From Bordetella parapertussis (GTDB taxonomy: Bacteria > Pseudomonadota > Gammaproteobacteria > Burkholderiales > SG8-41): a stretch of 64,000 bases of DNA. A program made the translations under genes and the position numbers. The stretch covers positions 4,992 through 68,991 of the forward strand of contig CAMBCF010000005.1 of the NCBI GenBank assembly GCA_945864585.1, written 5' to 3'. Shown here piece by piece: positions 1-64,000 of the stretch; the first letter of the stretch is position 1; each line of letters opens with the position of its first letter. The notes below the pieces were generated by a model. That model was not told where the DNA came from and did no database searches. It saw nothing but the letters and a program-made list of their open reading frames with translations.

Positions 1-290
1 AGCAGCAGCGAGCGGCCACGCTCCGACTTCAGGTTCAGCGTGATCGCTTTCTTGTTGCAGTTCAACATCGCAAACGGCAGCGACGCACCGCCGAGGTTCG
101 CGCGGATGCGCAGATGCTCGCCGCCCAGCGGCTCGATCTTGATAACCGTGGCCCCCGCCATCGCCATGAGAAACGTCGCGTACGGCCCGTTGTAGATATG
201 CGAGAGGTCGATGACTACTACGCCTTCCAGGGCCTGACGAGCTGCTGGTGTGTTGGGCTGAGCGCGCACACCGCTTTCTTTTGTGTTCAT
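1..290 (-). CDS. family III (CaiB/BaiF-type) CoA-transferase, 5' part; gene runs off the left edge
   Basis: Not in ORF track (open at edge). Minus-strand ATG at 290-288 reads MNTKESGVRAQPNTPAARQALEGVVVIDLSHIYNGPYATFLMAMAGATVIKIEPLGGEHLR..NKKAITLNLKSERGR; 60 of 76 aligned residues identical to the N-terminus of CDS 16840-18051. Confidence 0.85.
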   Translation of the reverse strand, partial: MNTKESGVRAQPNTPAARQALEGVVVIDLSHIYNGPYATFLMAMAGATVIKIEPLGGEHLRIRANLGGASLPFAMLNCNKKAITLNLKSERGRSLL

Positions 291-306
291 CACCTACATT
301 TCCACG

Positions 307-1275
307 TTAGTCAACACGCATTCCGGAGGCCTTGACTATCCTTGCCCACTTGTCGATTTCAGCGCGTAGAAACCGTGCGTATTCCTCCGGCGTGCTTCCC
401 GCGGGCTCGGAGCCTTGCGCCAGCAGCGACGCCCGCACTTCCGGGATACGCATGATGCGCGCTAGTTCCTCGCTCAGCCTTCCGATGATCGGCCGCGGTG
501 TGCCCACGGGGGCCAGCACGCCGTACCACGCGCCGACCTCGTAGCCCGCGACGCCGGCTTCCGCTACCGTGGGCAGCTCGGGCGCACCGGCCGAGCGTGC
601 AGGGCCAGTGGTCGCGAGCGCGCGCAAGCGTCCCGATTTCGCAAATTCACGTGTCATGGTCATAGTGCCGAAAATCAAATGAATCTGCCCGGCGATGACA
701 TCGGCCAGAGCAGGCGCGCCGCCCTTGTAAGGCACATGCACAATCTGCACCTGCGCCATGTATTTGAAGAGTTCCCCCGCGACATGATTGGCGGTGCCCA
801 TGCCGCCCGACGAATAATTGAGTTGCCCGGGCTTGGCCTTCGCCAGCGCGATCAGGTCCTGAATCGACTTCACCGGCAGCGATGGATGGACAACGAGCAT
901 CATCGGCACCGTCACCAGCAGCGACACCGGATCGAAGTTCGTCACCGGGTTGATCGGCAACTTGGGGAAGAGGCTGACGTTGACCGAGTTCGACAGCGAT
1001 GCGATCAGCAGCGTGTGACCGTCGGGTGTTGCGCGTGCCACCGTCTCGGTGCCGATATTGCCTGCACCGCCGGGGCGGTTATCGACGATGAACTGCTTCC
1101 CCAGAGACTCGGTCAGGCGTAGCGCGGCGAGGCGCCCCGTCAGGTCCGTGCCGCCGCCCGGTGTATACGGCACCACCAGACGTACGACGCGTTCGGGATA
1201 CTGGGCGTACGATGCACTGGCCAGGCAAGACGCCAGCACGGCCGGCGCGAATAGGATTCGCCGTCTAATGGTCAT
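307..1275 (-). CDS. Bug/TctC-family tripartite tricarboxylate transporter substrate-binding protein (intact)
   Basis: 322 aa; signal peptide then YPERVVRLVVPYTPGGGTD..DNRPGGAGNIG..HVPYKGGAPAL family signature. Confidence 0.9.
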   Translation of the reverse strand: MTIRRRILFAPAVLASCLASASYAQYPERVVRLVVPYTPGGGTDLTGRLAALRLTESLGKQFIVDNRPGGAGNIGTETVARATPDGHTLLIASLSNSVNVSLFPKLPINPVTNFDPVSLLVTVPMMLVVHPSLPVKSIQDLIALAKAKPGQLNYSSGGMGTANHVAGELFKYMAQVQIVHVPYKGGAPALADVIAGQIHLIFGTMTMTREFAKSGRLRALATTGPARSAGAPELPTVAEAGVAGYEVGAWYGVLAPVGTPRPIIGRLSEELARIMRIPEVRASLLAQGSEPAGSTPEEYARFLRAEIDKWARIVKASGMRVD

Positions 1276-1294
1276 GTTGTGTTTCTCCTTTTAC

Positions 1295-2524
1295 TTATCC
1301 GGCCAAGCCGATGACCTTGCGTTGCGCCAGTGCCGCGACATCCTCGCGCTTCATGCCGAGCAGGGACTGCAACACCTCATCGGTGTCCGCGCCCAGTTGC
1401 GGGGCTGGCGCTAAAGGTTCCCCGGTCCACTGTGCGGCACGGATCGGGCAACCCGCGACCTGCACCGGATGCCCGCGCTGATCCAGTGGACGAATCGACT
1501 GGTTGTGCCGCGCCTGCTCGGTGCGCACCGCGTCGTGCAGTTCGAGTACGGGACTATTGGGCACATCGGCGGCATCCAGCACCTTGAGCCATTCGGCGCG
1601 CGGCTTGATGGCAAAAATTCGCTCCAGCTCGGGAATGAGCACGGCGCGATTGGCAAGCCGCGCCGGGTTCGTTACAAAGCGCTCGTCCTTGATCCACGCC
1701 TCACGATCGATGGCCTTGCACAGGTTCCACCAGAACTCGCGCGTGAATGCGCCCACCATCACGTATTCGCCATCGCTGCACATAAAAGCCTGATAGGGCA
1801 CGATCTGCGCGTGGCCGCGCCCCAGCCGCTCGACCTTGTGTCCGAGCGTGGCGACGGACGGAATGTAATTGCACATCATGTTGAGCGAGGCATCGAGCAT
1901 CGCCACCTCGATGTGCTGGCCCTGCGCGAAGCGTTCGCGCGCAAACAGCGCGGCGAGCACGCCCGACAGGCCGAAGAGGCCGCTGGAGAAATCTGAAATC
2001 GGCGCACCAATGCGCACCGGCCCGCCGCCCACTTCGCCGGTGATGCCCATCAGCCCCGACACGCTTTGCATGATGATGTCGTTGGCCGGGCGCGTCGACC
2101 ACGGGCCGCTCGAACCGAACGCCGAGATCGAACAGTAAACGAGACCGCGCCGCAGTTTGGCGAGGTCTTCAAAGCCCAGACCGAGCCGGCTCATCACCCG
2201 AGGCCGGAAGTTCTCCACCACCACGTCGCACTGCGCGGCCAAGCGCCTCGCGATGTCCACGCCCTCCGGCGCCGAGAGATCGAGGACGATGCCTTTCTTG
2301 TTGCGGTTCAAACTCACGTAGTAGTCGGAGTCCTTGGGGCCGAGCGACGGCATCGGCACGCCCATCGAGCGGCTGCCGTCGCCGTGCCGCGGTTTTTCGA
2401 TCTTGATCACCTCTGCGCCAAGGTCGCCAAGCAACATCGTCGCAAACGGCCCCGCAGCGGCGTGGCTGAAATCCAGCACGCGTATACCCGAGAGCGGCCG
2501 CGCGCGCTGCGATGGTGATTCCAT
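1295..2524 (-). CDS. family III CoA-transferase (CaiB/BaiF)
   Basis: ORF 1295-2560; LSGIRVLDFSHAAAGPFATMLLGDLGAEVIKIEKP; start taken at MESPSQ (2524), 2560 also possible. Confidence 0.9.
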   Translation of the reverse strand: MESPSQRARPLSGIRVLDFSHAAAGPFATMLLGDLGAEVIKIEKPRHGDGSRSMGVPMPSLGPKDSDYYVSLNRNKKGIVLDLSAPEGVDIARRLAAQCDVVVENFRPRVMSRLGLGFEDLAKLRRGLVYCSISAFGSSGPWSTRPANDIIMQSVSGLMGITGEVGGGPVRIGAPISDFSSGLFGLSGVLAALFARERFAQGQHIEVAMLDASLNMMCNYIPSVATLGHKVERLGRGHAQIVPYQAFMCSDGEYVMVGAFTREFWWNLCKAIDREAWIKDERFVTNPARLANRAVLIPELERIFAIKPRAEWLKVLDAADVPNSPVLELHDAVRTEQARHNQSIRPLDQRGHPVQVAGCPIRAAQWTGEPLAPAPQLGADTDEVLQSLLGMKREDVAALAQRKVIGLAG

Positions 2525-2531
2525 TGTGCTC

Positions 2532-3719
2532 TCAGGCCCGGCGATCCGCTTCAAAATCAATCGGAAAATCCGGCAGCGGTGCTGATTTCGACGGCAACGC
2601 CACGATGGCGGTGCCCGGCATAATGTCGCCGCCGCGCTGATTGATGCCGTGGAATTCGCAGGTCACGTAGCCTATCCCTGTTTTAGCGCCGCGCCATTTT
2701 TCGATGACCTCGCCCTGTATCCATACCGTATCGCCGAGGAAATTCATGCCGCGATATTGCGCGAATACTTCGGCGACCCAGCCGTCGTCTCCCACCCAGT
2801 TGGTCATCAGGTGCGTGGCCCACGCGCCGCGCTGCGAACCGTAGTCATACGGCGCGGGCATGCCGATTTCCGATGCCATGAAGGCATCCCAGTGCACGCG
2901 CTCCACCGGCTGGGGAATGCCCGTCTCCGGGTCTTTGACCGCGATCTTGGGCGACTGCGTGCGATACGCAAGCCAGTATTGCCCGCTGCGGATGTGCGGC
3001 GAGCCCACACCCATCATCCACGCGATCATATCGCCCACCGTGAGCGGGCCGCGCACCACCGGCTGAATCGCGTCGCCGGCGCTGACATCTTCCCAGTAGC
3101 GCGTACGCTTGCCGCGCACCTCCTCGGCCCCGGTGTCGGCGTCGATCTTGCGGATGTCATCATCGCTGTACTTGGCCCTGGGAATCGACATGTATTTGCC
3201 GGCCTCCTTGCCCGCCTCGCGCTCGGTGCGCACGGCCGCCATCACGCAGCGCGCGATAAGCTCATCGCGCTGGTTGTAGTATTTGAATTCACGCCGCTGC
3301 ATCTTCGAGCTGCCGGCGTATTTACCACTGCGGTCTTCGAGTGCCGTCATTTCCTTGGTCGCGTGCACCTCGTCGCCGTCGAGTAAGGGGCGGTAGTACG
3401 TCCACTTGTCGCTGGCGTGCAGCCCATGCACGCCCGGCAGGCCCTCGCCACGCCGCATATCCCAACTGCCCCAGGTGACCGCGTACAGCAACGCCGGCGG
3501 CGCCATGCAGCGGGCATAGCGGCTCGCCTTGCCGTGCGCCGGGTCGATCCACAGCGGATTCATGTCGCCAATCGCGCGCGCGGCGTGGCGGATGCTGTCC
3601 GAATTGACATAGCGGACAAACGGCTCGGCGATGGGATAGACTTTGTGCAGGCGGCGGCGCACCTGCTCGACGGCTTCGTCGGTTATCTTGCCGTAGGTGC
3701 TTTGGGGTACTGTGCTCAT
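2532..3719 (-). CDS. MaoC-like enoyl-CoA hydratase/dehydratase, double hot-dog type (mesaconyl-/itaconyl-CoA hydratase-like)
   Basis: 395 aa; IRHAARAIGDMNPLWIDP hot-dog motif in N-half and a second MaoC-like half; lies between CoA-transferase and GntR genes. Confidence 0.75.
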   Translation of the reverse strand: MSTVPQSTYGKITDEAVEQVRRRLHKVYPIAEPFVRYVNSDSIRHAARAIGDMNPLWIDPAHGKASRYARCMAPPALLYAVTWGSWDMRRGEGLPGVHGLHASDKWTYYRPLLDGDEVHATKEMTALEDRSGKYAGSSKMQRREFKYYNQRDELIARCVMAAVRTEREAGKEAGKYMSIPRAKYSDDDIRKIDADTGAEEVRGKRTRYWEDVSAGDAIQPVVRGPLTVGDMIAWMMGVGSPHIRSGQYWLAYRTQSPKIAVKDPETGIPQPVERVHWDAFMASEIGMPAPYDYGSQRGAWATHLMTNWVGDDGWVAEVFAQYRGMNFLGDTVWIQGEVIEKWRGAKTGIGYVTCEFHGINQRGGDIMPGTAIVALPSKSAPLPDFPIDFEADRRA

Positions 3720-3758
3720 CTGTCTCTCCTGACTTTCGTTAACTTGTATTTGATCGCG

Positions 3759-4448
3759 TTACTGTTTTGCGGCGAGCAGAAAATCGCGCGCCTCAAGCAA
3801 ATGCGCCTCCATCAGCCGCCGCACCTGCTTCGGCTTATTCGCGCGAAACGCTTCTGCGATGCTGCGGTGACAATCCAGTGAAAACTGCCGGCGCTCGGAC
3901 ACGCGCCAGATGTACAGGCGATACGCCACGGGCATGCGCAAGGCCTCCAGCATGCGCAGGATCGTCTTGCTGCCGCTGGCATTGAGTATGCGCTCGTGAA
4001 ACCGCGAGTTAAGATCGACCGGCACTCGAATCGCGTCGAGGTCATCGCTGGATATCGCCGCGATTGCCTGTTGCAACGCGTCGCAGTTCGCATCGAGATC
4101 GCGCGCGATGGCCGGCGCATCGGCTTTGCACGCAAGCTCGCCGGCATAACCCTCGAGCAGCGCGCGCACCGTGTAGCGGTCGGACAGTTCGTCCTCATCG
4201 AAGCGCTGCACGATGGCGCCGCGGTGCGGCTGTATGCGCACAATGCCGTCGGTCTCCAGCGCTTTTAACGCCTCGCGCACCGGCGTGCGGCTGATGCCGA
4301 ACTCCGCCGCGATGCGCTCGATCGTCAGCCGCTCCTCCGGCTTGATCTTGCCTTCGAATATCGCCTCGCGTATCCGATCGCGCGCCTGATCCGCCAGCGA
4401 ATGGGCGCTGATGCTGCCGAGCTTGTTGGGGGAATGACTGCTGTTCAT
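3759..4448 (-). CDS. GntR-family transcriptional regulator with FCD ligand domain
   Basis: ORF 3759-4535; winged HTH LTIERIAAEFGISRTPVREALKALETDGIVRIQPHRGAIV; start taken at MNSSHSPNK (4448). Confidence 0.85.
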   Translation of the reverse strand: MNSSHSPNKLGSISAHSLADQARDRIREAIFEGKIKPEERLTIERIAAEFGISRTPVREALKALETDGIVRIQPHRGAIVQRFDEDELSDRYTVRALLEGYAGELACKADAPAIARDLDANCDALQQAIAAISSDDLDAIRVPVDLNSRFHERILNASGSKTILRMLEALRMPVAYRLYIWRVSERRQFSLDCHRSIAEAFRANKPKQVRRLMEAHLLEARDFLLAAKQ

Positions 4449-4490
4449 GGGGCACGGAGTGCGTAGGCGCGAATGCGTCACAATCCGTAC

Positions 4491-4502
4491 ATTACATGTA
4501 AT
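4491..4502. promoter_or_regulatory. perfect 12-bp palindrome ATTACATGTAAT, candidate GntR operator
   Basis: Seen in the AT-rich divergent region between the GntR gene (start 4448) and icmF; only positional logic supports function. Confidence 0.25.
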
Positions 4503-4867
4503 ATGCGATTGGTGCAATAGAGTGGATAAGCACATCCGTATCGATAAATAAATATAACTAATTGATTATAAACATTTGTTTTGTTTTCTCTCTTTGGCTG
4601 ATCTGATTTGGAATGGGGGCGGGCTTGGCGATACGATCAGCACGAGCCAGCGGACGCAAAGTTGCAACAGCAAGTCCTGCGGCGTAGTCTTGGCCGCCTG
4701 AAGTGATGCTTGGGCATGCCGGACGAAGGTCTTATCAAGCGAATTGCCGCCACCTAAGAACTGGGCTTTGGTCAAAAAGGGTGTAATTCCTGTACCTCAG
4801 CAGATGTCGCGGGCCTTGGCCCGTGCAGATTGACGAGCGCAGAGCGCTCGCTAACAGGAGCAGGAAC

Positions 4868-7800
4868 ATGAGTATTCGCGCAGAAGAGGTCAGTGCAGCG
4901 GTTGCATCCACCGCGCCCAGGCCGCCATTGCGGTTTGTCACCGCGGCGTCCCTGTTCGACGGCCATGATGCAGCCATCAATGTGATGCGGCGCCTGATTC
5001 AGGGTGCGGGCGCTGAAGTGGTCCACCTGGGGCATAACCGCAGTGTGTCGGATGTGGTGTGCGCGGCGATCCAGGAAGATGCGGATGCGATCGCGATCAG
5101 TTCCTACCAGGGCGGCCATAGCGAATACTTCAAATACATGGTGGACATGTTGCGCGAGGCGGGCGCCGGTCACGTTCGGGTGTTCGGTGGCGGTGGCGGC
5201 ACCATCACTCCGGGAGAAATCGCGGATCTCCAGTGCTATGGCGTGGAGCGCATTTACCATCCGAATGATGGCATGACGATGGGCTTACAGGGCATGATCG
5301 ATGATCTCTTCGAGCGTGCACACCGTGCGCGATTGCCGTCTGGATTGCCACAGAAGATCGAGCGCGGCAATTTTCTCTCAATCGCACAGACTTTGTCGGC
5401 GCTCGAGGATGGCACGCTGGGTGAAGTGCAACTCGAGAAGCTGCGCAAGGCGTGGCGCTTGGGCGGCGCCAAAGTGCCAGTCATCGGCATCACTGGCACC
5501 GGCGGCGCCGGTAAAAGTTCGGTCACCGACGAAATCCTGTCCCGCTTCATGCAGTACTTCCCCGCTATGCGCATTGCGGTGATCGCGGTCGATCCCACCC
5601 GCCGGCGGACCGGCGGCGCGTTGCTGGGCGATCGCATTCGCATGAACAGTCTGCGCCATGATCGAATTTTCATGCGCTCCATGGCGACGCGCCGGCAGCA
5701 CCTCTCGACCAGTGCCATGCTGGGCGATGCGGTCGCGTTCCTGAAGTCCCTGCAATTCGATTTGGTGATGGTGGAAACCGCCGGTATCGGTCAAAGCGAT
5801 TCTCAGATCGTCGATCTGGTCGATCTTCCGGTGTATGTGATGACCAGCGAATACGGCGCGGCGAGCCAGCTCGAGAAAATCGACATGCTCGATTTGGCCT
5901 CGTTGGTCGTGCTTAACAAGTTCGATAAGCGCGGCGCCGAAGACGCGTTACGGGATGTGCGCAAGCAATGGAAGCGCAATCATCAGGCGTTCACCGCCGA
6001 GGACGCGGAAATTCCCGTGTTCCCCACCATCGCGAGTCAGTTCAACGATCCGGGCATGACCTGGATGTTCATGAACCTGTGCCAAACTTTGATCACGAAA
6101 GTTGGAGTCGAGTCCGCAAGGTGGACACCGCAAATCGAGGTGGGGATCAAAGAGCCACGCGCCACGGTGCTGATCCCTGGCCACAAGAATCGTTATCTCG
6201 CCGAGATCGCGGAGCAGGGGCGCGGTATCAATACCGGTGTCGAGCAGACTGCGGCGACCGCTAACCTTGCGCAGCACTGCTATGAAGCCCTGCGCGCGCT
6301 CGGGGATACGCTCGGTCCAGCGGCCGGCGATGCGTATCCGGAGGCGCAGATCACCGGTGAACCGATCCTGGCCGCACTGCGCCGCCGCTACAACCAGGCC
6401 TTGGCCGCGCTCGGTGCGGACGGACTCGATATCCTGCGCCATTGGTCGGCGCGCATCGCGCGCATCACGCAGGAGAAGTACACCTACGAAGTGCGCGGCA
6501 AACCCGTGGAAGGCGACAATTATCGCGAGAGCCTGAGTCACCAGCGGATCCCGAAAATCGCACCGCCCAAATTCGACAGCTGGGGTGATCGCGTGCGGTT
6601 CGGCATGAAAGAGAGTCTGCCCGGCAGCTATCCCTACACCGCCGGTGTTTATCCGTATCGCCGGACCGCTGAAGATCCGACCCGCATGTTCGCGGGGGAA
6701 GGCACGCCAGAACGCACCAACCGCCGTTTCCATTATGTTTCCTCGGGGCAACCCGCCGCCCGTCTCTCGACCGCATTCGACTCAGTCACGCTGTACGGCG
6801 AGGATCCCCACGAGCGGCCGGATATCTATGGCAAAGTCGGTAACTCGGGTGTCTCGATCGCGACGGTGGACGACGCCAAGCGGCTGTACTCCGGTTTCGA
6901 TTTATGCGCGCCCAGTACGTCAGTGTCGATGACCATTAACGGACCAGCGCCGATGATCCTCGCGTTCTTTATGAACGCCGCGATCGATCAGCAGGTCGAA
7001 AAGCATCTCAAAGCGACTGGACAATGGGAGGCGGCCCAACCGCGCATCGCAGCCTACTTCAAGGGTCACCCACGGCCACAATACCGCGGCGAGATCCCCG
7101 AAGGTAACAGCGGACTCGGACTTGGCCTGCTCGGCATTTCAGGTGAGTACGTGGTGGATGCAGAGACCTATGCACGCCTCAAGGCCGCGACCTTGGCGAG
7201 TGTGCGCGGCACTGTGCAGGCCGATATTCTCAAGGAAGACCAGGCGCAGAACACCTGCATCTTCTCGACCGAGTTCGCGCTGAAGATGATGGGTGACGTG
7301 CAGGCCTACTTCGTCGCGCAGAATGTGCGCAACTTCTACAGCATCTCGATCAGCGGTTACCACATCGCAGAAGCCGGCGCGAATCCCATCTCGCAGCTGG
7401 CGTTTACCTTGTCGAACGGTTTCACCATAGTCGAGTACTACCTCGCGCGCGGGATGCAAATCGATGACTTTGCACCGAACCTGTCGTTCTTCTTCAGCAA
7501 CGGCATGGATCCCGAGTACGCGGTGATCGGTCGCGTGGCCCGCCGCATCTGGGCGCGTGCGATGCGCGAGCGCTACGGCGCAAGCCCGCGCAGCCAGATG
7601 ATGAAGTATCACGTTCAAACCTCGGGCCGGAGCCTGCATGCTCAGGAGATCAACTTCAACGATATCCGCACGACCTTGCAGGCCCTGTATGCAATCTTTG
7701 ATAACACCAACAGCCTGCATACCAATGCCTATGACGAAGCCATCACCACGCCCACCGAGGAATCGGTGCGCCGCGCGGTCGCCATCCAGCTCATCATCAA

Positions 7801-8308
7801 TCGTGAGCTGGGACTCAACTTCTGCGAAAACCCGCTGCAGGGCTCCTTCATCATCAATGAACTGACCGATCTGGTGGAAGAAGCGGTCTACCAGGAGTTC
7901 GAGCGGATCTCCGAGCGCGGCGGAGTGCTGGGCGCGATGGATACCATGTATCAGCGGAGCAAAATTCAGGACGAGAGCCTGTACTACGAAAGCCTGAAAC
8001 ACGACGGTCGTCTGCCGCTGATTGGCGTAAATACCTACTTGCCGAAGAAGGGACACGAAGATCAGATCACCACCGTGGAACTGATGCGTTCCACAGAAGC
8101 GGAAAAGCAGGAGCAGATCACCGCGGTACGCGCGTTCCAAAAATTGCACGCTGCAGAGCGGCCTGCCCGTCTCGCGCATCTGCAGCAGGTCGCGCGCAGT
8201 CGTGGCAATGTGTTTGAAGCGTTGATGGAGGCCGTCAAGGTGGCCTCGCTGGGACAGATCTCGGGCGCCTTGTACGACGTCGGCGGCGAGTACCGCCGAA
8301 ACGTGTAA
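4868..8308 (+). CDS. icmF: fused isobutyryl-CoA mutase (B12 domain + MeaB-like GTPase + mutase barrel)
   Basis: ORF 4823-8308; B12-binding [11 protein letters not shown]-loop [12 protein letters not shown], long C-terminal methylmalonyl-CoA-mutase-like domain; AGGAG 7 nt upstream of ATG 4868. Confidence 0.9.
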
Positions 8309-8330
8309 GGCCCCGAGGACTCGCGCGAAC

Positions 8331-9140
8331 ATGTCCAAGGGGTTCACCGATGCCAGCGGCGCTGCTCACCCCGCAGCGGGCGATGGCGCACGCATCGTGT
8401 GCCTGGTGCCGAGCATTACTGAGCTGTTGTGCGATCTGGGGCTTAGCACGGCGCTGGTTGGGCGCACCGGCTTCTGTATCCATCCGCGCGAGAGCGTGCG
8501 CGTGATCCCAAAAGTCGGCGGGACCAAGAACGTCGACCTGAATAAAGTACGCGCGCTCAAACCCACTCACGTGATCGTGAATGTTGATGAGAACAAGCGC
8601 GAGACAGCGGCCGCACTGGCCGAATTTATTCCACACGTAATTGTTACTCATCCGCTTGCGCCGATTGATAATTACGGGCTGTATCGGCTGCTTGGCGATA
8701 TTTTTGGGGTAATGCCGCAGGCGCAACGACTGTGTGCCGCGTTGGATGAGGTGCTGGCGTTGATCGCCGCACACGGGCCGCGACCCCCGCGCAAGGTGCT
8801 TTACCTGATCTGGCGGGAGCCTTGGATGACCGTGGGACGCGACACCTACATCTCGCGCACGCTGGCGCACTTTAATTGGTGCACGCAACCTGGCGATCGC
8901 GAGGAGCGCTACCCCGTAATCGATCTCCGCGAAGTGGCGACCGGTGTCGATGAAGTGCTATTGAGCACCGAGCCGTTTCCATTCCAGACGCGTCACGTGC
9001 TTGAAGCGCAGACCCTATGCGGGGGTATCCCGGTGCGCTTGATCGATGGTGAGATGACGTCCTGGTACGGATCACGCGCCATCGCAGGACTGCGCTATCT
9101 CCACGCCTTTTCACGCGCGCACGCGCCGGTGGCGGCATGA
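8331..9140 (+). CDS. BtuF/TroA-fold (helical-backbone) cobalamin/metal-binding protein, no signal peptide
   Basis: 269 aa; RIVCLVPSITELLCDLGL..LVGRTGFC..KPTHVIVNVDENK pattern of periplasmic-binding-protein type 2 fold; immediately downstream of icmF. Confidence 0.6.
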   Translation: MSKGFTDASGAAHPAAGDGARIVCLVPSITELLCDLGLSTALVGRTGFCIHPRESVRVIPKVGGTKNVDLNKVRALKPTHVIVNVDENKRETAAALAEFIPHVIVTHPLAPIDNYGLYRLLGDIFGVMPQAQRLCAALDEVLALIAAHGPRPPRKVLYLIWREPWMTVGRDTYISRTLAHFNWCTQPGDREERYPVIDLREVATGVDEVLLSTEPFPFQTRHVLEAQTLCGGIPVRLIDGEMTSWYGSRAIAGLRYLHAFSRAHAPVAA

Positions 9141-9337
9141 GCCGGAGTGGCGCGATGGAGTCCCCATGTGTCTCGGTCTGCCAGATCAATCGTGCGACTG
9201 GCGTTTGCGAGGGGTGCCACGATGAGATTGACCACAAAGACCAGCACGAGGTCGCTGTTTTGATTCTTCGTCGACGTGAAAGGGTTGGGGATCAAACTGG
9301 GCCGCAAAGTGGATCATGTGGGCCTTGTCTACGATGA
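9137..9337 (+). CDS. small DUF1289-like Cys-rich protein (divergent; 3' end uncertain)
   Basis: ESPCVSVCQINRATGVCEGC matches the SPC..C....C.GC signature; ATGA overlap with upstream gene; tail overlaps the MaoC remnant on the opposite strand. Confidence 0.45.
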   Translation: MSRSGAMESPCVSVCQINRATGVCEGCHDEIDHKDQHEVAVLILRRRERVGDQTGPQSGSCGPCLR

Positions 9338-9395
9338 TCTTCCTTGAACGGAAGGTCTGCCCCACTGCGAAATCTTCAAGATATCTTTCCGGCAT
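9255..9395 (-). pseudogene. MaoC-like hydratase, N-terminal remnant (about 47 codons)
   Basis: MPERYLEDFAVGQTFRSRKIIVDKAHMIHFAAQFDPQPFHVDEE is a typical MaoC N-terminus; family similarity stops after HVDEE and the frame runs into unrelated sequence. Confidence 0.6.
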
Positions 9396-9470
9396 TATCG
9401 CTGCTTGCGCTGAAGCAAAAAACAGTGATGGCAAATCCGTGCAGATGCCGCAGCAGCTCACCTTGGCCGA

Positions 9471-10883
9471 TCAAGGAAGACCGGCGCCGGCGATGGCGTC
9501 GGCGAGCGCACGTACGTCAGATAAGTTGTCGATATCCATGATGGCATCGGCGAGTTCTGCCGCTTGTTTATCGCTCACCCGTGCGTAGCGCAGGTTCGCC
9601 TTGAACTTTGCGAGCAGTTCATCTCCGCTGAGCGGATTGTCGGGGTGACCCTTCGCGCAGGTTTGTTCCACGTCGCGGGTGCCGAACGCGCCGTGCGCAC
9701 GGAGCTTGCAGCCGCCGATATCGCGGTGCGCGGCCGCTGTATCGGGCGCGCAGCTGATTTTCGCTATCCATTCGCGAAGCTTCGGCGACGGGGGAATTTC
9801 CTCGGCCAGCTGGCGGGGGGTTACTTCGCCGTGGGCCAGCACGCTTGCAACCGACCAAAAGACGCTGAACTGCGCGTTAACGCGGGATTGCGGTGCGCGT
9901 TTCTCCGGCGCATCGCGACCGACGACATCTAGCGCTTGTGGCGCCATTAAGAGCTCCACGCGCTCGATCTTATCCGTGTCGCGGCCAAGCTGCGCGCGCA
10001 GATCAAGCGCCGCACTGATTGCCGCATGCGTGAAGCGGCACGTCGGGTACGGCTTGATCGACAGGCGGTCGAATTCCCATTGCGTGCCGAGGCCTTGTAT
10101 CGCACGCGCGGGATCAAAGCGATCGTGCAAATAGACACGGCTCAAACCATCTTCACCGGTGAGCGGATGTTTGACGCCCGGCAAGCCGCCACTCGCCATC
10201 AATGCAGCGGTGACCGCGTTCGCCGCAGCGAAGCCGGGCTGCACGTGCTTGGTCGAAGCGCCTTCACGCGTCGACTGATGGTTGCCGCTCGCTAGGCAAT
10301 ACACGATGCCCAGCGCGTTGCGCAGCACCTCGGGATACGGATCGATCAGGCGCGCGGCGGCGAGCGTTGCGCCGAAGTGGCCGAGTAGCGCCGTGTAGAT
10401 CCAGCCACCTTCGATCAGATTGAGTTTTGTCGCGACACCGAGCCGGCACGTCAGCTCCACGCCGAGCAGCACGGCTTCGCACAATTCCTTTCCGCTCACT
10501 TCGCCACGCAATCCCGCTGCGGCGAATGCGGCCGGTATCGCCGCCGAGCCGGCGTGCAGTACTGCCTCGTCGTGCGTGTCGTCGAGCTCGAGGACGTGGC
10601 CGTAGTAGCCGTTGCAGAGCGCCGCCGTCGGCGCTGGCACGCGCGGTCCGCCGATCACGCGTGCGTCCGGCCTGCCGCCCATATCCACCAGCACCTTGAG
10701 CCATGGCGGGTACCCCGCTGCGGCGCGGCCGGCAATCGCCGCGCCAAGATAGTCGAGCAACTCGCGCCTGACGCTTACGCGCGTAGCTTCGGGCACCTGC
10801 GCCCAGCGCAGCGATAGCGAAAGATCGATGAATGCGTCGAACGTCTGCTCGGGTGCATCATGTGTGGTATGGGCTGCTTTCAT
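9471..10883 (-). CDS. MmgE/PrpD-family protein (2-methylcitrate dehydratase-like)
   Basis: 470 aa, family-typical length and N-terminal ..RRELLDYLGAAIAG.. / ..HVLELDDTH.. motifs. Confidence 0.85.
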   Translation of the reverse strand: MKAAHTTHDAPEQTFDAFIDLSLSLRWAQVPEATRVSVRRELLDYLGAAIAGRAAAGYPPWLKVLVDMGGRPDARVIGGPRVPAPTAALCNGYYGHVLELDDTHDEAVLHAGSAAIPAAFAAAGLRGEVSGKELCEAVLLGVELTCRLGVATKLNLIEGGWIYTALLGHFGATLAAARLIDPYPEVLRNALGIVYCLASGNHQSTREGASTKHVQPGFAAANAVTAALMASGGLPGVKHPLTGEDGLSRVYLHDRFDPARAIQGLGTQWEFDRLSIKPYPTCRFTHAAISAALDLRAQLGRDTDKIERVELLMAPQALDVVGRDAPEKRAPQSRVNAQFSVFWSVASVLAHGEVTPRQLAEEIPPSPKLREWIAKISCAPDTAAAHRDIGGCKLRAHGAFGTRDVEQTCAKGHPDNPLSGDELLAKFKANLRYARVSDKQAAELADAIMDIDNLSDVRALADAIAGAGLP

Positions 10884-10913
10884 GCGTTGCTCCGTATGTG
10901 CTATGGACGAATG

Positions 10914-11606
10914 CTACTCGGCGCTTATACCCGCCTGCTTGGCGATACGGCTCCACTTCGCGAGATCGTTGATGATGAGTTCGCCAAATGCTTTCGGCGT
11001 GGCGACCACCGGCTCGGCGGCTTCAGCGGACAGGCGCTTGGCCATATCCGGGTCGCGCAGGATCGCGTTGATCTCGCCGTTGAGCTTCATCACGATCGGT
11101 CCCGGCACACCCGCAGGCGCGAGTATGCCCCACCAAATCGCGCCGTCGTAGCCCGGCACGCCGATCTCGGAAACGGTCAGTAAATCCGGCAAAAGCGGAG
11201 AACGTTTGGCCGAGCCGACGCCGAGTGGCTTGAGTTTGCCTGAACGTATATGCGGCAGCGCCTGGATCAGCGTGCCGAACAGCACCTTGACCTGTCCCGT
11301 CATCACATCGAGCATCGAGGTCCCGCCGCCTTTGTAGGGAATATGTGCAAGCTTGACACCGGCGAGCATGTTGAATAGTTCACCGCCGAAATGGTTGAAT
11401 CCGCCGATACCGGACGATGCGTAGCGGATTTGCCCCGGTTTGCCTTTTGCCAACGCGACCAGATCCTTTATGGTCTTCGCCGGGAAGCTCGGGTGCGTGG
11501 CAATGGCGTTCCCGCCCGACGCAATCTGCGCGATGGGGATCAGCGACTTCAGCGGGTCGTAGGGCAGCTTGTGTACTGCGGGATTCATCGTATAAGTCGT
11601 TGACAC
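10914..11606 (-). pseudogene. Bug/TctC-family receptor, 5'-truncated (lacks signal peptide and about 95 N-terminal residues)
   Basis: 230 aa starting in mid-family (..LPYDPLKSLIPIAQI..KDLVALAKGKPGQIRYASSGIGGFNH..HIPYKGGG..); no signal peptide or YP.KP..VVPF..GG segment upstream. Confidence 0.7.
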
Positions 11607-11664
11607 AAGCCCTCATTGTAGGAAGTCGCATTGTCCTCAAAGTTTAAAGGCATTACGGTCTTGA

Positions 11665-11713
11665 TGTCAAATCATCTAAATCAATTGACAAATACTAGAG
11701 CGTTTATTACGAT
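11665..11713 (+). promoter_or_regulatory. sigma70-like promoter (TTGACA-17-TACGAT) with inverted repeat TGTCAA-N14-TTGACA over the -35
   Basis: TTGACA 11685-11690, TACGAT 11708-11713; TGTCAA 11665-11670 is the reverse complement of the -35 hexamer; 35 nt upstream of ATG 11748. Confidence 0.4.
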
Positions 11714-11747
11714 AGGTGCACATATCCTTTTTCAACCGTTCTGCCGA

Positions 11748-13061
11748 ATGCTGAAAATCCGTAGCAGCTCTGACGTTGACTTCACCGCCTTTCTGCGTCC
11801 AGACGACGTCGTTACTTGGCCGCAGGGAACGGGCGAGCCGGTCGGTCTCACGCGGCGGCTGGTGGAGCAGCGCCATGCTCTCCCACAGATCGATCTTTTC
11901 ATCGGCATGAGTTCGAGCAAAACGCTTGCGCCCGAGCACGCGGCGCTCGCGCCAGGGCACCCCGGTCGCTTTCGCCTGCGGGGTTTGAATGGCGCGGGCA
12001 CCAACCGCGTGCTGGCTGCCGCGAACGTGCTGGACATCGTGCCGTGTCACGTTTCGTCGGTGCCCGGTCTGATTCGCTCGCGAGCGTTGCGTGTCGATGT
12101 TGTGCTCTTACGCGTCCGTCCGCATCCGAAACCCGGCTACTTTACCGTCGGCGTGATGGCTGATTTCGTGCCCGCGATGGTCGCAGCGGCGCGTTACGTG
12201 ATCGCCGAGGTTGATGAGCGCCTACCCATCACCGCGCAGGACGCGCTGGTCGCCGAAGCCGACATTGACGTGCTCGCGCAATGTGACGCTGGCGAGATCC
12301 TGCTGCCGGATCCGGAGCCTGCCGAAATCGATGTGCGTGTCGCTGCGCAGGCCGCCGCGTTGATTCCAGACGGCGCCACGATACAGCTCGGCGTCGGCAC
12401 TTTGCCCGTCGCGGTGTGCCGGGCGCTTAGCGGTCACCGCGATCTCGGTGTACACAGCGGCGTCATTTCCGACGCGCTGGTCGATCTGGTGGAGAAGGGT
12501 GTTGTCACCAACGCGCGCAAAGGCATCGATGTGGGAACGATCGTGACTGGCGGGCTGTTTGGCACCCGGCGCCTGATGCAGTTCGCCGATGGCAATAACG
12601 GCGTGCATCTGCGCGCCTCTGACTACACCCACAATCAGACTGTCATGTCGCGCGTACAGAAGCTCCATACCATCAACTCCGGCCTCGAAATCGACCTCAC
12701 GGGACAGGTCAATTCCGAAGTGGCGGGCAGCCGTTATCTGGGCGCAGTCGGCGGTCAGGTGGATTTCGTGCGCGGCGCGCAATCCTCTCCCGGAGGTCGC
12801 TCGATCATCGCGCTGTCCTCGACCACACCCGATGGCAAGCATTCGCGCATCGTCGCGTCGCTGGCCGGCCGCCCCGTTACCACGCCGCGCTCCGACGTCG
12901 ATCTGGTGGTGACCGAATACGGCGTTGCCGACTTGCGCGGCCGCTCGTTTACCGAGCGTGCAGCGCGGCTTGCGGCGATTGCGCATCCCGATTTCAGATC
13001 CGAACTCAGGGCCAATACGACGCACGCGAACGCGAAAGCAAACCCAAGAATGCAGACATGA
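11748..13061 (+). CDS. acetyl-CoA hydrolase/transferase family protein (4-hydroxybutyrate/succinyl-CoA transferase-like)
   Basis: ORF 11631-13061; start taken at MLKIRSSSDVDF (11748); ..QLGVGTLP.. and ..GAVGGQVDFVRGA.. family motifs. Confidence 0.85.
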   Translation: MLKIRSSSDVDFTAFLRPDDVVTWPQGTGEPVGLTRRLVEQRHALPQIDLFIGMSSSKTLAPEHAALAPGHPGRFRLRGLNGAGTNRVLAAANVLDIVPCHVSSVPGLIRSRALRVDVVLLRVRPHPKPGYFTVGVMADFVPAMVAAARYVIAEVDERLPITAQDALVAEADIDVLAQCDAGEILLPDPEPAEIDVRVAAQAAALIPDGATIQLGVGTLPVAVCRALSGHRDLGVHSGVISDALVDLVEKGVVTNARKGIDVGTIVTGGLFGTRRLMQFADGNNGVHLRASDYTHNQTVMSRVQKLHTINSGLEIDLTGQVNSEVAGSRYLGAVGGQVDFVRGAQSSPGGRSIIALSSTTPDGKHSRIVASLAGRPVTTPRSDVDLVVTEYGVADLRGRSFTERAARLAAIAHPDFRSELRANTTHANAKANPRMQT

Positions 13062-13840
13062 ACGACGCCGGTCTTGTTGTGGAACAGCGCGCAGAGGGGA
13101 TCGTGCAGATCCGGCTCAACCGTCCCGATCGCCTGAACGCGCTCGGCGTGGATATGGTTGTGGCGTTGGAGCGCGCCGTGAGCGAGGCCATCGCAGCGCG
13201 CGCGCGCGTGATTCTCGTGCGCGGCACCGGTCGTGCCTTCTGCGCGGGCGCCGATCTGAAGGAACGCCGCACCATGGACGAGTCAGCGCGCGTGCAGCAC
13301 AATCGCCAGATCAACGCTGCGATAGACGCGCTCGCGGCGGCGCCCATGCCGACGATTGCCGTGGTCAACGGTCTTGCGCTCGGCGGCGGCTGTGAAATCG
13401 CCCTCGCGTGCGATATGCGCATTGCCTCGGAAGAGGCGCAGCTCGGGCTGACCGAAGCGCGCATCGGCGCCATTCCCGGCGCGGGCGGAACGCAGCGCCT
13501 GCCGCGTCTCATCGGCGCGGCGCGCGCGCTTGATATGATATTGACTGGCGAGCCAGTCACCGCCAGGCGCGCTGCCGAGATCGGACTGGTGAACGCCGTG
13601 GTGCCGGGCGACGCGCTTGATGGGCACGTGGAGCGCCTCGCCGGGGTGCTCGCATCGCGTTCGCCGCGCGGCGCACAGACCGCCAAGCGCCTCATCTATC
13701 GCGGGATCGAAGTACCGCTCGGCGACGCCCTGCAACTGGAGCGCGCGGCGCTGAAAGACATACTCGCGTCCGCAGACTACGCGGAAGGGCTCGCTGCTTT
13801 TGCCGAAAAGCGCCCGCCCCGGTTCGGGGGCGGGAACTAG
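13058..13840 (+). CDS. enoyl-CoA hydratase/isomerase (crotonase family)
   Basis: 260 aa; RAFCAGADLKE..NGLALGGGCEIALACD.. oxyanion-hole motifs; ATGA overlap with upstream gene. Confidence 0.9.
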   Translation: MNDAGLVVEQRAEGIVQIRLNRPDRLNALGVDMVVALERAVSEAIAARARVILVRGTGRAFCAGADLKERRTMDESARVQHNRQINAAIDALAAAPMPTIAVVNGLALGGGCEIALACDMRIASEEAQLGLTEARIGAIPGAGGTQRLPRLIGAARALDMILTGEPVTARRAAEIGLVNAVVPGDALDGHVERLAGVLASRSPRGAQTAKRLIYRGIEVPLGDALQLERAALKDILASADYAEGLAAFAEKRPPRFGGGN

Positions 13841-13957
13841 CCGGGCGCTGATTTTCGCTAGGCTGCGGATACGGGAGGATAGTGTCAAAAATAACTGTTT
13901 TAAATCAATAAGTTACTAAATTTTTTTCAGTCATATCAAAAAACACCAGGACGCGCG

Positions 13958-14731
13958 ATGAACGAAAAGAATGTCTCGATTTTTCGCAGCAAGGCGGAGC
14001 ACGTTGCGCATAGCCTGCTTGAGCGTATTCTCGCCGCGCGCATCAAACCCGGAGCGAGCTTCGCGACAGAAGCCGAACTGCTGTCGCAGTTCAACGTGAG
14101 CCGGCCTACATTGCGCGAAAGTCTGCGCATGCTGGAGTCGCAGGGTGTGCTCGCCATGAAACCGGGACCTGGCGGTGGCATCATCGTCGGCGAGCCGAGC
14201 ATCGACCTGCTCGCGCATGGTCTATCCGTGTTTCTTCGCCTGCACGAGGTGCCGTTTATAACGGTGCTCAAGGCGCGCGAGGTCATCGAACCGGCGCTTG
14301 CGCGCGAAGCGGCGATCCACGCGACGCAAGACGACTTCGCGGCGCTTGAGCAATCGATCGCGCGCATGAAAGCGCTACTGGCGGATGCCGATCAGGAAGC
14401 TTTCATCGAAGAGAACCTCGTCTTTCACCGTACTATCACGCGGGCGAGCGGCAACAAGGTGCTGGAGGCGTTCTGGTCAACCATCACCGTACTCGAGAGT
14501 GAGCAATTGCGGGACATCCGGTTTTCGGTCGGCAATCAGGCGCACGTGGCCGCAGCGCATGAGCGCATTCTCGCCGCGTGCCGCGCGCGCGATGGTGATG
14601 CCGCCGCTGCCGCCATGCAGGAGCACGTGAGCGGGCTCGAGAGTCTTGTGCGCACGCATTACCAGCATTTGCTCGCCCATCCGACGAACGTCGTTGCGCG
14701 GCCCGGGCGCACGGTCGGCCAAAATACCTGA
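13958..14731 (+). CDS. GntR/FadR-family transcriptional regulator (FCD domain)
   Basis: 257 aa; ..TEAELLSQFNVSRPTLRESLRMLESQGVLAMKPGPGGG.. HTH. Confidence 0.85.
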   Translation: MNEKNVSIFRSKAEHVAHSLLERILAARIKPGASFATEAELLSQFNVSRPTLRESLRMLESQGVLAMKPGPGGGIIVGEPSIDLLAHGLSVFLRLHEVPFITVLKAREVIEPALAREAAIHATQDDFAALEQSIARMKALLADADQEAFIEENLVFHRTITRASGNKVLEAFWSTITVLESEQLRDIRFSVGNQAHVAAAHERILAACRARDGDAAAAAMQEHVSGLESLVRTHYQHLLAHPTNVVARPGRTVGQNT

Positions 14732-14765
14732 TTCAAATTTCAAAAAGTTAAAAAAGGAGAGCGCT

Positions 14766-15929
14766 ATGGATTTCAAACTGAACGACGAGCAACGCAGCAT
14801 AGTGCGCACGGTGCGCGAACTCAGCCAGGACCTGTTCAAGCCGAACGCGCCGAAGTATATGGACGGCACCTTCCCGTGGGACAACATCCGTGCGCTGGCG
14901 AAGATCGGCGTGCTGGGGATGGCCGTGCCGGAGGAGTACGGCGGGCTCGGCCTGCCGGTGCTGGACACGGCGCTTGTTCTCGAAGAGATCGCGAAAGGCT
15001 GCTACGTGACCGCGATGGCCGTGATGGGCGAAGTGGGCGTGCAGTGCAAGATCATCGACAACTTCGCCCCTGACAGCATCAAGCGCCGCCTGCTGCCTGG
15101 CGTTTGCACCAGTGAAGTCATACTCGCCGTGTGCATGACCGAGCCCCACGCCGGGACGGACGTTGCGAACTACCGCACCAACGCCGATATCCGCGGCGAC
15201 AAGCTCGTGCTGAACGGCGTCAAGACGCTGATCAGCCGTGTCGATGAAGCGCAGGCCTTCGTGGTGTTCAGCCGCGTCAACAAGCTGCCAGGCCGCGAAG
15301 GCATCGGCTGTGTCCTGATCGAGCGCGGCACGCCGGGATTCGAATGCACCGCGCGCTATCATACGATGGGCGGCGAGAATCTCGCAGAGATACAGTTCAA
15401 CAACTGTGAGCTGCCGCTGGAAAATCTGATCATACGCGAGGACGGATTCCGCAAGCTCCTGAATGCGTTTAACACGCAGCGGTGCCTCAACCCCAGCGTC
15501 TCGCTCGGCCTTGCGGAAGCCGCGTTTGAGGACGCTGTGAAGTATGCGCGCGACCGCACTGCATTCAACCGTCCGATTGGCGAGTTCCAGGCGATACGTC
15601 ACAAGCTGGCCGAGATGTATCGCGACATTGAAGCAAGCCGTTCGTTGTTGTATCGCGCCTGCGCGACGGCGAATCCGTTCCCCGATCCGTACATGGCCGC
15701 GATTGCGAAAATCACGGTGAACGAAATGTCGTTGCGCGTCACCAGCGAGGCCATCCAGATTCACGGCGGTTACGGTTTCACCGACGAATTCCCGGTGTCG
15801 CGCTACTATCGCGGTGCGCGCTACGGCACCCTCGGCGGCGGCACCACCGAAACACTGAAGGATCTTGTCGGCAAGAAGATCATGAGCGACTTTCCGGTCG
15901 ACGGGTTCCTCGGCATGGGCAATTTCTAG
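14766..15929 (+). CDS. acyl-CoA dehydrogenase
   Basis: ORF 14646-15929; start at MDFKLNDEQ (14766) with AAGGAGA RBS; ..CMTEPHAGTD.. and ..IHGGYGF.. motifs. Confidence 0.9.
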   Translation: MDFKLNDEQRSIVRTVRELSQDLFKPNAPKYMDGTFPWDNIRALAKIGVLGMAVPEEYGGLGLPVLDTALVLEEIAKGCYVTAMAVMGEVGVQCKIIDNFAPDSIKRRLLPGVCTSEVILAVCMTEPHAGTDVANYRTNADIRGDKLVLNGVKTLISRVDEAQAFVVFSRVNKLPGREGIGCVLIERGTPGFECTARYHTMGGENLAEIQFNNCELPLENLIIREDGFRKLLNAFNTQRCLNPSVSLGLAEAAFEDAVKYARDRTAFNRPIGEFQAIRHKLAEMYRDIEASRSLLYRACATANPFPDPYMAAIAKITVNEMSLRVTSEAIQIHGGYGFTDEFPVSRYYRGARYGTLGGGTTETLKDLVGKKIMSDFPVDGFLGMGNF

Positions 15930-15931
15930 CC

Positions 15932-16819
15932 ATGCGTTCGCTGCTTTTTGTGCCGGGCGACGACCAACGCAAAATCGCCAAAGCACTCACATCCGCGGCG
16001 GATGCGCTGATCCTTGATCTCGAGGACGCCGTGGCGCCGCAGCGCAAGACTGCCGCGCGCGAGGTATGCACCTCGGTGCTGCGTAGCGCGAATACCCCGA
16101 AGGCGCTGTTCGTGCGCATCAACGCGCTCGACACCGCCGATGCCGCGCTCGATTTGAACGCGATCGCCGGCGCGAAACTGTTCGGGATCGTGTTGCCTAA
16201 ATGCAGGCACGGGGACGATGTGCGGCGGCTCGCGCGCGAGCTTGACGTGATGGAAGCGCGCGCGGGCATCACCCCCGGCGGCATTCGCATACTGCCGATT
16301 GTCACTGAAACCGCCGCTTCACTGTTTGGTCTCGGCACTTACCGCGAGCCGCCGATTCCACGTTTATTCGGCATGATGTGGGGCGGAGAAGACCTCGCGG
16401 CCGATATCGGCGCCGTGACCAATCGCGACGCAGCCGGGCGCTACACGGCGCCCTTTGAACTGGCCCGCGCGCTGTGCCTGTTCGGCGCCGCAGGGGCCTC
16501 TGTGTTGCCGGTCGATGCGGTATACACCGATTTCCGTGACCGCGATGGCCTGAAGGCCGAGGCGCTGGAAGGCTTGCGCAGCGGTTTCGGCGCTAAGGCC
16601 GCGATACACCCGGCGCAGATCGAGGTCATCAACGAGGCGTTCACGCCTTCGCGTTCCGACATCGAATGGGCGCAGCGCGTGGTAACGGTATTCAATGACG
16701 CCGGCGATGCCGGCGTCGCAGCCATCGACGGCAGGATGCTCGATCGCCCGCATTTGAGAAGCGCGCGGCGCATGCTTGATCGCGCGCGTGAAGCCGGTGT
16801 ACTCGGCGAAATCGTCTGA
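15932..16819 (+). CDS. HpcH/HpaI aldolase / CitE-like acyl-CoA lyase (citramalyl-/malyl-CoA lyase family)
   Basis: 295 aa; MRSLLFVPGDDQRKIAKALTSAADALILDLEDAV signature. Confidence 0.85.
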   Translation: MRSLLFVPGDDQRKIAKALTSAADALILDLEDAVAPQRKTAAREVCTSVLRSANTPKALFVRINALDTADAALDLNAIAGAKLFGIVLPKCRHGDDVRRLARELDVMEARAGITPGGIRILPIVTETAASLFGLGTYREPPIPRLFGMMWGGEDLAADIGAVTNRDAAGRYTAPFELARALCLFGAAGASVLPVDAVYTDFRDRDGLKAEALEGLRSGFGAKAAIHPAQIEVINEAFTPSRSDIEWAQRVVTVFNDAGDAGVAAIDGRMLDRPHLRSARRMLDRAREAGVLGEIV

Positions 16820-16839
16820 TCGGCATTCTGGAGGCAGTC

Positions 16840-18051
16840 ATGTCAGCAATACCATCCGCATCGCACTACCCGCTAGCGGGCGTGACGGTGATCGACCTGT
16901 CCCATGTCTACAACGGGCCTTACGCAACTTTTATGATGGCGATGGCTGGCGCAGAGGTGATCAAGGTTGAGCCGCTTGGCGGCGAGCATCTGCGCAGCCG
17001 GGGCGACATGGGTGGGGCGGCGCTTCCCTTCGCGATGCTGAATTCCAACAAGAAGCCGGTTACGCTGAATCTCAAGTCCGAAAAGGGCCGCGATTTGCTG
17101 CACGAAATGGCGGCCCGCGCCGACATCCTGGTGGAGAATTTTGCTCCGGGTGTCACCGATCGTTTGGGTATAGGTCCTGCGGATTTGCACAAGATCAACC
17201 CGCGCCTCATCTATGGGTCGAGTTCGGGTTATGGCAAGACCGGCCCTTATCGCGACTACCCCGCCATGGATTTAGTCATGCAAGCGATGTGCGGCGTCAT
17301 GCATACCACCGGCTTTCCGGATCAGCCGCCGGTCAAGGCCGGCGCGGCCATGTGCGATTTCAGCGCAGGCATTCATCTTTACGCCGCGATCATGACGGCC
17401 CTTTACGAGCGCGAGCGCACCGGCAAGGGGCGCGTCGTGGAAGTTTCCATGCAGGACGCGACGTATGCGTCGCTGGCCTCGAATCTCGGCATGCTGCATG
17501 CGCGTGGCGCCGCCGCCCCGGCACGCACCGGCAACCGGCATGGCGGCCTGGGCATCGCGCCCTACAACGCCTATCCAACCCAGGACGGCTACGTGGTGCT
17601 CAACGCGCCGGGTGACAACCATTTCCGTTCGATACTCGATGTCATGGGCCGCTCCGATCTTAAGAACGATCCGCGCTTCCTGACCCGTGCGACGCGAGTC
17701 GCCAATTTCGCCGCGGTGGACGAACTGATCGAAGCCTGGACGAAAACGCAATCGAGAAACGAAGTGGCGCGGCGCATGCTGGCGGCCGCGGTACCCTGCG
17801 CGCCGGTGCGCGATCTTGCCGAAGTTATGCACGACGAGAACATGCACGCGCGCGGCAGCCTGCAATGGATCGACCATCCCGAACTCGGCTGCGTCGTTCT
17901 GCCCCATTCGCCGCTGGTGTACGAAGGAACGGCGCGCCGGCCGCTCGAGCCCAGCCTGCCGTTGGGCGCCAGCAACGATGTCATCTTCGGCGGCTGGCTT
18001 GGCCATTCCGAGGAAGAGCTGGCGGCTTACAAGGCCGAAGGCGTCATTTAA
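16840..18051 (+). CDS. family III CoA-transferase (CaiB/BaiF)
   Basis: 403 aa; GVTVIDLSHVYNGPYATFMMAMAGAEVIKVEP; paralog of the partial gene at 1-290. Confidence 0.9.
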   Translation: MSAIPSASHYPLAGVTVIDLSHVYNGPYATFMMAMAGAEVIKVEPLGGEHLRSRGDMGGAALPFAMLNSNKKPVTLNLKSEKGRDLLHEMAARADILVENFAPGVTDRLGIGPADLHKINPRLIYGSSSGYGKTGPYRDYPAMDLVMQAMCGVMHTTGFPDQPPVKAGAAMCDFSAGIHLYAAIMTALYERERTGKGRVVEVSMQDATYASLASNLGMLHARGAAAPARTGNRHGGLGIAPYNAYPTQDGYVVLNAPGDNHFRSILDVMGRSDLKNDPRFLTRATRVANFAAVDELIEAWTKTQSRNEVARRMLAAAVPCAPVRDLAEVMHDENMHARGSLQWIDHPELGCVVLPHSPLVYEGTARRPLEPSLPLGASNDVIFGGWLGHSEEELAAYKAEGVI

Positions 18052-18201
18052 GGGCGCGCCGGTTCGCCCAAGGGCGGCTCAATCTTGACTGTAACGCCAG
18101 CAGTGGTGCTCCGGTGTTTCGGGCCGGGACACGCGCGCGAAGGCGCCTCCACCAGCCTGGCGCCGCAAGCGATACCGTGACACTGAAAATCGCAGACTAC
18201 A

Positions 18202-18425
18202 CATACGGAACACGCCAAAACGCGTCAGCTCAGTGGGCGCGTTGGCGACAATTGCGAGGCCCTGCGCCAGCATCATTCGCGTGTCGCGCAGCGCTATGAT
18301 GCCATCGTCCCACAGACGTGCGCTGGCGTAGTAAGCGCTCGATTGACGTGCATATTGCTCGAGTATCGGCGCTTTAAACGTGGCTTCGTCCTCGGTTGTA
18401 AAGAATGATTGTCGCAGGAATTTTC
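18202..18425 (-). pseudogene. acyl-CoA carboxylase carboxyltransferase (methylcrotonyl-/propionyl-CoA carboxylase beta-like), C-terminal remnant
   Basis: Minus frame reads ..EATFKAPILEQYARQSSAYYASARLWDDGIIALRDTRMMLAQGLAIVANAPTELTRFGVFRM, the characteristic C-terminus; in-frame stop at 18471 upstream, native stop after FGVFRM lost. Confidence 0.65.
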
Positions 18426-18521
18426 GTCGCGTAAATTTCTTGCTGAAACTACGACAGCATGATCGCCGCTATGCATTGATGATAGCATTCACTTGATAAG
18501 CATACGCGCGAGGAAAATTTC

Positions 18522-18746
18522 TTGAGCCACCACCTGTTCGCTGCTGTAAGCATCGCAACACTCGCATTGCTTCCCGCATTCGTATCGGCGCAGCCCACCG
18601 TTGCCGCGAATAGCGTTGCCAAGCTGATTACAATGGCACGCGCGAAACCGGGCGCGTTGAATTGCGCCTCGGCAGGCACCGGCACACCCAATCATCTGGG
18701 CTGCGAGTTGCTCAAGGCACTGGGTGGCATCAAGGCTGAGCGATAA
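18522..18746 (+). pseudogene. Bug/TctC-family receptor remnant (signal peptide fused to mid-domain, then truncated)
   Basis: 74 aa: signal peptide ..ATLALLPAFVSAQ joined directly to ..SVAKLITMARAKPGALNCASAGTGTPNHLGCELLKALGGIK; about 125 internal residues and the C-terminal third are missing. Confidence 0.65.
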
Positions 18747-18751
18747 CCCCT

Positions 18752-20365
18752 ATGCAAAACCAGGGCGCCTACGACTACATCATCATCGGCGCCGGCTCCG
18801 CCGGCTGCGTACTGGCGAACCGGTTATCCGCCGACCCGAATGTCTCCGTGCTGTTGATCGAAGCCGGCGGCAGGGACAACTGGCACTGGATCCACATCCC
18901 CGTCGGTTATCTGTATTGCATCGGCAATCCGCGCACCGACTGGTGTTACAAAACCGTGCCCGAAGCGGGGCTGAATGGCCGCACCATCAACTACCCGCGT
19001 GGGCGCGTGCTCGGCGGCAGTTCGTCGATCAACGCCATGCTGTATTTGCGCGGGCAGGCGCGCGACTACGACGAATGGGCGCAGGTTACGGGTGACTCCG
19101 GATGGGCGTGGCAAAACGTGTTGTCCACCTTCATGCAGGTTGAAGACCACTGGAAAGGCGCCGACGAAAAGCATGGTGAAGGCGGCGAGCTGCATGTGGA
19201 TACGCCGCGCACCAGCTGGGAGATTCTGGATGCATTTCGCGATGCCGCGGTAGAGAATGGCGTTCCGTTAACGCAGGATTTTAATCGCGGCGATAACGAG
19301 GGCGTGGCGCGCTTCGAGGTGACACAGAAAGACGGCATGCGCTGGAGCACGGCGAAGGCTTTTCTGCGCCCAGCAATGGAACGCCCGAATCTCACCGTGC
19401 TTACCCAAGCACTGGTGCACAAACTGCGGCTCGACGGCCGCCGCGTGCTAGGCGTCGAATTTAGCCGCGGGCGCGAAGTATCATTTGCCGCAGCGCGACG
19501 CGAAACCATTTTATCTGCAGGCGCCATCGGCAGCCCGCAAATACTGCAACTCAGCGGCATCGGGCCTGCTGCTTTACTGCAAAAGCACGGCATACCACTG
19601 GTGCACGAGCTGCCTGTAGGCGAGAACCTGCAGGACCATTTGCAACTGCGGCTGGCCTACAAAATTCAAGGCGCGCTGACGCTCAACACGGTGCTCGATT
19701 CATGGTGGTACAAGATGAAAATCGCCCTCGAATACGCACTGCACCGCAGCGGCCCCATGACCATGCCGCCGTCGCAGACCGGCGCCTTCGTGAAGTCCGA
19801 TCCTTCGCAAAGAACCGCGAATCTTGAATACCACGTGCAGCCGATTACACTGGATCGCTTCGGCGCGCCGCCGCACAAGTTCCCGGCGTTCACCGCCAGC
19901 GTGTGCAACCTGCGTCCCACCTCGCGCGGACATGTGAGCATTACCTCGGCTGACCCACGTGCGTATCCGGCGATTGCGCCGAACTATCTTGCCACCGACG
20001 AAGACCGCAAAGTCGCCATCGACGCCATCCGCCTCACCCGCCGCATCGTCACCGAAAGCGCAGCGCTGAAAAAATACCAGCCCGAAGAATTCATGCCCGG
20101 CCCCGCGTTCCAGAGCGACGAGGAACTGGTCAAAGCCGCCGGTGACATCGGCACCACGATTTTTCATCCGGTCGGCACCTGCAAGATGGGACGCGCGAAT
20201 GATCCTTCCGCCGTGGTCGATACCGATTTCAAAGTGCGCGGCATCGAGCGGCTGCGCGTGATCGACGCCTCGATCATGCCGACGATTACCTCCGGCAACA
20301 CCAACGCGCCGACCATCATGATCGCCGAGCGTGCGAGCGAAATCGTCAGGCGCACATCCTCCTAG
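18752..20365 (+). CDS. GMC-family FAD oxidoreductase (choline/alcohol dehydrogenase-like)
   Basis: 537 aa; YDYIIIGAGSAGCVLANRLSADPNVSVLLIEAGG and C-terminal ..HPVGTCKMG.. motifs. Confidence 0.9.
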   Translation: MQNQGAYDYIIIGAGSAGCVLANRLSADPNVSVLLIEAGGRDNWHWIHIPVGYLYCIGNPRTDWCYKTVPEAGLNGRTINYPRGRVLGGSSSINAMLYLRGQARDYDEWAQVTGDSGWAWQNVLSTFMQVEDHWKGADEKHGEGGELHVDTPRTSWEILDAFRDAAVENGVPLTQDFNRGDNEGVARFEVTQKDGMRWSTAKAFLRPAMERPNLTVLTQALVHKLRLDGRRVLGVEFSRGREVSFAAARRETILSAGAIGSPQILQLSGIGPAALLQKHGIPLVHELPVGENLQDHLQLRLAYKIQGALTLNTVLDSWWYKMKIALEYALHRSGPMTMPPSQTGAFVKSDPSQRTANLEYHVQPITLDRFGAPPHKFPAFTASVCNLRPTSRGHVSITSADPRAYPAIAPNYLATDEDRKVAIDAIRLTRRIVTESAALKKYQPEEFMPGPAFQSDEELVKAAGDIGTTIFHPVGTCKMGRANDPSAVVDTDFKVRGIERLRVIDASIMPTITSGNTNAPTIMIAERASEIVRRTSS

Positions 20366-20369
20366 CTCT

Positions 20370-20409
20370 GTAGGGCGGGTTAGGCGCGCCGTATGCGCCG
20401 TAACCCGCC
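20370..20409. repeat. REP-like imperfect palindrome (GTAGGGCGGGTTA...TAACCCGCC), copy 1
   Basis: gtagggcgggttaggcgcgccgtatgcgccgtaacccgcc just after the GMC stop codon. Confidence 0.7.
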
Positions 20410-20448
20410 GCTCACGCCCCACGCTGGCGGATGAAACGCCCCACACAC

Positions 20449-20478
20449 GGCGGGTTACGCTACGCTAACCCGCCCTAC
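20449..20478. repeat. REP-like palindrome, copy 2 (inverted relative to copy 1)
   Basis: ggcgggtta-cgctacgc-taacccgccctac; 9-bp stem. Confidence 0.7.
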
Positions 20479-20601
20479 GCCGGCTGGATTATCCTGCGCC
20501 GAAGCCCAGCCGCCCTGCGCCGCGTGCAATACAAACCCGGCGCCCACTGCGCCTTTGACGAACCCGCGTCGTGTCATGCTCATGACTCCTCCAGATCAAA
20601 C

Positions 20602-20644
20602 GGCGGGTTACGGCGACAAACTACGTCGCCTAACCCGCCCTACG
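20602..20644. repeat. REP-like palindrome, copy 3 (long stem)
   Basis: ggcgggttacggcgac-aaacta-cgtcgcctaacccgccctacg; overlaps the last codons of the GST gene. Confidence 0.7.
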
Positions 20645-21254
20645 CAGGCTGCGTCGCCACAACCGAAGCCCGCTGCTTCACCCCCTCATACCACTGCGCC
20701 AACAGCGGACGCGATTCCCGCCAGTTCTCATCAACAAAACGAAAATCCAGATAGCCCAGCACGCACACCGCGCCGATCTGGCCGATGCCGAAGCGTGCGC
20801 CCCACGCCGGCGCTTCAGCAGCCAGCGCATCGAGCCCGTTGCGAACCTTGATGAACTGGCCTTTTACCCAGCCGTCCCAGCGGTACTCTTGTGGCCGCAC
20901 AAATGTTTCGTAGCGGGTCAGCACCGCCGCATCGAGTATGCCGTCGCACAGTGACTGCAAGCGCAGCGCATCCCAACGCGTGGCATCCGCTGGAATGATG
21001 TGCGCGCCGCTATGCAGGCTGTCGAGGTATTCGCAGATCACCGATGAGTCATACAGCACCTTGCCGCCATCGCCGTCGTCAATTTGCAGCGCGGGGATTT
21101 TTACCAGGGGATTGTGTGTGGCAAGATCGGCGTTGGGGCTGACCGGCGACACCATGACAGCGATTTCCTCGATACGCGGTAACTGTCCGGTCTCGCGCGC
21201 AACGATGCGCACCTTGCGGGCGAAGGGTGATGCGGGGTTATGCCATAGACGCAT
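20640..21254 (-). CDS. glutathione S-transferase
   Basis: 204 aa; N-terminal thioredoxin-like ..SPFARKVRI..VKIPAL..LYDSSVICEYL.. and helical C-domain. Confidence 0.85.
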   Translation of the reverse strand: MRLWHNPASPFARKVRIVARETGQLPRIEEIAVMVSPVSPNADLATHNPLVKIPALQIDDGDGGKVLYDSSVICEYLDSLHSGAHIIPADATRWDALRLQSLCDGILDAAVLTRYETFVRPQEYRWDGWVKGQFIKVRNGLDALAAEAPAWGARFGIGQIGAVCVLGYLDFRFVDENWRESRPLLAQWYEGVKQRASVVATQPA

Positions 21255-21272
21255 GATGTTCTCCTTTCCGAT

Positions 21273-22013
21273 TCACTTCCCTGCCAATAACCGTCCCCAC
21301 CCCGCCACCGGCGGCGCGATGCCTGCTGCAATCAATCGCCACGGCTGGGTAATCGGATTGGTCACCACCGGTATGCCAAAATCTTCTTCCAAAATCGGCA
21401 CCGCGGCAAGGCTGCGCCACGCGCCGCCCGCCAGAAACAGCGCATCGGCCCCGGGCGCGCGCCGCATCGCTTCACGGCCCAACTGGAAAGCGAGTTTTAC
21501 GCCCTCTTCGATGCTCATGGAAAATGCCTGCTTGGCCCATTGCCCAACACTGGTGATGGCGAGCACTTCGAAACCCGCCTGCGTCAGATAATCCACCACC
21601 CGTTTGTTGAGAGGTTCGGACCAGCGGCTGGCCACCGCAATGCGCTTCGCGCCAAAATGCTGGAGCGCCGCGACAGTGGCCTCGGCATGTGCATCCACCA
21701 CCACACCGGTTTTGCGCGCGGTTTCTTCCAGCAGCGCCTGCACGCGCGGGCGGCCCAGTTGCGAGGCAATAGGGAATCCCGCGAGGGTGATACTGTTTGC
21801 GCCCTGCCGCATCAAGTCATCCACACAGGCCCAGTAGCGCTGATCTATCGCCTGGTGTACGCCTTCGGTGGTGTAGTCCGTTACCTCTATCGAGGATGCA
21901 ATATGGTGTATATCGGGCGGCAGTAAAGGTTGCGGCTGCGACATGGGATGGCGATCTTCTCCGATCGGAGAAACGCTGCCGAGGATGTAGCGGGGTTTCA
22001 CGGTGTCATTCAT
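21273..22013 (-). CDS. Asp/Glu/hydantoin-racemase-superfamily protein (maleate isomerase / arylmalonate decarboxylase-like)
   Basis: ORF 21273-22106; start taken at MNDTVKP (22013) because upstream codons translate the REP-like hairpin. Confidence 0.65.
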   Translation of the reverse strand: MNDTVKPRYILGSVSPIGEDRHPMSQPQPLLPPDIHHIASSIEVTDYTTEGVHQAIDQRYWACVDDLMRQGANSITLAGFPIASQLGRPRVQALLEETARKTGVVVDAHAEATVAALQHFGAKRIAVASRWSEPLNKRVVDYLTQAGFEVLAITSVGQWAKQAFSMSIEEGVKLAFQLGREAMRRAPGADALFLAGGAWRSLAAVPILEEDFGIPVVTNPITQPWRLIAAGIAPPVAGWGRLLAGK

Positions 22014-22074
22014 TGCACTCTCCGATAATTGGTATGCAAACACGGTGGTGCTTGCACCGCCCCTCACCCTCGGT

Positions 22075-22095
22075 CCCTCTCCCGGCGGGAGAGGG
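22075..22095. repeat. 9-bp-stem hairpin CCCTCTCCC-ggc-GGGAGAGGG
   Basis: 8 nt downstream of the CbbO/NorD-like stop codon on the minus strand; no U-tract follows. Confidence 0.5.
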
Positions 22096-22102
22096 ATGAA
22101 AA

Positions 22103-24610
22103 TCACCGCCGCAGCTTTAAATAAATCTCCGGCAATTTCTTCGGCAGGCTGTTGATGTGATCCAGCACCAGATAATGCCCCGCACCGAATATCTGCGGCA
22201 AATACTGATTCGCCATGGTGTCCACCGTGATGCAGAACGGATGCACGCCCTTGGCCACCGCTTCCTTCACCGCCATGCGCGTGTCTTCATGCAGATAGCG
22301 GCGGTCGCCACCGTCGTCGTAATCTTCGGGACGCCCGTCCGACAGCAGCAACAATAATCGCCTGCGGCTTTCCACGCGCTCAAAATGTTTGGTGGCATGA
22401 CGTATCGCCGCACCCATGCGTGTAGCCAGCCGGCCCGACATGCCGCCGATCTGGCTGCGCACGTCGTCATTGTACGATTCGTCAAAATCCTTGATGTTGT
22501 AGTAACTCACATTGTCGCGATACTTGGAGCAAAAGCCTGCGATGGCGTAGTTGTCGCCGACTTCCTCCATGCTTTCCGCGAACAGCAGCACACCCGCGCG
22601 AATGCGGTCCACCAGCCGCCCGCCGCCTTCCGGCAGATGCTGCATGATCGAGGTCGACATATCCGCCAGCAAAATCACGGAAATTTCGCGCTGGCGCATT
22701 TCGCGCCGCCGGTAGATCGCGGGAATCGGCGAGCGGCCCGAAATTTTTTCCGCCATGTATTCCACCACGGCATTCAAGTCAATTTCGTCACCATCCATCT
22801 GCTTGACCTTGGGCGACATGCGCGTGGGTTTTTGCGACTGAATGGCTTTTTTCAGGCGCTTCAGCGCATTTGAGTACTGCTTCATCAAGCGATTGGTCTC
22901 GGTGGTATTCGATTCGCCCAGTCGCTTCTCCTGCACCCAGCTCCAATTCTTTTTGTAGCGCGATTCGCGGTAATCCCATTCGGGATAGGGCACGCCCTTG
23001 TCCGCCGGGCCGCGCCCCGTCTGCTGGCCGTCGGGACGGCTCTCCGAGCGTTTCGCCGAGCCGCTGGTTTCACCCTCACCCGTGGTTTCCTGACGCTCGC
23101 CGCCATCCTGCTGCTCGCCGCTTTCCGATTCCTGCGGCGTGTCGTTTTCGTCCTCGCCTTTTTCGTCGGGCTGATTTTCCTGCTCCGCGCCGGGCTGGCT
23201 TTGCTGATCTTCGTCGGGATTGTCCTGCGGATGCGCCACACGCGTAGCGTTCGGCCCGCGTCCCGGCAGATAGGCCGCCGCAAACGCTTCGGCATCCGTC
23301 ACCCGCGGCAGCGTGTGCTCCGCAAAAATCGCACCGGCGATGCGATGGGCATCGGCCAGCGTCGCGCGGCGCTCATACAACGGCGCGAAGCGCGCATCGA
23401 GAATCGCTATGCCGCGCGCCGCGCGCAGCGCGTCTTCGGCTGTGGCAATCGCCAAATCATAGTACGCCCCAGTTTCCGCGTGTTTCACGCGGGCAGCCCA
23501 CGCATTGGCAATCAGCCGCTGAAAATAATTCGGTATCTGCTTTTGCAGGCGCGACTCTATGCGCAGGTCTTCGCACATGTCAAAGATCAACTGAAAACGC
23601 ATCGCGTCTTCGCCAAAGCGCATGAAGATCGGCGCCCACGACACCGTATCCGATTCGGGGAAATCGATCTTCGCATCGGCAAACATCTGGCGCATCGCCA
23701 CCCGCTCGAAGGTGCCGTGGCGCATGTGCCCCGCTGCATGCAACACCGACAGTATCGCCTCCTCACGATTGCCCATCACCGCCGGAAAATACAGGCACTG
23801 GCCGTCAGTCTCCATGAAGGGGCGGCCCTTCTCCGGCGACCAGGCGCTTTCCTTGAGCTCCATACCTTCGCCGAACCACACTTCGAGCAGTATCCCGAGC
23901 AGGCGGTTGCGGTCGGCCAGCTTGTAGCCCTGCATGTTCTCCAGCAGCAAGGCGAGGCTTTCCTCGGACTCCAGGCGGAAATAGGCTTCGCCGCGGGTGC
24001 GGCCCGACTGTATGATGTCGGCGCCGCGCATCGCCCACGGCAACACCGCCTGCGCGCCGAGCAGATTGCGCACGCGGATCGCACCCGGCAGAAACGTCGC
24101 CAGTTGCAGCTTGCGAGATTCGTACAATTCCTCGGCGGGCGCGTTCAGTTGCTCGATCGCGGCAATGCCACCGCCACGACCGGAAATCTCAAGCACGGGT
24201 GTGGTAAAAAAGGCGCAACCACAATCGACGGAACGCGCGCACCACGCCAAACCGATGCCCGCCCAGCGCTCCTCGCCCGCGTGACCCAGCGAGCCAAATG
24301 CGCGCGGCAGGTTTTTCATAAAACCTTCGATGGCGGGCCACGAGTGTCGCCAGCGCATGATCTGCAGCGCCTGGCGCGTCCATGGCAGCACCACTTCGGA
24401 TATTTTTTCGGCCTCGCGGCTGCCGCGCGCAAATGCCTTGCCGGCCTCGCGATCAAAGTCATACAGCGTGCGGCAGGCGTTTATCCAGTCAAGCGTTACC
24501 GCCTCGCCGTGCGGACGAATGACCGGCAACACGCCTTCGATTTCCGCAAGCAAATCACTATTCACCTCGCGAATGGCGTCGAGCAGCGTGCGTATGGCAG
24601 GAGATGACAC
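22103..24610 (-). CDS. CbbO/NorD-family protein with C-terminal von Willebrand factor A domain
   Basis: 835 aa; acidic low-complexity insert (..DEDQQSQPGAEQENQPDEKGEDENDTPQESESGEQQDG..) followed by VWA/MIDAS-like ..ISVILLADMSTSI..; directly downstream of the AAA+ gene. Confidence 0.8.
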   Translation of the reverse strand: MSSPAIRTLLDAIREVNSDLLAEIEGVLPVIRPHGEAVTLDWINACRTLYDFDREAGKAFARGSREAEKISEVVLPWTRQALQIMRWRHSWPAIEGFMKNLPRAFGSLGHAGEERWAGIGLAWCARSVDCGCAFFTTPVLEISGRGGGIAAIEQLNAPAEELYESRKLQLATFLPGAIRVRNLLGAQAVLPWAMRGADIIQSGRTRGEAYFRLESEESLALLLENMQGYKLADRNRLLGILLEVWFGEGMELKESAWSPEKGRPFMETDGQCLYFPAVMGNREEAILSVLHAAGHMRHGTFERVAMRQMFADAKIDFPESDTVSWAPIFMRFGEDAMRFQLIFDMCEDLRIESRLQKQIPNYFQRLIANAWAARVKHAETGAYYDLAIATAEDALRAARGIAILDARFAPLYERRATLADAHRIAGAIFAEHTLPRVTDAEAFAAAYLPGRGPNATRVAHPQDNPDEDQQSQPGAEQENQPDEKGEDENDTPQESESGEQQDGGERQETTGEGETSGSAKRSESRPDGQQTGRGPADKGVPYPEWDYRESRYKKNWSWVQEKRLGESNTTETNRLMKQYSNALKRLKKAIQSQKPTRMSPKVKQMDGDEIDLNAVVEYMAEKISGRSPIPAIYRRREMRQREISVILLADMSTSIMQHLPEGGGRLVDRIRAGVLLFAESMEEVGDNYAIAGFCSKYRDNVSYYNIKDFDESYNDDVRSQIGGMSGRLATRMGAAIRHATKHFERVESRRRLLLLLSDGRPEDYDDGGDRRYLHEDTRMAVKEAVAKGVHPFCITVDTMANQYLPQIFGAGHYLVLDHINSLPKKLPEIYLKLRR

Positions 24611-24622
24611 GGACAGCAGGGC

Positions 24623-25471
24623 CTATACCGCAAAGTGCGCGTTAACAATCTCCATCAATGCCTCGGCCAGCTCCGGGTCATCGGTGATCGGGTTGACCAT
24701 CGCCACCTGACATGCCGCTACCGCATCCAGCCCTGCAATGATCATCGCGCCTGCGTAGACCAGTGCGCGGGTGGAGGTCGCTTCTTCAAGACCGTGGTCC
24801 TTCAGAAGCCGCGCCTTGCGCCCGGCGGCGACCAGTTGCTGCGCCGTCTCATGCGAAAGTCCCGGCACTTCGTTTATCAGAATCTTGCGCTCGATGTCTT
24901 CGCTGGGAAAATCAAAGTTCAGGCCGATGAATCGCTGCTTGGTCGACGGCTTCAGATCTTTAAGCACCGTTTGATAACCGGGGTTATACGAAATCACCAG
25001 CATGAAATCCTCATGCGCGTCTATTTCCTGGCCCTTTTTCTCGATGGTGAGTTTGCGGCGGTGATCCGTTAGCGAGTGAATCACCACGGTGGAATCGGTG
25101 CGCGCCTCGACAATTTCATCGAGATAACAAATTGCGCCGGCTTTCACCGCGCGCGTGAGCGGCCCGTCCTGCCACACCGTTTCCGCGCCTTCCAGCAGAA
25201 AGCGTCCGACCAGATCAGAACTGGTTAAATCCTCGTGACACGACACCGTCACCAGCGGCCGCTGCAACTGAAACGCCATGTGCTCCAGAAAGCGCGTTTT
25301 GCCGCAGCCGGTGGGACCTTTGAGCATCACCGGCAGACGACGCCTGTAAGCGGCTTCGAACACCGCGATTTCGTTACCTTGCGGCTCGTAATACGGCGAA
25401 ATTTCGCCTGCCTGCGGCATTTGAACAATATCGTGCTCTACGCCACGCTGGCGCGCTGTTGCAGTCTTCAT
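24623..25471 (-). CDS. CbbQ/NorQ/NirQ-family MoxR-type AAA+ ATPase
   Basis: ORF 24623-25600; start taken at MKTATARQ (25471); ..[21 protein letters not shown].. Walker A. Confidence 0.85.
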
Positions 25472-25759
25472 TGATTCCCCGGATTGCGAATGAGTGCGAT
25501 TGGATTGGATCATTGCGTCAGGGTGGATTTTAACATCCGCGCTGGCGGCGGCACGCATGCACTGCACGCGCTGCACATCGTGGCGCAATCTGCCAGGCAA
25601 TTCTCCAGCGCTACGCGCTATTGCAGTCGCTACCGCTGAAGCGCTGGTCAGCGTGTGGACGCAGGCATAGAATCTGCGGCTGCGAGCGCACGCAATACAA
25701 GTCTAATAATATTAGTAAGTATCTGTTTTTAAACATTTATTTAAATAGATGAGAATGCT

Positions 25760-26248
25760 ATGATTATCCGCGGACTGCATCACAACGCCTACCGCTGCCG
25801 CGATTCCGAAGAAACGCGCAAGTTTTACCAGGATTTTCTCGGCCTGCCGCTGGCAGAAGCGTTTGAAATCAACGAAACCAGGAGCGGACGCAAGACCAGC
25901 GTGTTGCACAGCTTCTACCAGATGGGTGACGGCTCGTTTCTGGCGTTCTTTGAGGCGCCCGGCATGCCGTTCGAGTTCAAGCAACAGCACGACTTCGATC
26001 TGCATATCGCGCTGGAAGTCGATGAAGCTACGCTGCACGCTATGTTCGCCAAAGGCAGAACGTCGGGTATCGACACGCGCGGCATCGCCGACCACGGCTT
26101 CCTGCATTCGATTTATTTTCGCGATCCGAACGGCTATGTGATTGAACTCACCGCAAAAATGCCGGGACATGACCAGGCGATGGATAACGCAAGCAACGGC
26201 GCGCGGGGTAAGCTGGATCAATGGCAGTCCGCCAAACACGCGACATAA
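25760..26248 (+). CDS. VOC-family (glyoxalase/dioxygenase fold) protein
   Basis: 162 aa; MIIRGLHHNAYRCRDSEETRKFYQDFLGLPL..SIYFRDPNGYVIEL. Confidence 0.8.
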   Translation: MIIRGLHHNAYRCRDSEETRKFYQDFLGLPLAEAFEINETRSGRKTSVLHSFYQMGDGSFLAFFEAPGMPFEFKQQHDFDLHIALEVDEATLHAMFAKGRTSGIDTRGIADHGFLHSIYFRDPNGYVIELTAKMPGHDQAMDNASNGARGKLDQWQSAKHAT

Positions 26249-26255
26249 AACGCGT

Positions 26256-26555
26256 ATGCCGCCTGAGCTTACCGCTGCTATCGCAGAAAAAAACCCCGTC
26301 GTCAGTTGCAGCACCTGCCGTGCCAATTGCTGCAAACTGGAGGTGATGCTGATGGGCGAGGACGACGTGCCGGTTGCGTTGACGGCCATCGATCGCTGGG
26401 GCGGCCACGTCATGGCGCGGCTTGAAGACGGCTGGTGCGCTGCATTAAATCGCGACACACTGTTGTGCGGCATCTACCAGCGCCGGCCGGCGGTCTGCCG
26501 CGACTATGCACTCGGTGGCGATGACTGCCTGCAGGAACGAGCAAAGGTCGATTAG
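26256..26555 (+). CDS. YkgJ-family cysteine-cluster protein
   Basis: ORF 26142-26555; start taken at MPPELTAA (26256); SCSTCRANCCKLEV (C..C..CC) plus ..CGIYQRRPAVCRDY.. Confidence 0.7.
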   Translation: MPPELTAAIAEKNPVVSCSTCRANCCKLEVMLMGEDDVPVALTAIDRWGGHVMARLEDGWCAALNRDTLLCGIYQRRPAVCRDYALGGDDCLQERAKVD

Positions 26556-26576
26556 ATACGCTGTCCCGGCTTTGAC

Positions 26577-27074
26577 TTACAGATCAACCGGCCGGTTCGG
26601 CAACTCGTCGGGATTCGCATCGCGCGCCGGAAAGTGCCGCGTCAACAATGCGCTAATGTCACGCAGGCCGCCAAGCACGCCTTCCTCGAAGCGGCGTTCC
26701 CGGAACGCGGCTTCCATGCCCTGACAGATCGCTTCCCATTCACCCTGCGTCACGCGCGCGTTGATGCCGCGGTCGGCAATGATTTCGAAATCGCGATCGA
26801 CCAGTTGCAGATACAGCAGCACCCCGGTGTTTTCTTCGGTGTCCCACACGCGCAGGTCGGAAAACACCGTGATCGCACGGCTGTGCGCCGTCACGCCTTT
26901 GAGCAGCGGCAACACGCCGAATCCGCATTCGACTGCGAAGCGAACTTCGCCACAATGCGCCGCCTCGGATTGTGTAATCGCCGCTTCGATACGCGTGTAC
27001 GCGCCGGCCGCAAACGCACGCCGCGCGAGCCAATCCGGGGTCAGAAGATGCTTAAAAATACGCAATAAATTCAT
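26577..27074 (-). CDS. TPM-domain protein
   Basis: 165 aa; ..GEVRFAVE....ENTGVLLYLQLVDRDFEIIADRGI.. Confidence 0.75.
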   Translation of the reverse strand: MNLLRIFKHLLTPDWLARRAFAAGAYTRIEAAITQSEAAHCGEVRFAVECGFGVLPLLKGVTAHSRAITVFSDLRVWDTEENTGVLLYLQLVDRDFEIIADRGINARVTQGEWEAICQGMEAAFRERRFEEGVLGGLRDISALLTRHFPARDANPDELPNRPVDL

Positions 27075-27086
27075 AATGTTATAGCC

Positions 27087-27932
27087 TTACCAGCTACCCG
27101 AGGCGCCGCCGCCGCCGAAATCACCGCCACCACCGCCCCAACTGCCGCCCGACGATCCACCGCCACCACCGCCGCCAAAAAACGACAGCCCCAGCAGGCA
27201 CGCCACAAACACAATTAAACCAACCACGCCGCCGCCGATAACACCAGCGCCCAAAAATGCCGCTGCCACACCGGCAACGGAACCGGCAATCAGCGAACCC
27301 AAAAATGTGCCGAAAATCCAGCGCAAAAAGCCGCCCACAAACACCACCAGCAAACCGCCCCAGCTCAGCGCATCGTTTACCGAAAATTTAGCCGAGCTGC
27401 CGAGATTCACAGCTTTAGGCGCAGGCAGCGGTTCGCCGTCTACCAGCTTGATAATGCGATCCACACCTGCGTTAATGCCGCCGTTGAAATCCGCTTTTTT
27501 GAACGGCGCAACCATGTATTCGTCGATGATGCGCTTGCCGATGGCGTCGGGCAGCGCACCCTCAAGTCCACGCCCGGCCTCGATACGCATCCTGCGATCG
27601 TTCTTCGCGATCAACAAAAGCACGCCGTCGGCGACGCCTTTACGGCCGATTTTCCATTGATCGGTCACGCGTATCGAATACTGCTCGATCGTTTCCGGCT
27701 CTGTCGTTGGCACCAACAGCACGGCGATCTGGCTGCCTTTGCGCTGCTCAAACGCCGCGAGCTTCGCTTCCAGCGCGGCGCTTTGTTCCGTGGTAAGGGT
27801 CGCAGTGAGATCGGTAACACGCGTCTTCAGCGGCGGCACTGCGACGTCCGCCGAAACTGAAGGTACAAAGAATGGCGCCACCAACAAAACTGCCGCGAGG
27901 ATCACTCGCGGCAACAGGGGAAAACCGTGCAT
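27087..27932 (-). CDS. TPM-domain (YgcG-like) membrane protein with Gly-rich tail
   Basis: 281 aa; signal peptide, TPM core (..QIAVLLVPTTEPETIEQYS..), TM segments, tail GGGGGGSSGGSWGGGGGDFGGGGASGSW. Confidence 0.8.
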   Translation of the reverse strand: MHGFPLLPRVILAAVLLVAPFFVPSVSADVAVPPLKTRVTDLTATLTTEQSAALEAKLAAFEQRKGSQIAVLLVPTTEPETIEQYSIRVTDQWKIGRKGVADGVLLLIAKNDRRMRIEAGRGLEGALPDAIGKRIIDEYMVAPFKKADFNGGINAGVDRIIKLVDGEPLPAPKAVNLGSSAKFSVNDALSWGGLLVVFVGGFLRWIFGTFLGSLIAGSVAGVAAAFLGAGVIGGGVVGLIVFVACLLGLSFFGGGGGGGSSGGSWGGGGGDFGGGGASGSW

Positions 27933-27940
27933 GAACGCGC

Positions 27941-28609
27941 TTACTTCGCGGCCGGCACCGTGTACTCGTTCGGCGGGCTGGGCGGTATCGCGGCGGGTGC
28001 GGGTGTTGCCGCGGGCTTCGCGCCGAAATCAATCTTCGGCGGCTCGGCGATGGCTTTTTCACTATCCACGGTGAACTGCGGCTTCACCTTGAAGCCAAAC
28101 AGCATCGCCGTCAGATTGCTCGGAAACTGGCGCACGGTGACGTTGAATTCCTGCACCGCCTTGATGTAGCGGTTGCGCGCCACGGTGATGCGGTTTTCCG
28201 TGCCTTCGAGTTGCGCTTGCAGATCACGGAAGTTCTGATCGGATTTCAGTTGCGGATAGTTTTCCGCCACCAGCATCAGCCGTCCCAGTGAAGACGACAA
28301 CTGCGCTTGCGCCGCCTGGAATTTGGCGAAGGCCTCCGGGTTGTTTATGAGTTCAGGCGTGGCCTGAATGGCGCCGACCTGGGCGCGCGCTTTGGTCACG
28401 CCCAGAAACACTTCTTTTTCCTGTGCGGCAAAACCCTCAACTACCTTCACCAGATTGGGAATCAAATCGGCGCGGCGCTTGTACTGGTTAAGCACTTCGG
28501 ACCACGCCGCGCTCACCTGCTCGTCGGTGGTTTGCAGCGTGTTGTAACCGCAGCCGCCCAATAAGCTTGCTGAAACCAAAAGCAGTAATAGGCTCAGGCG
28601 CTTTAACAT
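27941..28609 (-). CDS. lemA: LemA-family protein (lipoprotein-type signal)
   Basis: ORF 27941-28624; start taken at MLKRLSLLLLLVSASLLGGCGY; ..YKRRADLIPNLV..NRITVARNRY.. Confidence 0.85.
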   Translation of the reverse strand: MLKRLSLLLLLVSASLLGGCGYNTLQTTDEQVSAAWSEVLNQYKRRADLIPNLVKVVEGFAAQEKEVFLGVTKARAQVGAIQATPELINNPEAFAKFQAAQAQLSSSLGRLMLVAENYPQLKSDQNFRDLQAQLEGTENRITVARNRYIKAVQEFNVTVRQFPSNLTAMLFGFKVKPQFTVDSEKAIAEPPKIDFGAKPAATPAPAAIPPSPPNEYTVPAAK

Positions 28610-28639
28610 GGCTTTCTCCTCCATTAGGAATTGCCCATT

Positions 28640-29398
28640 CTATATGGTTTCAGCGTCGCCGGATTTCAAGCCCTCCAGTGTATCCAGCGCAAAGCAAAGG
28701 TCTTCCCAAGCCCGCGCTTTTTCCTGCAGACTGCGCAACAGGTACGCGGGATGATAGGTCACGATCAGCGGAATGCCGCGATACTGATGCACCGTGTTGC
28801 GCAAACTCGCGACGCTGGCCTCGCGCGCCAGCAGATTGGTGGCCGCCACCTTGCCCAGCGCCACGATCAGTTTGGGTTTGATCAGATCAATCTGCCGGTG
28901 TAAAAACGGTTCGCACGCGAGTGCTTCGCCGGATTCCGGATTGCGGTTGCCTGGCGGACGGCATTTCACGATGTTGGCGATATACACGTTGCTGCCGCGC
29001 TGCAACTGAATAGCCGCCAGCATGCTGTCGAGCAGCTTGCCGGCCTGACCGACAAAAGGCTCACCCTGTGCATCTTCATCGGCGCCGGGACCTTCGCCTA
29101 CGAACAGCCAATCGGCGTTTTCGTCGCCCACGCCAAAAACAGTCTGGTTGCGGCGGGCGTGCAACGCACATTGCGTGCATACCGCGACGCAGGCTTTGAG
29201 TTGTGGCCAATCCATGCGCATGATACCGGCGCGACGCTGATTGTCGTCTACTGCGATTGCCACAGGCACCACGCTTGCAGCGGCAGGCAGTAGCGCGGCA
29301 GCCGCGGGCGCTTCCACAGCACCACGCGCATGCCATTGCGGCGACAAATCCATTTCACGCAACATCAGTGCGCGGCGTTCGCTGGTGTTCATGGTCAT
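28640..29398 (-). CDS. family 4 uracil-DNA glycosylase
   Basis: 252 aa; ..CTQCALHARRNQTVFGVGDENADWLFVGEGPGADEDAQGEPFVGQAGKLLD.. Confidence 0.85.
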   Translation of the reverse strand: MTMNTSERRALMLREMDLSPQWHARGAVEAPAAAALLPAAASVVPVAIAVDDNQRRAGIMRMDWPQLKACVAVCTQCALHARRNQTVFGVGDENADWLFVGEGPGADEDAQGEPFVGQAGKLLDSMLAAIQLQRGSNVYIANIVKCRPPGNRNPESGEALACEPFLHRQIDLIKPKLIVALGKVAATNLLAREASVASLRNTVHQYRGIPLIVTYHPAYLLRSLQEKARAWEDLCFALDTLEGLKSGDAETI

Positions 29399-29868
29399 GG
29401 CTTGTATTCCAGCACAATCGCGTCTTCGCGTGCGCCGTCTTGATTGAAACCTGCAGGATAATAACCGCGCCGCACGCCGATCTCGCGAAAGCCCGCCTGC
29501 GTATACAACGCACGCGCTGCTGCGTTCGACACCCGCATTTCGAGAAACAGCACGCTCGATTCAATTTCTTTAATAGTGTCAATTAGATACAGCAACATCT
29601 CCCGCCCCAGCCCGCGCCGCTGCCACGCCGCCGCCACGCTCAGGTTGAGCAGATGCGCTTCATCCGCGCCCACCGCGAGCACCGCGTAGCCTACCGTTAC
29701 GCCATGCAGCTGCATGATCCAGCACAGGCTGCCGGCATGCAGCGAATCCACAAAATTGCCGCGCGTCCACGGGTGTGTATAAATCACGTTTTCGATGGCC
29801 ATCACGACCTCGAGATCCGCTTCGGTCATGCGGCGAAAGTGCGTCGCCGGATTCAGTCGCGCGCTCAT
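29395..29868 (-). CDS. rimI: ribosomal-protein-alanine N-acetyltransferase
   Basis: 157 aa GNAT; ..AAAWQRRGLGREML..; conserved tsaB-rimI order; 4-nt overlaps on both sides. Confidence 0.8.
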   Translation of the reverse strand: MSARLNPATHFRRMTEADLEVVMAIENVIYTHPWTRGNFVDSLHAGSLCWIMQLHGVTVGYAVLAVGADEAHLLNLSVAAAWQRRGLGREMLLYLIDTIKEIESSVLFLEMRVSNAAARALYTQAGFREIGVRRGYYPAGFNQDGAREDAIVLEYKP

Positions 29869-30554
29869 GGTGACGGTATTGATGCGCGTTCGTGCGTCAT
29901 CAAAGCGACTTTGTCGCGCACATACATTGGCGCGGCAAGCTCCGCGCGCACACCGCCACCGCTCGCAAAAACCGGTGCAGCGAGTATCGCGACTTCGCGC
30001 GCACGCGCGTGCAGCGTGTCGTTGATGCCGCGCAACTGCAGCCCGTAGCGTAACCGCAGTGCTTCACCATACACCGCGAATCCGTTACCGCAGCCCAGCC
30101 AGCCTGCACCCGGCAGCGGCGGCAAGGCGCTGGGCGCATACACGCCCGGCGCCTGCACGATGCACCAGGTGTCGTGGTGTTTTTCATACGCCGCGTGATA
30201 CACCTCGCGCATCCGGGCATCGACACAACACACCACGCGCGCGGCACCCGCCGCCTCGGCCAGCGCGTGCAGCGTGCCCACTGCAACCACCGGCTTATCG
30301 GCGCCCAGGGCCAACCCTTGCGTCACGCCGCACGCCACGCGCAGGCCGGTGAACGAACCCGGCCCGGCGCCAAACGCGATGCCGTCGATGGCGCTGAGTG
30401 TTTCGCCACAGGCGTGTAACAACGCATGCACCATGTCGAGCAGCAATCCCGATTGACGCTGCCCGGCGGGCACTTCGCGATCATCCACAGCACCGTCGCG
30501 CCACAGCGCCACAGAGCAAAAGTCGCCGGAGGTTTCCAGGGCCAGAATTTTCAA
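29865..30554 (-). CDS. tsaB: tRNA threonylcarbamoyladenosine biosynthesis protein TsaB
   Basis: 229 aa; MKILALETSGDFCSVAL...GPGSFTGLRV. Confidence 0.85.
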   Translation of the reverse strand: MKILALETSGDFCSVALWRDGAVDDREVPAGQRQSGLLLDMVHALLHACGETLSAIDGIAFGAGPGSFTGLRVACGVTQGLALGADKPVVAVGTLHALAEAAGAARVVCCVDARMREVYHAAYEKHHDTWCIVQAPGVYAPSALPPLPGAGWLGCGNGFAVYGEALRLRYGLQLRGINDTLHARAREVAILAAPVFASGGGVRAELAAPMYVRDKVALMTHERASIPSP

Positions 30555-30703
30555 GGTGAGCGCATTCCGATTTCTTGCATCGATTCTAGCAAAGTCACGC
30601 GCTTTTTACGTTGCGGATGTATCATAGAATGCGTGACGTGAGCGGCGTCTGTTGATGAGGTGCCGGCCCGTTGTCGGCGCCAAACTGCGAAAGAGGTAAT
30701 CCA

Positions 30704-31510
30704 ATGTCAGAAATAAAGTTGCGCCGGGCGCATCTCATTGCCGGTGGCTTTCCGCCCGGCTCAAGCGCCGGACACGACCACGACTATGCCCGCCTGCGGC
30801 TGCTGGGGCTGTTAGCCGAACGGGATCTTCAAGCTTCGGTCGCGAATGACTTCGCGGACATTGAAAAATGGCTGCCGGTCAGCCGCCTGCTCATCACCTA
30901 TGTGGCCGGCCCCTACCCGAACGCTGCGCAGTGCCACGCCATTCAGGCCTGGCTTACGGCAGGCGGCCACTGGCTGGGCTTGCATGGAACCAGCGGCGGC
31001 CGCGCCGAGCGGGTAGAGGGGGTGCGCCAACGCCGCACCGTAAAAACCGAACATCACGCCCTGCTCGGGAGCTTCTTCCTGACCCATCCCCCCTACTGCA
31101 AGTTTCGAGTCGATGTGAGCGACACCGGCCACCCGCTCACCCGCGGACTTGGCAAGTCATTCGAAGTCGAGGACGAACCCTACTTCATCGAACTGCAAGA
31201 CCCGGCTTCAACACGGATATTGCTCACTGCGGACTACGGGCCGGGCGCCGTATCACCCAGCATCGGGACCGCCTACGCCTCGGATACTTCTCTGCAACCC
31301 GACGGCAGGACTCGTGCGCTCGGCTACACCCGCGAGGTCGGCAACGGTGGCGTGACCTATTTTGCTCTCGGTCATTGCCACAATCCGGCCTCCCGCGCAG
31401 GCCGCACCGCCGACGCCTCGGACGCACAACCGCCCACATTGCGGGGGGCGTGGGACAGTGATGCGTTTGTTGTGCTGCTACGCAATGCGATTGCGTGGAC
31501 GACGGCATAA
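30704..31510 (+). CDS. ThuA-like domain protein
   Basis: ORF 30671-31510; start taken at MSEIKLRR (30704) after GAGG; ..LLITYVAGPYPN...GGHWLGLHGTSGG.. Confidence 0.5.
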   Translation: MSEIKLRRAHLIAGGFPPGSSAGHDHDYARLRLLGLLAERDLQASVANDFADIEKWLPVSRLLITYVAGPYPNAAQCHAIQAWLTAGGHWLGLHGTSGGRAERVEGVRQRRTVKTEHHALLGSFFLTHPPYCKFRVDVSDTGHPLTRGLGKSFEVEDEPYFIELQDPASTRILLTADYGPGAVSPSIGTAYASDTSLQPDGRTRALGYTREVGNGGVTYFALGHCHNPASRAGRTADASDAQPPTLRGAWDSDAFVVLLRNAIAWTTA

Positions 31511-31659
31511 CATTCCTCCCGCCTGGCGACGCAGTGTCACAATCTGGAATAGCTGATGACTTACGCTCCCTGTGTGATAGTCTATATTCAGACGGAAATC
31601 CGCAAAGCAGATTCCCGCGGGCCCTTAAGCAACGCTGATACAACCTAGGAGGAAGCCAA

Positions 31660-33372
31660 ATGTATGATCTCGTGATTCGTAACGGCACAGTAGTCGACGG
31701 AACAGGAATGCCGAAATATAAAGCGGACGTTGGCTTGATCGGCGATCGAATTGCCGCGATCGGGCGCATCGTCTCCCGCGGCAAAGAAGAAATTGATGCC
31801 ACCGGCCAGGTGGTTTCGCCGGGCTTTATCGACGGGCACACCCACATGGATGCTCAGGTGTTCTGGGATCCTCTGGGAAGCTGCTCTTGCTGGCACGGTG
31901 TCACCACCGTGGTCATGGGCAACTGCGGATTTACGCTGGCGCCGGGCTCCATCGACCAGCGTGACATGATCATCAGCAACATCGCGCGTGCAGAGGACAT
32001 CTCCTCAGACGCGATGGATGCTGCGATCCGCTGGGACTGGACATCCTTCCGCGAATACATGGATGCCGTGGACAAGCAGCCGAAGGCGATCAACTACGCC
32101 GCCAACGTCGGACACTCCGCGCTGCGCACGCATGTCATGGGCGCGCGCGCGTTCGAGCAGCAGGCCTCCGCCGATGACCTTGGCATGATGGAGCATAAAT
32201 TGCTCGACGCGCTCGACGCCGGCGCCATCGGCTTCACCAGTTCCCGTTCAACCGGCCACAAGCTGCCGGAACCGGACAACCGGCCCGTCGCATCGAATCA
32301 CGCTTCGTGGGAAGAACTGAGCCAGCTGGTATGCCTCATGGGCACAACGGGCCACGGTATTTTCGAATATTCCCGGGAGCGGGAGGCCCGTTCACCGGAC
32401 CCAGCAGTGCGCAAGGCCGTCAACGACAGGTTGCGCGAGCTTGCGGTGAAAAGCGGTGTGCCCATCACCTTCGGCCTGCCGGCAGGCAGCCACGGCACGC
32501 AGGATGCGTTGGCGCTGCTGGACAGCACGGCCGAGGCTGGCGGCCGCATGTTCGGGCAAACGCATACCCGCGGCATTTCCCACGTGTTGTCGTTCAAGGG
32601 GCGCCTGCAGTTTGATGATTTCGCCGAATGGGCACGAGTCCGCGCTTTGCCGGAAGACGAACAGCGCAAGATTTTTAGCGATCCGGAACAGCGCAAACAC
32701 CTGGTCGCTGCGACCAAGTCAGGCGTCTATCGAACCGGCGGCGGCGAGCCGCGCAAGCCCAACTACGACAAGATGTATGTCATGTACAGTGCGGTGTCGC
32801 GCAATCCCACCGTGGCGGAACTGGCGGCCCAGCGCAATGTAGATCCGGTGGAGGTCATGATGGACCTCGCTCTGGAAAGCAACTTCAATCAGTTGTTCAT
32901 GCAGTTTGATACCGCCACGGTGCCAAAAACTGAAGAGGAAGCGCTGACGACCTTGCGGCATCCGCGCACAGTGATGACGTTTTCCGATTCCGGTGCGCAT
33001 GTCAGCCTGATCATGGATTCGTCGATACACACGCACTTGCTGGCCTACTGGGTGCGCGAGCGCAAAGCGTTCACGCTGGAAGAAGGCGTGAAAATGATCA
33101 CCCTCACCCCGGCGATGGCCTGGGGCTTCACCGATCGCGGCATATTGCGCCAGGGTAGCATCGCCGACATCAACGTCTTCGATCCGGCGACGATTGCGCC
33201 GGAGATTCCGACCATCGAACATGACCTTCCGGCGGGCGCGCGCAGACTCAAGCAAAAGTCGAAGGGCATCATGGCCACCATTATTGCCGGCAAAGTGACA
33301 TTCAGGAATGGCGACCATACCGGCGCGCTGGGCGGAAAACTGCTGCGCTCGACTGCCGCGGGCGTGCAGTAA
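31660..33372 (+). CDS. N-acyl-D-amino-acid deacylase (D-aminoacylase) family amidohydrolase
   Basis: 570 aa; MYDLVIRNGTVVDGTG...VSPGFIDGHTHMD. Confidence 0.85.
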   Translation: MYDLVIRNGTVVDGTGMPKYKADVGLIGDRIAAIGRIVSRGKEEIDATGQVVSPGFIDGHTHMDAQVFWDPLGSCSCWHGVTTVVMGNCGFTLAPGSIDQRDMIISNIARAEDISSDAMDAAIRWDWTSFREYMDAVDKQPKAINYAANVGHSALRTHVMGARAFEQQASADDLGMMEHKLLDALDAGAIGFTSSRSTGHKLPEPDNRPVASNHASWEELSQLVCLMGTTGHGIFEYSREREARSPDPAVRKAVNDRLRELAVKSGVPITFGLPAGSHGTQDALALLDSTAEAGGRMFGQTHTRGISHVLSFKGRLQFDDFAEWARVRALPEDEQRKIFSDPEQRKHLVAATKSGVYRTGGGEPRKPNYDKMYVMYSAVSRNPTVAELAAQRNVDPVEVMMDLALESNFNQLFMQFDTATVPKTEEEALTTLRHPRTVMTFSDSGAHVSLIMDSSIHTHLLAYWVRERKAFTLEEGVKMITLTPAMAWGFTDRGILRQGSIADINVFDPATIAPEIPTIEHDLPAGARRLKQKSKGIMATIIAGKVTFRNGDHTGALGGKLLRSTAAGVQ

Positions 33373-33386
33373 GAACCGGGGCGTCC

Positions 33387-33414
33387 ATGCGCGCGGGTGT
33401 TTGCCCGCGCGCAT
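33387..33414 (+). terminator. 11-bp GC stem-loop after the D-aminoacylase gene
   Basis: ATGCGCGCGGG-tgtttg-CCCGCGCGCAT, 15 nt after the stop; no clear U-tract. Confidence 0.35.
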
Positions 33415-33583
33415 CACAGTGCCCCCGGCGCATGGGGGCGAGACGAAGTTGTCGCAACACGCCGTCTGGCTGGAACAACCATTGGAAGTTGCAGGCGCGG
33501 CGACATCCGTCGCTGTCGTTACGCAGCGCATCGAGTACGCCGCGCCATGAGCGGCGCGGTACCTCTACCCTGCTGACGCCACC

Positions 33584-34279
33584 CTACCGCAATCCGGCTA
33601 ATATCCCGAACACCTGCTGCATCGAGAAATCGTAGGTCTTCTGGTCGAATGCCGCACCGCCTCCCGCCATCATGTAGCCGTGCTGTATGCCGGGAAAAAT
33701 GTGCACCCCGACGTTTTTCATGCGCGCGGGCACGGCGCGGTAGGCTTCCTGCACCGGCGGCGGCGCGGCGTGATCCTGATCGCCCCAGATGATGCAGACC
33801 GGCTGCGTGACACCGTCGAGTTCCTTGATGTAATCGCCTAATTGCGTACCGTGGCACGAAATGCCAGCGCTGTAGCCGAGGCGTTTCGGGCCGAGGATCG
33901 CGTACGGGCCGCCGTAGCAAAACCCCATCGTGGCAGCGCGCCCGTTGAACTGCGGCAGCTTGCGCACCTCTGCTAGTGTGTCTGTCATATCGGCCTCGCC
34001 GGCCTCGATGACCTCGAGTCGCGGCAGCCCCCGCGGCGTCGAACGCGCATCGCCGCGCGCCAGCGGGCCTGGCACCGTGCGTGAGAACAGATCCGGTGCG
34101 GCCGCGATGTAGCCCTTGGCTGCGAAGGCGTCGGCGATGCCGCGCAGATCGGCATCCACGCCGTGTATCGCGCTGGCCAGCACAATCGCGGGCACTTTGC
34201 CCGGCGCATCCGGCGTAACCAGATAACAATCGAATGCGCCGCCGCCGCTGGATTTAATCTTGATGTCCTGCTGCTTCAT
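33584..34279 (-). CDS. dienelactone hydrolase family protein
   Basis: 231 aa; ..GKVPAIVLASAIHGVD...MGFCYGGPYA.. Confidence 0.85.
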   Translation of the reverse strand: MKQQDIKIKSSGGGAFDCYLVTPDAPGKVPAIVLASAIHGVDADLRGIADAFAAKGYIAAAPDLFSRTVPGPLARGDARSTPRGLPRLEVIEAGEADMTDTLAEVRKLPQFNGRAATMGFCYGGPYAILGPKRLGYSAGISCHGTQLGDYIKELDGVTQPVCIIWGDQDHAAPPPVQEAYRAVPARMKNVGVHIFPGIQHGYMMAGGGAAFDQKTYDFSMQQVFGILAGLR

Positions 34280-34411
34280 GACTCCCCCTGAATGGCTCTG
34301 TTGATGAACCGCGATATATTACCGCGACGGCGCGCGCCTGTGCGTATTTCACAATGTCGTGAGCAGTGATTTCACATCTGCCGCGCAGGCACAACACGCA
34401 CGTGCAGGAAA

Positions 34412-35254
34412 TTATTCGCTCGCGGCACCGTACTTACGCAAATAACTTTCATGCCGGAACAGGAAATCCGCGCCGACGATACGATGGTCGAACCCGTCCG
34501 GCCGGAACCGATAGTCGACAAATCCGACCTCGCGCGCGCCCCAGTGCAAAGTGGTGGGCGGAGAGTTTACGCAGGCGACGGACGGCCCCCACAGGTAATA
34601 AATACCGTCGAGCGAGAAGGACCGAGTTTGATGTTTGTGGCCCGAACTCACCAGGCGCACGCGGTGTTTATGGCACAGTTCGAGCAGGCGTGCGCGGCTG
34701 CCGGAGTCGATGCACGACTGGCGTAGCGTAAGATCATCATAATCCAGCTCCGATGGGTGATCGAGGAACAGCGGCTTGTGCAGAAACAGCGCAACCGGAC
34801 AATTTCTGAATCCTTCCAGCGTACGCGTCAGCCACATCCACTGCTCGGCTTCGGCGGCCTGGCCATCGCTGCCCAGCAGTTGCGAATTGAGCCCGACGAA
34901 ACCCCAGCCGGCGGCCTCGAATGCCCAGCGCTCCTCGCCAAAGTGGGCAGCGAAACGCGCACGCCGCGCATCATTGACGCGCTTCGCCATCTTGCCGGAG
35001 ATGACATTGTCGCCGATGTCATGATTGCCGGGCAGATAGCGGCAGGCTACGGCGAGCTGACCAATCTGCGCGCGCGCAAACACGTGATCCGCATCCTCGT
35101 CCGGATCGCCCATGACCAGGTCGCCGTTGGCAATAACCAGATCGGGTTGCTCGCGACCGATCCAGCGGACAACTTTCAGCCAATTGTCGAGATGATGCTC
35201 CTGACCGGCGCCCAGATGAATATCGGCCACCTGCACAACTCTGAATTCATTCAT
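34412..35254 (-). CDS. metallophosphoesterase (calcineurin-like)
   Basis: 280 aa; VVQVADIHLG...ANGDLV...LPGNHD. Confidence 0.85.
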   Translation of the reverse strand: MNEFRVVQVADIHLGAGQEHHLDNWLKVVRWIGREQPDLVIANGDLVMGDPDEDADHVFARAQIGQLAVACRYLPGNHDIGDNVISGKMAKRVNDARRARFAAHFGEERWAFEAAGWGFVGLNSQLLGSDGQAAEAEQWMWLTRTLEGFRNCPVALFLHKPLFLDHPSELDYDDLTLRQSCIDSGSRARLLELCHKHRVRLVSSGHKHQTRSFSLDGIYYLWGPSVACVNSPPTTLHWGAREVGFVDYRFRPDGFDHRIVGADFLFRHESYLRKYGAASE

Positions 35255-35365
35255 GGGTCACCGCTTCTTCGCTGGTATCGGACAATTATGGATAAATTAT
35301 ATTGCGGTGATTTTATTACCTATGCGCCGGAGTATTATGCAGCGATTCTTGCATAAGCGTTTATC

Positions 35366-36976
35366 GTGACGGAAAAATTTCAGGTAATCATCGTAGGCGG
35401 CGGGCCGGTGGGTGTGGGCCTTGCGGTGGCGCTGGGGCAACGCGGCATCTCCTGCGCCATAGTGGAGCGACGGCTCACGCCGCAACGCATCCCCAAGGGG
35501 CAAAATCTCACGCAGCGCACGCTGGAGCATTTTTATTTCTGGAACTGCGTGAAAGAACTGCGCGCCGCGCGCATCATGCCCACCGACGTGCCCACCAGCG
35601 GCGTCAGCGTCTACGGCAATTTGCTGAGCGAATTCTGGAGCGCACCCTCGCAGCGGGAGCTGGTGCAAAAATATTACTTTCAGGAATACGACCGGCTGCC
35701 GCAGTACTGCGCCGAAGCGGTGTTGCGCACGAGAATGGCAGCGCTCCCCTCAATCAAGTCATTTTTCGGCTGGAACGCGGAAAAGGTGGAGCAGGACGAG
35801 CATTCAGCGCGCGTTTGCATCACTGAAGCGAATGGCAGCGGGCGCCAGGTGCTGGAGGCCGATTACCTCGTCGGCTGCGACGGCGGCCACTCGCTCGTGC
35901 GCGAACAGGCCGGTATCGCGCGCAGCGGCGCCGACTTCGAGCAGAAAATGGTGCTGATGGTTTTTCGCTCGAAGGAACTGCAGGAGGGGCTCAAGCGCTT
36001 CCCGCTTAAATCCACCTACAACATCATGCATCCCGACCTCAACGGCTATTGGTTATTTTTCGGGCGCGTCGACATGGTCGATGGTTTTTTCTTTCACGCG
36101 CCGGTGCCCAATGAGTCGACTGCCGGGAATTACGATTTTCTCGGTCTGCTGCACCGTGCAGCCGGTTTCACGTTTGAGGTGGCGTTCGAGCATGTCGGTT
36201 TCTGGGACATGCGCGTCGCGGTCGCCGACGACTATCAGGCCGGGCGCGTTTTCATCGCCGGCGATGCCGCGCACAGCCATCCGCCGTATGGCGGTTTTGG
36301 TCTTAACAACGGCCTGGAGGATGCGGTAAATCTCAGCTGGAAACTGGCCGCGCATCTCGACGGCTGGGGCGGTAAGGCTTTGTTGCGCTCCTATAACGAA
36401 GAACGGCGCCCGGTGTTCGTCGACATCGGCCGTGATTTCATTTCCGCCCGCATCGAGGAAGACCGGGATTTTCTTGCGCGCTACAATCCGCAGCGGGACC
36501 GTGCCGAATTCGAACGCGCGTGGACGGAGCGCATGGCTCGCGTCAGCAGCAGGGCGCAGGTGTACGAGCCGAATTACGAAGGCTCCCCGGTGGTGATGGG
36601 GCCGCCGGGTGGCGTATGCAGTGCCCATGGCCATCACACCTTCACCGCGCGCGCCGGGCACCACCTGCCGCCTCACGTGCTTTCATCGGGTCACAATGTT
36701 TTCGAGGAACTCGGCGGCGGCTACACCCTGCTCGCGTTTGGTTTAAAGGACGGCGCGGATGACAGCGCGGGACAACGTGCAATTCGCGACTTCGAGCAGG
36801 CGGCACACTCGCTGAAGGTGCCGCTCACGGTAGTGCGCGACAGCGATAACAGCGGGCGCGAAACCTACGCCTCGAAACTCATCCTGGTGCGGCCCGATCA
36901 GTATGTAGCGTGGAACAGCGATACAGCGCCGCTGGATGCATGCGCCGTGGTGAGCAAAGTCGCTGGGCTAGTGTAG
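35366..36976 (+). CDS. FAD-dependent aromatic-ring monooxygenase (PheA/TfdB-like)
   Basis: 536 aa; VIIVGGGPVGVGLAVALGQRG...GDAAHSHPPYGGFGLNNGLEDAVNL. Confidence 0.85.
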   Translation: MTEKFQVIIVGGGPVGVGLAVALGQRGISCAIVERRLTPQRIPKGQNLTQRTLEHFYFWNCVKELRAARIMPTDVPTSGVSVYGNLLSEFWSAPSQRELVQKYYFQEYDRLPQYCAEAVLRTRMAALPSIKSFFGWNAEKVEQDEHSARVCITEANGSGRQVLEADYLVGCDGGHSLVREQAGIARSGADFEQKMVLMVFRSKELQEGLKRFPLKSTYNIMHPDLNGYWLFFGRVDMVDGFFFHAPVPNESTAGNYDFLGLLHRAAGFTFEVAFEHVGFWDMRVAVADDYQAGRVFIAGDAAHSHPPYGGFGLNNGLEDAVNLSWKLAAHLDGWGGKALLRSYNEERRPVFVDIGRDFISARIEEDRDFLARYNPQRDRAEFERAWTERMARVSSRAQVYEPNYEGSPVVMGPPGGVCSAHGHHTFTARAGHHLPPHVLSSGHNVFEELGGGYTLLAFGLKDGADDSAGQRAIRDFEQAAHSLKVPLTVVRDSDNSGRETYASKLILVRPDQYVAWNSDTAPLDACAVVSKVAGLV

Positions 36977-36990
36977 CCGCGTAACGGCCG

Positions 36991-38649
36991 TCAGAATCCG
37001 AGGGCGATCCCGCCGGGACGCGGATCACTGGCCCCGCGCAGCATGCCGTGCTCGCGATCGAGTTGTATCAACTGCACCGCGCCACCGCCCGACCATGCGC
37101 CTATCCTCTCGACACCATGGCCGAGGCCGGCAAGCGCGTCACATGCCGCTTGCGGTACGCGCTGCTCGATCTTGACCGCCGGTGTACCGCCCAGACTTCC
37201 CGGATCGGTACCCGGAAAGCTGTACCAGCGCGGCGCTTCGACCGCGTCCTGCAATGACATGCCGTGATCAATGACGCTGCTGATCACCTGCGTGCTCCAC
37301 TGCGTCTGCTGATCGCCGCCGGGCGTGCCGCCCACCAGCCACGGTTCACCGTTGCGGCAGATCAAATACGCATTCAGCGTGTGCATGGTGCGGCGGCCGG
37401 GTGCAATGACGTTGGGGTGATCTGGGTCGAGGCTGAAGCCGCGCCCGGCGCGGTTGTTAAGCGTGATGCCTGTTTCACCGCCGACCACACACGAACCAAA
37501 AGAATTCGACAGGCTGTGGATGAATGAAAGCGCGTTGCCGTCGCCATCGGCCACGGCAAAATAACTGGTGTCGCCATTGTGTTCGGGTAGCACTGCGCCC
37601 GCCGGCCACTGCGCGCGCCGCGGATCGATCAGCGCGCGGCGCGTGGCGGCGTGCCCTTTTGAAATCAGCTGTGCGAGCGGCCATTTCACAAAAGCCGGAT
37701 CACCCGCATAGCGGTTGCGGTCGGCGAACGCGAGCTTCTTCGCTTCGATCAGCAGATGCATGCGCTCGGCACTGTAGGGACTGAGCGACTTCAGATCAAA
37801 GCCTTCAACGATGTTGAGTTGTTCCAGCAGCACGAAACCCTGCGACGGCGGCGCGGTTTCGTGGATCATAAAACCGCGATAGTCGCTGGTGAGCGGCGCG
37901 TAAGTAACCGCCTGCTGTTGCGCAAAATCGCCGGCCTCGAATAAACCACCCTCGCTCTTGAAAAACGCGATCAGCTTTTCCGCAATCTCGCCGCGATAGA
38001 ACGCGTCGGCGCCGCCTTTCGCAACGATGCGCAGACTGCGCGCGAGATTCGGCGCGGCCCAGCGCTCGCCTGCAGCCGGCGCGCGCCCGTTGGGCAGAAA
38101 CTGTTTAGCGGACCATTCATACTGCGCCAGTTTGTCGGCGCTGTCAGCGTAGCGCCTGCTGATGTAATCGGTGATCGCAACACCGTTCTCCGCGAGTTGA
38201 ATCGCCGGCGCCCACAACTCCGCCCACGGCATCGTGCAGTAGCGCTTCCAGATCGCCTCGTAAACACTGACCGCACCGGGCACGCTCACGGCATGCACGC
38301 CGTGCAGCGGCATTTGTTTGTGCCCGCGGCTGGTGTAGTACTCGGCGGTCGCACCAGCCGCCGCCACGCCGCTGCCGTTGTAGGCGACCATTTCGCGTTT
38401 TTTTGCATCATGCAGTACCACGAATGCGTCGCCGCCGAGGCCGCATTTCATCGGCAGCACTACCCCCTCGGACGCGGCCACTGCAATCGCCGCGTCGAAA
38501 GCATTGCCGCCCCGTTGCAGCACGCTAAGCCCGATAAATGCCGCTGCCGGATGCGCGGAGGCAACCATGCCGCGCAGCCCGAATGCTTCAGGCCGTTGCC
38601 GCGTGCTGCTGCCTTCCGCCGCGCTGAGTCCCCATGATCCATCGTCCAT
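36991..38649 (-). CDS. gamma-glutamyltransferase family protein
   Basis: ORF 36991-38715; start taken at MDDGSWG (38649); ..GDTSYFAVADGDGNALSFIHSL.. (catalytic Thr region). Confidence 0.85.
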   Translation of the reverse strand: MDDGSWGLSAAEGSSTRQRPEAFGLRGMVASAHPAAAFIGLSVLQRGGNAFDAAIAVAASEGVVLPMKCGLGGDAFVVLHDAKKREMVAYNGSGVAAAGATAEYYTSRGHKQMPLHGVHAVSVPGAVSVYEAIWKRYCTMPWAELWAPAIQLAENGVAITDYISRRYADSADKLAQYEWSAKQFLPNGRAPAAGERWAAPNLARSLRIVAKGGADAFYRGEIAEKLIAFFKSEGGLFEAGDFAQQQAVTYAPLTSDYRGFMIHETAPPSQGFVLLEQLNIVEGFDLKSLSPYSAERMHLLIEAKKLAFADRNRYAGDPAFVKWPLAQLISKGHAATRRALIDPRRAQWPAGAVLPEHNGDTSYFAVADGDGNALSFIHSLSNSFGSCVVGGETGITLNNRAGRGFSLDPDHPNVIAPGRRTMHTLNAYLICRNGEPWLVGGTPGGDQQTQWSTQVISSVIDHGMSLQDAVEAPRWYSFPGTDPGSLGGTPAVKIEQRVPQAACDALAGLGHGVERIGAWSGGGAVQLIQLDREHGMLRGASDPRPGGIALGF

Positions 38650-38758
38650 TGCTGCCTCCTGTTGTCGCGACGTGCCTGCTTGACCGGCAGTATTTACTAC
38701 CGCGCGCCGCTGCACACTGCGTCAAAAAATACGCTACCGCGTACACGCCATGGCGACG

Positions 38759-39967
38759 CTACGCGGGTAAGCCGAACTCGCGGCGGCAGACCTCGGCAAG
38801 TGCTGCGACGCCCTGATGAATTTCCTCGTGGCTCGGGCTCGCAAAGCACAGCCTTAGCCGGCTGCGGCCATGCGCCTTGTTCACCGACCACTGGGCGCCT
38901 GGATTGATCGCGACGCCCGCCGCGAGCGCCGGCTCGTAGAGCTTCATCGTGTCGACGTGGTCGGGAAGCTTGACCCAGAGGAAAATGCCCCCCTTGGGAT
39001 CGTCGAACTCCACCGCCGTCCCGAAGTGTTCTTTGAGCGATTCCATCAACGTCTCGAGCTTGGCTCGCAGGCCGCGCCGCAACGCCGGAACATGCCGGGT
39101 AAACTGCCGCACGCAGAACTCCGCCAGCACCATCTGCTCCAGCGCGCCGGAACCGCCGTCGGTCTTGAGTGGGAGGATGCGCGACATCACATCCCAGGGC
39201 GCCACGATGTAGCCGACCCGCAGCGCCGGCGCGATCGACTTCGAGAACGAGCCGATATGGATGACATCACCGTGCTCGCTCATGGCGTAGAGCGCGGGTG
39301 GGCGCTCGCCCGACCAGATCAGATCGGCATAACAGTCGTCCTCGAAAATGGGCACGCCATGCGCCGCTGACAGCCGCAGCATCTCCTGGCGCCGTTGCAG
39401 CGGCATGATGGTGCCGGTCGGATTCTGCACAGTCGGAATGGTGTAGATGTACTTCGGCCGGATGCCCTTGCGTTTGAGATCGTCGAGCGCGGCCGACAGC
39501 GCATCGATGCGCATGCCGTCGTGGTCGAGCGGGATGCCGACCGGGGTGACGCCAAGCCGGGTCAACCGGTTGATCGATCCCTGGTAGCAATCCTGTTCGA
39601 TGATCACGGTATCGCCACGTTCGAGCAGCGTGCCGTTGACCAGGTCAATCGCCTGCAACGATCCCGACGTGATCAGAATATCGTCGGCCGTGCAATCGAT
39701 GGCCGCATCGGCCTTGAGCTTGGCGGCGACAAACTCACGCAGCGCGCGGTAGCCCTGCGGGCCGCTGTTCAGCCCATAGGTCGAGAGCGTACGCCCCTCG
39801 CGTTTGAGTACCGCGTCGGCAGCCGCAATCAAATCTTCGAGCGGCAGCCGGTCCGCGTCATTGTTGCCGCCGGTGAAATCAAACTTGACGCGCCCGCTCC
39901 AGCGCGCCGCCGCCGGCGGTAATCCCTTGGCCAAAAACGGTGCGAAATCAAACGTTGCGGTACTCAT
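38759..39967 (-). CDS. PLP-dependent aminotransferase (class I/II fold)
   Basis: 402 aa; ..IGSFSKSIAPALRVGYIV.. Lys motif. Confidence 0.85.
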   Translation of the reverse strand: MSTATFDFAPFLAKGLPPAAARWSGRVKFDFTGGNNDADRLPLEDLIAAADAVLKREGRTLSTYGLNSGPQGYRALREFVAAKLKADAAIDCTADDILITSGSLQAIDLVNGTLLERGDTVIIEQDCYQGSINRLTRLGVTPVGIPLDHDGMRIDALSAALDDLKRKGIRPKYIYTIPTVQNPTGTIMPLQRRQEMLRLSAAHGVPIFEDDCYADLIWSGERPPALYAMSEHGDVIHIGSFSKSIAPALRVGYIVAPWDVMSRILPLKTDGGSGALEQMVLAEFCVRQFTRHVPALRRGLRAKLETLMESLKEHFGTAVEFDDPKGGIFLWVKLPDHVDTMKLYEPALAAGVAINPGAQWSVNKAHGRSRLRLCFASPSHEEIHQGVAALAEVCRREFGLPA

Positions 39968-40023
39968 CGTCTTGGGTCTTCCTCCAGATTAGAAAATTTA
40001 AGCGCTATTTTTGACCAGCGGGG

Positions 40024-40052
40024 ACTGTATCCCTCGCCCGCAGAATGGTCAA
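40024..40052 (-). promoter_or_regulatory. recurring promoter module, copy E (TTGACC-17-TACAGT)
   Basis: Minus strand: gcGGTTGACC at 40052-40047, 17-nt spacer, ggaTACAGT at 40029-40024; 57 nt upstream of the aminotransferase ATG. Confidence 0.5.
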
Positions 40053-40230
40053 CCGCATGAATGTACTTGTCATTGACGAAATCGCTGATACGATAGGCTG
40101 CAGCATTGATGACCGGCAGACTGGATAGAAAAACGAGTCAGCAAGTATCATTCCTTGCGCACCTATCAGCACGCGCTAGTCCGCCAAATCAGTCATCGCA
40201 CTTATATCACCTGAGAAAGGATTACCCATC

Positions 40231-41475
40231 ATGGTTCGCCTGGCAGACCTCTCGCCTTCCGATCAGGAAAACATGCTCAAAAAAGTTCCCACGCTTCCGC
40301 GCTTTGAGCAGCGCCCCTGGGCACGCGGCCCCAAACTCGCGCAGCGCCGCTTGGCGATCGTCAGCACCGCCGGTTTGCACGCGCGCGGTGACCGGCCGTT
40401 CGGTGGCGGCGGCATGGACTACCGGGTGATTGCCGGCGACATCGACGCCGGTGATCTGATCATGAGCCATATGTCGGTAAATTTCGACCGCAGCGGATTT
40501 CAGGAAGACTGGAATGTCGCATTTCCGCTGGATCGCCTGCAAGAACTCGCGCACGAAAAAATGATCGGTTCCGTCGCGGCATTTCACTACTCGTTCATGG
40601 GCGCCGTATCGCCGGTGACGAATTACCAAGCCAAAGCCGCCGAGCTTGCGCAATTGCTGCGCAACGACAAGGTTGACGCAGTATTGTTATCGCCCGTTTG
40701 ACCCAACTACACGTGCGCCGTCGGCGCACTCGGTCACTACCTCGAAGCCGCAGGCATACCCACCACGCAGATCAGTCTGGTACGCGAACACACCGAAGCA
40801 CTCGCGCCGCCGCGCGCGCTGTGGGTGCCCTTCATGCTCGGGCGTCCGTTCGGCGTGCCCAACGACGCTGCGTTTCAACGCAGGGTGCTGCTTGCCGCAC
40901 TGCAATTGTTCGAACGTGAATCGGGCCCCGTGCTTGAGGATTTTGCGCAAGACGCGCCGCATCAACGGTTAAGTTCGCCGCCTGAGAATCTGGTGTGCCC
41001 GGTCAGTTTCCCGCGCCTGCAGGCCGAGGGCGCACTGGCAGAAAAACTGGCCGACGAAGTATCGCAACTGCAAGCGTGGCACGAGGTGGCCGTCAAGCAT
41101 CGCGGCCGCACCACGCTGGGCGTCACTGGCATGCAGCCACTGCAAATCGTGGATTACCTCACGGCGTGGCTCAGCAATCAGCCCCCGCAGCCGTTTCGCA
41201 AGGATATATCACCCGGCGACGCCCTCAAGCAGGCGTGCGATGAACTCAAGGCTTTTTATCTGGAAGCCAAGGCTGTGCAACCGGGGCAGCACTCGGCAGC
41301 CAGTATTCAGCAGTGGTTCTGGATGGAAACCGCACTCGCTCAGGCTATTGTTCAGATACGCGCCATCGCGGCGAGCAGCGCTGAACCTTCCGTGAAAGGG
41401 GTTGCCGTGCAGAGCCTGGTTCCGCGCGCAATGGAAGCCGCTGTGCAGAAAAAGGCTGTTTCACAGAGCAGATGA
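40231..41475 (+). CDS. PrdB/GrdB-family (selenoprotein B-like) protein with in-frame UGA (predicted selenocysteine) at 40699-40701
   Basis: ORFs 40231-40701 and 40825-41475 share one frame; only interruption is TGA 40699; read-through ..DAVLLSPV-U-PNYTCAVGALGHYLEAAGIPTTQISL..; hairpin 11 nt downstream; AAAGGA RBS before ATG 40231. Confidence 0.8.
40713..40729 (+). promoter_or_regulatory. SECIS-like RNA hairpin
   Basis: GTGCGCC-GUC-GGCGCAC, perfect 7-bp stem starting 11 nt after UGA; GU at loop apex 18 nt past the UGA. Confidence 0.65.
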
Positions 41476-41554
41476 CCGTAAAACCCGTGCAAAATTAACC
41501 CGAGTAATCACATCGAAGTATAGAACGCCTGTCTTTCAAATAAAGGAAAACACA

Positions 41555-42115
41555 ATGATAAAACCGCTAGGCAATGACGATTTGTCCGACAAGCCGGGGG
41601 AAAGGATTATTGACAAGCCCGAACTGCCGGCCGCCGGCATCACCAATGAAAATGATCTGTTGACTGAAACCGTGAGCGGCCAGTTGCAGCTCAAGCGCAG
41701 CCAGTCAGGCAAGTTCGAAGTGTGGTGCGATGAGCCTGCGCGCATCGGCGGCACGGATACCTATCCGTCCCCAATGACGTATCTGGCGATGTCGATCGGC
41801 TTCTGACTGCTCACTCAGGTTGCGCGGTACGCGCACATGATGAAATTGAAAGTCAGCGACCCCAAATGCCGCGTAGTGATGCGCAAACACCTGGGTGGTT
41901 CCGTCATCAAAGGCACAGTGTTCAACAAGTGGGAGGGCATCAGTACCTATCTCACGGTCGAAAGCGACGAGGCTGAGGACAAGCTTGCGCATTTGATCAA
42001 AAACGCAAAAGCAGGATGCTTTGCGGAGGGACTGATCACCCAACAAGTTCCACTACACAGCCATGTCGAAGTAAACGGCAAGCCGTTTCAAATCGAAGGT
42101 GTTACGCAGAAATAG
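41555..42115 (+). CDS. OsmC/Ohr-family protein with in-frame UGA (predicted selenocysteine) at 41804-41806
   Basis: ORFs 41402-41806 and 41837-42115 share one frame; ..DEPARIGGTDTYPSPMTYLAMSIGF-U-LLTQVA.. puts UGA at the first conserved Cys column; second Cys kept in KNAKAGCFAEGL; RBS AAAGGAAAA before ATG 41555. Confidence 0.8.
41821..41835 (+). promoter_or_regulatory. SECIS-like RNA hairpin
   Basis: TGCGCG-GUA-CGCGCA, 6-bp stem starting 14 nt after UGA; GU at loop apex 20 nt past the UGA. Confidence 0.6.
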
Positions 42116-42150
42116 CGCTTTGACGTACACACTCACGACATCCTGCCAGG

Positions 42151-42528
42151 CTAATCTGCAAGCTTCTCGTAAGCCGCAACGTCCAGCAGCGCCCCCAACT
42201 CAGCCGGGTCGCTGAGTTTCATACGAAACAGCCACGCACCATATGGGTCTGTATTGACCGCTTCCGGCGCATCAGTGAGCGCTGGATTGATTTCAGTCAC
42301 CAGGCCCGAAGCGGGCGCATGTACGTCGGCCACAGTTTTGACGGACTCAATCACACCGCACGCTTCGCCCTGTCTGACCATGACGCCGGCAGCAGGAGGC
42401 TGCACGTAAACCACATCGCCCAACTGTTCCTGCGCGTGATAGGTAACGCCGACGATACAGCTATCGCCGGACTCCATCTTCAGCCAGGTGTGTGATTCAT
42501 GATACTTAAGATTCCCGGGGTTCAACAT
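42151..42528 (-). CDS. gcvH: glycine-cleavage-type H protein (lipoyl carrier)
   Basis: 125 aa; ..YHESHTWLK...GVIESVKTVADVHAPASG.. lipoyl-Lys motif; no gcvT/gcvP nearby. Confidence 0.85.
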   Translation of the reverse strand: MLNPGNLKYHESHTWLKMESGDSCIVGVTYHAQEQLGDVVYVQPPAAGVMVRQGEACGVIESVKTVADVHAPASGLVTEINPALTDAPEAVNTDPYGAWLFRMKLSDPAELGALLDVAAYEKLAD

Positions 42529-42555
42529 GAATTTTCAGCAAGCGCATTAATTCGC

Positions 42556-43785
42556 TCAGACGATCTTATCCGCTTGCAGTTTACCCACCGCATCAGCGCT
42601 AAGACCGAGCCAGCCGGTGAGCACATCCGCGGTATGCTCGCCGAGACCCGGGGACGCCTTTATCTTCGGCGGCTTGCCGTTGATCCGCACCGGCCAGGAT
42701 GACATTTTGAAGGCGGGGTAATTCTTGCGCTCCATCACCTGCATGATGCCGCGTTGTTCGAAGCTCGCGTCATTCTGTAGCTCCATCGTATCCAGCACCG
42801 CGCCTGCCGGTATGCCCGCGCCGCCAACCAACTTCATCGCCTCATGCTTGGTACGCGCCTTGGTCCAGGCGGTAATGATAGCGTCGAGTTCAGCGTCGTT
42901 CTTCACCCGCAACGCCGGCGTGGCAAAGCGCGGATCGTTGACCAGATCCTCACGTCCGATCACCTTGCACAGCCGCGACCAATGCTCGGGATTCGCGCGG
43001 CTGGTCATAATCCAAACATAGTCGTTAAGCCCCCCCGGCGCGCAGGGAAACAGTCCCGACGGGGCATTGGAGCCGCCGCCCGAGCGTGTGCCATCGCGCT
43101 CGACCGCCTTGCCGGTGCGCGCCTGGGTGGAGAAGTTGGTGCGCATGTAGTGCAGCATCGCGTCCTGCATCGCCACCTGCAATCGGCAACCCTCGCCGGT
43201 TTTCTCACGTTTGCGCAACGCGGCGAGAATAGTAATCGCCATCGTCATGCCCGTCCCGGTGTCACCAAGAGACAGGCCGGGCTTCACCGGCTGCCGCCCG
43301 CGCTCGCCGGTCACACTGATGGTTCCGCCCATCGCCTGGGCGATCATATCGAAGGCGAGGTTGGTCTCGTACGGGCTGCCCTCGCCAAACCCCTTGACTT
43401 GGCAAAAAATAATACCGGGATTGATCTTCTTTACCTCGTCATAGCCGAGGCCAAGACGCTCAATCGTGCCGGGCGCCATGTTCTCCACCGCGATGTCGGC
43501 CTTGCGCAGCAGGTCCTTGACCAGCGCCAACCCCTCCGGCGCTTTCAAATTCAGCGTGATCGATTTCTTGTTGGCGTTGAACTCGTTGAAATAATACGGA
43601 TCGTCGTCGGGCTGGCCTGGCCGCAGCCGCCGTCCCGGATCGCCGGTCCGAGGATTTTCGATTTTTACCACCTCTGCGCCCAACCAGGCGAGGGCTTCGG
43701 TGCAGGACGGCCCAGCCTCGAACTGGGTAAAGTCAACGACCCGGACTCCGGCGAGAAAATCATAATCAGCACTGTTGTTCGACAC
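42556..43785 (-). CDS. family III CoA-transferase (formyl-CoA transferase-like)
   Basis: 409 aa; LAGVRVVDFTQFEAGPSCTEALAWLGAEVVKIENP. Confidence 0.9.
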   Translation of the reverse strand: MSNNSADYDFLAGVRVVDFTQFEAGPSCTEALAWLGAEVVKIENPRTGDPGRRLRPGQPDDDPYYFNEFNANKKSITLNLKAPEGLALVKDLLRKADIAVENMAPGTIERLGLGYDEVKKINPGIIFCQVKGFGEGSPYETNLAFDMIAQAMGGTISVTGERGRQPVKPGLSLGDTGTGMTMAITILAALRKREKTGEGCRLQVAMQDAMLHYMRTNFSTQARTGKAVERDGTRSGGGSNAPSGLFPCAPGGLNDYVWIMTSRANPEHWSRLCKVIGREDLVNDPRFATPALRVKNDAELDAIITAWTKARTKHEAMKLVGGAGIPAGAVLDTMELQNDASFEQRGIMQVMERKNYPAFKMSSWPVRINGKPPKIKASPGLGEHTADVLTGWLGLSADAVGKLQADKIV

Positions 43786-43885
43786 GGTTCTACCTCCCTT
43801 GGTTATGTCATCCTTGTCCTAAGCTTCGCACAAACCATAGATTAATCCAACTGGCTGCCGGGGCAGACTTTGCATGATTTGGGCT

Positions 43886-43937
43886 TAGGGCCTGTTAACA
43901 ATTGATTCGCGAGCGAATTAATTGTTAACAGGCCCTA
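43886..43937. repeat. 52-bp near-perfect palindrome built from two copies of the 24-bp repeat TAGGGCCTGTTAACAATTRATTCG
   Basis: TAGGGCCTGTTAACAATTGATTCGC-ga-GCGAATTAATTGTTAACAGGCCCTA; one mismatch between arms; same repeat bounds the element at 46892-47159. Confidence 0.85.
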
Positions 43938-43951
43938 GCGGCGGTAATGAT

Positions 43952-44863
43952 TTAGTTGAAGTTGAGCTTTAACCCTGGCTCCGGCCACTGCATCACGCCG
44001 AGCCGCCCGGTGCCGGACAGTGTAATGTAAGCCGTGCGCATATCCGCCCCGCCGAAGCAGATATTGGTCGGATGGCCATCGGGCATTTTTACCGCGCGCA
44101 CAACCTCACCTACCGGCGAAAACTCCGTGATGTAGCCGGTAATCAAAGTCGCCACCACGATATTGCCATTCGCCAGAACCTTAAGGCTGTCGAACTTGGC
44201 ATTGCCGCCGAGCCCGGCAATAACGCGTCCGCTGTGCGGTGCATAATCGGGCTTGAGCTTCACCTTGCCGGGGCCTTGCACCTCAAACGCCCACAAGCGC
44301 GCGCCATCGGTCTCAGCGACGTAAAGCGTTTTGCCATCGGGCGACAAGCCGCAACCATTGGGACTCAATACGGGATAGGCCACTTCGATGACCTTCGAGC
44401 CGTCAGGCAGCGCGTAATAGACACCGCCGTAAACCTTGTGACGTGGCATGCGCTTGCCGAGATCAGTAAAGTAGAATCCACCTGCCTTGTCGAACACCAG
44501 ATCGTTCGGCGCCGACAGCAGGTGGCCGTTCACTTCCTTGTACAGCAGTTTTGCGACACCGGTTTTGGGATCGATGCGCTGGACGGAACCGAATTGGTAA
44601 TCCGGGTGCGGGCCCATGCCTAGGGGATGGCCTTCGACATAACGGTTGCCGCCGTTGTTGCACAAATAGAAAAATCCATCCGGCCCCACCGCGAGCCCGT
44701 TGGGCCCGCCACCGCACTCGGAAAACAGGCTGACCTTGCCATCCGGCGCGACGCGCGAACAGCGCCGACTACGCAGCTCCACCAAAACCACGGAGCCATC
44801 GACGCAAACCACTGGCCCTTCCGGAAAACCCAGTCCCGTCGCCAGTATTTTCATGTCGTCCAT
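43952..44863 (-). CDS. SMP-30/gluconolactonase/LRE-family protein
   Basis: 303 aa beta-propeller; ..GLGFPEGPV...PNDLVFDKAGGFYFTD.. Confidence 0.85.
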   Translation of the reverse strand: MDDMKILATGLGFPEGPVVCVDGSVVLVELRSRRCSRVAPDGKVSLFSECGGGPNGLAVGPDGFFYLCNNGGNRYVEGHPLGMGPHPDYQFGSVQRIDPKTGVAKLLYKEVNGHLLSAPNDLVFDKAGGFYFTDLGKRMPRHKVYGGVYYALPDGSKVIEVAYPVLSPNGCGLSPDGKTLYVAETDGARLWAFEVQGPGKVKLKPDYAPHSGRVIAGLGGNAKFDSLKVLANGNIVVATLITGYITEFSPVGEVVRAVKMPDGHPTNICFGGADMRTAYITLSGTGRLGVMQWPEPGLKLNFN

Positions 44864-44973
44864 GATGCGTTACTCCTTGCTTGATTTTTTGCGGGTGACC
44901 ATGGTGCAGATGTAGCGGAAGCGCGATCAAACGTGTGCATGAATTTTTTTTGCGCCACGCGCGGGCTACCGGC

Positions 44974-45002
44974 AATGTATCGCCGGCTCGGCCAGCGGTC
45001 AA
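44974..45002 (-). promoter_or_regulatory. recurring promoter module, copy F (TTGACC-17-TACATT)
   Basis: Minus strand: gcGGTTGACC 45002-44997, 17-nt spacer, TACATT 44979-44974; 111 nt upstream of the SMP-30 ATG. Confidence 0.45.
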
Positions 45003-45041
45003 CCGCGCACAAGTTCAAGCGCGTGCGCCACAGCGCGCAGG

Positions 45042-45605
45042 CTACCTGTGCAAGCGGCTCGTACGCGGTACCCCAATGAGCAAGTATTCCATTTGATCCG
45101 CCAGGATGTTTCGGTTCCGCAGGATAAAGTGCTCGTGCCTGGAGGGCGTGTAAGGCACATAAAGCAGCGGCATGCGCGCCTGCTCTGGCGTGCGATCCGC
45201 CTTTCTCCCGTTACAGGCCCGACACGCTGTGACCACATTCATCCAAACGTGCTTCCCGCCCCTTGAAACCGGTATCACGTGGTCGCATGAGAGTTCGCGG
45301 GTAGCAAAACGATTACCGCAATACGCGCACAGATGACGATCACGCGCGTAGAGCAGGTCATTGCCCAGCACCGGCACGCGCGCGAGCAAGCGTCCGGCAT
45401 GGCCCGCTCCACGCAGCGCCAAAATCGATTGCGTTTCAATACGTGAACGACGTCCATCGCGTTGCGTGCCGCCACGGTATTCGCAGACGCGGTTACCCGC
45501 CGACCAGGCCACAAGCTGCTTGGCGTGATACGTGATCGCCTCTTCGATACCCACCCAGGCCTGTGGCAGACCAGCCTGGTCCAGCATCAGAATCAATGTT
45601 TGCAT
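45042..45605 (-). CDS. HNH endonuclease
   Basis: 187 aa; ..CAYCGNRF...LSCDHVIPVSRGGKHVWMNVVTACRACNGRKADR.. Confidence 0.85.
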   Translation of the reverse strand: MQTLILMLDQAGLPQAWVGIEEAITYHAKQLVAWSAGNRVCEYRGGTQRDGRRSRIETQSILALRGAGHAGRLLARVPVLGNDLLYARDRHLCAYCGNRFATRELSCDHVIPVSRGGKHVWMNVVTACRACNGRKADRTPEQARMPLLYVPYTPSRHEHFILRNRNILADQMEYLLIGVPRTSRLHR

Positions 45606-45752
45606 TATTTTATCTCGTAACTATAACCGGTCGGCCGCTCTCACCGCCGACCAGTTTTGTTGCTATTGCGTAATTTGACATCGTTATGGACAATGTGTTC
45701 TACGACGAATTCTGCCTGCCGTTTCCGGCAAGACTGGATGTGGTTTACAGGT

Positions 45753-45831
45753 TGGTACCGTCGGCAGGACTCGAACCCGCATCCTCCGCGTTCGAAGCGC
45801 GGCACTCTGGTTCCAATTGAGTTACGGCGGT
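45753..45831 (-). tRNA. tRNA-Arg (anticodon UCG), CCA encoded; atypical A1-U72 and C5-A68 mismatch
   Basis: Hand-folded: ACCGCCG TA ACTC..GAGT G CCGCG CTTCGAA CGCGG AGGAT GCGGG TTCGAGT CCTGC CGACGGT A CCA. Confidence 0.7.
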
Positions 45832-45843
45832 GCAAATCTGAAT

Positions 45844-45918
45844 TGGTAGGCCCTGCAGGAATCGAACCTGCCTAATGCGGATTAAAAGTCCGCTGCCTCG
45901 CCAATCGGCCAAGGACCT
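45844..45918 (-). tRNA. tRNA-Lys (anticodon UUU), CCA encoded; A1-U72
   Basis: Hand-folded: AGGTCCT..GCGGA CTTTTAA TCCGC ATTAG GCAGG TTCGATT CCTGC AGGGCCT A CCA. Confidence 0.75.
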
Positions 45919-45928
45919 GAATTGATAG

Positions 45929-46005
45929 TGGGGTGACCGACGCGATTCGAACGCGCACCCGCTTGGTTCACAGCCAAGCACTCTGCCAGTTAAGCTACGA
46001 CCACC
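45929..46005 (-). tRNA. tRNA-His (anticodon GUG) with encoded G-1 opposite C73, CCA encoded
   Basis: Hand-folded: G-GTGGTCG TA GCTT..CTTGG CTGTGAA CCAAG CGGGT GCGCG TTCGAAT CGCGT CGGTCAC C CCA. Confidence 0.8.
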
Positions 46006-46017
46006 ATCGATAAAAAT

Positions 46018-46095
46018 TGGCTCCGGCCAGTGGAATCGAACTACTCTCATTCGCCGTTAACAGCGGCGCGCTTTCACCTTGAAAGCCAGACCGGA
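46018..46095 (-). tRNA. tRNA-Asn (anticodon GUU), CCA encoded
   Basis: Hand-folded: TCCGGTC TG GCTT TCAAGGTGA AAGC G CGCCG CTGTTAA CGGCG..TTCGATT..GGCCGGA G CCA; U1-A72 and G73 as in E. coli tRNA-Asn; starts 8 nt after the rtcB stop. Confidence 0.75.
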
Positions 46096-46103
46096 AACTA
46101 TGC

Positions 46104-46409
46104 CTACCCCTTCACGCACAGCACCTGTTTCAGGGTATGCACGATTTCGACGAGATCCGATTGCGCCGCCATCACGTCATCGATGGACTTGTACGCGCCC
46201 GGAATCTCATCAATCACACCGCTGTCCTTGCGATATTCCACACCAGCGGTTTGCTGTGCCAGGTCCGCTTGCGAGTAGCGGCGCCTGGCTTCACCCCGGC
46301 TCATGCGGCGCCCCGCGCCATGCGAACATGAGGCATACGCGTCAGCGTGCCCCTTGCCCTTCACGATGTAGGACTTCACTCCCATGCTGCCAGGGATGAT
46401 GCCAAGCGC
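46104..46409 (-). pseudogene. rtcB: RNA ligase RtcB, 3'-terminal remnant (about last 100 codons)
   Basis: ..LGIIPGSMGVKSYIVKGKG..SCSHGAGRRMSR..IDEIPGAYKSIDDVMAAQSDLVEIVHTLKQVLCVKG closely resembles the E. coli RtcB C-terminus; upstream the frame dissolves into the Bug fragment in another frame. Confidence 0.8.
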
Positions 46410-46885
46410 ACGATCAGCTCCCTGGCGGATTTGGCGGGAACCGACGGGTGGGCCACCAGCAGCATACAGGTGTGCACGAGAAACGCCACCGGCGCCAGAT
46501 CGACGAGCGGGTCATAGTTGAGTTTCAGCAGATGGGGGTTGATCACGATCTGTCCCAAGGTGGCGAACACCAGGGTATGACCGTCTGGCGGCGATTTGGC
46601 GGTCAGCTCCACCGCGATCGAGCCCGATGCGCCGGAACGATGCTCGATGATCACAGGTTGTTTCCAGGTTTCGTTCAGTTTTTGCGAGACCATGCGCGCA
46701 AACAGATCGGTCGCACCACCCGGCGGCTGTCCTGAGAGAATGCGTACCGGTTTGGACGGATACGCTTGACCCAGTGCTGCGCTACCGTGCGTAAGCAGCG
46801 CGCACATCGCTAGTACGCTCACGATCACACTGATTAATCGCGAGGCAGAATCCAACCCAGCTACATTCTGAGACGAAGTTTTCAT
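46376..46885 (-). pseudogene. Bug/TctC-family receptor, N-terminal half only (3'-truncated at junction with the rtcB remnant)
   Basis: 169 aa: signal peptide, YPSKPVRILSGQPPGGATD..EHRSGASGSIA..AHPSVPAKSARELI then unrelated tail and stop; family continues about 160 aa further in intact paralogs. Confidence 0.7.
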
Positions 46886-46891
46886 CTTGAC

Positions 46892-47159
46892 TAGGGCCTG
46901 TTAACAATTAATTCGTGAGATGCGTTGCTGTCCCAATCGTCGCTGGCAAGGCGCTTGCCGCAGGCAATATCGCGAATATTGCCAAGGCAAGCAACGCAGC
47001 AAGCGGCGATTGGGGCAGCAACCCGTAGGGCCAGGGCGATTGGGCGGTAGATAGCACAGTTTCCTTGATACGCCACAGCGATATGATTTCCATCGGCTCT
47101 TTATTTACCAAACCCAATCGTCCCTGGCGCGCTCGCGAATTAATTGTTAACAGGCCCTG
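46892..47159. mobile_element. MITE-like 268-bp element bounded by 23-24-bp terminal inverted repeats
   Basis: TAGGGCCTGTTAACAATTAATTCG (46892-46915) and its reverse complement CGAATTAATTGTTAACAGGCCCT (47136-47158); non-coding interior with sub-hairpins (e.g. GGCAATAT-cgcga-ATATTGCC); no target duplication recognised. Confidence 0.55.
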
Positions 47160-47188
47160 AAAGTCCCTGACAAAATTCACCGATCAGC

Positions 47189-47217
47189 ACTCCATCCTGC
47201 GACGGGCGCACAGTCAA
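47189..47217 (-). promoter_or_regulatory. recurring promoter module, copy A (TTGACT-17-TGGAGT, weak -10)
   Basis: Minus strand: acgcGGTTGACT 47217-47212; separated from the Bug fragment by the MITE-like element. Confidence 0.35.
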
Positions 47218-47350
47218 CCGCGTGAATTTTCACCGCTTAGATTTTCGCCAAGCCCCGATGTTTTCCTGAAAATCTTGACCTGCGAAGCATTGCGCAGCGG
47301 CTAATTTCCGAGCCATCGACGCCTTTTCACCAGCGCAAGCGGAGCCGTAG

Positions 47351-47370
47351 GGCGCAATCCCTATTGCGCC
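47351..47370. repeat. REP-like hairpin GGCGCAAT-ccct-ATTGCGCC preceded by GTAG
   Basis: gtagGGCGCAATccctATTGCGCC; a half copy (ggcgcaatagg) lies at 47397-47407. Confidence 0.55.
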
Positions 47371-47498
47371 GAATAGATGTCGCTGGTGATTCATGCGGCG
47401 CAATAGGACAAGGGAACACTTGAAGCGAAGCATTGCGCCCTTCGCGGTTGACGTGCGCTTGTTTGATGAGCAACGTATGGATACAAGTAGCGTTTGAC

Positions 47499-48824
47499 TC
47501 AAGGTACCAACACCCCCACCAGCCACAGGCTCAGCGCCGGGAAGGTGATGAGCAGCGCGATGCGCACGGCGTCGGCGGCAAGAAATGGAATCACGCCGCG
47601 GTAGGTCTCGGCCATCGGCACATCGCGCGCGTAGCTATTCACTACGTAGACATTGAGTCCCACCGGCGGCGCGATCAGCCCGACTTCGACCACGCACAGC
47701 ACCAGGATGCCGAACCAGATCGCCTTCTGCGTGACGCCCAGCCCGTACAGTTCCAGACCCATCACCGCGGGAAAAATGACGGGGATGGTCAGCAGTATCA
47801 TCGCGAGTTCATCCATCACACAACCGAGCGCGAGATAGAACGCGAGTATGCCGAGCACCACGGCGAGCGGGGGCAGGCTGCTTGCGGCGACGGCCTTGGC
47901 GAATTGCGCCGGCATCTGCGACAGCGCGAGCGCCGAGTTGAGCATGTCAGCGCCGAGAAAAATCATGAAGATCATGCCGGTGGTCACGGCAGTGCCGTAG
48001 AAGCAGCGCATCAGGCCTGCGGTATCGAGCTCGCGCATGGCAAGCGCGACGATCAGCGTGCTCGCAGCGCCCACCGCAGCGCCCTCAGTCGGGGTGAACC
48101 ATCCGCCGTAGATGCCGCCGAACATCAACAAAAAGATGGCCATGATCGGCCACACGCCGCGCAAAGCGGCGAGCAGTTCGGCACGGCCATGGCGCTCGGT
48201 GGCGGGCCCATGATCCGGATACAACTTTACGTAGATCGCAATTGCGGCGAGGTACAGCGCTGCCGCAAGAAAGCCAGGTATGAATGCGGCGGCGAACAGC
48301 TTTGCAATGTTCTGCTCGGTGAGAATGCAGTAAACCACCAGCACCACTGACGGCGGGATCAGAATGCCGAGTGTGCCGCCGGCAGCAAGCGTTGCGGTGG
48401 CCAGCCGGCCGGAGTAACCGTGCCGGCGCATCTCGGGCAGCGCGACCTGCGTCACGGTGGCCGCCGTCGCAACCGAGGAGCCGCAGATCGAGCCGAATAC
48501 GGCGCAGGCGAGTATCGCTGCCATCGCCATCCCGCCGCGAAGATGGCCAATCAGTGCGTTCGCGAGGCTGAACAGCGCTTTGGACAGGCCTCCCTGCGTG
48601 GCGAACTGGCCCATCAACAGGAACAACGGGATCACCGACAAGTCGTGGACCGACAGGCGTGCATAGGCCAAGCCCTTAAGATGGTTGAGCAGTGCATCCG
48701 GGCTTGCCTGCGCCACATAACCGATTGCGCCCGCGACGAACATGGCGATCGCGATCGGCACGCGCAACGCCATCAGTGCAAGCATCCCCGCGAAGAGTGC
48801 AATGCCGACGCTCAGGGCGCTCAT
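47499..48824 (-). CDS. TRAP transporter large permease (DctM family)
   Basis: ORF 47499-49265 is over-extended; start taken at MSALSVGIALF (48824), giving an ATGA overlap with the DctQ stop; 441 aa polytopic membrane protein. Confidence 0.85.
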   Translation of the reverse strand: MSALSVGIALFAGMLALMALRVPIAIAMFVAGAIGYVAQASPDALLNHLKGLAYARLSVHDLSVIPLFLLMGQFATQGGLSKALFSLANALIGHLRGGMAMAAILACAVFGSICGSSVATAATVTQVALPEMRRHGYSGRLATATLAAGGTLGILIPPSVVLVVYCILTEQNIAKLFAAAFIPGFLAAALYLAAIAIYVKLYPDHGPATERHGRAELLAALRGVWPIMAIFLLMFGGIYGGWFTPTEGAAVGAASTLIVALAMRELDTAGLMRCFYGTAVTTGMIFMIFLGADMLNSALALSQMPAQFAKAVAASSLPPLAVVLGILAFYLALGCVMDELAMILLTIPVIFPAVMGLELYGLGVTQKAIWFGILVLCVVEVGLIAPPVGLNVYVVNSYARDVPMAETYRGVIPFLAADAVRIALLITFPALSLWLVGVLVP

Positions 48825-49330
48825 GCGGTCTTCCATCTGCGCCAGGCGCTGTAGAGGCCGGTGAGCGCGGTGAGCGCGAAGGCTGGCGTCATCAGCGCGT
48901 AGGCATACCACAGCGGCACACTCATGATCATCGAGGTCTCGCCGCCCGCCTTCATCGCCACTGCGCCAGCGCCCGTACGCCAGGCCACTAGCGCCATGAC
49001 CACGGCGAGCAGCACGGCGCCGAGCGCATCGAGCACACCCCGCGTTCGCGGTCGCGCGCGCAGGGTGAAGAAATCCACGATGATATTGCCTTGATTGAGC
49101 TGGCAATAAGGCAGAAAAAAAGCGATCGCCACCGCACAGCCAAACTGCACCAGCTCGAAGTCGCCCTGGATCGGCCGGCCCATCATGCGCCCGCCGATCG
49201 AAGCGACCGACATCAACACCAGCGCCGACAGCACGGCGCCCCCGAGAAGCGCGAGGAGTTTGCACGCCGCCCCGAGCGCGCGGCCAAGCGTAGCTGCCGC
49301 CTGCGCGTGAATCTCTTCAGATATCTGCAA
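48821..49330 (-). CDS. TRAP transporter small permease (DctQ family)
   Basis: 169 aa, four hydrophobic segments, between DctP and DctM genes. Confidence 0.8.
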   Translation of the reverse strand: MQISEEIHAQAAATLGRALGAACKLLALLGGAVLSALVLMSVASIGGRMMGRPIQGDFELVQFGCAVAIAFFLPYCQLNQGNIIVDFFTLRARPRTRGVLDALGAVLLAVVMALVAWRTGAGAVAMKAGGETSMIMSVPLWYAYALMTPAFALTALTGLYSAWRRWKTA

Positions 49331-49357
49331 CGTAAAGCCGGCGGCTGAGAAGCAGCG

Positions 49358-50392
49358 CTATTTCGTATACTTCTGGATCAGCGCGCGCGCGGACTCGATC
49401 AACGCCTTGCCATCGTGGCCCTTGGCACCCATATCCTTGATCCACTCGTCGGCGATCGGCTGCGCCACTTTGCGCCAGTTTTCCAGCTCGGCTGCCGGGA
49501 CGGTGTAGAACTGGTTACCGCGCGCCTGCGCGAGCTTGCGGCCAGGCACGTCCGCTTCCTGAAACACCTTGCCGATCCACGCCGAAAGCTCCGCGCCCGA
49601 ATTCTGATCGATCACCTTTTTCAGGTCCGGCGGCAGAGCGTTGTACTTGGCGGGATTCATCGCGAAAATGAAGGTAGAGGTGTACAGCGCGAGAAATTTG
49701 GCGTCGGTTTCGGTGTGGAATTTGGTCAATTCTTCCACCTTTACCGCCGGCACCACCTCCCACGGAATCACCGCACCGTCTATCACGCCCCTGCTGAGCG
49801 CCTCCGGTACCTGCGGCACCGGCATGCCCACGGGGGTGGCGCCCATTGCACCGATCAGCTTGTTGGTAAGCCGGGTTGGCGCGCGCACCTTGACGCCCTT
49901 CATGTCGGCAAGCGTGCGGATCTGCTTCTCACGCATGTGGATGTAGCCCGGCCCGTGGACGTGGAATGCCAGCGGATGCACGTCCTTGAATTCGCCCCTG
50001 GCGTGCTGTTGCACGTAAAGCCACAACGCGCGCGAGGTGGCCTCGGCGTTGGTCATCGTGAACGGCAACTCGAACGCCTCGATAAGCGGGAAGCGGCCCG
50101 CGGTGTAGCCGGGCAGGGTCCACACGATATCGGCGACGCCGTCTTTCGCCTGGTCATAGAGCTGCGGCGGTGCGCCGCCCAGTTGCATCGAGGGATAAAT
50201 CTGGCACGCCAGCCTGCCGCCGGATTCCTTGCCGATCTTCTCGCACCAGGGAACAATGAATTTGGCGTGTGCGGTGGATGGCAGCGGAAGGAAGTGGTGT
50301 ATCTTGAGCGTCACCTCCTGCGATCGCGCGACACCTGCGAATCCGCTGGTGAATGCGAAGAGCAGGACAAGAATTGTGTATTTGAGTTTCAT
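49358..50392 (-). CDS. TRAP transporter substrate-binding protein (DctP family)
   Basis: ORF 49358-50440; start taken at MKLKYTILVLLFAF (signal peptide). Confidence 0.85.
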   Translation of the reverse strand: MKLKYTILVLLFAFTSGFAGVARSQEVTLKIHHFLPLPSTAHAKFIVPWCEKIGKESGGRLACQIYPSMQLGGAPPQLYDQAKDGVADIVWTLPGYTAGRFPLIEAFELPFTMTNAEATSRALWLYVQQHARGEFKDVHPLAFHVHGPGYIHMREKQIRTLADMKGVKVRAPTRLTNKLIGAMGATPVGMPVPQVPEALSRGVIDGAVIPWEVVPAVKVEELTKFHTETDAKFLALYTSTFIFAMNPAKYNALPPDLKKVIDQNSGAELSAWIGKVFQEADVPGRKLAQARGNQFYTVPAAELENWRKVAQPIADEWIKDMGAKGHDGKALIESARALIQKYTK

Positions 50393-50394
50393 AG

Positions 50395-51639
<1,245 letters not shown>

Positions 51640-52818
51640 TCAAACGGCCCACGGCAGCCCAACGTAGTTCTCCGCGAGGGTTGTGGCGGCGGCCCGCGAG
51701 CTTATGACGTATTCGAGCTGTGAGCGCTGCAGGCGCTGCTGGAACGCGTCGTCCTCCGGGAAACGGTGCAGCATGGAAGTCATCCACCACGAGAAATGCT
51801 CCACCCGCCAGACACGTTTCAGGCAGGTCGCGGAATAGGCATCAAGGAGCTCACTGCGCCCCGTAGCGAAGTATGCCGCGAGCGCCGGGGCCAGCACCCG
51901 CACATCAGCCACCGCGAGATTGAGTCCCTTGGCGCCGGTGGGCGGCACGATATGCGCGGCGTCACCGGCAAGGTAGAGCCTGCCGTAGCGCATCGGCTCG
52001 ACGACGAAGCTGCGCATCTCCGTGATGTTCTTCGACAGCACCGGGCCTTCGGTGAGCTGCCAGCCGTCGTCGGTCGCGAGCCTCACCCGCAACTCCTGCC
52101 AGATGCGCTCGTCAGGCCAGTTCGCAACATCCTCGTCCGCTGCGACCTGCAGGAAATGCCGCGTGAGCGCCGGCGAGCGCCGGTTGAAAAACCCGAAACC
52201 GCGCTCGTGCCAGGCGTAGACCGTCTCTTGTTCCGGGGTCGCTGCCTCCACCAGGATGCCGAGCCAGCCGAACGGGTAGACGCGCTCGAACACGCTCAGC
52301 GCACCCGCCGGTATCGACGGACGGCAGACACCGTGAAAGCCGTCGCAGCCGGCGATGAAATCACAAGCGAGCTCCACTGGCTCACCGTTCCTGCTGAAGT
52401 GGATGCGGGACGAAGCTGAGTCCAAGTCACTCACGCTCACGTCCTCGACCTCGAAAAGAATTTGGCCGCCTGCGGCAAGGCGCGCCTCAACCAGATCCTT
52501 CACGATCTCCTGCTGGGCGTAGATGGTGTAGGGGCGCCCGCCGGAGAGCTCCTTCAGGTTGAGGGGATGGCGTCTGCCGCCGAATCGCAGCTCGATGCTG
52601 TCGCGGACTATGCATTCCCGCCGCAGCCGTTCGCCGACGCCCGACGCCGTCAGCAGGTCCACCGTGCCCTGCTCGAGCACGCCCGCCCGCACGCGCTGCT
52701 CGATGTAGTCGCGGCTGCGGTTTTCGATGACAACCGACTCGACACCCTGCAAGTGCAGCAGATGCGAGAGCAACAACCCGGCCGGCCCGGCGCCGACGAT
52801 GGCGACTTGAGTACGCAC
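51640..52818 (-). CDS. pobA: 4-hydroxybenzoate 3-monooxygenase, canonical-looking paralog
   Basis: 392 aa; [58 protein letters not shown]. Confidence 0.9.
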   Translation of the reverse strand: MRTQVAIVGAGPAGLLLSHLLHLQGVESVVIENRSRDYIEQRVRAGVLEQGTVDLLTASGVGERLRRECIVRDSIELRFGGRRHPLNLKELSGGRPYTIYAQQEIVKDLVEARLAAGGQILFEVEDVSVSDLDSASSRIHFSRNGEPVELACDFIAGCDGFHGVCRPSIPAGALSVFERVYPFGWLGILVEAATPEQETVYAWHERGFGFFNRRSPALTRHFLQVAADEDVANWPDERIWQELRVRLATDDGWQLTEGPVLSKNITEMRSFVVEPMRYGRLYLAGDAAHIVPPTGAKGLNLAVADVRVLAPALAAYFATGRSELLDAYSATCLKRVWRVEHFSWWMTSMLHRFPEDDAFQQRLQRSQLEYVISSRAAATTLAENYVGLPWAV

Positions 52819-52829
52819 GCGCTGTCCGC

Positions 52830-53474
52830 TTATTCGAGCTTGATGTCGAACATCATCATGACGTGGCCGCCCATCATGTCCTGGAGCGCCGGTGCGGCGC
52901 CCTTGTACGGCACGTGGACGATGTCGGCCTTGGTGGTCAGCTTGAACAATTCCCCGGCGATAGGGCCCGAGCTGCCGACACCCTGCGAGGCGTAAGTCAA
53001 TTCGCCTCGCCTCGCCGTGGCGAGCGCGATCAACTCTTTGACCGATTTCGCCGGCACAGAGGGATGCACCACCAGCACGTTCGGCACGGCCGCCATCAGG
53101 ATGATCGGGCTGAAATCCTTCACCGCGTCATACGGCAATTTGGCGACGAGGTGCGGGAGTATCGCGTTGGTGGCGTGGAATCCTGCGAACAGCGTGTAAC
53201 CATCGGGGGGAGACTTGGCGGCGACCTCGGCCCCGATGATCCCTCCGCCGCCGGTGCGATTGTCCACGATCACCGGCTGCCGGGTCGCAGCAGGCATTTT
53301 CTGCGCGAGCGCGCGCGACAGCAGGTCGGCCATCCCGCCGGGGGCGAGCGGCACGATGATGCGCACCGGCTTGGCCGGATACTCCTGGCCATGTGCCGGA
53401 ATGACAGCCGTGAGCCAAACTACACCTGCGGCCGATACCGCGAGCGCAGCGCTGCCTCGACGAACAATGGTCAT
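52830..53474 (-). pseudogene. Bug/TctC-family receptor, 3'-truncated (about 214 of 320 codons)
   Basis: ORF 52830-53576; from MTIVRRGSAAL signal peptide through ..HVPYKGAAPALQDMMGGHVMMMFD then stop 12 nt before the pobA start; C-terminal about 100 residues absent. Confidence 0.65.
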
Positions 53475-53555
53475 GACGGTCCCCCGTATTCTTCTATGAA
53501 CTTTCCCCCACATCCTGCGCGACATCGTTTCGAACACCATTTTCCACCAGCAGGC

Positions 53556-53584
53556 AATGTATCCGCCGCACTGCAAACGGTCAA
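53556..53584 (-). promoter_or_regulatory. recurring promoter module, copy C (TTGACC-17-TACATT)
   Basis: Minus strand: TTGACC 53584-53579, TACATT 53561-53556; 82 nt upstream of the Bug fragment start; 48/63 nt identical to copy B. Confidence 0.5.
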
Positions 53585-53595
53585 CTGCGCATAAG

Positions 53596-54567
53596 TCAGT
53601 CGATGGTGATGCCCGTTTGTTTGATCATCTTCTCCCACCGCGCAACATCGGCGCGCAGAAAAGCGGCGAACTCCTCCGGCGTACTGGGCGATACCATGCC
53701 GCCTTCGAACTGAAGACTCTTCTGCACCTCGGGCATTGCCAACACTTTTACGACCTCTCGATTCAGGCGTGTGACCACTTCCCTCGGCACCTTGGCCGGT
53801 GCCAGCAGGCCATGCCAAAGAATCGTCTCGAACCCGGGCATACCGGATTCTGCGACCGTCGGAACGTCGGGAAATAAATGTGATCGTTTCACACCGGTTA
53901 CGGCCAGCAGTCTCGCCCTGCCATCCCTCGCATAAGTTAACGCTGAGACCATGGACGTGATCATGTAGGACACGCGTCCGGCATATAAATCGAGCATGCC
54001 TGGCCCACCGCCTTTATACGGAACATGCAAGGTATTGATGCCCATTGCGCCATTGAAGAAAGCCCCGAGAACGTGGCTGCTGCCCGCGGTACCCGCCGAT
54101 GCAAAGGTCAATGCTCCGGGATTTGCCTTTGCGGCTGCGATGAGATCTTTTAGCGACCGCAGCGGCGACTTATCGTTAACCACAAACACCTGCGGCGTAC
54201 GCACCACCAGCGAGATCGGCGCAAAGGCGGTGAGCGTGTCAAAGTTTTTCTGCTTGCGCACCGCCTGGCCAACCACGAGATTGCCGTCTTGCCCCAAAAC
54301 AATCGTGTAGCCATCCGCAGCCGCATTCGCTGCGATCTCCGCACCTAACGCACCCGCAGCACCGGCTCGATTGTCGAGCACTAATTGCTGTCCCAGCGCT
54401 TCAGAAAGCTTGATACTGATGATGCGCGAGTAGGTGTCGGTGCTGCCGCCGGGCGGAAACGGCACGATGAGCCGAATCGGGCGATAAGGATAAGATTGCG
54501 CCAATGCCGGCGCTGCGACGGAAAACAGCGCCCACACCGTGATGCCAAAACCGAAAACGCGTTTCAT
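53596..54567 (-). CDS. Bug/TctC-family tripartite tricarboxylate transporter substrate-binding protein (intact)
   Basis: 323 aa; signal peptide, YPYRPIRLIVPFPPGGSTD..DNRAGAAGALG..HVPYKGGGPGM. Confidence 0.9.
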   Translation of the reverse strand: MKRVFGFGITVWALFSVAAPALAQSYPYRPIRLIVPFPPGGSTDTYSRIISIKLSEALGQQLVLDNRAGAAGALGAEIAANAAADGYTIVLGQDGNLVVGQAVRKQKNFDTLTAFAPISLVVRTPQVFVVNDKSPLRSLKDLIAAAKANPGALTFASAGTAGSSHVLGAFFNGAMGINTLHVPYKGGGPGMLDLYAGRVSYMITSMVSALTYARDGRARLLAVTGVKRSHLFPDVPTVAESGMPGFETILWHGLLAPAKVPREVVTRLNREVVKVLAMPEVQKSLQFEGGMVSPSTPEEFAAFLRADVARWEKMIKQTGITID

Positions 54568-54593
54568 CGCAAAGTTTCCCCGACACCTTTGCG

Positions 54594-55421
54594 CTACGGC
54601 GCGAACGGCAGCCCGCGCTTGTGCTGGGTGTTGTCGTAAGTGCGGACGATGACCGCATAGACATCGTCGCTGACCTTCTGGCCGTGCAGAAAAGCATCGA
54701 TCTGGGCATAGGTGATGCCATGAGCCTCTTCATCGGGCTTACCCGGGCGCAGTTCCTCGAGGTCGGCGGTAGGCACTTTTTCCACCAGATTTTCCGGCGC
54801 CCCCAGATGCCGGGCGATAGCCCGCACCTGCTTTTTAACCAGGCCGGCAAGGGGTGTCAGGTCGCATGCGCCATCACCGAACTTGGTGAAGAAACCCATC
54901 ACCGCTTCGGCCGCGTGGTCGGTGCCGATCACCAGCCCGTTGTTGGCGTTGGCGATGGTGTACTGGGCAACCATGCGCATGCGTGCTTTGGCGTTGCCGA
55001 CGACAAAATCGCGGCGCGCGGCGCTTAGCGCGTGCAAATGGGTAACCTCTTCGTATAGGCCGAGGACGGCGCCAGCGATATTTACCGTGTCTTCGGCATC
55101 GGCGCGGATGAATTTCAACGAGGCGGCAGCGTCCTGCTCATCGTGCTGGATGTTGTAGGGCAGACGCACGGCGATAAAACGGTAGTCGTTGTCACCGGTC
55201 TCGGCGCGCAGCTCTTGCACCGAAAGTTGCGCCAGACGCCCGGCGGTCATCGAGTCGACGCCGCCGCTGATGCCCAGCACCAGCACCTTGACGCGCGCGT
55301 GGCGCAGGCATTGCTTGATGAACGCCTTGCGCCGGTCGATCTCGGCAGCCATGGCTGCGGTATCGGCGAAAGGCGGTACCACGTTGAGTGCAGCGGCGAT
55401 TTCAATTTGACGATTGGTCAT
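54594..55421 (-). CDS. nadE: ammonia-dependent NAD+ synthetase
   Basis: 275 aa; ..[19 protein letters not shown].. PP-loop. Confidence 0.9.
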
Positions 55422-55451
55422 GTCGGAATGGATAGGCTATCAGAATGTCAC

Positions 55452-55480
55452 AATCTATCCGGCGACAGGCGAACAGTCAA
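55452..55480 (-). promoter_or_regulatory. recurring promoter module, copy D (TTGACT-17-TAGATT)
   Basis: Minus strand: TTGACT 55480-55475, TAGATT 55457-55452; 31 nt upstream of the nadE ATG. Confidence 0.55.
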
Positions 55481-55544
55481 CCCAAAACATGGGTAGAGTG
55501 AGGACAGGCTTGCGCCTGCCCTCTAGTCTACCTATTGCTTCGCG

Positions 55545-56006
55545 TCACTTTGGCTGGGCCTCGATCACAATGTTTGCCAGAGCCTTCGGATCGAGCGGCA
55601 GTTCCTTGTCGCCCGCCGGTATGCCGCTGACGGCGAGCATGTGCGCGATAGCGTCCAGGCTTTGCTGGTCGGTGAGCGTGCCCGGGGCGTCGGGCGGCAT
55701 CGTGTGACGCACAATCGCGAAAAGTGCCGCAACGTTCCCGCCTGCCCATTTTCGGAAAAAAGTGGTTCCAGCAATCGCGGGCGAGGGTGGCATCTCGGAC
55801 TGGCCCGCGCCGCTCAGCCGCGGGCCGTGGCACATGGCGCAAACGTCCGCATGAATCTCCTCGCCGCGCTTGTTCTGGGCTGCCGTATAGACGCCGCTCC
55901 ACACCGATACCGGCTTCACTGACTGGGCATCGCCGCCTGCGGTGACGCAAGCCAGCGCAACGCCGCTCATAAACGCGATCTGCCGGGCCCATGCGCCCCG
56001 TTTCAT
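55545..56006 (-). CDS. monoheme c-type cytochrome (periplasmic)
   Basis: ORF 55545-56084; start taken at MKRGAWARQIAF (signal peptide; ATGA overlap with upstream stop); single CAMCH heme motif. Confidence 0.8.
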   Translation of the reverse strand: MKRGAWARQIAFMSGVALACVTAGGDAQSVKPVSVWSGVYTAAQNKRGEEIHADVCAMCHGPRLSGAGQSEMPPSPAIAGTTFFRKWAGGNVAALFAIVRHTMPPDAPGTLTDQQSLDAIAHMLAVSGIPAGDKELPLDPKALANIVIEAQPK

Positions 56007-56662
56007 TCGGGCTCCTCGTCCGGCTGATCGGCGTCCAGCTCCGCGCTGGTGACCATGTCGGCGGTCACCACGATGCTGGCGCACGCCGGCAGGTACCGGG
56101 ACCCGGACACCAGGATGTCGTACTGGCCGCTGGCAACTTTCACTCTCGCAATCCCGTTGCTGTCGGTCACCGCCCGGTACGGATGCATGACCACGCGCGC
56201 GCCCTTGATCGGAGTTTGCTTCTCCCTGTCAACGGCTCTGACCGTGACTTCGCAATCGGGAGCCGTGACAACGCGAACAATCAAGGGGAACGAGCCGGGT
56301 GCATGCGACAGCTCCGCATCCCAGCCGGTCATCTTCGCCTCCCATGGATGGCTTCCGGCCTCGCGCGGGGCTCTGGCTTCGACCTCTGCGAAATAGAGAG
56401 CCTGCGTACCCGGCCAGACATCGTGGCCGAGCTTCACCGTGCAGGCCAGTGAGCCTTCGTGGTCGACGATGCGCAACTCGCGCCCTCCCAGGTCGCATCC
56501 CGCCGAGCACCTGGCGCCGGCTGCAACCGCAAAGCGCTCGCCCGCCACGGTCGCAGACGGCACATCCCAGACCGTCAGCTCCAGCGCGTGCGCGTCGGGC
56601 GTGGCCTCGACCCCTTGGCCGCCAGGACTCTTCATGGCGCTTTCGCCGGCGAGCGTGAACAT
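56003..56662 (-). CDS. hypothetical protein, possible beta-sandwich (carboxypeptidase-regulatory-like) C-terminal region
   Basis: 219 aa between the flavoprotein and cytochrome genes; ..GARVVMHPYRAVTDSNGIARVKVASGQYDILVS..; no signal peptide recognised. Confidence 0.55.
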   Translation of the reverse strand: MFTLAGESAMKSPGGQGVEATPDAHALELTVWDVPSATVAGERFAVAAGARCSAGCDLGGRELRIVDHEGSLACTVKLGHDVWPGTQALYFAEVEARAPREAGSHPWEAKMTGWDAELSHAPGSFPLIVRVVTAPDCEVTVRAVDREKQTPIKGARVVMHPYRAVTDSNGIARVKVASGQYDILVSGSRYLPACASIVVTADMVTSAELDADQPDEEPE

Positions 56663-56667
56663 CGAAC

Positions 56668-58749
56668 CTACGCCCGCTCCTTGGCGATGTTGCCGCCGGC
56701 GATGTAGCCGTGGACGAGGGCCCTGCCCAGCCCATGCTGGTTGCCGCCGCCGCTAGCCTCTCCTCCGCTGTAGAGGCCGGGGATGATCTCGCCTTGCGTG
56801 TCGGCGACCTGGCCCCTGCCGTTGATCCGCAGGCCTCCATAGGAATCGTGCCAGACCGGGCAGATCGCGGCGGCATAGAAGGGGGGCTTGTCGATCTTGT
56901 GCATCGGCGCGTCCTTGCCGCGCCCGAAGTCGGGGTCTGCGCCCGCGTCCACGTACGAGTTCCACTTGCGCACCGTTTCCGCGAGGTTGCTGAGCGGCAC
57001 GCGCTGGAACTCGTGGCCTTTCTCTATCTTCCGCACCAGCTCCGCGATCGTGTCGGCGCGGAAGAAATAGCCGTTGTCGGCGGTGAAGGGAGGATTGATG
57101 TTCCAGTTGTCGCGCTCGATCGTGCCGCGGTCGAAGATCGCCCACAGCGGCCCGGAGTAGAAGTGCGGGGCCTGGGAGCCCTCGTTCATCGCCATGGCGG
57201 CGTCGAGCGCGGCATTGCCGTTGTACATCTTCCTGACCCAGTCGGGGCTGCAATTGCGCCAGTCGTACTGGACGTGCTCGAGCGAGTGCGTCGGCACGCC
57301 GAAGCGCGGCCCGCCCGGCCAGATGGGGCTCAAGTGGCGCTTCGCGACATTGAGCTCGTTGAAGAAACGCTTACCGACCTGGTTCACGGCGATCAGGTGC
57401 TCGTACGAGCTGGTGCCGAGCGTGATGCCGGTGGACCGGCGGAACGGGAAGGTCGGATGGCCGGGCAGCATGTCGGTGTAGGTGTCGCGCGTCGCCAGCC
57501 GCGGGGGGATGTGGAAGCTCTGGGTGATCCCGAGATTCTGCTGCATACCCGCAAGATTGGCCCCGACGCGCATACCGGCGACGATACCGCTCCCATCCCC
57601 GCCGAGGGGCCCGATTAGCGCCCATCCGCTCGACACGAACGCAGGTTCGTTGAACGCGGGATAGAACATGCTGCGCAATTGCGGATTGGCGCTGTGGCCG
57701 CCGCTGCCGATGAAGATCGCCCTCCTCGCCCGGATGTTGATGGTGGCGCGGCGCTCGTCGATGTTGCCGTTCTGCGCGTAGCTTTCCAGGCGCACCTTGG
57801 TGTCCGGATCGAAGCGCGGGCTGTAGCGCGCCGCGACGCCCAGGACCCGTCCCGAGAACGGCTGCTCGCGGACGATCTCGGTCATCTTCCGGTTGAGCAT
57901 GAACTGGACCCCTTTTCCCCGCGCGCTGAATTCCAGCCCGCGCGTGAGGGCGGCGCCGTTCCACACCGTGCCGGGCCCAGCCCACTGGGCTGCGCTCGCC
58001 ATGAAGCGCGGCGCGAAATGGCTCGAACTCTTGCCCTGGATTCCCGCGTCCTGCCGCGTGACGGTTCCCGCCTTGATGTCCGTCTTGTCGCCGAGCATGA
58101 GGAAGGTGGTCGCACGCCGGGCGCGGGAGACACCGCCCGTCCCGTGCGTGCCCTGGATGCGCGTGAAGCGCACGTAGTTGTCCATGAGGAACTGCCGCGT
58201 GGCGGGACAGTTGTCGGCCCAGGCGCGATGGAGCTCCCGATCGTTGTAGCGGTAGGGCGCGTTCCCGCCAACGTCGAGCACGGACCAGTCGGTCATATCC
58301 CGGAACAGGAAATCGGTATCCTCGGTCATGTCCTGCGGCTTGTGCAGCGGGGGGACCTTGATGAACCCTTCCTTATCGCCCTGGCCGGCGATGTCCCGCA
58401 GCTGGCACGGGTCGCCGCCGCCGAGCGAGATCTGGCCGCCGCTATGCAGCATCTTGCCGCCAACGTCGAAGTTCTGATCGATGATGAGCACGGAGAGGCC
58501 GGCATCCCGTGCCCGGATCGCGCAGGGCAATCCGGAAGCCCCCGAACCGATGACGACAAGGTCCACCTCGTAGTCCCATGTGATGCCGTCGGGGCTTGTT
58601 CCGTGCGCGGAAGGCGTTGCGGCGCAACCGCCGAGAGCTGCCGCGCCGACACCGGCAGCCATGCCTCGCTTGATGAAATCCCGCCGGCTGACCGACGTGC
58701 GCTCCTGCGGCTTGCGTTCTTCCGGTTTGGTGTCTCGCTTTTTAGCCAT
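56668..58749 (-). CDS. Tat-exported FAD-dependent oxidoreductase (fumarate-reductase/succinate-dehydrogenase flavoprotein-like fold)
   Basis: 693 aa; twin-arginine signal SRRDFIKRGMAAGVGAAALGG; dinucleotide fold DLVVIGSGASGLPCAIRARDAG. Confidence 0.8.
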   Translation of the reverse strand: MAKKRDTKPEERKPQERTSVSRRDFIKRGMAAGVGAAALGGCAATPSAHGTSPDGITWDYEVDLVVIGSGASGLPCAIRARDAGLSVLIIDQNFDVGGKMLHSGGQISLGGGDPCQLRDIAGQGDKEGFIKVPPLHKPQDMTEDTDFLFRDMTDWSVLDVGGNAPYRYNDRELHRAWADNCPATRQFLMDNYVRFTRIQGTHGTGGVSRARRATTFLMLGDKTDIKAGTVTRQDAGIQGKSSSHFAPRFMASAAQWAGPGTVWNGAALTRGLEFSARGKGVQFMLNRKMTEIVREQPFSGRVLGVAARYSPRFDPDTKVRLESYAQNGNIDERRATINIRARRAIFIGSGGHSANPQLRSMFYPAFNEPAFVSSGWALIGPLGGDGSGIVAGMRVGANLAGMQQNLGITQSFHIPPRLATRDTYTDMLPGHPTFPFRRSTGITLGTSSYEHLIAVNQVGKRFFNELNVAKRHLSPIWPGGPRFGVPTHSLEHVQYDWRNCSPDWVRKMYNGNAALDAAMAMNEGSQAPHFYSGPLWAIFDRGTIERDNWNINPPFTADNGYFFRADTIAELVRKIEKGHEFQRVPLSNLAETVRKWNSYVDAGADPDFGRGKDAPMHKIDKPPFYAAAICPVWHDSYGGLRINGRGQVADTQGEIIPGLYSGGEASGGGNQHGLGRALVHGYIAGGNIAKERA

Positions 58750-58812
58750 GTCACTCTCCCTTGCTGTTGCCGCAGCATACTCGACGCTGTGCCTCGCGCC
58801 TTTGGTTGCCGA

Positions 58813-58935
58813 TTATTTCCTGCGAGCGGGCGCGCCGAGCGTAGCACCGGAATCGACCACCAGCACCTGCCCGGTTACCGCGCCTGCACCCTCGATCAGC
58901 CAGCACACCGCAGACGCAATGTCCTCCGGATCGAC
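58813..58935 (-). pseudogene. short-chain dehydrogenase/reductase, C-terminal remnant (40 codons)
   Basis: VDPEDIASAVCWLIEGAGAVTGQVLVVDSGATL is a classical SDR C-terminus; nothing SDR-like upstream. Confidence 0.55.
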
Positions 58936-58975
58936 GGAGGGTAGAAATTTTAAACACCATTTTTCACCAACCCTC

Positions 58976-59004
58976 AATCTATCCCCCGCCCGGCAAACAG
59001 TCAA
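58976..59004 (-). promoter_or_regulatory. recurring promoter module, copy B (TTGACT-17-TAGATT)
   Basis: Minus strand: acgcGGTTGACT 59004-58999, TAGATT 58981-58976; points into the SDR remnant and flavoprotein operon. Confidence 0.5.
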
Positions 59005-59145
59005 CCGCGTGAAGTTTAGACAAGGACGCATCGAGGAAATGCGGCATTATTGTTAAGCTGTTCTTATTCTTATATACAGTATTTCCATTATCCCCCAGCA
59101 CCGCAGCCAGTGATGCTGCAGACCCTGTTTAACATTTTTACCACC

Positions 59146-59938
59146 ATGTCTGCCCTCCCCGCCTACGCCGAGCTGCATTGCCTTTCCAACTTCACCTTCG
59201 TGCGCGGCGCATCACATGCCGAAGAACTGGTCACGCGCGCACAGGCGCTGGGCTATGGCGCACTGGCCATCACCGACGAATGTTCGCTGGCAGGTGTGGT
59301 GCGCGCGCATGTCGCCGCCAGGCAGCACGGGTTCAAGCTCATCATCGGCACCGAAGTGCAAATCGATGACGGCCCGAAGCTTGTGCTGCTGGCGACCAAC
59401 CGTGAAAGCTACGGCCACATTTCAATGCTCATCACACGCGCGCGCAGGCGCGCGGTGAAGGGCAGCTATCGGCTGACGCTGGCTGATCTGGAACAAAATC
59501 TCGATCATTGTTTGGCGCTGCTGATTCCGGGCCAGCAGCCCGATTCTGAACACGCGAACTATCTTGCCCGCCGTTTTCCGCAGCGCGCATGGATCGCCGT
59601 CGAGCTTTTGAACGGTCCCAACGACCACGCACAACTTGAAGCGCTGCGTGAACTCTCCGCGCAAAGCGGCCTGCCGCTGGTCGCCAGCGGCGATGTACAC
59701 ATGCACCTGCGCTCGCGCAAACCGTTGCAGGATACGCTGACTGCCATACGCCACGGCGTCACGCTCGCTGCAGCCGGGCATCGGTTGCAGCCCAATGCTG
59801 AACGGCATCTGCGCGCGCGCGGCGCGCGCGCGCATTTATCCGCCCGAGCTGCTGGCCGAAACACAGCGCATCGCTGATCTGTGTGATTTCTCGCTCGACA
59901 TTCTGCGTTACGAATATCCGCACGAACTGGTGCCTTAA
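59146..59938 (+). pseudogene. dnaE2: error-prone DNA polymerase DnaE2 (ImuC), N-terminal PHP-domain fragment with frameshift and truncation
   Basis: MSALPAYAELHCLSNFTFVRGASHAEELV..ALAITDECSLAGVVRAH; frame breaks inside the GC-repeat 59811-59833, homology resumes in +1 frame ([33 protein letters not shown]) and ends at stop 59936-59938; about 260 of about 1000 codons. Confidence 0.8.
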
Positions 59939-59984
59939 AATGGGTCAATTTTCGGTCAGTGGCAACAGACTGAACCTCAAGCCG

Positions 59985-60608
59985 TGACTCTACAAAGCGT
60001 TCTGATAGTCGTGTCGCAACGGTACCAGGATGTATTGCCACGCAGATTGCATCGGGCCGAGTGCGTCCCAATTCAATTGCCGCTGTGCGCACGATTTGAT
60101 TGAGTGCCGCCTTCGACGCACGGTAGCTGTACCATCCGCCCAATCGATTATCGCTGATGCTGCCTACGCGTGCGGACAGGGTGGCGAATACGCATTTGCC
60201 AACAGCCGGCAGCATGGGCAGGAAACATTTCATGAGTAGCGCCGGCCCAATAGCATTGACTGCGAAAGCGTGCGCCATAGAAGCGGCACTCACTTGCCGC
60301 CAGGTCTTTTCGGCTACGCATGCATCGCCCTCCAATACACCGGTCGCGTCGATGACCAGCCGTATCCGCAGATTCCGGTGGGCGACGTCTGCCGCGACGG
60401 CTTCGATACTCGACGGTAAGGCCAAGTCGAGTGCGATTGCACTCGAGCGGGAATATCCCAGAACGCCCGAGAAACCACCCGTAGCCTCCAACTTCGCCGT
60501 GAGGGCGCGGCCAATCCCTCCACTAGCACCAAAAACTACCGCAGTACCGCCCAAAGGATATGACGCGAGACAGGATGCTGATTCGATGCTCAGGCCTTTT
60601 TCGCCCAT
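59985..60608 (-). CDS. SDR-family oxidoreductase (C-factor-like), probably 3'-truncated
   Basis: Within ORF 59559-60710; GTAVVFGASGGIGRAL..YSYRASKAALN..IHPGTVATRLSERF then Arg/Cys-rich junk antisense to dnaE2; start (60608) uncertain and overlaps the HiPIP 3' end. Confidence 0.55.
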
Positions 60609-60898
60609 ACGACGCACCAACCTTTGCCGTTTACCAGCTTGCCGCCCACGGCTCCGCACGCACCCCAAGGATCGGTGGGCTTCGCCTGATAGAGCTGACA
60701 GTTGGCGCAATCGCGGCCAGCCGCGTAGGCCGGATATTTCTTCGCATCGACTTTGCTGGCGTCGTGCTTGTAGCCCAATGAGACAGCCAGCGGGTCGGAT
60801 TCTTCAAGACGGGCGGGCTGTGCGGATGCTTTGCGATTCAGGGCCAACACGAGCGTGGCGGCAGGGATGGCACAAATAATGTGGCGACGTGTAGTCAT
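60590..60898 (-). CDS. high-potential iron-sulfur protein (HiPIP) with Tat-type signal
   Basis: Within ORF 60590-61291; MTTRRHIICAIPAATLVLA..; Cys pattern ..CANCQLY..WGACGAVGGKLVNGKGWCVVWAKKA. Confidence 0.8.
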   Translation of the reverse strand: MTTRRHIICAIPAATLVLALNRKASAQPARLEESDPLAVSLGYKHDASKVDAKKYPAYAAGRDCANCQLYQAKPTDPWGACGAVGGKLVNGKGWCVVWAKKA

Positions 60899-60933
60899 GA
60901 TTGCTCCTGTAAGGGTTGTAGGGAATACCAGGG

Positions 60934-61293
60934 TTAACGACGAAACTTTTCCGGCGAAGCATCGCTCGCAGCAGCAGGGGCGCGCCAATAGCGCCGCAGA
61001 CGCAGGAAGCCGTCGTACAACTTGTCGAGCGCCAAAAGGGTTGGACGGTTGGCACGGATTCGCGCAAGCCAGGCGAACGCAGGCAGTTGCTTCCAGATTT
61101 CGACAAATGCCGCAGCGCCTGACACCAGCGTTCCATTCCCGCGCCGAACATGCAGGCGGCGCATCGCCGAAACCCGATCCAGATCGGTGCTGAGCGCAGC
61201 TTCTTCGCAGCGCGATGCATCCACCCAATGGATGTCTTCGCCGCCGCGCAATCGGCGGTGGGTAGAAATTTCGCGGCTGCAAACAGGGCACAT
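60934..61293 (-). CDS. DCC-family (DUF393) thiol-disulfide oxidoreductase; 5' end anomalous
   Basis: 119 aa from MCPVCSREI; the family's preceding strand TVYFDG is encoded in frame upstream of this ATG with no canonical start codon. Confidence 0.6.
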   Translation of the reverse strand: MCPVCSREISTHRRLRGGEDIHWVDASRCEEAALSTDLDRVSAMRRLHVRRGNGTLVSGAAAFVEIWKQLPAFAWLARIRANRPTLLALDKLYDGFLRLRRYWRAPAAASDASPEKFRR

Positions 61294-61338
61294 GCCATCG
61301 AAGTAAACCGTACAGGCTGACGTTAGGCGAGTGAGGTG

Positions 61339-61767
61339 TCAGCTGCCGCGGCTTACCACGGAAGCGGTAGCGATTAGTTCATCAAGCAGTCCCATCGATG
61401 CGCGTCCCGAACACGCATAGGGATTCAGCGCGGCCTTTTCGGAATACTTGAGCAGCAGCGACGGATTGATCTTGGCGATATTTACCTGCCCCATGGTCCA
61501 TCCGCCAAAGCGCCGCTCGGAGATTTCGTCGTAAGTGAGTATCCGCACGTCACGATGGCGATCGTCGCTAACGATTTTGTTGTAAGTGTCGCAGACCTCA
61601 TCACGACCGCCTTCAAGCACTTGGATAAACAGGTCGTCGTTGAAACAAAGTATTCCGGTGATACCTTGTGGTGAATTATTCGCGCGGGACTGTTCCAGTA
61701 TGGAATCCAAAACCATCGTGGACAAGGGGGTGGACGGGCGGCTGGCGTAAAGTAGACGGACTAGCAT
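61339..61767 (-). CDS. BLUF-domain blue-light flavin photoreceptor (short type)
   Basis: 142 aa; MLVRLLYASR...GITGILCFNDDLFIQVLEG...I..D.RH. Confidence 0.85.
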   Translation of the reverse strand: MLVRLLYASRPSTPLSTMVLDSILEQSRANNSPQGITGILCFNDDLFIQVLEGGRDEVCDTYNKIVSDDRHRDVRILTYDEISERRFGGWTMGQVNIAKINPSLLLKYSEKAALNPYACSGRASMGLLDELIATASVVSRGS

Positions 61768-61774
61768 GGCAGCC

Positions 61775-62488
61775 TCAGTTTTTCAGATTGATGAGAGAGA
61801 GGAATTCCCGGCGCAGCGCCGGGTTTTTAAGGAATGAACCGCGCATCACGCTGTTGACCATCTTGGTGCTGGAATCCTTGACGCCGCGCCAGTGCATGCA
61901 AAAATGATCCGCTTCCATCACCACCGCCAGCCCGTCGGGACTGACCTTGGTCATCAGCAATTCCGCCATCTGCGTGATGGCCTCTTCCTGTATTTGCGGG
62001 CGGCTCATGATCCATTCGGCGAGCCGCGAGTACTTCGACAACCCGATCAAGTTCGAATGTTCATTCGGCATCAGACCAATCCATAGTCGTCCCATGATCG
62101 GGCAGAAATGATGGCTGCAAGCGCTGCGCACCGTGATGGGCCCCACGATCATCAGCTCATTGAGGCGCTCGGCGTTGGGGAATTCGGTCACCGGCGGCTC
62201 CGTCACATAGCGTCCGCGAAATACCTCGGTCAGATACATCTTGGCGACGCGGCGGGCGGTGCCCTGGGTGTTGTGATCGCTTACGGTGTCGATCACCAAA
62301 CTTTCCAGAACACCCTGCATCTTGCCGGCCACTTCTTCGAGCAGCGCGTCCATTTCGCCAGGGGCGATATAGGCAGCGATGTTATCGTTGGCGTGATAGC
62401 GCTGGTTCGCGCGTTGAATTCGGGCGCGTACTCTCTGTGAGATCGGCAGGGCGAGATCGTCAGACGGGTGGCTAGAAAGGTCGCTCAT
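61775..62488 (-). CDS. folE: GTP cyclohydrolase I (type 1)
   Basis: 237 aa; ..GTARRVAKMY...VRSACSHHFCPI...VVMEADHFCMHWRGV.. Confidence 0.9.
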   Translation of the reverse strand: MSDLSSHPSDDLALPISQRVRARIQRANQRYHANDNIAAYIAPGEMDALLEEVAGKMQGVLESLVIDTVSDHNTQGTARRVAKMYLTEVFRGRYVTEPPVTEFPNAERLNELMIVGPITVRSACSHHFCPIMGRLWIGLMPNEHSNLIGLSKYSRLAEWIMSRPQIQEEAITQMAELLMTKVSPDGLAVVMEADHFCMHWRGVKDSSTKMVNSVMRGSFLKNPALRREFLSLINLKN

Positions 62489-62613
62489 AATCTTCCATTA
62501 GTGGGTCAAACTGACCGTGATGTAACGCATCATGCTATGTATAAATAGCGTAGACATTTTATTTTATTGAATAAATTAATGCGTCCTGCGCAAGCCAGGG
62601 TGAAGCCGCCGGC

Positions 62614-63585
62614 TCAAATCCTGGATGCCGGTAGTGACAGGCCTTCCGCTTCGGCAACGCGTTTCAAAGCGGTTTCCAACAAAACGCGCGCGCTGCCCGT
62701 GATCTCACACAGGTAGCGATGCAACGCGGCATCGGCCGGGCCGCGGCTTTCGCATTCGGCGCTGTAAGTCTCAAAATTGCCCAGCCGCATCAATAGATCG
62801 GCGAGATGATGTGGACACTCGCAATGCAGCGCCACGGATGCCATGGTGATTTCGACCAGCGCCTTGTTGTCAAATCGTCGAGAAGTGGAGGCCTCTAAGT
62901 GCGGCACGGCGACGGAGGGTGGCAGCCCAAGCAAGGCTTCCAACTGATCGAGATCGATCGGTGAACGCATCAGACTGTAGCCCAAACCACTGAGTTCCTG
63001 CTCAACGGGCTTGGGGCCGAAACCGTATACCACGACAATTCGTTGCGCCCCCAGTTGCTGGGCCAGCGCACGAATCGCCTGTGGCGTTTCGCGTTGCAGT
63101 GTCGGCAACTCGATGAGCAGGGCGTCGGCTTTCACTTTCTGCATCGCCTCGTTCGCGAGCGCCAAATTCGCGCTTGACGCCACCACCTTCAGCGCGGGCA
63201 GTTGATGGCGCTCCAATTGCAAGCTGATCGCTTCACCGGCAACGGCGACGCGTAGCGGCATGCCCATCGCACGCTTTGCGCTGGCACCGGCAGTGCGCGG
63301 CATGGTGGCTATGGCCTCGTCCAGCATCAACTGCAGCGCTTCCCTATGGAGCGCCGCAATGGAGCCAATGGCGTATCCCGAGTTGACTAATTTTTTGATC
63401 AAGGTCAGTCGGGTTACTTCGTTGGGCGAATAAAGGCGCTGTCCCTTTGCGCTCTGACGCGGCCCGACGATGTTGTAACGCCGCTCCCAGACGCGCAGCG
63501 TCTCCACCGGAATGCCGGTGAGCTTGGCCACTGCGCCACTGCGGTATGACGGTCGTTCCGCCGCAAGCGGTTGATTTGATGCCAT
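62614..63585 (-). CDS. MerR-family regulator with B12-binding-like (LitR/CarH-like) middle region and Cys/His-containing C-terminus
   Basis: 323 aa; HTH YRSGAVAKLTGIPVETLRVWERRYNIV; middle ..LRVAVAGEAISLQLE..KADALLIELPTL..RIVVVYGFG.. has Rossmann-like topology but no His at the expected position; C-terminus HCECPHH. Confidence 0.7.
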   Translation of the reverse strand: MASNQPLAAERPSYRSGAVAKLTGIPVETLRVWERRYNIVGPRQSAKGQRLYSPNEVTRLTLIKKLVNSGYAIGSIAALHREALQLMLDEAIATMPRTAGASAKRAMGMPLRVAVAGEAISLQLERHQLPALKVVASSANLALANEAMQKVKADALLIELPTLQRETPQAIRALAQQLGAQRIVVVYGFGPKPVEQELSGLGYSLMRSPIDLDQLEALLGLPPSVAVPHLEASTSRRFDNKALVEITMASVALHCECPHHLADLLMRLGNFETYSAECESRGPADAALHRYLCEITGSARVLLETALKRVAEAEGLSLPASRI

Positions 63586-63709
63586 AAAAATGCTTCAGTG
63601 AACTGTAATTGACCCTATATTATCAGGATTTCGTTCTTCAGAATAGAAAATATAAAGCGATTTTTATAAAATACCAGTTCATTTACGGAATATAGTGTTA
63701 TTATATCGG

Positions 63710-63731
63710 TTCATTATAGCAATGTAATGAA
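63710..63731. promoter_or_regulatory. inverted repeat TTCATTA-N8-TAATGAA, candidate MerR-type operator
   Basis: In the AT-rich 245-bp divergent region between the MerR-like gene and the fasciclin gene; a third TTCATTT half-site lies at 63678-63684. Confidence 0.3.
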
Positions 63732-63831
63732 TACAAAAGCGGTTTAAACAATCGTAACGCGATGGGTTTTTGGTTTGAGGTTCCAACCTTTCTCGCTGCG
63801 CTAGTTCACTTCACACCCTAAAGGAAATCCC

Positions 63832-64000
63832 ATGAAAAAACTGATCTCAGCATTGTTTGTTTCTTTAACCATGGCGTCTGCCGCGAATGCAGCAGATATC
63901 GTCGACACCGCTGTAGCGGCCGGCAATTTCAACACGCTCGCCACCGCGCTAAAAGCCGCCGGCCTAATCGAAACACTCAAAGGCAAAGGCCCGTTCACGG
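63832..64000 (+). CDS. fasciclin (FAS1) domain protein, 5' part; runs off the right edge
   Basis: Not in ORF track. ATG 63832 after AAGGAAA: [56 protein letters not shown]. Confidence 0.8.

What the first reader, a model, noticed from the sequence alone, without database searches (positions are those of the whole stretch)
45042..46412. Compact tRNA array (Asn-His-Lys-Arg) fused behind an rtcB remnant and followed by an HNH endonuclease
Four minus-strand tRNA genes sit 10-12 nt apart, all with encoded CCA. The first starts 8 nt after the stop of a 3' remnant of rtcB, and an HNH endonuclease gene follows. Two of them (Lys-UUU, Arg-UCG) have A1-U72 acceptor ends. Arg also has a C-A mismatch, and a UCG anticodon is uncommon in Proteobacteria, which usually read CGA with the ICG species. 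These features are more typical of phage or accessory tRNAs than core ones. All four specificities are known targets of anticodon nucleases: PrrC/RloC cut tRNA-Lys, colicin D cuts tRNA-Arg, and colicin E5 cuts His and Asn (with Tyr and Asp). RtcB is the ligase that reseals the 2',3'-cyclic-P/5'-OH breaks these nucleases make. The array may therefore be the relic of a mobile tRNA backup-and-repair cassette. It could instead be an ordinary tRNA locus that served as an integration hot spot, which would explain the surrounding gene wreckage.
Basis: partly seen in the sequence, partly recalled or inferred. Interest (0 to 1): 0.7.

Follow-up and report, generated by a model that had tools for sequence, protein, structure and literature searches.

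The report
Relic of mobile tRNA-repair cassette
Four real tRNA genes, a dead stub of the RNA ligase gene rtcB and an intact HNH nuclease gene are what is left of a mobile "spare tRNAs plus RNA repair" cassette; fuller copies sit in related bacteria, and its nuclease family sits mostly inside phage tRNA arrays.

Summary
Four minus-strand tRNA genes lie 10-13 nt apart: Asn-GUU, His-GUG, Lys-UUU and Arg-UCG. All encode CCA. The first starts 8 nt after the stop codon of an rtcB stub, and an intact HNH gene follows the last.

This is not a core tRNA locus. Uncultured Burkholderiales carry the same Asn-His-Lys-Arg block, at 82-89% identity per tRNA and with 8 compensatory stem changes, in fuller cassettes. 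The reconstructed order is rtcB, the four tRNAs, two tRNA-like genes, an SPFH/Band-7 gene and HNH. These cassettes sit in at least six different genomic contexts.

The window copy has two breakpoints:
- At 46407|46406 the first three quarters of rtcB are replaced by half a TctC gene.
- At about 45689 the two tRNA-like genes and the SPFH gene are missing.

The HNH family sits inside tRNA arrays in 71 of 80 viral loci. It is related to the HNH next to the Anabaena long tRNA array.

The cassette combines two described kinds: horizontally spread long tRNA arrays with HNH and rtcB, and the Band-7/tRNA-like/RtcB repair system. The repair arm is dead here, while the tRNAs and HNH may still work. Its anticodon-nuclease reasoning remains untested.

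The parts
46407..46885 (-). 5' half (about 159 codons) of a TctC/Bug periplasmic binding-protein gene. This is host DNA fused to the cassette at its left breakpoint and is not part of the cassette.
   Evidence: Pfam TctC positions 2-98 of 274. TctC paralogue alignments end at residue about 158. The breakpoint at 46407|46406 comes from the alignment with the rtcB of L252.
46104..46406 (-). 3' remnant of rtcB: about the last 100 codons plus the stop codon. It is a dead gene fragment.
   Evidence: Pfam RtcB positions 319-426 of 426. 71-74% amino-acid identity to the RtcB of L003, L065 and L029. About 92% nucleotide identity to the 3' end of the L252 rtcB, through the stop codon.
46018..46095 (-). 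tRNA-Asn(GUU), 78 nt, with encoded CCA, U1-A72 and G73. The T-stem has an A.C mismatch.
   Evidence: ARAGORN. Rfam 38.4 bits. 85.9% identical to the L249 orthologue, with 4 compensatory pair changes.
45929..46005 (-). tRNA-His(GUG) with encoded G-1 (46005), C73 and CCA.
   Evidence: ARAGORN. Rfam 58.0 bits. 81.8% identical to the L249 orthologue, with 2 compensatory changes. G-1 was read from the sequence.
45844..45918 (-). tRNA-Lys(UUU), with A1-U72, A73 and encoded CCA.
   Evidence: ARAGORN. Rfam 58.1 bits. 86.7% identical to the L249 orthologue, where pair 1-72 is G-C, a compensatory change.
45753..45831 (-). tRNA-Arg(UCG), with A1-U72, a C5.A68 mismatch, A73 and encoded CCA.
   Evidence: ARAGORN. 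Rfam 59.7 bits. 88.6% identical to the L249 orthologue, which has G1-C72 and a paired C5-G68.
45691..45752 (-). Conserved trailer of tRNA-Arg (CCACATCCAGT...GAATTCGTCG). It ends at an internal deletion junction at about 45688-45690.
   Evidence: It aligns with the sequence downstream of tRNA-Arg in L249 and L252. From about 45689 onward the window aligns with the SPFH stop codon and the SPFH-HNH spacer of L248, L252 and L249.
45629..45652 (-). Conserved G+C-rich hairpin in the leader of the HNH gene.
   Evidence: RNAalifold on 6 homologous spacers gives an 11-pair stem. Compensatory changes occur at 4 of its pairs.
45042..45605 (-). Intact HNH endonuclease gene (187 aa) of the family associated with tRNA arrays.
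   Evidence: Pfam HNH_5 1.1e-17 and HNH 4.1e-14. Full-length relatives at 62-94% identity. 71 of 80 viral loci and 59 of 80 metagenome loci holding a homologue have at least 3 tRNAs on the same strand within 3 kb. It is homologous to Anabaena All8564 and to the HNH on the Methylibium PM1 plasmid.
44909..45041 (-). Right edge of the variable region: the spacer between the HNH stop codon and conserved host DNA (the SGL gene and its leader).
   Evidence: A contig whose SGL is 94% identical (L245) matches the window only from 44909 downstream and has a different gene upstream.

Best explanation
The segment 45042-46406 is an eroded copy of a horizontally mobile cassette found in uncultured Burkholderiales.

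The fuller order, reconstructed from relatives, is: rtcB (RNA 3'-phosphate/5'-OH ligase), a short operon-like run of canonical tRNA genes (Asn, His, Lys-UUU, Arg-UCG), one or two tRNA-like genes, an SPFH/Band-7 gene and an HNH endonuclease gene.

The cassette joins two described kinds of system:
- horizontally spread long tRNA arrays that travel with an HNH gene and are linked to rtcB;
- the Band-7/tRNA-like RNA/RtcB RNA-repair system.

The HNH family comes largely from phage tRNA arrays.

In intact copies the likely function (inferred) is to keep translation going when tRNAs are damaged or depleted. Spare tRNAs would replace or act as decoys for cleaved ones, and RtcB would reseal 2',3'-cyclic-phosphate/5'-OH breaks with SPFH and the tRNA-like RNA as cofactors. 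The HNH nuclease would behave as a selfish homing-type gene that helps the block spread.

In this window two rearrangements have disabled the repair arm (shown):
- Everything upstream of rtcB codon about 306 was replaced by the 5' half of a TctC gene (breakpoint 46407|46406).
- The tRNA-like genes and SPFH were deleted (junction at about 45689).

What remains is four structurally sound tRNA genes and an intact HNH gene. If the tRNAs are transcribed, it is probably by read-through from the TctC promoter (inferred).
For: Shown by tool results:

1. The same Asn-His-Lys(UUU)-Arg(UCG) block lies in L249-L251, whose HNH is 81% identical, inside a 10-tRNA array followed by SPFH and HNH. It is colinear with window 46096-45703, and homology starts exactly at the 5' end of tRNA-Asn.
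2. L252 (HNH 86%) reads rtcB, a 3' stub of Asn, His, Lys, Arg, two tRNA-like genes, SPFH, HNH. Its rtcB 3' end is about 92% identical to the window stub through the stop codon.
3. L254-L256 (HNH 78%) read ...Trp-Asn-Lys-Arg(UCG)-HNH.
4. A strain whose HNH is 94% identical has a 249-aa RtcB fragment, a 645-bp gap, then HNH, SGL and a CoA-transferase gene. Its upstream neighbour differs from the window's.
5. Contexts differ in at least six loci.
6. Eight compensatory double substitutions separate the window tRNAs from those of L249. No pair that ARAGORN predicts for the window is broken in the window.
7. Breakpoints were mapped at 46407|46406 and at about 45689.
8. HNH homologues lie within tRNA arrays in 71 of 80 IMG/VR loci, 59 of 80 metagenome loci and 16 of 80 genome loci. 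One lies next to the 27-tRNA array of the Methylibium PM1 megaplasmid and one next to the Anabaena delta-plasmid array.
9. Loci assigned to Rubrivivax, Piscinibacter, Caldimonas and Ramlibacter (Sphaerotilaceae and related Burkholderiales) read: array of 5-20 tRNAs, HNH, one tRNA-like gene, SPFH, RtcB.

From the literature:
- Long tRNA arrays spread horizontally, carry a conserved HNH gene, and are co-regulated with rtcB (PMC8421152).
- The TrcR regulon includes the trn array, the HNH gene all8564, rtcB and a slipin gene (PMC10272220).
- RtcB is encoded next to a Band-7 protein and a 'b7a-tRNA' (bioRxiv 10.1101/312249 citing Burroughs and Aravind 2016).
Against: - No fully sequenced intact copy with exactly the inferred order was recovered. 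The rtcB of L252 runs off the contig end, and the closest strain (HNH 94%) has no DNA on file.
- Gene order differs in the Sphaerotilaceae-type loci, where rtcB lies downstream of HNH, so the ancestral order is a reconstruction.
- Only one metagenome contig is available, so other copies of these isoacceptors in the host cannot be counted.
- No sigma-70-like promoter was found upstream of the array. No expression data exist.
- Many close HNH relatives are solo genes without tRNAs, so HNH presence alone does not prove an array origin.
- The function of any part is inferred, not measured.
Confidence: 0.8

Rival explanations
1. This is a core (housekeeping) tRNA operon that attracted insertions. 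On this reading the rtcB stub and HNH are debris from elements that integrated next to essential tRNA genes.
For: tRNA genes are classic integration sites (established knowledge). The surroundings hold truncated TctC genes and a MITE-like repeat. The four tRNAs keep good cloverleaves and their identity nucleotides.
Against: - The rtcB stop-8 nt-tRNA-Asn junction and the tRNA block are conserved in L252 and L249, whose known flanking genes differ from the window's.
- The tRNAs diverge 11-18% between relatives whose HNH is 81% identical. That is fast for housekeeping tRNAs (established knowledge).
- Arg-UCG is atypical for Proteobacteria (established knowledge) but common in HNH-containing phage arrays.
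- No integrase or att-like repeat flanks the block.
Confidence: 0.03
2. The remnant is a still-selected minimal module rather than neutral debris. On this reading the Asn-His-Lys-Arg core is kept because these are the tRNAs attacked by anticodon nucleases (colicin E5 type, PrrC/RloC/PARIS type, colicin D type). The spare copies would serve as replacements or decoys even without RtcB.
For: - The four-tRNA core, or most of it, is the shared part of otherwise variable arrays in the window, L249, L252 and L254.
- Compensatory changes show long-term constraint on structure.
- The HNH gene is intact.
- All four specificities are known nuclease targets (established knowledge).
- The physical link to RtcB points to RNA damage.
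Against: - L252 has lost most of Asn and L254 lacks His.
- Relatives carry many tRNAs that are not known targets.
- The window copies carry two derived stem mismatches, Asn 52.62 and Arg 5.68.
- The anticodon loops look canonical.
- There are no expression or resistance data.
Confidence: 0.2
3. The tRNAs supplement codon usage. On this reading Lys-UUU, Arg-UCG, Asn and His improve the reading of A/U-ending codons that are rare in a G+C-rich host. This would benefit AT-richer mobile DNA, and the link to RtcB would be incidental.
For: The local G+C content is about 55-62%. Two of the four tRNAs have U34 anticodons that read A-ending codons. Codon compensation is the classical explanation for phage tRNAs (established knowledge). 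The HNH family is mostly found in phage arrays.
Against: Long arrays mostly add redundant isodecoders rather than new anticodons (PMC8421152). The repeated linkage to RtcB and SPFH across lineages argues for a role in RNA damage. No AT-rich cargo accompanies the block here.
Confidence: 0.12
4. The arrangement is a metagenome assembly chimera. On this reading the TctC-rtcB fusion and the direct Arg-HNH adjacency were produced by mis-joining reads from different genomes.
For: The window comes from a short-read metagenome contig. Repeated TctC paralogues and tRNA genes are places prone to mis-assembly.
Against: - The identical HNH protein is on three contigs.
- An independent sample has a 94%-identical HNH with the same RtcB fragment-HNH-SGL-CoA-transferase order.
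- Arg(UCG) directly followed by HNH is also seen in L254-L256, from three sources.
- The junctions lie in unique sequence, not inside repeats.
Confidence: 0.04

Closest known systems
[quoted passage not shown]
   Same: - Same-strand, tightly packed, supernumerary tRNA genes with sporadic, horizontally spread distribution.
- A linked HNH gene of a related family. The window HNH is 47.5% identical to the PM1 HNH. Against All8564 it is 48% identical over the HNH core and 34% over residues 1-154.
- rtcB in the neighbourhood or regulon.
   Different: - Only four tRNA genes, against 20-43.
- The run lies between an rtcB stub and HNH.
- It is chromosomal-looking, with no plasmid or phage genes nearby.
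- Part of the unit has been deleted.
Band-7 (SPFH)/b7a-tRNA/RtcB RNA-repair system predicted by Burroughs and Aravind 2016 (known here through bioRxiv 10.1101/312249, and from memory of that paper's abstract)
   Same: Relatives of the window cassette encode RtcB, an SPFH/Band-7 protein and one or two tRNA-like genes directly upstream of SPFH (L252, L249, L003, L051). The simple form occurs in Burkholderia multivorans and Photobacterium.
   Different: The window has lost SPFH, the tRNA-like genes and three quarters of rtcB. The cassette family also carries canonical tRNA genes and an HNH gene. I could not verify whether that paper describes these.
Phage tRNA gene regions with free-standing homing endonucleases, such as T4 SegB (named in PMC8421152) and the T5 HNH enzymes (from memory)
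   Same: An endonuclease gene is embedded among or next to tRNA genes. Its position within arrays varies, and solo copies occur in many contexts, as expected for a mobile endonuclease gene.
   Different: No cleavage activity or target is known for this family. It has an extra N-terminal region of about 85 residues of unknown fold. Here it sits in a bacterial chromosome-like context.
rtcBA/rsr-yrlBA-rtcBA RNA repair operons of E. coli and Salmonella (PMC7790460)
   Same: An RtcB ligase is linked to a tRNA-like RNA and to tRNA damage.
   Different: No RtcA, RtcR, Rsr or Y RNA was found in the loci examined. SPFH appears in place of Ro, and real tRNA genes are included.

Membership tests
tRNA array unit (Tran et al. 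2016, PMC4758250) | At least 20 tRNA genes in the region | tested here: not met
   There are four tRNA genes in the whole 64 kb window.
tRNA array unit (Tran et al. 2016, PMC4758250) | Density of at least 2 tRNA genes per kb | tested here: met
   Four genes lie within 343 nt, 45753-46095.
L-array (Santamaria-Gomez et al. 2021, PMC8421152) | Long same-strand array, up to 43 genes, far longer than accretion would give | tested here: not met
   There are only four genes here. Relatives of the same lineage have 5-10 (L249, L252, L254). More distant ones have 20-27 (L051, L242).
L-array (Santamaria-Gomez et al. 2021, PMC8421152) | Sporadic distribution and spread by horizontal transfer | tested here: met
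   The same tRNA block and HNH lie in at least six different genomic contexts. An SGL orthologue 94% identical has a different upstream gene.
L-array (Santamaria-Gomez et al. 2021, PMC8421152) | A linked HNH endonuclease gene of the All8564 type | tested here: met
   tblastn against the Anabaena delta plasmid hits the HNH gene at 52432-52866, which I take to be all8564. The match covers residues 1-154 at 33.8% identity, E 2e-15. BLASTP gives 48% identity over the HNH core. The 24-tRNA array follows. Homology of the N-terminal part is weak.
L-array (Santamaria-Gomez et al. 2021, PMC8421152) | Silent in standard conditions and induced by translational stress (TrcR-type control) | not testable with these tools
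   There are no expression data. No regulator gene is adjacent in the window.
Band-7/b7a-tRNA/RtcB repair system | Intact RtcB ligase gene | tested here: not met
   Only Pfam positions 319-426 of 426 remain, with the breakpoint at 46407|46406.
Band-7/b7a-tRNA/RtcB repair system | Adjacent SPFH/Band-7 gene | tested here: not met
   tblastn with an SPFH query finds nothing in the window. The deletion junction at about 45689 retains only the SPFH stop codon and spacer. SPFH is present in the relatives L252, L249, L248, L253 and L082.
Band-7/b7a-tRNA/RtcB repair system | tRNA-like RNA gene directly upstream of the Band-7 gene | tested here: not met
   None lies between tRNA-Arg and HNH in the window. 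They are present in L249 (6340-6488), L252 (1425-1576), L248 (22-95) and L257 (5675-5744).
HNH endonuclease (Pfam HNH_5 / HNH) | HNH beta-beta-alpha metal-finger motif with its cysteines, histidine and asparagine | tested here: met
   HNH_5 positions 1-55 of 56 at 64 bits, and HNH at 53 bits. C93, C96, H109, N123, C128, C131 and N132 are invariant in 35 homologues. The PDB entry 4H9D matches the HNH core. The AF2 model is confident only for residues 90-150.
Homing endonuclease | Site-specific DNA cleavage of an empty allele, with copying of the gene into it | not testable with these tools
   Only indirect evidence exists: variable position within arrays and solo copies in unrelated contexts.
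Functional elongator tRNA | Cloverleaf, conserved D and T loop nucleotides and identity elements (His G-1:C73; Asn G73; Lys UUU with A73; Arg C35 with A73) | tested here: met
   ARAGORN folds and Rfam scores of 38-60 bits. Eight compensatory stem substitutions against L249. Identity nucleotides were read from the sequence.
Functional elongator tRNA | Transcription, processing and aminoacylation | not testable with these tools
   No promoter-like site lies upstream of the array. No RNA data exist.

The most novel reading that the evidence does not exclude
The Asn-His-Lys(UUU)-Arg(UCG) core plus HNH may be kept by selection as a minimal stand-alone counter-measure against anticodon nucleases, with the spare tRNAs serving as replacements or decoys. 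More broadly, the Burkholderiales cassette would physically unite the four components that Anabaena co-regulates under TrcR: tRNA array, HNH, RtcB and slipin/SPFH. That would define one conserved, mobile 'translation rescue' module shared by phages, plasmids and chromosomes across phyla, in which the HNH nuclease has a functional role beyond selfish homing.
Probability: 0.15. Interest if true: 0.7.

Novelty: new member of a known kind. Interest (0 to 1): 0.45.

Why it matters
The window copy itself is a decayed relic of modest importance. Its value is as an entry point.

Tracing it uncovered a family of compact cassettes in uncultured Burkholderiales, with the order rtcB, canonical tRNAs, tRNA-like genes, SPFH, HNH. 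These cassettes physically join two systems so far treated separately: horizontally spread tRNA arrays with their HNH gene, and the predicted Band-7/tRNA-like/RtcB repair system.

The same four components are co-regulated by TrcR in Anabaena. This suggests that they work together in rescuing translation after tRNA damage. The small cassettes, such as L252 and L249, would be convenient constructs for testing that idea.

The window also shows how such cassettes erode. The breakpoints fall at tRNA gene boundaries and inside rtcB, while the tRNAs and HNH outlast the repair genes.

Tried and rejected
- **DNA searches.** The whole segment searched against phage and plasmid collections matched only the rtcB part, at about 70% identity. 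Nothing matched the tRNAs or HNH at E <= 1e-5.
- **Empty site.** I looked for one through SGL homologues. The 94% relative (L245) has an unrelated upstream gene, and the 80-81% relatives (L246, L247) have no synteny. No clean empty site was obtained.
- **Whole-genome tRNA count.** This is impossible because the source is a single 68 kb metagenome contig.
- **tRNA comparison with distant arrays.** Against 1,140 tRNAs from distant HNH-linked arrays, the best identities were 72-84%, too low to prove orthology. Orthology came only from the closer relatives found through the protein search.
- **Defence and naming libraries.** PADLOC and NCBIfam gave only generic HNH, HflK-like and RtcB hits. There was no match to a defence system.
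- **HNH structure.** The AlphaFold model was poor (mean pLDDT 56.6) and the N-terminal 85 residues were unresolved, so I ran no fold search.
- **Signals.** The promoter and terminator scan found nothing convincing for the array. The repeat search found no flanking direct repeats or att-like sites.
- **Literature.** Burroughs and Aravind 2016 could not be read, by DOI or by PMC id. What it says is taken from a citing preprint and from memory.
- **Considered and rejected.** A Y-RNA/Ro system was rejected because neither Rsr nor a Y RNA was found: Rfam hits in the window and seven related loci are tRNA only, and no Ro/TROVE domain appears among the genes listed or scanned with Pfam. A prophage was rejected because the window's annotated flanks carry no phage genes.
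Full report
**Observation**

ARAGORN finds exactly four tRNA genes in the 64 kb window, all on the minus strand:
- Asn-GTT, 46018-46095
- His-GTG, 45929-46004, with an encoded G-1 at 46005 read from the sequence
- Lys-TTT, 45844-45918
- Arg-TCG, 45753-45831

All four encode CCA. The gaps between them are 13, 10 and 12 nt. Rfam scores for Arg, Lys and His are 58-60 bits. Asn reaches 38.4 bits, above the gathering score of 29, but was seen only with permissive filters because its T-stem has an A.C mismatch.

The flanking genes are also as described.
- The ORF 46104-46385, and its frame up to about 46406, matches the last quarter of Pfam RtcB (positions 319-426 of 426). Its stop codon lies 8 nt before tRNA-Asn.
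- The ORF 45042-45605 is a complete 187-aa HNH_5/HNH protein.
- Upstream, the ORF 46376-46885 is the first half of a TctC/Bug binding protein.

**Source**

The window is part of a 68,375-bp ENA metagenome contig. The host's full tRNA set therefore cannot be inspected.

**What the HNH gene reveals**

Homologues of the HNH protein were collected from three collections: one genome per species, JGI metagenomes and IMG/VR viral contigs. The number of loci with at least three same-strand tRNA genes within 3 kb of the HNH gene was as follows.

| Collection | Loci with at least 3 tRNAs nearby |
|---|---|
| IMG/VR viral contigs | 71 of 80 |
| JGI metagenomes | 59 of 80 |
| Genomes (one per species) | 16 of 80 |

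Arrays reach 35 genes, on contigs up to about 470 kb. Among named replicons:
- The homologue on the conjugative megaplasmid of Methylibium petroleiphilum PM1 (47.5% identity) directly follows a 27-tRNA array.
- The homologue on Anabaena plasmid pCC7120delta directly precedes the 24-26-gene trn array. I take it to be all8564. It is 34% identical over residues 1-154 and 48% over the HNH core.

These are published long tRNA arrays (PMC4758250; PMC7313664; PMC8421152). PMC8421152 reports that long arrays spread horizontally, that an HNH gene is conserved beside them, and that rtcB lies in their neighbourhood and is co-induced with them.

**Close relatives carry the same block**

A protein search gave HNH relatives at 75-94% identity. 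Their contigs form a series:
- L249-L251 (HNH 81%): Leu-Thr-Gln-Pro-Asn-His-Lys(UUU)-Arg(UCG), two tRNA-like genes, SPFH/Band-7, HNH.
- L252 (HNH 86%): rtcB of at least 324 codons (cut by the contig end), a 3' stub of Asn, His, Lys(UUU), Arg(UCG), two tRNA-like genes, SPFH, HNH.
- L254-L256 (HNH 78%): Arg(UCU)-Met-Gln-Pro-Trp-Asn-Lys(UUU)-Arg(UCG), HNH.
- L248, L253 and L082 (HNH 84-90%): one tRNA-like gene (not visible on the 1-kb contig L082), SPFH, HNH.
- A strain with HNH 94% identical, for which no DNA is on file: a 249-aa RtcB fragment, a 645-bp gap, then HNH, SGL and a CoA-transferase gene. The downstream genes are the same as in the window, but the upstream neighbour is different.

The window block aligns colinearly with L249, window 46096-45703 against L249 5818-6239. 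Homology begins exactly at the first base of tRNA-Asn. Per-tRNA identity is 82-89%. Eight base pairs have changed on both sides while staying paired, six more have changed on one side and stay paired, and no pair that ARAGORN predicts for the window is broken in the window.

A1-U72 in Lys and Arg is G1-C72 in L249. The Arg C5.A68 and Asn T-stem mismatches are proper pairs in L249.

The rtcB stub is about 92% identical in DNA to the 3' end of the L252 rtcB, through the stop codon. After that stop codon L252 keeps only the last 25 nt of tRNA-Asn. The junction of rtcB stop codon, 8 nt and tRNA-Asn is therefore ancestral to both copies.

**Breakpoints in the window**

- Left: similarity to rtcB starts at 46406 (CTTGGCATCATCC...). 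Everything upstream is TctC coding sequence in another frame.
- Internal: the 62 nt after tRNA-Arg align with the Arg trailer of L249 and L252. From about 45689 the window aligns instead with the SPFH stop codon and the SPFH-HNH spacer of L248, L252 and L249. The tRNA-like genes and SPFH have therefore been removed cleanly. Because the closest SPFH-bearing relatives bracket the window in HNH identity, loss is more parsimonious than gain. This is an inference.
- Right: a contig with a 94%-identical SGL gene matches the window only from 44909 downstream and has a different gene upstream.

**Wider family**

In loci assigned to Rubrivivax, Piscinibacter, Caldimonas and Ramlibacter the order is: array of 5-20 tRNAs, HNH, one tRNA-like gene, SPFH, sometimes an unknown 309-aa gene, RtcB; in L051 an HTH gene follows RtcB.

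SPFH-RtcB pairs preceded by a tRNA-like gene, without HNH or arrays, occur in Burkholderia multivorans and Photobacterium. The SPFH and rtcB hit coordinates in B. cenocepacia, B. arboris and B. stagnalis point to the same adjacency. This matches the Band-7/b7a-tRNA/RtcB repair system of Burroughs and Aravind 2016 as summarised in a citing preprint. I could not read the original.

In Anabaena, the TrcR regulon lists the trn array, the HNH gene all8564, rtcB (all3526) and a slipin/SPFH gene (alr0740) together. The four parts that are physically linked in Burkholderiales are thus co-regulated in a cyanobacterium.

**Mechanism**

Shown: the segment is an eroded copy of a mobile cassette, and its repair genes are gone.

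Inferred, for intact copies:
- The tRNAs replace or shield damaged tRNAs.
- RtcB reseals cleaved RNAs, with SPFH and the tRNA-like RNA as cofactors.
- HNH acts as a homing-type selfish gene. Its position within phage arrays varies, and many solo copies sit in unrelated contexts.

In the window the four tRNAs keep sound folds and their identity nucleotides, and HNH is intact. They may therefore still function. No promoter-like site precedes them, so transcription would have to come from the TctC promoter.

**Rivals**

- A core tRNA locus used as an integration hot spot is contradicted by the conserved cassette junctions found in L252 and L249, whose known flanks differ from the window's.
- Selection of exactly these four specificities against anticodon nucleases is possible but unsupported. 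L252 has lost Asn, L254 lacks His, and relatives hold many other specificities.
- Codon supplementation cannot be excluded.
- An assembly chimera is unlikely, given independent contigs with the same junction types.

**Verdict**

The feature is a decayed new member of known kinds: long tRNA arrays with HNH and rtcB, and the Band-7/tRNA-like/RtcB system. Its main interest is that it leads to compact, testable cassettes that join these two systems.

Noticed in passing
window 46893-46919 and 47132-47158: A 27-nt inverted repeat, 96% complementary, with 212 nt between the arms. It lies just upstream of the truncated TctC gene, in a 613-bp gene-free stretch, and looks like a MITE or small non-autonomous transposon.
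   Followed up: no
window 45629-45652 (minus strand): A G+C-rich hairpin in the HNH leader, conserved in six homologous SPFH-HNH spacers, with compensatory changes at four of its 11 pairs. It could be a terminator or attenuator without a U-tract, or a protein-binding site. Its role is unknown.
   Followed up: partly
L249 6340-6488; L252 1425-1576; L003 4091-4233; L258 5662-5803; L257 5675-5744; L248 22-95; L051 6744-6817: Directly upstream of the SPFH gene there is one tRNA-like gene, or a back-to-back pair. The 'anticodon' called for it differs from locus to locus (Ile, Met, Val, Phe-AAA, Lys, Glu, Cys), or the anticodon loop is abnormal (ARAGORN '???'). These are probably the 'b7a-tRNA' of the Band-7/RtcB system. 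The tandem-pair form may not have been described.
   Followed up: partly
Literature (PMC10272220) compared with L252, L249 and L051: The Anabaena TrcR regulon contains the trn array, the HNH gene all8564, rtcB and a slipin/SPFH gene (alr0740). These are the same four components that are physically clustered in the Burkholderiales cassettes.
   Followed up: partly
L259 8001-8246 (Nostoc flagelliforme plasmid pNFSY08): An unannotated fragment encodes the last 82 residues of an SPFH protein, 78% identical to the Burkholderiales cassette SPFH and 75-80% identical in DNA. No tRNA, HNH or rtcB lies nearby. It looks like a stray relic of transfer between phyla.
   Followed up: partly
window 52851-53420 and 10917-11561: Two more TctC/Bug paralogues appear truncated. 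One matches only residues 11-202 of a full-length paralogue and the other only residues 109-323. Broken TctC genes are thus common on this contig.
   Followed up: no
L242 (Methylibium PM1 plasmid RPME01, record 244-249 kb): The 27-tRNA array is interrupted by genes for an HD-domain protein and an AlkB dioxygenase. An ERCC4 nuclease gene and an AAA ATPase gene follow the HNH gene. NADAR and DUF1064 genes lie upstream.
   Followed up: no
L103, L115, L134, L204, L228, L240 (contigs of 360-472 kb): HNH homologues at 52-55% identity lie on very large contigs, some classed as viral in IMG/VR. In L103, L115 and L134 they sit within or next to arrays of 10-35 tRNAs. These may be jumbo phages of freshwater bacteria. 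No RtcB was found within 6-8 kb of HNH in any viral or metagenome locus.
   Followed up: no
L051 8315-9244 and 10558-11283: In the Piscinibacter locus L051 an unknown 309-aa protein with no Pfam, NCBIfam or PADLOC hit lies between SPFH and RtcB; L029 has a homologue. In L051 an HTH_3 (HipB-like) regulator gene follows RtcB.
   Followed up: no
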